DNA of 23,492 bases from Candidatus Thorarchaeota archaeon (GTDB lineage: Archaea > Asgardarchaeota > Thorarchaeia > Thorarchaeales > Thorarchaeaceae), in assembly GCA_038893995.1 (NCBI GenBank), contig JAWAQK010000039.1, forward strand, positions 1 through 23,492, in the 5' to 3' direction. Below are positions 1-23,492 of this stretch, piece after piece. The notes under the pieces are model-generated. The model saw only the letters and a program-made list of their open reading frames with translations, had not been told where the DNA came from and ran no database searches. Position 1 is the stretch's first letter. Each line of letters opens with the position of its first letter. The position numbers were made by a program, and so were the translations under genes.

Positions 1-299
1 CCTCACGGCTTCTGCCGAGTGTCAAGTCGGCCATCGACTCTGGTCTGGTGGTTGCATTGACATCTCAGTGCATCTGGGGACGCGTCAATCTGAACGTATA
101 CAGGACCGGTGTCGAACTCCTTGAACTGGGTGCTGTGCCCTGTGGCAACATGCTCTCTGAAACTGCGCTTGTCAAGATGATGTGGCTCCTTGCCAACACT
201 AGCGACTCAGAAGAAGTCGCCCAGAAGATGCCTATTCCACTTGTAGGTGAAATCAACTCCCGAACCATGATCTCCGATTACGATATAGATGGGGCGTAG
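1..299 (+). CDS. gatD: Glu-tRNA(Gln) amidotransferase subunit D, 3' end (partial at window edge)
   Basis: Frame open from position 3. It contains the asparaginase-type C-terminal motifs TSQC.WGRVNLNVYRTG and MLSETALVKMMWLL, and lies 6 bp upstream of gatE. Confidence 0.93.
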   Translation, partial: SRLLPSVKSAIDSGLVVALTSQCIWGRVNLNVYRTGVELLELGAVPCGNMLSETALVKMMWLLANTSDSEEVAQKMPIPLVGEINSRTMISDYDIDGA

Positions 300-305
300 A
301 ACACC

Positions 306-2222
306 ATGACGGACACGATGAACCCGACCATGAGAGTTGGTCTTGAGCTTCACCAGCAGCTTGATACCAAACGAAAGCTCTTCTGTCCCTGTCCGCCTAC
401 GATCCGTGATGATCCTCCTGATGGCTTTTTCATCAGACGTCTTAGACCCACGCGAAGCGAGCTGGGGGAGACCGATCCCGCTGCACTATTCGAGTTCAAG
501 AGGGGGCGTCTGTACTATTACGAGTATTACACCGATACTACCTGCTTGGTAGAGTGTGATGATGAGCCTCCTCATGACATGGATGAAGAGGCAATTGATG
601 TCTGTCTCACCATCGCAGAACTACTCAACTCAGATGTTGTGGATGAAATACACCCAATGCGGAAGATAGTGATTGATGGGAGTAATACGAGCGGATTTCA
701 GAGAACCGCAGTGGTCGCGTTGGGTGGCTCAATTACGGTCTCAGGCCGGCCAATCCGAATTCAGTCAATATGCCTGGAGGAAGATGCAGCAAGAGCTGTC
801 GGTGACGGTGACTCCAAAGAGATCAAGAGATATCGACTGGATCGACTGGGTATCCCACTAGTTGAAGTATCGACTGCGCCAGACATAACATCTCCTAAAG
901 AAGCCCAAGAAGTGGCCCTTGCTTTAGGTTTGCTACTGCGATCCACAGGCAGAGTGAGGAGAGGACTTGGCACAATTCGACAGGATGTCAATGTGTCCAT
1001 AGCGGGCGGGGCCGTCATTGAGATAAAAGGATTGCAGGAAATTGAGCTACTGGGTACGACAGTCGAACTCGAGGTACGCAGGCAAGAACGGCTCCTTCAA
1101 ATTCGTGATGAACTCGCTCTTAGAGGAGTTCGTCCTGAAGACATATCTGGATCCATCCACGATGTCACTACCGTATTCGAACACACACAATCGGGACTCA
1201 TCAGAGCTGCCATCTCGAAGGGCGGCGTTGTCCTGGCAGTTGTTCTCCCCGGCTTCTCGGGTCTTCTGAGCCGTGAGATCCAACCTGGACGGCGTTTTGC
1301 CACTGAACTGTCTGACTATGCAAAGTTCTGGGGAGGTGTCGGTGGGATAGTCCACACAGATGAGCTTCCGCGATACGGCATCACTGCCGAAGAGGTACAC
1401 AGCCTTCGCAAAATGGTCGGTGCGCGCAATGACGACGGCGTCGTTCTTGTGGCATCCGATGTCGATTCATCACGCCTCGCCCTCGATGCGGTTGTTGACA
1501 GAGCCAGACACGCCGTAAGAGGCGTGCCTCCAGAAACACGCGTTCCGCTTCCAGATGGGACGACCAAGTACGCCCGTCCCCGTCCAGGCTCCGAGAGAAT
1601 GTATCCAGAAACTGATGTCCGTCCGGTGAAGATCTCCCAATCGCGTCTGAGGTCGATTCTCGAAACCCTGCCCGAACCCCTAGACAAGAAAGAACAGCGG
1701 TTCACGAGTGAATACGGGTTGAGTCGGGAGCTCGCCCGACAGATCGTGCGCTCTCCCCACCTAGATCTATTCGAACATATCCTCAGTTCGGTGAATGTCC
1801 CTGCAACCCTTGTAGCCACCACGTTGGAGAACACACTCGTGAGCCTAAAGAGAGAAGGATGTCCAACTGACAATCTTTCTGATAGTGCTCTTCTAGAGGT
1901 CTTCCGCGCAGTATCTGCGGGGAGAATCTCGCCCGACCAACTGCCTGACCTTCTCCGAATTATCGCTGAACAGCCATCGACCGGGGTTGAGCAGGCAATA
2001 TCCTCGATGGCCACGTCTTCTACCAGTACAGATGATGCCCTTCGACTCATAAGACGAGTCGTCAACGAACGTATCGACTATGTTCTAGCTCGTGGAGAGA
2101 ATGCATCTGCTGGGCTGATGGGCATAGTTATGAAGGAACTCAGGGGCAAGATTGATGGGAAAACCGTGAAGCAGCTCCTTGACAATGAAATATGGCAGGC
2201 TCTCAATCAGAACAGAGGGTAA
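306..2222 (+). CDS. gatE: Glu-tRNA(Gln) amidotransferase subunit E
   Basis: 638 aa. Motifs GLELHQQL, KLFCPCP, MRKIVIDGSNTSGFQRT, LEEDAAR, LDRLGIPLVEV, RGLGTIRQDVNVSI, RPRPGSERMYPETD; AspRS-like insert; C-terminal YqeY-like LMGIVMKELRGKIDG. Confidence 0.98.
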   Translation: MTDTMNPTMRVGLELHQQLDTKRKLFCPCPPTIRDDPPDGFFIRRLRPTRSELGETDPAALFEFKRGRLYYYEYYTDTTCLVECDDEPPHDMDEEAIDVCLTIAELLNSDVVDEIHPMRKIVIDGSNTSGFQRTAVVALGGSITVSGRPIRIQSICLEEDAARAVGDGDSKEIKRYRLDRLGIPLVEVSTAPDITSPKEAQEVALALGLLLRSTGRVRRGLGTIRQDVNVSIAGGAVIEIKGLQEIELLGTTVELEVRRQERLLQIRDELALRGVRPEDISGSIHDVTTVFEHTQSGLIRAAISKGGVVLAVVLPGFSGLLSREIQPGRRFATELSDYAKFWGGVGGIVHTDELPRYGITAEEVHSLRKMVGARNDDGVVLVASDVDSSRLALDAVVDRARHAVRGVPPETRVPLPDGTTKYARPRPGSERMYPETDVRPVKISQSRLRSILETLPEPLDKKEQRFTSEYGLSRELARQIVRSPHLDLFEHILSSVNVPATLVATTLENTLVSLKREGCPTDNLSDSALLEVFRAVSAGRISPDQLPDLLRIIAEQPSTGVEQAISSMATSSTSTDDALRLIRRVVNERIDYVLARGENASAGLMGIVMKELRGKIDGKTVKQLLDNEIWQALNQNRG

Positions 2223-2250
2223 GCTTAATAGGTCGACGAAGAGGCTCTGA

Positions 2251-2278
2251 AGCGGGCAGCATCTAGATGCTACCCGCT
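2251..2278. repeat. Near-perfect 28-bp palindrome between gatE and tRNA-Met
   Basis: AGCGGG-C-AGCATCT|AGATGCT-A-CCCGCT, with one mismatched pair. Extendable by CTG/CAG with a one-base bulge. Confidence 0.85.
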
Positions 2279-2309
2279 CAGGAATAAGTGCCGCAGTGGC
2301 CTAGCCTGG

Positions 2310-2339
2310 ATGCATCCGGAGTCATCCTCTGGTAGGCAA
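2310..2339 (+). other. 30-nt non-canonical D-loop tRNA intron (position 19/20), relaxed hBH motif
   Basis: Central helix GCCT(2304-07)/AGGC(2334-37), bulges GG^A and AA^T, outer helix CCTA/TAGG. Excision gives the normal D-loop AGCCTGGTTA. Confidence 0.8.
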
Positions 2340-2358
2340 TTAGGGCGCGGGACTCATA

Positions 2359-2420
2359 GTCAAGTCGGCACTCGTCGGCAATCAAGGGGTCATTGTGTTT
2401 CCAAAGGCCAGAGATGGGTC
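2359..2420 (+). other. 62-nt canonical (37/38) tRNA intron, BHB motif
   Basis: Helix CTCA/TGGG, bulges TA^G and TC^A, inner pairs TC/GA. Confidence 0.88.
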
Positions 2421-2562
2421 ATCCCGAAGTCGGGGGCTCGAATCCCCCCTGCGGCACCATACCTATGTCTACGGACTATTCTGACCATCTCGAGGCCAGG
2501 ACTCGCGGAATCATTCTCTTGAGTTACTAGTTCGCGTCGAGGATCTGTCTACTTGCCCAGAT

Positions 2563-3870
2563 CTACCCGTACCTACTTAGCAAACTCGGAGGGATCGAAT
2601 TGGACTGTATTATTTCTCGAAACATCTTCGCACTTTGCCTGGGCCTTCTCTCGAGTGTTTCATAGTCCACCTCGATGAGGCCGAATCGGCTGCTAAAACC
2701 TTGCGCCCATTCGAAGTTATCGGTCAGCGACCATACCAAGTACCCTCTTATGTCAACTCCTGCACTGATCGCCCGGTGTACCTCTCTCAGGTGTTGAACG
2801 ATGTATCTGCACCGAAGTTCATCATCTGTAGTGCCGATACCATTCTCGGTGAGGAAAATGGGCTTCCTGTAACGACTCCAGAATGACTCGATAACTGGAA
2901 AGTATCCCTCCGGATAGAACTCCCAGTCCAAGCCGTCGCATCGGGGTCTACTTGGATCCTTGGGCGGCATCTCTCCCTTCATGAAATCCAGACGTGACGA
3001 AACGACCATTCTGCTGTAATAGTTCAATCCTATGAAATCAACAGAGTTGTCTAGAGCAGGGTATCGAATAGACCCACCATCATCACTAGGAACCTCGCCC
3101 CTGATCGCTCCAGATATCCATCGATGATTGTATAGATTGTCCAAGTAGTTTGCCAGCTCGACATCCTCCTCCGAGTCAGGATTCTCGGGCATGAAGTAGG
3201 ACACGCTAAGTACAGGTGCAATCTGAGGCTGCTTCAGTCCATTATCCTTGTAGACTCTCCGAATCTGCTCGGCCGCGCGTCCATGCGCCATCAGGAGATT
3301 GCTTGCCACTGTCATTGCTTTGTTGAAATCCTTCAGTCCTGGAGGGAACTCTCCAAACAGGTATCCAGCAACGGAAACGATCATTGGCTCGTTGATAGTG
3401 TTCCAGATGATATCGAACTCGCAGAGCGACTCAGCAACCTTCCTGCAATATGGCGCAAAAATGTCGGGGCTCTCGGGGTTGAGCCACGCGCCAATGTCAC
3501 GGAACCATATTGGATTCGTGAAATGATGAAGAGTAACCATGGGTTTGATTCCTCGGTCTACGAGGGCCTTGACGACTCTTCGATAGTGTTCAACCTCCCT
3601 CTCATTCCATGCTCCTCGTGTTGGTTCTATCCTGCTCCACTCAACCGAGAACCTGTGAACTTGGTGACCGTACTCCTTTGCGAGGTCGAAGTCCTCCTCA
3701 TACCTGTTGTAATGGTCGCAAGACCTCGATGAGTTTGTTCCATCTCTTATCTTCCCGGGAATCCTCTCCCATTCTGACCAGTCATTCCTGTTTCCTCCCT
3801 CTGTCTGATGGGCTGAGGCTGCACTGCCCCATAGGAATCCCGAAGGAAATACCAGCGCTTCCCTTTTCAT
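2563..3870 (-). CDS. Glycoside hydrolase family 1 (beta-glucosidase/beta-glycosidase)
   Basis: FPSGFLWGSAASAHQTEG, RFSVEWSRIEP, TLHHF, catalytic TINEP (acid/base) and LTENG (nucleophile), WSLTDNFEW..G...RFGL. Confidence 0.96.
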   Translation of the reverse strand: MKREALVFPSGFLWGSAASAHQTEGGNRNDWSEWERIPGKIRDGTNSSRSCDHYNRYEEDFDLAKEYGHQVHRFSVEWSRIEPTRGAWNEREVEHYRRVVKALVDRGIKPMVTLHHFTNPIWFRDIGAWLNPESPDIFAPYCRKVAESLCEFDIIWNTINEPMIVSVAGYLFGEFPPGLKDFNKAMTVASNLLMAHGRAAEQIRRVYKDNGLKQPQIAPVLSVSYFMPENPDSEEDVELANYLDNLYNHRWISGAIRGEVPSDDGGSIRYPALDNSVDFIGLNYYSRMVVSSRLDFMKGEMPPKDPSRPRCDGLDWEFYPEGYFPVIESFWSRYRKPIFLTENGIGTTDDELRCRYIVQHLREVHRAISAGVDIRGYLVWSLTDNFEWAQGFSSRFGLIEVDYETLERRPRQSAKMFREIIQSNSIPPSLLSRYG

Positions 3871-4391
3871 AAAATGTCGCTCCAGTTCTGCCAGAGTTTG
3901 AGGCCTGATTTCATCCGCCCACTAATAACAGTAGCTGACCCACTATACCCATCGTGTCAATCGTGTAGTCAGAGGTACCAGATGGAAGCTTGCCAGATCC
4001 TCACAGGCATTCCCCCTTGAACCACAGGTTAGTCATGATTTTCCGCAACCAGGGTTAGTATTCAATCCCTCGGATATACATTTTCTATGTCTGCCTCGGA
4101 AACGTTTCAACGACTATGTGCATTTCACCATCAGAAAGAGCCTAGTTTCACACCAAAGAGTATCATTCAAGGACCTTGTCGTGTGTGCGATTCGTTCCCT
4201 CTCAGCTGTCATGAGTTTGTCGACGGGACCTCTCATCAATTGGATGGCAGAGCACGTACGAGCAATGTCGCATATATTCGCACTACGCTCTCGCTGGTGA
4301 AGACAACTCGCTCCTCTGACGAGTTCTTTTCCAAGGCAGGCTTTCCGGGCTCGCGTTTCAACTCTTCCCAAGCTCTCCCTAGTCGCTCAGG

Positions 4392-4505
4392 TGCGGGAGG
4401 TGGGCTTCGAACCCACGAACTCCTTCGAGAGCGGATCTCCTATCAATGACCCACACGGTTCTGATCTTAAGTCCGCCGCCTTTGGCCAGGCTCGGCCACT
4501 CCCGC
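4392..4505 (-). tRNA. tRNA-Leu(UAA) with 29-nt 37/38 intron (4437-4465)
   Basis: Reverse strand: GCGGGAG/CTCCCGC+A; anticodon stem GCGGA/TCCGC around CT-TAA-G; long variable arm; GTGGG-TTCGAAG-CCCAC; BHB CTTA/TAGG with AG^A bulges. CCA is not fully encoded (CCT). Confidence 0.93.
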
Positions 4506-4580
4506 ACTAAGCTCTGTCACGGCACAGCCCGCATATGGCAGATTGATGAACCAGTTTCCGGTTCCTCATACAAAGGTACT

Positions 4581-4702
4581 TGGTGGGGCGAGCCGGAGTT
4601 TCAGTCACAGACGGTGGCCCACGGCCACGCCTGGAATGACTTTTGAACCAGCGATCATCTCGGTGTAAGCGAGATATCATGGCCAGGCTAGACCATCGCC
4701 CC
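4581..4702 (-). tRNA. tRNA-Val(UAC) with 44-nt T-loop intron at 59/60 (4598-4641) and encoded CCA
   Basis: Reverse strand: GGGGCGA/TCGCCCC+A+CCA; TCTCG-CT-TAC-AC-CGAGA; T-stem GCTGG/CCGGC. Strict BHB with helix TTCA/TGAA, bulges AA^A and AC^T, inner helix GTCA/TGAC. Splicing restores TTCAAAT. Confidence 0.92.
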
Positions 4703-4724
4703 TGCTGCTTTCCTCTATTTCACG

Positions 4725-4734
4725 GTTTAAAAAG
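4725..4734 (-). promoter_or_regulatory. Probable TATA box for tRNA-Val (possibly a Val-Leu dicistron)
   Basis: CTTTTTAAAC on the minus strand, about 25-30 nt upstream of the tRNA 5' end. Confidence 0.6.
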
Positions 4735-4854
4735 ACTTACCCGCCGAGATTCACTCCGGCAGGAAACTGTCAATCTCATCCCACGACACCACCACTGTAC
4801 TTGCCTCCTACGACTTTCGCACAATACGAGCCGAGCAGTTTCAAAAACAGTATT

Positions 4855-4929
4855 TGGTCGGGACGGGGCGAATTGAACGCCCAACCAACGGATCTACAGT
4901 CCGATGCTCTGCCATTGAGCTACGTCCCG
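4855..4929 (-). tRNA. tRNA-Tyr(GUA), intronless, encoded CCA
   Basis: Reverse strand: CGGGACG/CGTCCCG+A+CCA (C1-G72 archaeal/eukaryal Tyr identity); GCTC/GAGC; CT-GTA-GA loop; GGGCG-TTCAATT-CGCCC. Confidence 0.95.
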
Positions 4930-5192
4930 TGGTAAGATACCACTCCCAAATAAGGATTGGTGGGCCATTCGATAAAAACGTTACTAAGTCCTGCTCGAAT
5001 GTTGCAAAGCCATACTTGCATGACACCATTTCTTTACGACGGGTAGACCATGGGTTCATGTCATTGGGAAGGCTGATATGACAAACTGAAGTTTTCCCCA
5101 CAGAAACAACATCTACATAATCTCTCAGCTGAATGTCCTTTGTCCAGAGGACTTTTGTACACGTCCGCGTCAGTATCTCCAGAGGCACTACG

Positions 5193-5876
5193 ATGTCGAA
5201 TGCGAAGATGCATGCTGTTCTGAGCGCATTAGGATCAGTCCCTAGCTGCGGGACGATTGGACTAGGTAGCGGATCAACAATGGCGATATTCGCCCGAGAA
5301 CTCGGTAACAAGATCCGGAACGAGAAACTGGACCTCTCTGTGGTGCCAACGTCATATCAGGCATATAGACTTGCAATTGAGAATGGACTACCGCTCACTA
5401 CCCTTGATGAACATCCTGATCTCTCATTGGCAATCGATGGCGCCGACGAGGTAGATGAGTTTCTGAACCTGATCAAGGGTGGCGGCGGTGCCCTCCTCCG
5501 CGAGAAAGTGGTTGCATACGCATCCAGGAACTTCATTGTAGTAGTAGATGAATCAAAGCTTGTCAGGAAACTGGGCGCTAGGTTCCCTATACCCGTCGAG
5601 GTCCTGCCATTTGCAGTCGAAGTTGTCCGGAGAAAGTTTGCTGAGATGGGACTAGAGGCAGAGCTGAGAGAAGGACGGGCCAAACTTGGTCCGGTTGTGA
5701 CTGACAATGGCAACTTCATCTTGGATCTGAAGAATGTTGGACCCCTGGATGATCCACGTGATTTCTCCATTCATCTGAGAGCTATACCCGGAGTCATCGA
5801 AACTGGGTTGTTCATAGGAATGACTCATGAGGTCCATGTAGGTACTGAAACTGGTGCTTTCATAATCAGGAGATGA
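5193..5876 (+). CDS. rpiA: Ribose-5-phosphate isomerase A
   Basis: IGLGSGST, IDGADEVD, LIKGGGGALLREK, DESK, PVEV, VTDNGNFILD, PGVIETGLF. Start placed at ATG 5193 (ORF open from 5133). Confidence 0.97.
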   Translation: MSNAKMHAVLSALGSVPSCGTIGLGSGSTMAIFARELGNKIRNEKLDLSVVPTSYQAYRLAIENGLPLTTLDEHPDLSLAIDGADEVDEFLNLIKGGGGALLREKVVAYASRNFIVVVDESKLVRKLGARFPIPVEVLPFAVEVVRRKFAEMGLEAELREGRAKLGPVVTDNGNFILDLKNVGPLDDPRDFSIHLRAIPGVIETGLFIGMTHEVHVGTETGAFIIRR

Positions 5877-5880
5877 TGAT

Positions 5881-5980
5881 TGGCGGGCCCGGCCGGATTT
5901 GAACCGGCGGTTACCAACTTTCTCCTCTAATCGACCGAAGCTAGGAGGCTGGTGCCTTATCCATGCTAGGCCACGGGCCC
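5881..5980 (-). tRNA. tRNA-Arg(CCU) with 22-nt 37/38 intron (5920-5941) and encoded CCA
   Basis: Reverse strand: GGGCCCG/CGGGCCC+G+CCA; CCAGC-CT-CCT-A...A-GTTGG; GCCGG-TTCAAAT-CCGGC; helix CTCC/GGAG with TA^G and AA^A bulges. Confidence 0.93.
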
Positions 5981-6003
5981 CAGGAATGCCTTACCGGGTC
6001 ACC

Positions 6004-6017
6004 TGTTAAAGCTTTCC
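6004..6017 (-). promoter_or_regulatory. BRE/TATA-like promoter of tRNA-Arg
   Basis: GGAAAGC-TTTAACA on the minus strand, about 24-37 nt upstream of the tRNA. Confidence 0.55.
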
Positions 6018-6020
6018 TAG

Positions 6021-7301
6021 TCACCACTGTGACGTACGTGCAGTTATCTTAGCACCACTTTCTACGGCATCGACAAGAGCACTACCCTGTCTTGTCTTGA
6101 GTCTTATTGAGGACTCACCGCTTCTGCCCACAACAGTTGTCAGAACGTACTCATCATCAGCAAACAGGTCTAGTTTCTGTCCTGCGTACTTGCGACCGAC
6201 ATATACTGTGACTCTCTTGGAAGAGTAGTTCACAGATACGGGAATGACGTCCGACGTCCTTTCACTCTCCATGTGTGCTTCCCGAAACCGAGCCTGTGGC
6301 AGAGAGCCCCTGACTGGGACAACGACTTTCTCGCCTCCGAAAGTAAAGATCTCGTATTCTAAGACTCCCCACTCGAAATCTCTCACTTCTACTACAGGAC
6401 GGGCGAGATCTCTCTGCGAGTTACTCATTCCCGTGGGCAGTTTCACCTTCAGTGTCAACGAAACAACTTTGGCCACTCTTCCCGCTTCAATCTGTACAAC
6501 CGTGTCCACAGTGCTCGGGACCTGTCCGAGCTCCACGCGACCTCCCAATATCAGTCGTTGTATCGCATCTATCGGAGACCCCGCATGAACTACCCCCACC
6601 ATTCCCACACCTGCAGATCTCAGGTCCGCATATGCCTGGAAATCTGAGTTCTTCCTCAACTCATCATAGACTACGTAATCTGGTCTTACGAGGAGCAGTA
6701 TGTCGGCGGCCTTCTCCATGCTCCCGTCGAGTGGTGCATATTGAACTATCTCCTCACTCACTTGGAGGTCACGGGGTTGTTCCAGCGTCTTGACAATGTT
6801 TCCGCGACGACTGTAGAACTCGGCCAAAGCAGCAGCAAAGGTACTCTTCCCCGAGCCTGGAGAACCTGATACGAGGATTCCTTCTGCTCTGCTCTCGAGT
6901 CTCTTCATCAGCTTGTCACTCAGCTGGTAGTCCTCAATCGAGAGCTTGATGATCGGTTTGATGACTGAGATTTCAAACTTGTCAGCAAACGGTGGCTGAG
7001 CTATGGCAATGCGAAGATTTCTCAGCTGAACGACGGTGGCGCCATTCTCTTCTATCTCAATGAATGACTCTCTGTCGTTCTGAGCCTCTTCAATTATCGC
7101 CTCCGCAAGTGCATCAAGCTGCTGGAATGTCAATATCTCTTTTGAAAGATCGACGAGAGACCAATCACCGGGTGCTCCCCTCTTAGCTCGGGGAGGATTC
7201 CTCTCGATGAGGTGGACGCTCATGGTATGTGCGTCAAAGTATGACTCCAAGAACTTCAGTCCGGACCTGCTATTATCATTCAGATCATCCCAGTCTGTCA
7301 A
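6021..7301 (-). CDS. PINA-family (PilT/VirB11-like) ATPase lacking the N-terminal PIN and internal KH domains
   Basis: FD..TMSVHL....PP.AKRG.PG.W, GATVVQL, Walker A GSPGSGKST, TLEQPRDL, LLVRPDYVVYDELR, GMVGVVHA, RPVVEVRDF..LEYEIFTFG. TTG start preceded by a GGTGA RBS and an in-frame TGA. Confidence 0.88.
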   Translation of the reverse strand: MTDWDDLNDNSRSGLKFLESYFDAHTMSVHLIERNPPRAKRGAPGDWSLVDLSKEILTFQQLDALAEAIIEEAQNDRESFIEIEENGATVVQLRNLRIAIAQPPFADKFEISVIKPIIKLSIEDYQLSDKLMKRLESRAEGILVSGSPGSGKSTFAAALAEFYSRRGNIVKTLEQPRDLQVSEEIVQYAPLDGSMEKAADILLLVRPDYVVYDELRKNSDFQAYADLRSAGVGMVGVVHAGSPIDAIQRLILGGRVELGQVPSTVDTVVQIEAGRVAKVVSLTLKVKLPTGMSNSQRDLARPVVEVRDFEWGVLEYEIFTFGGEKVVVPVRGSLPQARFREAHMESERTSDVIPVSVNYSSKRVTVYVGRKYAGQKLDLFADDEYVLTTVVGRSGESSIRLKTRQGSALVDAVESGAKITARTSQW

Positions 7302-7927
7302 TCATGCTCACCAACACGATTCTGGAGAAGCGCTTGGCCGACCTTATAGTAGTTGACCTCTCCGTTCTGATCAACCAGCGCAAATACTAGCTTTTTCCTA
7401 GCAGCAGATGTTGCCTGCGTAATCATATCAAGTGTATGCAAGTTGACTGGTTCGCCCTCTCTAAGTACATACACCATCTGGTTTGCGGTTGCGGATCCAG
7501 GTTTCTCACCTCGAGCATATACTCTGAACCCCAGTCCATTGCCGAATCCTTGACGGACCGCATAACCCCTGCTTCTCAGATCCCTAAAGACAAGATAGTT
7601 TGTCCACAGGTCCGGGTCAGTCATCAGGTTCATCCTTACGATGTGATCCGCGGAAACTCTCTCTCCATTGGAGCCTCTAATCGAAATTCTCTTTCTTTCA
7701 AGGAGATGGAGTGTTTCCACAGGGCTGAGTTCCAATCTACCATCTTCGCACATCGTTCCGTAGAATCCTTGTTGAGATATCCTGTCTGCGTTATCCTTAT
7801 CCACATAGACCTTTCCGTCTGATAGAGTAACCTCTACTGGTTCAATGGGCTCCAGATCTTCTTCTGAAGGTATTTCGTCAATGTCGTCCTCAGATATGTC
7901 TTCGGGGTTCTCGTCAGACAAACTCAT
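7298..7927 (-). CDS. endA: tRNA-splicing endonuclease family protein, probably the non-catalytic structural (beta) subunit
   Basis: LELSPVETLHLLE, YLVFRDLRSRGYAVRQG, FRVY.RG, RKKLVFALVDQNGEVNYY. The catalytic Tyr and His positions appear replaced (GFGNG, SATA). Acidic N-terminal tail; start placed at ATG 7927. Confidence 0.85.
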   Translation of the reverse strand: MSLSDENPEDISEDDIDEIPSEEDLEPIEPVEVTLSDGKVYVDKDNADRISQQGFYGTMCEDGRLELSPVETLHLLERKRISIRGSNGERVSADHIVRMNLMTDPDLWTNYLVFRDLRSRGYAVRQGFGNGLGFRVYARGEKPGSATANQMVYVLREGEPVNLHTLDMITQATSAARKKLVFALVDQNGEVNYYKVGQALLQNRVGEHD

Positions 7928-8003
7928 ATCGCCTATGCCCAACATTCCGTGGGATTACATGAAAAACCCATCGAATCCAACAGAAGAGATTGATGTCGCA
8001 TAC

Positions 8004-8504
8004 ATGCGATTGAGGAGAGATCTGACCGAGTTCTTGGCAGGCGGTCGACGTATAGTGGTAGTAGGAATCGGAAATGATCTTCGTTGCGATGACGGACTCG
8101 GGCCCTTCATAGTGAGCGGTCTAACTACTAGGGATCCCCGTCTAATGATGTGGAGTGCCGGGTCCGTCTTCGAGGCTCTGGCCGATCCGTTACTGGAGTT
8201 CGAGGCAGACCGCGTCATTATCATCGATGCCGCAGACCTGCACAGACCTGTTGGATACGCGGAGCTCATAGGGTCGGACAAGATAGGCACGGTGACCACC
8301 ACCAGTCACGGCATGCCGCTGTCCTTGTTGATGATGTACCTAGAACAGAGGACTGCCGCGAAGGTGGTCCTATTGGGCGTACAACCTGCCTGTGTTGACT
8401 TTGCCGAGGGTCTCACCGAGCCCATCCGTCAGGCAGCTGGTAGACTTATCTGTATGATCGACGATGTCCTTCGTGCGCATCTGGAGGCCAGTCCGATTGT
8501 TTAG
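8004..8504 (+). CDS. hycI: HycI-type hydrogenase maturation protease
   Basis: VVVGIGNDLRCDDGLG, IIIDAAD, TTSHGMPL, LLGVQP..VDFAEGL. Start uncertain (7959 or 8004); the upstream part of the ORF overlaps endA. Confidence 0.85.
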   Translation: MRLRRDLTEFLAGGRRIVVVGIGNDLRCDDGLGPFIVSGLTTRDPRLMMWSAGSVFEALADPLLEFEADRVIIIDAADLHRPVGYAELIGSDKIGTVTTTSHGMPLSLLMMYLEQRTAAKVVLLGVQPACVDFAEGLTEPIRQAAGRLICMIDDVLRAHLEASPIV

Positions 8505-9540
8505 GACCATCGAATGGGTAGATTCTCGACAGTCAGTCCGATTTGTTGATCAGACTCAACTTCCCCTGAGAATACGTCATATCACGACTCGCAGTCATAA
8601 GAGACTCGCTAGGGCAATCAGCACCATGGAGATTCGTGGCGCGCCAGCAATTGGGGCTGCAGCAGCCATGGGCATGGCACTTGCAGCCCTCGAAAGCAAG
8701 GCCCGTACTAGGAACGCACTTCTCGAGTATTTGGAACGTGCTGCTGAGACTCTAAACGTTCGTCCTACTGCCGTGAACCTTAGATGGGCACTCGATCGGA
8801 TGATCCGTGTGGCGGGATCGGGGGCTGACACTGTTGACGAGATCATCGAGCGTCTCATTCATGAGTGCAAAGAGGTAGCTGAAGAAGATGTACGAATGTG
8901 TATGAAGATAGGCGAGAATGCATTGGGCTTGATCAAACCTGGCTTCTCAATCCAGACAATCTGTAATGCAGGCTCACTCGCAACTGTCCACCTGGGCACA
9001 GTCGGTGCTGTCATAAGGATTGCACATGAGCGATATGGTGGCAATATCCGTGTCTATGCAGCAGAAACCCGCCCAAGGTTGCAGGGTGCCAGATTGACGG
9101 TCTTTGAAATGATGGAAGACAAGATCGAAACGGTCCTGATAACAGATGGAATGATTGGTACCGTGTTCAGGAAAGGAATGGTCAACTGTTGCGTGGTGGG
9201 TGCCGACAGGATTCTGAGGACTGGACATGTAGTGAACAAGATTGGAACATATACTATGGCGATAGTGGCACGTCATCATCACATTCCTTTCTACGTCGCT
9301 GCCCCCACATCCACAATTGACATGCGCAGCAATGTGGAAGACATAATCATAGAAGAACGTTCGCCCGATGAAGTACGAATAGTAAACGGTCAGTACATCA
9401 CCGTTCCTACTGCTCGTGTATACAATCCCGCCTTTGACGTTACACCGCCGGAACTTGTCAGTGCTCTGATCACTGATAGAGGTGTTATTGAGCACCCAGA
9501 CGAGAGTTCTATGAAGCGAGCATTTGGTGATTTGTGCTGA
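8497..9540 (+). CDS. mtnA: S-methyl-5-thioribose-1-phosphate isomerase (eIF2B-like family)
   Basis: DQTQLP, IRGAPAIG, RPTAVNL.WA, TICNAGSLAT (catalytic Cys), ETRPRLQGARLT, GADRI...G.V.NKIGTY, IEERSPDEV, NPAFDVTP. TTG start at 8497 is inferred. Confidence 0.88.
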   Translation: MFRTIEWVDSRQSVRFVDQTQLPLRIRHITTRSHKRLARAISTMEIRGAPAIGAAAAMGMALAALESKARTRNALLEYLERAAETLNVRPTAVNLRWALDRMIRVAGSGADTVDEIIERLIHECKEVAEEDVRMCMKIGENALGLIKPGFSIQTICNAGSLATVHLGTVGAVIRIAHERYGGNIRVYAAETRPRLQGARLTVFEMMEDKIETVLITDGMIGTVFRKGMVNCCVVGADRILRTGHVVNKIGTYTMAIVARHHHIPFYVAAPTSTIDMRSNVEDIIIEERSPDEVRIVNGQYITVPTARVYNPAFDVTPPELVSALITDRGVIEHPDESSMKRAFGDLC

Positions 9541-9666
9541 GTTCCACCTCCCTCCGAACCTGCAATGAGAGTCCATAGACACGCAGAAATCTTGATATGT
9601 GAACCACCGCGCGATTCGAGTATCAGTGAAGACATCCTGTTCATTTCGTTGTGAGGTGATCTTTAC

Positions 9667-9930
9667 ATGGACCCCGAAGTACGGCAGAGTATTGATCAGT
9701 CCAAGCAGCTGCTCAAGCAGATCTCGGAGGACACATCGGTTCCGAGAAACATAAGACGTGCCGCCACCGATGCAATAAAGGTACTGGAGAACGAGTCACA
9801 GTCTCCTGCAATAAGGGCTCAGAATGCGATATCAATTCTTGATGAGCCGAGCCAGGACCCCAATTGTCCTAACCATGCACGGACGAAGATCTGGCAAGTG
9901 TCCAGTCTGCTGGAACCAATCCGCGACTGA
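9667..9930 (+). CDS. UPF0147 family protein
   Basis: [19 protein letters not shown]...DPN.P.HART.IW...S.LE; strong RBS GAGGTGAT at 9653-9660. Confidence 0.93.
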
Positions 9931-9998
9931 CACCACCGGATGATATGGCCAAGTTTAGACAGAGCCGCTAGTGCATGCAGTAGGGCCCGTGCTTGTAT

Positions 9999-11444
9999 AT
10001 GACACGAATCAGGCTTAGGGGTATATACTCAGAGGCACTCACGCAAATAGCTTTGCAGAATCATTACGAGATAGTGCACCCGTCTCCGGAAACCGCAGGA
10101 AAGCTCGGCCTACCCCAGAAGAGAGACATACCTGATATTGACGTCTGGGACAGAAGTGACATGCAGGGAGTTGTAGCCATAGGCTACGAACATATGTTGT
10201 CACAGTTTATTGACATACTCAGAAGAAGGCTGAATGGTGTCATAACGCGTGTCCCAAGAGTTGCCAAGAGTTCTATCTACAAAGGGCTCGTACTGGGTCA
10301 AGACGAGAAGACGGGCCAGACACGTGTGGACCTGGGCACAATCACCGGCTTGCTGCCTGAACGTGGATTCACACGCGGTTCTTACCTGATGGTGCAGGTA
10401 CGTGCACACGATTACGGGCGGAAATCTCCTGTATTGTCCTCGAGTATAACCATCCCCGGACGTGCAGCCGTTCTACTGCCAGAATCTGCGGTGCGAGTCA
10501 GCAACAGGATCCAGAGTCCCGAAAGGAGGAAGGTGCTACTTGCTCTTGGAGAAATGCTGAGGCAGCACACAGATGATTGGGGCATTCTCTGGCGTACAGC
10601 GGCCGAGGAACTAGATGAGATGGAGCTTCGCAATGAAGTAGATGACCTACTGGACGCGGCTCAGCAGATAAATCACAGATTCCACGAGCTCGATCGTCCC
10701 GGTCTTCTGTTCGAGGGTCCGAGCAATGCCGACATAGAGTTTCCTCTCGAGGTCAAGGAAACCCTCGACAAGATTCGTTCGCAGATTCACACAACCATTC
10801 CTCACCATCATTTCTACAAGTGTGCAGGTTACTTTCATCTTGTTGACTTTGCAGAGTCCTTGCTGGAGGAGCGCCCTGCCGAAAGCTCACACGTGATTTC
10901 GAGAGTCGAACGTTTTGTAGGCCAACGTATGCCCAAGGTTGACGACCCCGTGAGTCTGGAGCATGTGAAGCTTGATGGTCGTACAATAGTCCTCTCTCAC
11001 GCCAGGGTGATCGAAGCCTCCTCTGACCGCTTCAAGGCACGGCGACAGTTCAGTTACACTAGTCGCAAACTAAAGATCGAGGATGATTACCCCGATGTTG
11101 TTGACGTGCAGAGGGACGAAGGGGATTACGCGATCATCAAGGTGGTCCCTGGCGCTTCAACACTGGTGACTGATTACTATTCAAGTAGTGATGAACTCAA
11201 GGGAACATATGTCAATGTCAATACTGGTGTCGAGGTATACCCAGGAATGGAAACAACTCCATCAAGGGTCCGATATGTAGATCTCGAGATTGACGTGATA
11301 AAACTGCCAGATAGAGGCAAGGTGAGGATCATTGACCAGCATCTGCTCAAGCGAGCCGTCCAACGAGGTTTCATCACAGATAAGGTGGCGGAGGGGGCCA
11401 TGCGAATTGCAGAGACTCTTTACCATCAGCTGTCTGAGGTCTAG
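9999..11444 (+). CDS. fau-1: RNA-binding protein AU-1 / probable ribonuclease FAU-1 (RNase E/G-like plus DUF402)
   Basis: RIRLRGIYSEALT, WGILWRTAA, EFP...K..LD.IR......HHHFYK, HVKLDG, YVNVNTGVEVYP, RYVDLEIDV. Confidence 0.9.
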   Translation: MTRIRLRGIYSEALTQIALQNHYEIVHPSPETAGKLGLPQKRDIPDIDVWDRSDMQGVVAIGYEHMLSQFIDILRRRLNGVITRVPRVAKSSIYKGLVLGQDEKTGQTRVDLGTITGLLPERGFTRGSYLMVQVRAHDYGRKSPVLSSSITIPGRAAVLLPESAVRVSNRIQSPERRKVLLALGEMLRQHTDDWGILWRTAAEELDEMELRNEVDDLLDAAQQINHRFHELDRPGLLFEGPSNADIEFPLEVKETLDKIRSQIHTTIPHHHFYKCAGYFHLVDFAESLLEERPAESSHVISRVERFVGQRMPKVDDPVSLEHVKLDGRTIVLSHARVIEASSDRFKARRQFSYTSRKLKIEDDYPDVVDVQRDEGDYAIIKVVPGASTLVTDYYSSSDELKGTYVNVNTGVEVYPGMETTPSRVRYVDLEIDVIKLPDRGKVRIIDQHLLKRAVQRGFITDKVAEGAMRIAETLYHQLSEV

Positions 11445-11590
11445 ACTTGAGTAGGCAGCATCAGGCCCGCACATACTGTTTGACATCTGAACTCATCCGA
11501 CTTGCCAAAAGCAACCGTCTGTCTGAAGTCGGGGAAGACAACAAAAACGACAAAAGGCGACCTTGTTGTTATCCTGCTCGGTACGATGAA

Positions 11591-12178
11591 TTGCCAATAG
11601 CAAATGAGAAAGAGATTTTAGAGTTGATCGAAGCGATACAGTCTGGACTCGTCGAGGTATTTGATCAGTTTCGGGAACTGAGGAAACTCCTCGCTTCGGT
11701 TGAAGGTGGTCCAACCACATCACGTATACCTGACTCAGTCGGGCCTGTGTCTGTTCCGCCTCCAGACGATTCTTCGATAAGAAGTGCGTCAGCCTCCACA
11801 GTTGAACTGACTCGCGGTACCGAACCAACTACCTCTCCTAGTACTGAGGTGCCACCCGCCGCTGCGACCGATGGTAATCATCTCATCACAACGAGTCCTG
11901 TTGAAATCAAGGCGACGACTTCCCGCATCCTCGATCCAATTGCTCGCGAGGTGTCTGGTTCAAATCTCCCCGCCCACGTGCTCCTCGAGTACATGCTTAA
12001 GGCCAAGGAATACCTTGGTGCGAAGATTCGAATTGATGACAGAGTGTCCGCAGACATGGATCTGGTGATCAGGTTTCTGCGATCAAGGGGCAACGGTGGA
12101 CTGACAGAGGACGAAAGGAAAAACATTCTTCTAAGAATTAAGAGGTGGAAAGAGTACATCTCGGGGTCTGATCGGTAG
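11591..12178 (+). CDS. Hypothetical protein: N-terminal amphipathic helix, P/S/T-rich linker, C-terminal helical bundle
   Basis: ORF open from 11447, but protein-like sequence begins near TTG 11591. No confident family. Confidence 0.7.
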   Translation: MPIANEKEILELIEAIQSGLVEVFDQFRELRKLLASVEGGPTTSRIPDSVGPVSVPPPDDSSIRSASASTVELTRGTEPTTSPSTEVPPAAATDGNHLITTSPVEIKATTSRILDPIAREVSGSNLPAHVLLEYMLKAKEYLGAKIRIDDRVSADMDLVIRFLRSRGNGGLTEDERKNILLRIKRWKEYISGSDR

Positions 12179-12194
12179 TCACCATGAGCAGTCA

Positions 12195-12482
12195 TCACAG
12201 ATCGATTATGACCCTTTTCACCCTTGTCCGCGATATCTTCTTCAGACCATGTTGTCCCGGCTGATATCTGGACTCCAGCAAATGTGCATCATGTAGAATC
12301 TTTATCTGCGCGCTGGCGTTGGCTTCCGTCCCGTTCAAGTATTGTGCAACCCTTGTGACATCCTCCTCTCTGCTGAGCAGAAGCTTCAGTATCTTGAGGC
12401 GCGTCTTCGACGACAGTGCATTCCCTATACGAATTATGCTGTCCTCATCAGTGACGTGAAGTACATCTGACAGTGGTAACAC
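12195..12482 (-). CDS. ArsR/SmtB-like winged HTH transcriptional regulator
   Basis: ALSSKTRLKILKLL, VTRVAQYL....ANAS.QIKILHDAHLL, followed by a beta-hairpin wing. Confidence 0.88.
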   Translation of the reverse strand: MLPLSDVLHVTDEDSIIRIGNALSSKTRLKILKLLLSREEDVTRVAQYLNGTEANASAQIKILHDAHLLESRYQPGQHGLKKISRTRVKRVIIDL

Positions 12483-12592
12483 CCCGCAGACGAGTGTTGC
12501 TCAATAGGACCTTTATTATACCTGTCGTTTGGCCATTCGAGTCTTGCCAAGCATGTCAACGCTTATAGGTCATACACAGGACTGATGATTGA

Positions 12593-14620
12593 GTGATGAA
12601 TGGTTTGGCAGAGGATCTTCCCCTCATCGCAGGATTCGATATCCTACCCACCCACAGCCCTCGTGCCAATTCAGCTCCGAAGTTTGCATTTGTGTTGACG
12701 CGGGGTTCAACAATAGTAAGGGAGTTCCCCGAGATATCGAAAGGAGACCTGCTTCGGGTTGTTCGAAGCTTCAGGCCGCGGTATCTGGCCACTGACAACG
12801 TATTCGAGATTGTTCCTGACTCGAGATCCCTCTTCGGGCTCGTCGAAAGAATACCCCTCGAAACAAGGGTCGTGCAGGTAACCGGCATTCCCCCAAACCA
12901 AGTCCCCCTGAAGCTGCTTGCACGCACACATGGACTGAACGTGAAAGGCAAACCAACACCGAGTGAGTCTGCAAGGCTTGCGGCCATCCTGGCTGCCAAG
13001 GGCGTTGGGTACGTGCTTGATTGTTTTGGAGAGCAGACCGAGATAAGGGTGACACGTGGGCGCAAGATGGGTCGTGGCGGTCAAAGTGCCAACAGATATC
13101 GACGGAAGATACATTCGGAGATCCAGCAAGTAGTACGTCACATAGAATCTGTCCTACGAAGCGAGTCCATCGAGTTTGACCTTGAGCTTCGAGAATCAGA
13201 CTACGGATATGCCAGTGCAAGGTTCATTGCGTCGGCTCCTGTATTTTCAATCAACAGACTTGTCGAGTCCAAGCGGGGTGGCGACTTCAATGTCCTGATA
13301 CGTCCTGTCCGAAAGCGGGTGGAGTTTCTGCCTCTCGAACGTCAGCCAGTGAAGGCCGACCTTCAACCCAGGTACTTCATCGTCGGTGTCGATCCAGGCA
13401 TCACTGCTGGCTTGTGCTTTCTTACACTCGATGGGGCAATCCATGATGTATGTAGCAGAAAGGGACTGACCAGGGCTGAGATCATTCGGACAATATACGA
13501 ACGTGGAGTTCCAGTCCTCCTCGCAACAGACAAGACTCCTGCTCCCCACCTCGCAAGAAAACTAGCTGCCACTCTGGATGTTCAGCTCTTTGTACCCCCG
13601 AGGGAGGTCCCGGTCTCTCAGAAGAAAGAGATATCCCGGGAGGCTGCCACTCAGTGCGGGTCATTGAATGCGCATGAGAGGGATGCTCTCGCTGCTGCGA
13701 TCATTGCCTACAGGTATTTCCTTCCCAAGCTTGATCAAGTAGACCAGACAATACAGGCTGAGAATCTTAGTGTAGACCGAAATCAACTGAAAGCTCTAGT
13801 CGTACGCGGAATGCAGATTCGTGATGCCATCCTATCACTGAAAAGGACTGAAGTTGATGAAACTTCCGAGGCTGAGCCCAGGCAGGAACAGGCTCCTCCT
13901 CAAGAGGAGTCTCTGGATTCTCTCAAGGAGAAGGTTGCGTCCCTACAACAACAGAACCGCATGCTGATGGAGAAAGTAGAAGACCTCGAGCAGACAGTTG
14001 AGTATCTGAAGTTTCGGGAGAGCGAACTTGTCCAGAACCTTGAGATGATCAAACAAAAAGGATACTGGACTATCAAGAGGGACCGGCTGCTTGCTAAGAA
14101 GAACCTGGAGCTAGAAAGTCTGCGGTCACAGAATGAAGCCCTTCAACGGGAAAAGGATCACTTTCTTGCACAGTTGGAGCTTCTGCGAGGAGCCAGAAGG
14201 CTTGAGATGAAGGGCGACATGATCGCAATCAAGGTGATCCCTCACTTCACCAGAGAAAGCATATCTGAATATGCCCGGAAGTATGGCCTTCGGAAGAATG
14301 ACGTCGTGTTGTTTGAAGATTCCAGCGGAGGTGGTCCACAGACCGCTTCACTACTGATTGACTATGGTGTCAAGGCAATCATTGTCAGTTCTCCCCTATC
14401 CCACCTAGCCGAGGATGAGTTGATAGAGGCGCTGATTCCCGTCATCAATCTGAGTGACGTCAAAGTCCAGAGGATTGACGAGTTTGCCTTGATAGGTCGT
14501 TCTCAGTTTGAAAAGGTATATCATCAGTACGCCGAGCTTGCTAGGGAAAGGGCCCGCAAGAAGGGAGAAGACGCACTAGTCCGACTGGTTGAACGATATC
14601 GACACGACATTGAGCGATGA
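12593..14620 (+). CDS. DUF460 (COG2433) protein: two RNase H/RuvC-like domains, GGQ-containing insert, long coiled coil
   Basis: IAGFDI, LATDNVFEI, VVQVTG, GRGGQSANRYRRKIH, IVGVDPGIT.G, LATDK.P.P, HERDALAAA, coiled coil, C-terminal D.SGGG motif. Confidence 0.88.
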   Translation: MMNGLAEDLPLIAGFDILPTHSPRANSAPKFAFVLTRGSTIVREFPEISKGDLLRVVRSFRPRYLATDNVFEIVPDSRSLFGLVERIPLETRVVQVTGIPPNQVPLKLLARTHGLNVKGKPTPSESARLAAILAAKGVGYVLDCFGEQTEIRVTRGRKMGRGGQSANRYRRKIHSEIQQVVRHIESVLRSESIEFDLELRESDYGYASARFIASAPVFSINRLVESKRGGDFNVLIRPVRKRVEFLPLERQPVKADLQPRYFIVGVDPGITAGLCFLTLDGAIHDVCSRKGLTRAEIIRTIYERGVPVLLATDKTPAPHLARKLAATLDVQLFVPPREVPVSQKKEISREAATQCGSLNAHERDALAAAIIAYRYFLPKLDQVDQTIQAENLSVDRNQLKALVVRGMQIRDAILSLKRTEVDETSEAEPRQEQAPPQEESLDSLKEKVASLQQQNRMLMEKVEDLEQTVEYLKFRESELVQNLEMIKQKGYWTIKRDRLLAKKNLELESLRSQNEALQREKDHFLAQLELLRGARRLEMKGDMIAIKVIPHFTRESISEYARKYGLRKNDVVLFEDSSGGGPQTASLLIDYGVKAIIVSSPLSHLAEDELIEALIPVINLSDVKVQRIDEFALIGRSQFEKVYHQYAELARERARKKGEDALVRLVERYRHDIER

Positions 14621-14626
14621 TTGTCA

Positions 14627-14857
14627 TCACGACGGAATCTGAATCCAGAGTATGTTACTTCCCCTAATGAGGACTGATCCGTATCTTGCTTTGGTTTCCC
14701 TATCTTCGATCTCCTCTGCATCCGAGAGTGTAAGATTCATGTAGACATCACAGCGTGTCAGCTTGCCGCGAAAGATCCTCTGGTCCTTGAGTTTGACTGA
14801 TACAATCTCATTCAGCGCTAGGTCTAGTGCCCTTATTGGCAATCTCTCGCCTGACAC
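14627..14857 (-). CDS. Sm-like (Lsm/SmAP) RNA-binding protein
   Basis: Sm1 VSVKLKD.R.FRGKL...DVYMNL.L.DAEE; Sm2 YGSVLIRGSNI. Confidence 0.95.
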   Translation of the reverse strand: MSGERLPIRALDLALNEIVSVKLKDQRIFRGKLTRCDVYMNLTLSDAEEIEDRETKARYGSVLIRGSNILWIQIPS

Positions 14858-14883
14858 GTCAATTCCCTTGACGAGGGCTCAAG

Positions 14884-14904
14884 TGAGGAAATTATAAACC
14901 CTTT
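14884..14904. promoter_or_regulatory. TATA element in the divergent Lsm/kae1 intergenic region
   Basis: Palindromic TTATAA at 14892-14897; reads AAAGGGTTTATAAT on the minus strand, about 35 nt before the Lsm start. Confidence 0.55.
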
Positions 14905-14973
14905 GCTTTACCATCCTTGGACCACTGGCAGCAGAGCTTTCAGCCTCACTGTGATCAGGTCGGTGATTCATCA

Positions 14974-15969
14974 ATGGTCGTGACATGTCTCGGTCTCGAG
15001 GGCACAGCCCATTCATTTGGTGCAGCTGTCGTCACCAATGAGGGCAAGGTTCTGTCCAATGTCTGGCACATGTACTCACCGCCTGAGGGGGGAATTCATC
15101 CTCGAGAGGCGAGCAGGCACCATGTGGAGATTGGGCCAAGTCTCATCATGAAGTCTCTTGAGGATGCCAAGGTTAGCCTACGCGAGATCGATCTGATTGC
15201 GTTTTCAAGAGGTCCAGGTCTGGGTCCCTGTCTCAGGACGGTAGCAACTATGGCCAGGGCTTTGGCATGCACACTATCTGTCCCATTGGTGGGGGTCAAT
15301 CATTGTGTTGCTCATGTAGAAATTGGTTGTCTCGAGTCTGGATTCATCGATCCTGTGACAGTCTACGTCTCAGGAGGGAACACGCAGATAATCGCTCTCG
15401 CTGGGGGTCGGTTTAGGACATTCGGTGAAACTCTCGACATTGCAATCGGAAACATGCTTGACTCCCTTGGACGCAATATGGGCATGCGGTTTCCGGCTGG
15501 ACCCAAGATAGAACAGGAGGCCCTGCGGGGTAGAAACTACATAGAGCTCCCCTATTCTGTCAAGGGAATGGACTTGAGTTACTCGGGAATGCTCACAGCC
15601 GCAACTCGGCTCCACGAAACGGGCGTGCCCATAGAAGACATATGTTTCAGTGTCCAAGAAACGGCATTCGGTATGCTGGCAGAGGTCACAGAGAGGGCAG
15701 TTGCACATACCGGAAAGAAGGAAGTACTCTTGACCGGAGGTGTTGCGAGGAACAAGAGACTGTCACAGATGCTCTCTGGTGTCGCCGATAGGCACCACTC
15801 ACGGTTCCATGTGGTCTCTCCTCCTCTTGCAGGAGACCAGGGTGCAATGATTGCATGGACAGGGCTTCTCCAATATTGCGCAGGAGATCGACTTGAGGTT
15901 TCCCGTTCACATGTGCTGCCAAGGTGGCGTACTGACGAACAGGAAGTTTTCTGGAGGGGCAACACTTGA
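14974..15969 (+). CDS. kae1: KEOPS t6A threonylcarbamoyltransferase Kae1 (stand-alone, not fused to Bud32)
   Basis: LGLEGTAH, GGIHPREA, FSRGPGLGPCL, VNHCVAHVEIG, YVSGGNTQ, GETLDIAIGN, LPYSVKGMD.S.SG, LTGGVA.N, GDQGAMIAW. ATG at 14974. Confidence 0.97.
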   Translation: MVVTCLGLEGTAHSFGAAVVTNEGKVLSNVWHMYSPPEGGIHPREASRHHVEIGPSLIMKSLEDAKVSLREIDLIAFSRGPGLGPCLRTVATMARALACTLSVPLVGVNHCVAHVEIGCLESGFIDPVTVYVSGGNTQIIALAGGRFRTFGETLDIAIGNMLDSLGRNMGMRFPAGPKIEQEALRGRNYIELPYSVKGMDLSYSGMLTAATRLHETGVPIEDICFSVQETAFGMLAEVTERAVAHTGKKEVLLTGGVARNKRLSQMLSGVADRHHSRFHVVSPPLAGDQGAMIAWTGLLQYCAGDRLEVSRSHVLPRWRTDEQEVFWRGNT

Positions 15970-16595
15970 GTGCAGAGGTCTGGGCAGTTGGAGCGGAGTC
16001 TGAGATATACCGTGTCAGACGTTGGGGTATTGTGATGGCAGTCAAGAGCAGGGTTTCCAAGCCCTATCTTCTGGCTGACATTGATAATCAGCTGAAACGA
16101 CTGCGCACGACTAGAGAGTGCAGTATGCTTCAGTACGCCAGAAGACTTGGTGTGCCTACTCCAACTGTATACTCGATAGATCTCTCCAACTGCAGAATCT
16201 GGATGGACTTCATTGATGGCCGACAACTAAAGCAGCTGGCGAATGAGGTTTCCAAACCTGAGCTCAGACGGTTGTGTGAGTCCTTCGGGGTGCTAATCGG
16301 CATGTTGCACAGGGGGAATGTGGTACATGGCGATCCAACCACAAGCAATGTCATAGTCGATAGTGCATCGAGGATGTGGATCGTGGATTTCGGACTTGGG
16401 GAGTATAATGCAACAATTGAGATGAAGGGAGTCGACCTGCATCTGATAGAACGTGCCATTGAGACCACACACTGGGACCTGTCTGAAGACATGCTCTCGT
16501 CAATACTGGACGGATATGTTTCGGTGCTGGGCAGTGATGCTGATGAAAACATCTCCAGAATGAAGCATCTCCGGCTGAGAGGCAGGTACCACTAG
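15966..16595 (+). CDS. bud32: KEOPS kinase/ATPase Bud32
   Basis: GAES.IY, VKSR..KPY, RT.RE, HGDPTTSN, VDFGL, VDLHL, RLRGRY C-terminus. Overlaps the kae1 stop. Confidence 0.96.
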   Translation: MSAEVWAVGAESEIYRVRRWGIVMAVKSRVSKPYLLADIDNQLKRLRTTRECSMLQYARRLGVPTPTVYSIDLSNCRIWMDFIDGRQLKQLANEVSKPELRRLCESFGVLIGMLHRGNVVHGDPTTSNVIVDSASRMWIVDFGLGEYNATIEMKGVDLHLIERAIETTHWDLSEDMLSSILDGYVSVLGSDADENISRMKHLRLRGRYH

Positions 16596-16683
16596 TCATT
16601 TCGAACAAAGATAACGTTTATATTTCCTCCATCAGCGCCCTACCAAGTTCTCTTAATGACCAGATTCACGAGGGTAGTGCTGA

Positions 16684-17139
16684 ATGGCAAGAATCCACAC
16701 GCGAAAAAAGGGACAATCGGGCAGCAAACGTCCGTCAATTCAGCGAGTACCTGAATGGGTTTCAGTAGACCCTCGGTGGGTGGAATCGACCGTAGTGGAC
16801 CTTGCAAAGAGTGGCACTCCTCCCTCTATGATCGGTCTCATTCTGAGAGACCAGTACGGGGTTCCCCTGATTAAGACCATTACTGGGAAAAAGGTAACCC
16901 GAATCCTCGAGGAACATTCCCTTCAAACCAGAGTTCCAGAAGATCTACGAAGCCTGATCACTAGAGCTGTCACTATTCGACGACACTTGGAAACTAACAA
17001 GAAGGACCTGGTGGCAAAGAGACGTCTTCAGCTGACTGAGAGCAAGATCCACAGGTTGTCGCGGTATTACGTTAGGCAGGGGAAGCTTCCATCTAGTTGG
17101 AAGTACTCAGCGGAACAGGCTGCTGTGCTTCTAAGATAG
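16684..17139 (+). CDS. rps15: 30S ribosomal protein uS15 (S15p/S13e)
   Basis: MARIHTRKKGQSGSKRP, IGLILRDQYGVP, PEDL, HL..NKKD..AKRRLQLTESKIHRL.RYY. Upstream TTTATATT box at about 16617. Confidence 0.98.
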   Translation: MARIHTRKKGQSGSKRPSIQRVPEWVSVDPRWVESTVVDLAKSGTPPSMIGLILRDQYGVPLIKTITGKKVTRILEEHSLQTRVPEDLRSLITRAVTIRRHLETNKKDLVAKRRLQLTESKIHRLSRYYVRQGKLPSSWKYSAEQAAVLLR

Positions 17140-17172
17140 TCTTAAAGTGGGTGCACCTCTCCGGACCGCGAT

Positions 17173-18519
17173 ATGTCCAATGATGCGACTCTCAGTATTC
17201 CCACTCTCGATCGCCTGAGAGAACAATGTCGTGATCTTCGACTTGGATCTAGCACCACCGTCACAGTCGTTTGCGCCCCCTTCCCCAACATGATTGCACT
17301 TGGTGCTCTGTTGTGCAGATCTATACTCGCTTCAGGCCGTGTCTTTCACCTCACATTCGGGGAACCTGTCATGGACTTTCAATCCCTCCAGAATCTGATT
17401 GATACGCACTCCAGATCTCCCATTGTCTTCATTGGCGTTGACTGTGATTCATGGGTGGACATTCGTCCTTCTAACAGCCAGCTTGTATTCGTAGGCAGGG
17501 GCCCTAAGCATCTAGAGAATGCAACTTTCCTAGGCGACCAATGCATGGTCCCCGCTGCTGTCTACAGCGTGGCCCGAGAGAATTTCTCGGTGAGCAACAC
17601 TGAGCTCCTCCTTGCCATTCAAGGCGCACTGTTGTCTGACGATGCGTACTCCTGTGAGAGCTCGTATCTCGATCTCCTTAAGATCGGTCTCGATAGTGAT
17701 GTTGTTCGGACCACACGCAGCTTCCTGCTCTTTGGAAAGAACTTCCTTCCAATTCCTGAGATGTTCAGTCTGTCGGTAAGACCATATCTTCCTTCTCTAA
17801 GTGGTGACCCATCAGGTTGCAAGCAGCTCCTGGATTCTGCTCAGCTGGCCATAACAAGGACCAGTAGCCCAGTTGCATATCTGACCCCCGAAGATCGTCA
17901 GCATCTTGTTCAAGCCCTGATTCCTTGCGTATCCACAGAGGCACTCGGGCTCATCCTGGGCCAGGACTACGAGTTTCCCCACGAGCAGGAGCGGAGTCCA
18001 ATGCGGTATCTCTCCCAGATACGTGTGCTTGTAAGCACTGCCTGGGCCCTGCATGTCTACGGGCTTGGTGCAGGAATTATGCTCGGCGATCGTGCAAGGC
18101 TACTGAGAGAACTTGTCGATCTTCATCTGCAGTGTGCAATGCATCTGTCACAGGTCGTACATCAGATCATTACCAAGAATCTGATACCATCGCCTGAGGA
18201 TGGGAAGAAGTGCACAGTGTTTCAGCTCTCCCAAGATTTCGAGGGAGTGGCGCTTCCTATTGCTCAAGTCTTGGTCGAACTGGGGGCAACTGACAACATA
18301 CTCGTACTGAAGTCAGCACAGGGCCTAGAGGTCAGTTGGAGGAAGAGTTTGCTTGATATACATGAGGTCATGAGATCACTTCACCAACTCGGCGCTCGTC
18401 CCAGGTCTGTGTCGGAATCCACATTGCGCATCACGGATTGCGAGAACATGATCGAGCCAGTCATAGACACAATGGAGCGTCTGTCACTTGGTGCTAACAA
18501 GAGCAGTCGTGAGGCTTGA
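17173..18519 (+). CDS. Degenerate DHH-family RecJ/GAN/Cdc45-like protein, predicted nuclease-inactive
   Basis: Conserved position between rps15 and pcc1; about 450 aa; recognisable segments LLFG...PI...S..PYLP.LSGD..GC, L..EDRQ.L, G.DY. DxDG, D, DHH and GGH motifs are absent. Confidence 0.7.
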   Translation: MSNDATLSIPTLDRLREQCRDLRLGSSTTVTVVCAPFPNMIALGALLCRSILASGRVFHLTFGEPVMDFQSLQNLIDTHSRSPIVFIGVDCDSWVDIRPSNSQLVFVGRGPKHLENATFLGDQCMVPAAVYSVARENFSVSNTELLLAIQGALLSDDAYSCESSYLDLLKIGLDSDVVRTTRSFLLFGKNFLPIPEMFSLSVRPYLPSLSGDPSGCKQLLDSAQLAITRTSSPVAYLTPEDRQHLVQALIPCVSTEALGLILGQDYEFPHEQERSPMRYLSQIRVLVSTAWALHVYGLGAGIMLGDRARLLRELVDLHLQCAMHLSQVVHQIITKNLIPSPEDGKKCTVFQLSQDFEGVALPIAQVLVELGATDNILVLKSAQGLEVSWRKSLLDIHEVMRSLHQLGARPRSVSESTLRITDCENMIEPVIDTMERLSLGANKSSREA

Positions 18520-18757
18520 GTTTGATTCAGGTGATCATGCGGTTCATCTGCTCCTTGCCATTGCTCCTGACAACGTACCGCTTCCGGATGGCCTGTCGAT
18601 GAAGGTTGGAACTGATGGACCTGCAGCCATAATCAGTATCGAATCCAGCAGGGAATTGGCGAGTGTTCGCACAACGATCGAGGATCTGTTGAGCGCGGTC
18701 GATCTCTACCTGCGAATATCGCAACGGTACCGTAATAGCAGCACCAGGTGCGACTGA
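18488..18757 (+). CDS. pcc1: KEOPS subunit Pcc1
   Basis: About 89 aa; LEF.S...A..L..AI.PDN, I.IES...LASVR.TIEDLL; conserved position. Confidence 0.85.
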   Translation: MVLTRAVVRLEFDSGDHAVHLLLAIAPDNVPLPDGLSMKVGTDGPAAIISIESSRELASVRTTIEDLLSAVDLYLRISQRYRNSSTRCD

Positions 18758-18974
18758 ACCTTCGCGTCAGATTGTCAACTGTCTCGGCATTCTTCTGGCA
18801 TGCTGTTGTCTTTACTCTGGGCTTGACTCCCGGCACTGTACTGCTTCTTCCGTTTCAGAATACTCTCACGTATCCAGCGTCACTGCCCTAGACACTCTAG
18901 ATTTGACGTCCGTACATTCTTGTCCATGTCTCTCCCGCGTCTCTGAAGTGACATGTCTTGAGTCTGAATGTAGT

Positions 18975-20558
18975 TCAGTGATACTCGTGGAAGAATCTAA
19001 GCACGGGTTCACAAGTATGCAGATCTACAAACGTCACAATCCCCGGTGTAGGTTCAACCCCCTGCTTCTTCATGAACTCTGTCTGAGCCTGAAATGTTCC
19101 TGAGTTGACCATAAGCACACCCCTGTAAGTGTCAACCGCGTTGTGATGTGCATGACCAAAATGAACAATATCTGGCACCCTCTCAATGACCATCCAGTCC
19201 CGAGAAATGGGCGCGAGTTCAGTCTTGCCTCCATATATCGGCGAAAGATGTCGTTTTTTCAACAATTCCCTCATACCGTTCTCAGGGCTTCTGTATGTGA
19301 CTCCTGGAATCTGGATAACAAGGTCATCCAACACATCTCCATGAGTCAGCAGTACTGTTACGCCCTCTACGAGGACATACGACGGATCCCCTAACATAAC
19401 TATCCGCCCACCCAGCTCGTACAGAGGATTTGCGAACATACGCAGAACCGGGGGACGAGGCAACGCCTGTCTGCTTGCATCGTGGTTTCCTGGGATGCAA
19501 ATTACCTTGATCCTCTCTGGAAGGGACCGAATCTTGTCGGCAAGTTGTCTGTACTGATCCTCAAGATTCAGGATGGCAAGATCTCGCTCTTGGTCTGGGT
19601 AGACTCCCACACCATCACAGAGATCTCCGGCTATGAATAGATACTCGGTGTTTCTCACTATCTCCTTGTCAGAACTATCGACATCCTTACCACACATCCA
19701 GTGTAGAAACCGATCGAAATCGTCCTCAAGGAACTTGTCGCTGCCAAAGTGCAGATCCGAAACAAATGCTGCGTATACACTCCGTTTCGATCGTCCTTTC
19801 TTCCGGCTTGTGGGAATGTCAGGGAAGAGTATATCATCAGCTATGAACCTCCCTCCATCATCGGTCCTACCAACTACGCACACAACCTCGTCTAGCAGCA
19901 GAGACGTGCCCTTTTGCATGAGGGTCCTGCCAGTCTGGTCTGCCCTATTGGATGGAACAATGCATGTCATAGTACTCTCCTCGTCCTCTAGTACTAGAAT
20001 GATGTTTCCTGAGCGTGAAACAGTCTTCTCCCTGACCATCCCCAACACTACTTGCACAGGCCTGCGGCTGTAGGTTCCTGCCACCATCGGCGTTCTGAGA
20101 TTTCGTTCACTGCTCTCAACTGCCGTTGGCAGAACCGCGCTCATGGTGTCGACTCTTGACCTGTAGATCCGACTCAATCTCCTGAAACGGTCGCGAAAAA
20201 GCTCCATGAAATCTTCGAGTTCACCTGCCGACCCCACACTGTCGTCAGTAGGAGTTGAAATGATGGTTATCGGTTCCTCGGCTCTATGCGCGGCCGCCTT
20301 GAGATCGTGATCTTCGTTGACGTCCGATGTTGTCAGCGAGTGTGACCGAAGGATGTCTTCATCTGATTTTCTCATCCTGTCTATTATCTCACCTGTTATC
20401 ACCGACTTCCCCGACGCAATTGCAAGGTCAACTATGCAGTCCAAGAACTTCATTGGCGCCTCCAGGTCTATGATGGAGCTCAGAGCATCTGGTGATATTT
20501 GACAACCTGCACTTAACAATCTCTTCACGATGGCCTGCCTGAGGGAGTCTCTTGCCAT
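18975..20558 (-). CDS. polB: DNA polymerase D small subunit DP1 (3'-5' exonuclease)
   Basis: FRDRF.RL, OB fold (VLGMV, LEDE, LLLDEVV), intact phosphoesterase motifs SDLHFGS, AGDLCDGVGVYP.Q, PGNHD, HGD, RHLSP.YG, GHAH, NSGTFQ.QTEF. Start placed at ATG 20558. Confidence 0.95.
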   Translation of the reverse strand: MARDSLRQAIVKRLLSAGCQISPDALSSIIDLEAPMKFLDCIVDLAIASGKSVITGEIIDRMRKSDEDILRSHSLTTSDVNEDHDLKAAAHRAEEPITIISTPTDDSVGSAGELEDFMELFRDRFRRLSRIYRSRVDTMSAVLPTAVESSERNLRTPMVAGTYSRRPVQVVLGMVREKTVSRSGNIILVLEDEESTMTCIVPSNRADQTGRTLMQKGTSLLLDEVVCVVGRTDDGGRFIADDILFPDIPTSRKKGRSKRSVYAAFVSDLHFGSDKFLEDDFDRFLHWMCGKDVDSSDKEIVRNTEYLFIAGDLCDGVGVYPDQERDLAILNLEDQYRQLADKIRSLPERIKVICIPGNHDASRQALPRPPVLRMFANPLYELGGRIVMLGDPSYVLVEGVTVLLTHGDVLDDLVIQIPGVTYRSPENGMRELLKKRHLSPIYGGKTELAPISRDWMVIERVPDIVHFGHAHHNAVDTYRGVLMVNSGTFQAQTEFMKKQGVEPTPGIVTFVDLHTCEPVLRFFHEYH

Positions 20559-20672
20559 ACTGAATCCTCTGGTGAGCAGGGCTGTACTTAAACTTCTGTC
20601 TGTTCTCAAGGGCCTCTTGAAGCACAAAGCGGAAATTAGAGCCTGACATTGTTGTCAGGTGAGTGTGTTGTG

Positions 20673-21650
20673 ATGAACATCAGACGGCTTCAGCAGACCG
20701 GAGGTAAGCTCGGCAACTCATTTCTGGTTATTGTGCCGATGGAGTGGGTCAGACGTCATGGGCTCAAGAAGGGGGACCCTATTGTGGTTTCTGAGAGAGA
20801 GGATGGCTGTTTGCTTCTCGACCCCCGACTGCCACGTTCAGGCGAAGCTAGGAGAGCAGTGATTCAACTCGAATCCAATCTGAAATGGTCCATTACCAGC
20901 ACCTATCTTCTTGGCTTCGACGAGATCCGCATTGTTAGTGTTGACCCTCTGACAAGCGATATGCGAGATGAGGTGAGACGGATAATCAAGAGATTTGTTG
21001 CCCTTGAGATAACCGAGGAGAATGAGAATGAGATCGTACTTCAGTGCCTTGTTGACCCATCCACGATTTCCGTTGAGAAAGCCATGAAGCGAATGAGCCT
21101 GATAACATCTACTATGTTGCGGGATGCAGTACAGGCATTCGTCACAGGGGCTCGAGATCTTTCGGAGTACGTGTGCCAGAAAGATGAAGAGGTAGATCGT
21201 TTCTTCTTTCTCATGGTCCGTGAACTGCGGTCAGCTACGCAGTACCCCAGCATCTCCGAGAAAATGGGTATCCCTCCTGTCAAGGCTCTTGACTTCAGGC
21301 TAGCAGTGCAGTACATTGAACGGATCGCTGACCTGGCTGTCGATGTGGCACGCCAGGCCACTGCGTCCCCAATTGACGTCATACTGGCAGAGGATGTGAA
21401 ACGGATAGCAGAGTTTGCTTCTGAGATGCTCCACAAATCAGTAACAAACCTCTTCAAGTTCGATCCTGATGTTGTAACATGGGTAATGGGTGCTGAGAGA
21501 GACCTAGTCGATGATGTAGGCCGCATGCGAACTAGAATCATCGGCGCGGCAAAGGACTCGGCCCAGGCCTGTCTTCAGGTGATTGAATGTCTCTTGAGAA
21601 TCGGAGAAACAGCAAAGGATATTGTCGACCTTGCTCTGCCTCCGACATGA
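20673..21650 (+). CDS. phoU: AbrB-PhoU-PhoU phosphate uptake regulator family protein
   Basis: RRLQQTGG...S..V..P.EW....GLKKGD (AbrB), YLLGFDEI, DEEVDRFFFL..R, YIERIADLA, RIGE...DI. Confidence 0.9.
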   Translation: MNIRRLQQTGGKLGNSFLVIVPMEWVRRHGLKKGDPIVVSEREDGCLLLDPRLPRSGEARRAVIQLESNLKWSITSTYLLGFDEIRIVSVDPLTSDMRDEVRRIIKRFVALEITEENENEIVLQCLVDPSTISVEKAMKRMSLITSTMLRDAVQAFVTGARDLSEYVCQKDEEVDRFFFLMVRELRSATQYPSISEKMGIPPVKALDFRLAVQYIERIADLAVDVARQATASPIDVILAEDVKRIAEFASEMLHKSVTNLFKFDPDVVTWVMGAERDLVDDVGRMRTRIIGAAKDSAQACLQVIECLLRIGETAKDIVDLALPPT

Positions 21651-21813
21651 GTTCAACGCTACACATACTTGCCCCAGGAGTCCACAGAAGCAGGGTGATC
21701 CGTAACAGTCTCCCGATTCAGTACTAGTTACATCCGTCTATCGCAGGCATGCGTTGCTGAACTTGAATTGCACCTTTCTCAAGACTTTCTTGGTGACTCA
21801 TCTGCAGTGTCTT

Positions 21814-22392
21814 TTACTGGCACCGAGGTGCAACAGCTTCCTGCAATGCCCTTTGGAGCAACAGATCCACGGCCTCTACAACGTTGGTTCCATCCTTGGC
21901 GACTGTTCTTAGAACGGGCACGCGTTCGGGTATTCCCAGATGATTTCTCAGTGTGAATTCACTTACTGACGATGGCAGGTCTGCCTTGTTGAGACACACC
22001 ACTATGGGGACCCAATCCCTTGCCTCAGATAGGAGGGCCATCAGTTCATTCCAACTGGAGAGATTGTCCTCTAACAGTTCACTCTGTGAATCTGCTACGA
22101 ATACGACCCCATCAGTCCCGACGAGCACGACCTCTCTAGTTGAGCTGTAAAACTCCTGTCCGGTTGCAGTCCATATGTTTACGTTCATGCTCCATGTGTT
22201 ACCTAGAGGAATCTCTAGCGTTCCGAAGTCACATAACATCGTTCTTCCCATTGAATTATCGATAGACATCAACTTGTCCTGACTACCAAAAGTTGAGAAA
22301 AGCCACTTTATGGAAGTAGTCTTGCCGCTCATTGCGGGACCAAAGAACACCAACTTGATGGCGACTGACCTAGAACTGTAGTCTACAATCAC
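21814..22392 (-). CDS. MglA-type small GTPase
   Basis: IKLVFFGPAMSGKTT (G1), GRT..DF (G2 with MglA-type Arg), TATGQ.FY...R (G3), DGVVFVADSQ, NKAD (G4), TVA (G5). Closely parallels the Myxococcus MglA pattern. Confidence 0.93.
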   Translation of the reverse strand: MIVDYSSRSVAIKLVFFGPAMSGKTTSIKWLFSTFGSQDKLMSIDNSMGRTMLCDFGTLEIPLGNTWSMNVNIWTATGQEFYSSTREVVLVGTDGVVFVADSQSELLEDNLSSWNELMALLSEARDWVPIVVCLNKADLPSSVSEFTLRNHLGIPERVPVLRTVAKDGTNVVEAVDLLLQRALQEAVAPRCQ

Positions 22393-22404
22393 AGTCCTTT
22401 CCCC

Positions 22405-23325
22405 CTATCCTCCCCACATACTCTCCACCCACTCTCCAAGCCCCAGTAGTCCGCTTCCTCTTATACAGTCCGAGAAGTCCTCGTACCACTCCGACTTCAT
22501 GAAACGCATCATGTCGTCCAGACCTCCAATACTCCATCCTATTGCCTCAAACAGATTGCGCTCAGCCAACGTTGCTCGAGCGCCCAGTTCCCTGAGGATC
22601 CTTATCCTAGAGAGAATTGTCAGTGCGCGTCGAGCTGCGTGAACGTATCTACTGATCTCCTCCTCAAACATGTCCCTCACCACCTTTTCTGCCTCGTCAT
22701 CAAGTTGCAATAGAGCCATCATGGTTGGTTCAGGTAGATCAGTGTCGTGTAGGGATCGTGAGAGAATTCGTCTTATCCTTTCGAGAGCCTGGTTCCTATT
22801 CTCAAGGATCTTGGCAACGATCGTCCTCTCTACAGTCAGAGATGAGTCGCACTCCTTAAGTTGCCCAAATCTAATCACGGAGGGCGATATCACTCTGACG
22901 ATGCCACAGTTTTCAGAAGTTGATTCGATGTGTTCCAGAAGATCGGCTAGAGCCTCCTCAGTGACACTGGTTCCCATGACAACGTTGTCTATGGGGACTG
23001 CAATGATCCAGCCGACAAAAGTACTGATTCTCTCAGTCAGAAGACGAAAACTGGCTGACATCGAGCACACCACAGTTCTGACCACCTCGTGATCATGGCG
23101 TTCTTCTTCATGAGCATCCAGGATCTCTGCGTCGGTCGTAAAGTCTCTCCAGAACACGAGCTTGTGTCGGTGAGGACAGAGTGCAGCAACGCTGTCCACG
23201 ATTTCATCAATCAGCTCGATGTCAGCACCCACTACCACAACTGGCAGTCGGTTGAGAACTGAATGGAGTAGTGCCGGGAACTGATTTCCCAAGAGCTCCA
23301 TCAAGCGTAACACGGAGTAGGTCAC
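22405..23325 (-). CDS. Uncharacterised 306-aa protein with possible DENN/folliculin-C-like domain
   Basis: Clear CDS in the operon. The N-terminal LMELLG..F..LLHSVL...PVVVVG.D..LI..IV..V..LCP pattern resembles the cDENN start; the domain call is by eye. Confidence 0.6.
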   Translation of the reverse strand: MTYSVLRLMELLGNQFPALLHSVLNRLPVVVVGADIELIDEIVDSVAALCPHRHKLVFWRDFTTDAEILDAHEEERHDHEVVRTVVCSMSASFRLLTERISTFVGWIIAVPIDNVVMGTSVTEEALADLLEHIESTSENCGIVRVISPSVIRFGQLKECDSSLTVERTIVAKILENRNQALERIRRILSRSLHDTDLPEPTMMALLQLDDEAEKVVRDMFEEEISRYVHAARRALTILSRIRILRELGARATLAERNLFEAIGWSIGGLDDMMRFMKSEWYEDFSDCIRGSGLLGLGEWVESMWGG

Positions 23326-23492
23326 TGCTTCCTCCCTGCCACAACGAGTCTTCCTGCCTCATGCGAGAGCAGGAGCTGTTTCAACTCCTCCGTTATGCAT
23401 GGCTCTCTCTCTGTTACTACATTGAGCACTCTCCTTGCCTCGTCTATGTAATGTTTCAGCAGAATACGCATCAGGCCCAATTTCTGGGTGTT
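23322..23492 (-). CDS. Roadblock/LC7 (MglB-like) protein, 3' end (partial; not in ORF track)
   Basis: Own translation: NTQKLGLMRILLKHYIDEARRVLNVVTEREPCITEELKQLLLSHEAGRLVVAGRKQ*. LGLMRILLK resembles the last helix of MglB (LGLVRLRIK). Its TGA overlaps the next GTG (GTGA). Confidence 0.6.
   Translation of the reverse strand, partial: NTQKLGLMRILLKHYIDEARRVLNVVTEREPCITEELKQLLLSHEAGRLVVAGRKQ

Follow-up and report, generated by a model that had tools for sequence, protein, structure and literature searches.

A three-gene operon encoding a Roadblock protein, a DENN-fold protein and an MglA-type small GTPase was identified in the genome of a hot-spring Thorarchaeote, and it is very probably the Thorarchaeal copy of the Roadblock-DENN-small GTPase module conserved in Asgard archaea. 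The best overall explanation, with a probability of about 0.6, is that this conserved three-gene module would form a GTPase switch.

The operon is already known from a published prediction of 2020/21. In the passages of their work concerning it, Liu et al. (bioRxiv 10.1101/2020.10.19.343400; Nature 2021) predicted a Roadblock-DENN-small GTPase operon and drew the analogy to folliculin and Ragulator; the same passages of the preprint (bioRxiv 10.1101/2020.10.19.343400) described it as conserved in most Asgard archaea, proposed a GEF module and noted the GTPase as distinct from Rag. Judged by gene families and arrangement, the operon found here is the same one, with the same three families adjacent and co-directional, and the novelty of layout implied by the first-pass annotation has to be given up. 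Set beside these passages, only the labels are refined, the Roadblock protein being a fused tandem, nearest in fold to LAMTOR2, MglB and Asgard Roadblock proteins, and the GTPase being MglA-type rather than Rab-like. Together with the phyletic pattern shared by the two regulators, these refinements are all that the present locus adds.

Membrane traffic and nutrient signalling in eukaryotes depend for their organisation on small GTPases that are regulated by Roadblock/longin and DENN proteins (Rag-Ragulator-folliculin, C9orf72-SMCR8), and the operon bears on the origin of these regulators. The compact archaeal trio offers a minimal system for studying DENN function without a longin partner, and also for asking what connects MglA/MglB logic with its eukaryotic counterpart. 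What gives the system its value is the biochemistry; the genomic observation has already been published.

Gene arrangement and conservation of the operon

The window, that is, the whole stretch of 23,492 nucleotides analysed, was an entire contig (C39). All three genes were on the minus strand of the ORF list, in the same direction and in the order Roadblock, DENN, GTPase. The first was represented in the window only by its C-terminal 56 codons (23322-23492), the reading frame being open at the contig end. Its TGA stop overlapped the GTG start of the second gene in a GTGA (23322-23325), which suggests that the Roadblock and DENN-like genes are translationally coupled; in the relatives this junction was likewise a 4-nt overlap, or else a gap of at most about 20 nt. 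The stand-alone DENN-fold gene (22405-23325, 306 aa) had a GTG start and a TAG stop, and was separated by a 12-nt spacer (GGGGAAAGGACT, 22393-22404) from the GTG start of the MglA-type GTPase gene (21814-22392, 192 aa). This spacer is purine-rich and may serve as the ribosome-binding site of the GTPase gene. Reading of the sequence over 21814-23492 thus bore out the three co-directional genes, the GTGA overlap and the 12-nt gap of the first-pass annotation.

Contigs from public sequencing runs, aligned to the end of the window, extended 554 and 213 bases beyond position 23492, which therefore marks a break in the assembly. Among the public runs, no RNA data set containing the sequence was listed. 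The operon does continue outside the window, as had been anticipated: the first 258-260 or so codons of the truncated gene were located on another contig of the same genome (C5:3-782, minus strand). The two contigs shared an overlap of 8 bp (TGGGTGTT), and the reading frame was unbroken across the join. The joined gene encoded 314 aa, and could be aligned without gaps to the orthologue of locus L005 at 65% identity. The window part aligned to the C-terminus of 315-aa orthologues.

The order Roadblock, DENN, GTPase was kept, with the same orientation, in all of the 39 relatives' loci that were read, coming from 14 Asgard families (among them 18 loci, and 20 more which added families f16, f23, f27, f29, f30 and f31). 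All 24 genomes examined from the same family had the DENN gene, as did seven genomes of other families. When 301 Asgard genomes were surveyed with profiles, DENN was found in 188 and the tandem Roadblock in 180, a wide distribution over Asgard lineages. At the level of families, both genes occurred in 13 and neither in 15, with only weak DENN matches in f5 and f22; the two genes share one phyletic pattern, being present or missing together. The conservation of the trio postulated in the first-pass annotation is therefore confirmed by this neighbourhood survey.

The genes next to the trio encoded an HD protein and CTP synthase in Thor-like loci, and 16S rRNA in Loki-like loci. The recurrent 16S rRNA adjacency in Loki-like genomes could be a hint of a growth-related role.

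The three encoded proteins

The first gene encodes two Roadblock/LC7 domains in a single chain. Against Pfam Robl_LC7, the part retrieved from the second contig scored 41.3 bits (cut-off 23), and the protein of a relative scored 35.9 bits with two matching stretches. In the model of an orthologue, the topology alpha-beta-beta-alpha-beta-beta-beta-alpha was seen twice in one chain, and Foldseek with the tandem model returned Roadblock, LAMTOR2, MglB, Thor-RB and Mon1/Ccz1. The upstream gene had been suspected to be a Roadblock gene from its fragment in the window, and these searches agree, with a tandem of two domains in place of one. The stretch KLGLMRILLK, which had been read as an MglB-like helix, was indeed the final helix of the second domain in the relative's model (H263-282). 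The extra helix proposed to follow it fared less well: a helix was modelled at H293-301, but with low confidence (pLDDT about 55, dropping to 34). In the orthologue alignment, a D-G-x-P loop before strand 2 of the first domain was nearly invariant, and no candidate for a catalytic arginine (Arg finger) was found in the Roadblock protein.

The second gene encodes, according to its predicted structure, a folliculin-C/DENND-like core DENN plus d-DENN without a longin domain. The AlphaFold (AF2) model had a pLDDT of 92.5, and comprised an alpha/beta core DENN (about residues 1-160), followed by a helical d-DENN (about 164-282) and by a conserved C-terminal tail whose last residues are W-G. The five best VIA-align matches were all DENN proteins and covered both lobes (residues 1-285), namely DENND10 (Z 13.6), the folliculin C-terminal domain (13.2), C9orf72 (11.3), SMCR8 (11.2) and DENND1A (9.9). 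The top six Foldseek matches were FLCN or DENND1B. In the ESM Atlas, 8/9 neighbour clusters outside the protein's own were DENN-type, with the ninth unannotated, and a Heimdall cluster with the Pfam Folliculin family was among the neighbours. No longin/u-DENN part was present, the chain beginning at the first core-DENN helix with residue 1 of the model aligned to FLCN 345.

For the window protein, no match was obtained in Pfam (DENN, Folliculin_C, Avl9 or related) or in NCBIfam, and the family profile gave only chance-level matches among PDB sequences, with no DENN protein. For this reason the case for homology is built mostly on the fold prediction. A sequence-level hint came from one relative (P0125), whose residues 5-62 matched Folliculin_C positions 4-62 (E 4.8e-4), at 20.2 bits and so below the cut-off of 27. 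Model, structural matches, ESM Atlas neighbours and this weak match uphold what the first-pass annotation had read from a sequence pattern, a DENN-like middle gene without its own longin.

The orthologues were all about 285-310 aa in length, and a motif G-D/E-W-x-D/E-S-x-W-G was strongly conserved in the tail, after a low-confidence linker. In a search for fused Roadblock-DENN, fused longin-DENN or longer forms, none was found. P0157 and P0177, long matches in a search of representatives, were repetitive proteins with spurious short matches, and P0130 (400 aa) had an extension without any Pfam domain.

The third gene encodes what its motifs identify as an MglA-type GTPase, one that supplies both the arginine finger and the catalytic glutamine itself. 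The best matches among PDB sequences were to MglA (3t12, 6hjh; E 7e-29), followed by Rab7 (6e-8), and the R, T and Q were in register in the alignment with MglA. The motifs were a P-loop GPAMSGKT, a switch I GRT (intrinsic Arg-Thr), a G3 T-A-T-G-Q, having Thr where Ras has Asp as well as the catalytic Gln, and NKAD. Among 18 orthologues, GPAMxGKT, GRT, ATGQ and NKxD were invariant. The MglA-type assignment, with G motifs, Arg and Gln intact, thus stands as first proposed. Pfam gave only G-domain matches (Roc, Arf, Ras, Gtr1), with Gtr1_RagA weaker than Roc, Arf and Ras. The 192-aa protein consists of just a G domain, without the C-terminal Roadblock domain, and so is not Rag-type; no lipidation motif was found in it.

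Predicted mechanism and competing explanations

It is established that a dimer of the Roadblock protein MglB serves as the GAP of MglA, and that DENN proteins either act as GEFs of Rabs or belong to the FLCN/C9orf72 GAP complexes. The trio is predicted to form a GTPase switch that is complete in itself. In it, the place of the MglB homodimer is most likely taken by the fused double Roadblock, which would bind to a single GTPase across its switch regions and bring the intrinsic Arg and Gln into position, thereby acting as a GAP or as a docking platform. The DENN protein would most likely be an exchange factor acting on the nucleotide state, as DENND1 is for Rab35, or alternatively a co-regulator or scaffold on the Roadblock platform, as FLCN-FNIP is on Ragulator-Rag. 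A strict split of roles, with the Roadblock as GAP and the DENN protein as GEF, is proposed tentatively, at somewhat less than an even chance. Complex prediction for the L005 trio (tandem Roadblock and GTPase, with DENN as partner) gave a score of 0.10, with the mark at 0.32. The three-part GEF/GAP switch and the supply of the longin part in trans by the Roadblock partner had both been put forward in the first-pass annotation, and no result obtained here bears them out. Several points count against the GTPase switch as the best explanation: sequence matches of the DENN protein to DENN or Folliculin_C in Pfam, and of its family profile to DENN proteins in the PDB, were lacking; its core resembles RecA/PilT-like alpha/beta domains as well (Z 8-10); the longin domain through which eukaryotic DENN GEFs and FLCN-type GAPs work is missing in the second protein; and the topology of Roadblock differs from that of longin.

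The same two domains could be put together in another way, in which the tandem Roadblock binds the DENN protein and stands in for its missing longin half, the composite being a GAP or a dual GAP/GEF of the GTPase like FLCN-FNIP or C9orf72-SMCR8, with a non-catalytic DENN. The start of the protein exactly at the FLCN DENN start (residue 345), with the Folliculin_C match of P0125 in the same register, fits such a composite, as do the 4-nt overlap of the two genes and their common phyletic pattern. According to the literature, the GAP activity of FLCN, NPRL2 and SMCR8 sits in the longin pair and not in the DENN, and the near-invariant D-G-x-P loop has the position that the "GP motif" takes in GAP longins. 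However, D-G-x-P loops occur widely among Roadblock/LC7 proteins, Roadblock and longin are unlike in topology, and the family has yielded no fused Roadblock-DENN or longin-DENN member. The Roadblock protein offered no candidate for an arginine finger, and the MglA-type GTPase has its own Arg and therefore needs no arginine finger from a partner. On balance this arrangement is considered unlikely. A further step, in which the double Roadblock would replace in trans the longin half that every eukaryotic DENN module carries in cis, and the trio would preserve regulators of the FLCN-FNIP or C9orf72-SMCR8 type in the state before their fusion, acting on an MglA-type GTPase, is improbable. If true, the Roadblock/longin plus DENN logic on which the eukaryotic lysosomal nutrient pathway runs would have here a direct, ancestor-like prokaryotic form.

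The DENN protein might instead be an effector or adaptor that recognises the GTPase in its GTP state and connects the switch to an output such as the membrane, the cytoskeleton or pilus machinery, leaving the Roadblock protein alone as GAP and possibly, via its C-terminal helix, as GEF. MglB alone has been described in the literature with dual GEF/GAP activities on MglA, the proposed MglA GEF RomRX was recently reinterpreted as an effector, and the conserved tail after the low-confidence linker resembles a docking peptide. However, no conserved output partner lay beside the trio, the neighbours in Thor-like and Loki-like loci being different, and the known DENN proteins surveyed work either as GEFs (DENND-type, on Rabs) or within GAP complexes (FLCN, C9orf72/SMCR8). 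An effector role is considered improbable.

It is very improbable that the second protein is no DENN homologue and its resemblance a convergence in the predicted model of a degenerate P-loop/RecA-like alpha/beta domain with a helical appendage: the core does resemble RuvB-like, FlaI, GspE, PilT and other ATPase domains in VIA-align (Z 8-10), and sequence matches to DENN in Pfam (window protein) and to the PDB (family profile) were lacking, but the ATPase matches were confined to residues 1-160, that is, one lobe, whereas the DENN matches spanned both, the Foldseek and ESM Atlas neighbours were DENN-type, P0125 matched Folliculin_C in the right register, and Walker A was absent (the loop from strand 1 to the helix being VVVGADIEL), so a degenerate P-loop NTPase was rejected.

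Comparison with known systems

The first-pass annotation regarded the operon as a candidate counterpart of Rag-Ragulator-FLCN signalling. The second protein superposed on the DENN domains of FLCN-FNIP/Rag-Ragulator (6nzd, 6ulg, 8dhb) and C9orf72-SMCR8 (6lt0, 7o2w, 7mge) with Z of 13.2-11.2, the Roadblock partner resembled LAMTOR2 of Ragulator, and Roadblock/longin and DENN parts are combined in small-GTPase regulation in both cases. In the archaeal trio, however, the DENN protein has no FLCN-type longin, no Arg-finger longin was identified, and the parts are three separate small proteins; unlike Rag, the GTPase carries its own arginine. Because the GTPase is not Rag-type and lacks the C-terminal Roadblock domain, the counterpart reading is best taken as an analogy.

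The core DENN and d-DENN were also common to DENND1A/B-Rab35 (3tw8, 6ekk; Z 9.9) and to DENND10 of the Commander complex (8p0v; Z 13.6), while these are eukaryotic proteins with an N-terminal longin (u-DENN) lobe, and the identity was only 10-15%. The tri-longin Rab7 GEF Mon1-Ccz1 (8jbe, 9lol) gave the top Foldseek matches of the tandem Roadblock, and likewise has several longin/Roadblock-type domains per chain; that system is a heterodimer with three domains per chain, and the rmsd of 18-19 Å over about 300 columns means that individual domains match and not their arrangement.

With the bacterial MglA-MglB polarity switch (Myxococcus xanthus, Thermus thermophilus; 3t1q, 6h5b, 6izw), the GTPase shares the MglA hallmark motifs, and its operon likewise includes a Roadblock gene. 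The present module differs in its archaeal host with no known motility link, in the fusion of the Roadblocks into one 314-aa chain, and in the DENN-fold gene placed between the Roadblock and GTPase genes. Two Roadblock domains for each GTPase would fit the 2:1 complex of MglB and MglA.

Locus layout and the completed Roadblock gene

The window is the whole of contig C39, one of 82 contigs in a 2.33-Mb genome (91% complete) that the protein names of its close relatives assign to Thorarchaeota. The public runs containing this stretch carry the label hot springs metagenome. Three minus-strand ORFs lie near its right end: gene 1, open at its 5' end (23322-23492, 56 codons), gene 2 (22405-23325, 306 codons) and gene 3 (21814-22392, 192 codons). 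The stop of gene 1 and the start of gene 2 overlap in GTGA, while 12 nt (GGGGAAAGGACT) separate the gene 2 stop from the GTG start of gene 3. On this reading of ORFs and sequence, the coordinates and spacings of the first-pass annotation were correct, as was its identification of the parts as Roadblock, DENN-fold and MglA-type GTPase genes.

The 56-codon piece of gene 1 alone gave no Pfam match. Its counterpart in relatives has about 315 codons, with Pfam Roadblock/LC7 in two stretches (E 6e-9 in L005, a relative's locus carrying the complete orthologue). When the L005 protein was searched against the window's genome, its residues 2-258 were found on the minus strand of contig C5 (L021), right where that contig starts. 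Window positions 23485-23492 and C5 positions 1-8 are the identical 8-bp TGGGTGTT, and the reading frame is continuous across the C39-C5 junction (...VWIDHNT / QKLGLMRILLK...). The joined product has 314 aa and aligns gaplessly with its L005 counterpart (65% identity); its C5 part reached 41.3 bits for Robl_LC7 in Pfam (cut-off 23), so that the upstream gene, once retrieved, proved to be the Roadblock gene that had been proposed. With the join, the gene lying upstream becomes one for a 431-aa HD-domain phosphohydrolase (Pfam HD and HD_assoc_2), an arrangement shared with relatives. Public-run contigs extend 554 and 213 bases beyond the window end.

About 55-70 nt 5' of the gene 1 TTG start lies GGGGGGAATAAATAGG (L021 838-853, minus; Roadblock start at 782), and GAGGT stands 8 nt ahead of that start (L021 787-791, minus). 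From their sequence, the two look like a plausible archaeal BRE/TATA-like element and ribosome-binding site for the operon, so gene 1 would be its first gene.

AlphaFold modelled the L005 orthologue (pLDDT 80.8) with the alpha-beta-beta-alpha-beta-beta-beta-alpha Roadblock topology twice, at residues 1-119 and 164-282, and a poorly modelled linker between them. Foldseek matched this model to Roadblock/LC7 proteins, LAMTOR2 (p14), MglB, multi-longin Mon1/Ccz1 chains, and solved Roadblock proteins of Thorarchaeota and Prometheoarchaeum. The modelled twofold topology and these matches identify gene 1 as a fused tandem of two Roadblock domains. What had been called an MglB-like helix closes Roadblock domain 2 as its last helix; the "extra helix" after it was only weakly modelled. 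Just ahead of strand 2 of domain 1, the Roadblock alignment has a near-invariant D-G-x-P loop (residues 27-30, L005 numbering). GAP-type longins (FLCN, NPRL2, SMCR8, C9orf72) have a "GP motif" at the matching position (PMC12290439); the loop may simply be a common Roadblock/LC7 motif.

Fold of gene 2 and class of gene 3

The gene 2 protein of the window had no match in Pfam or NCBIfam. Its family is small, with members of about 285-310 aa. It comprises 160 clusters at 90% identity, which, if they bear a name, are called "hypothetical protein" and come from Thor-, Odin- and Hodarchaeota; a library of 1.8 billion proteins yielded 63 representatives at 50% identity. The AlphaFold model (pLDDT 92.5, pTM 0.88, from a 34-sequence alignment) comprises an alpha/beta domain (about 1-160), a helical domain formed around two very long helices (164-192 and 209-246) and a short conserved C-terminal tail. 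When the model was compared exhaustively with 48,161 PDB representatives, the five best-ranked matches were all DENN proteins and spanned model residues 1 to about 285: DENND10 (Z 13.6), the Folliculin C-terminal DENN domain (3v42, 13.2; 6nzd, 13.1), C9orf72 (11.3), SMCR8 (11.2) and DENND1A (9.9). RecA/PilT-type ATPase domains ranked next (Z 8-10), over residues 1-160 only, and the protein has no Walker A motif.

Three further results point the same way. The top six Foldseek matches were FLCN and DENND1B, with probabilities of 0.97-1.00 and E-values of 1.6e-3 and weaker, not passing 1e-3. ESM Atlas neighbours beyond the protein's own cluster included DENND11/LCHN, Avl9, DENND1A and SMCR8, a Heimdallarchaeota cluster with the Pfam Folliculin family, and two clusters without common annotation, one of them with Pfam DENN. 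The folliculin-C pattern seen earlier in gene 2 recurred in the same stretch and register in one homologue (P0125), whose residues 5-62 matched Folliculin_C positions 4-62 in Pfam, though below cut-off (E 4.8e-4; 20.2 bits against 27). At the sequence level the signal stays under curated thresholds, so that the case for homology to DENN proteins is carried mainly by the predicted fold. We conclude from the model, in line with the DENN-like fold first suggested, that the gene 2 product combines core DENN with d-DENN, has no longin domain and is predicted to begin where the DENN domain of FLCN begins.

Residues R26, P28, R53, F62, E75, R83, W106, E166, E211, R233, E279 and W304 are invariant. 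The tail, G-D/E-W-x-D/E-S-x-W-G, is conserved in the DENN protein of almost every lineage; it forms the last 11 codons (window 22405-22440), follows a very-low-confidence linker (residues 293-298) and resembles a peptide for docking a partner. The invariant residues and the W-G tail are obvious mutagenesis targets.

For gene 3, Pfam gave generic G-domain families only, and the best PDB sequence matches were four MglA entries (E 7e-29 to 1e-28). Its GRT aligned on the intrinsic arginine and threonine of MglA and its T-A-T-G-Q on T-V-P-G-Q, and GPAMxGKT, GRT, ATGQ and NKxD were invariant in 18 orthologues. By these matches and motifs gene 3 is an MglA-type GTPase, as first annotated. A specifically Rab-like protein was rejected (Rab7, the next match, 6e-8 versus 7e-29 for MglA), and a Rag-type GTPase was ruled out, gene 3 being without a C-terminal Roadblock domain. 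Neither a CAAX box nor an N-terminal Gly2 was found in the protein. Several Loki-like loci carry a second MglA-like paralogue (228 aa, about 32% identical to the trio GTPase), convergent toward the trio's GTPase gene (L020 3703-4386, L031 303-989, L033 631-1317, L036 709-1392, L037 739-1416, L043 668-1345).

Conservation across Asgard archaea

The DENN gene was present in 24/24 sampled same-family genomes; 7 genomes from other families of Asgard archaea had it too. Order and orientation of the trio were the same in 11 same-family and 7 distant loci, and in all of 20 further loci, picked to add families f16, f23, f27, f29, f30, f31 and additional Loki-like genera, where no gap exceeded about 110 nt; the neighbourhood survey thus bore out the expected conservation. 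Profile searches of 301 Asgard genomes, each 80% complete or better, found DENN in 188 and the tandem Roadblock (E <= 1e-40) in 180, counts that come from related, non-independent genomes and carry no statistic. Both occurred in 13 families and neither in 15; families f5 and f22 gave only weak DENN matches (E about 1e-4 to 1e-5) without Roadblock, which are probably paralogues. The common phyletic pattern and the fixed gene order argue for one functional unit.

Same-family relatives carry CTP synthase 3' of gene 3 (L005 3150-3914; L003 3094-3915), in place of which the window has a convergent plus-strand gene with MazE/AbrB-like and PhoU domains (20649-21650); the internal order of the trio is thus kept while its flanks vary. 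Genomes of the Loki-like family f9 have the trio next to the 16S rRNA gene, with about 300 bp between it and the 5' end of that gene, and the trio's transcription runs in the direction leading away (L031 4718-5395, L032 4773-5734, L036 4756-5449, L037 4749-5295, L020 1-368). Because of this adjacency, many f9 contigs extend no more than 0.3-1.3 kb past the Roadblock gene on its upstream side.

Comparison with known systems

Matched by description, the operon and its interpretation are those of Liu et al. (bioRxiv 10.1101/2020.10.19.343400), who held the GTPase to be distinct from Rag and saw in the module a strong GEF candidate with FLCN as its analogue. The operon was therefore already known, and the additions made here are modest: gene 1 was completed over a contig break, the Roadblock protein was resolved by modelling as a two-domain tandem, the GTPase was assigned by sequence to the MglA type, a common Roadblock/DENN phyletic pattern was found at family level, and the trio was seen to adjoin the 16S rRNA gene in Loki-like genomes. 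The trio is not covered by the structural studies of Roadblock and GTPase proteins from Asgard archaea (PMC10933270) or of their GAP-type longins (PMC12290439), and the literature search found no paper with an experimental test of it.

By analogy, reading the trio as a functional switch is plausible. As in MglA-MglB, the tandem Roadblock would be a platform binding the GTPase switch regions, with two Roadblock domains per GTPase, and would position the GTPase's own Arg and Gln for GAP action; fusion of both domains would set a 1:1 stoichiometry with the GTPase. The DENN protein could be an effector or adaptor, or it could be an exchange factor, as DENND1 is for Rab35. It could also be the partner that completes a split longin/Roadblock-DENN unit, as in FLCN-FNIP or C9orf72-SMCR8, where catalysis resides in the longin pair (PMC12290439).
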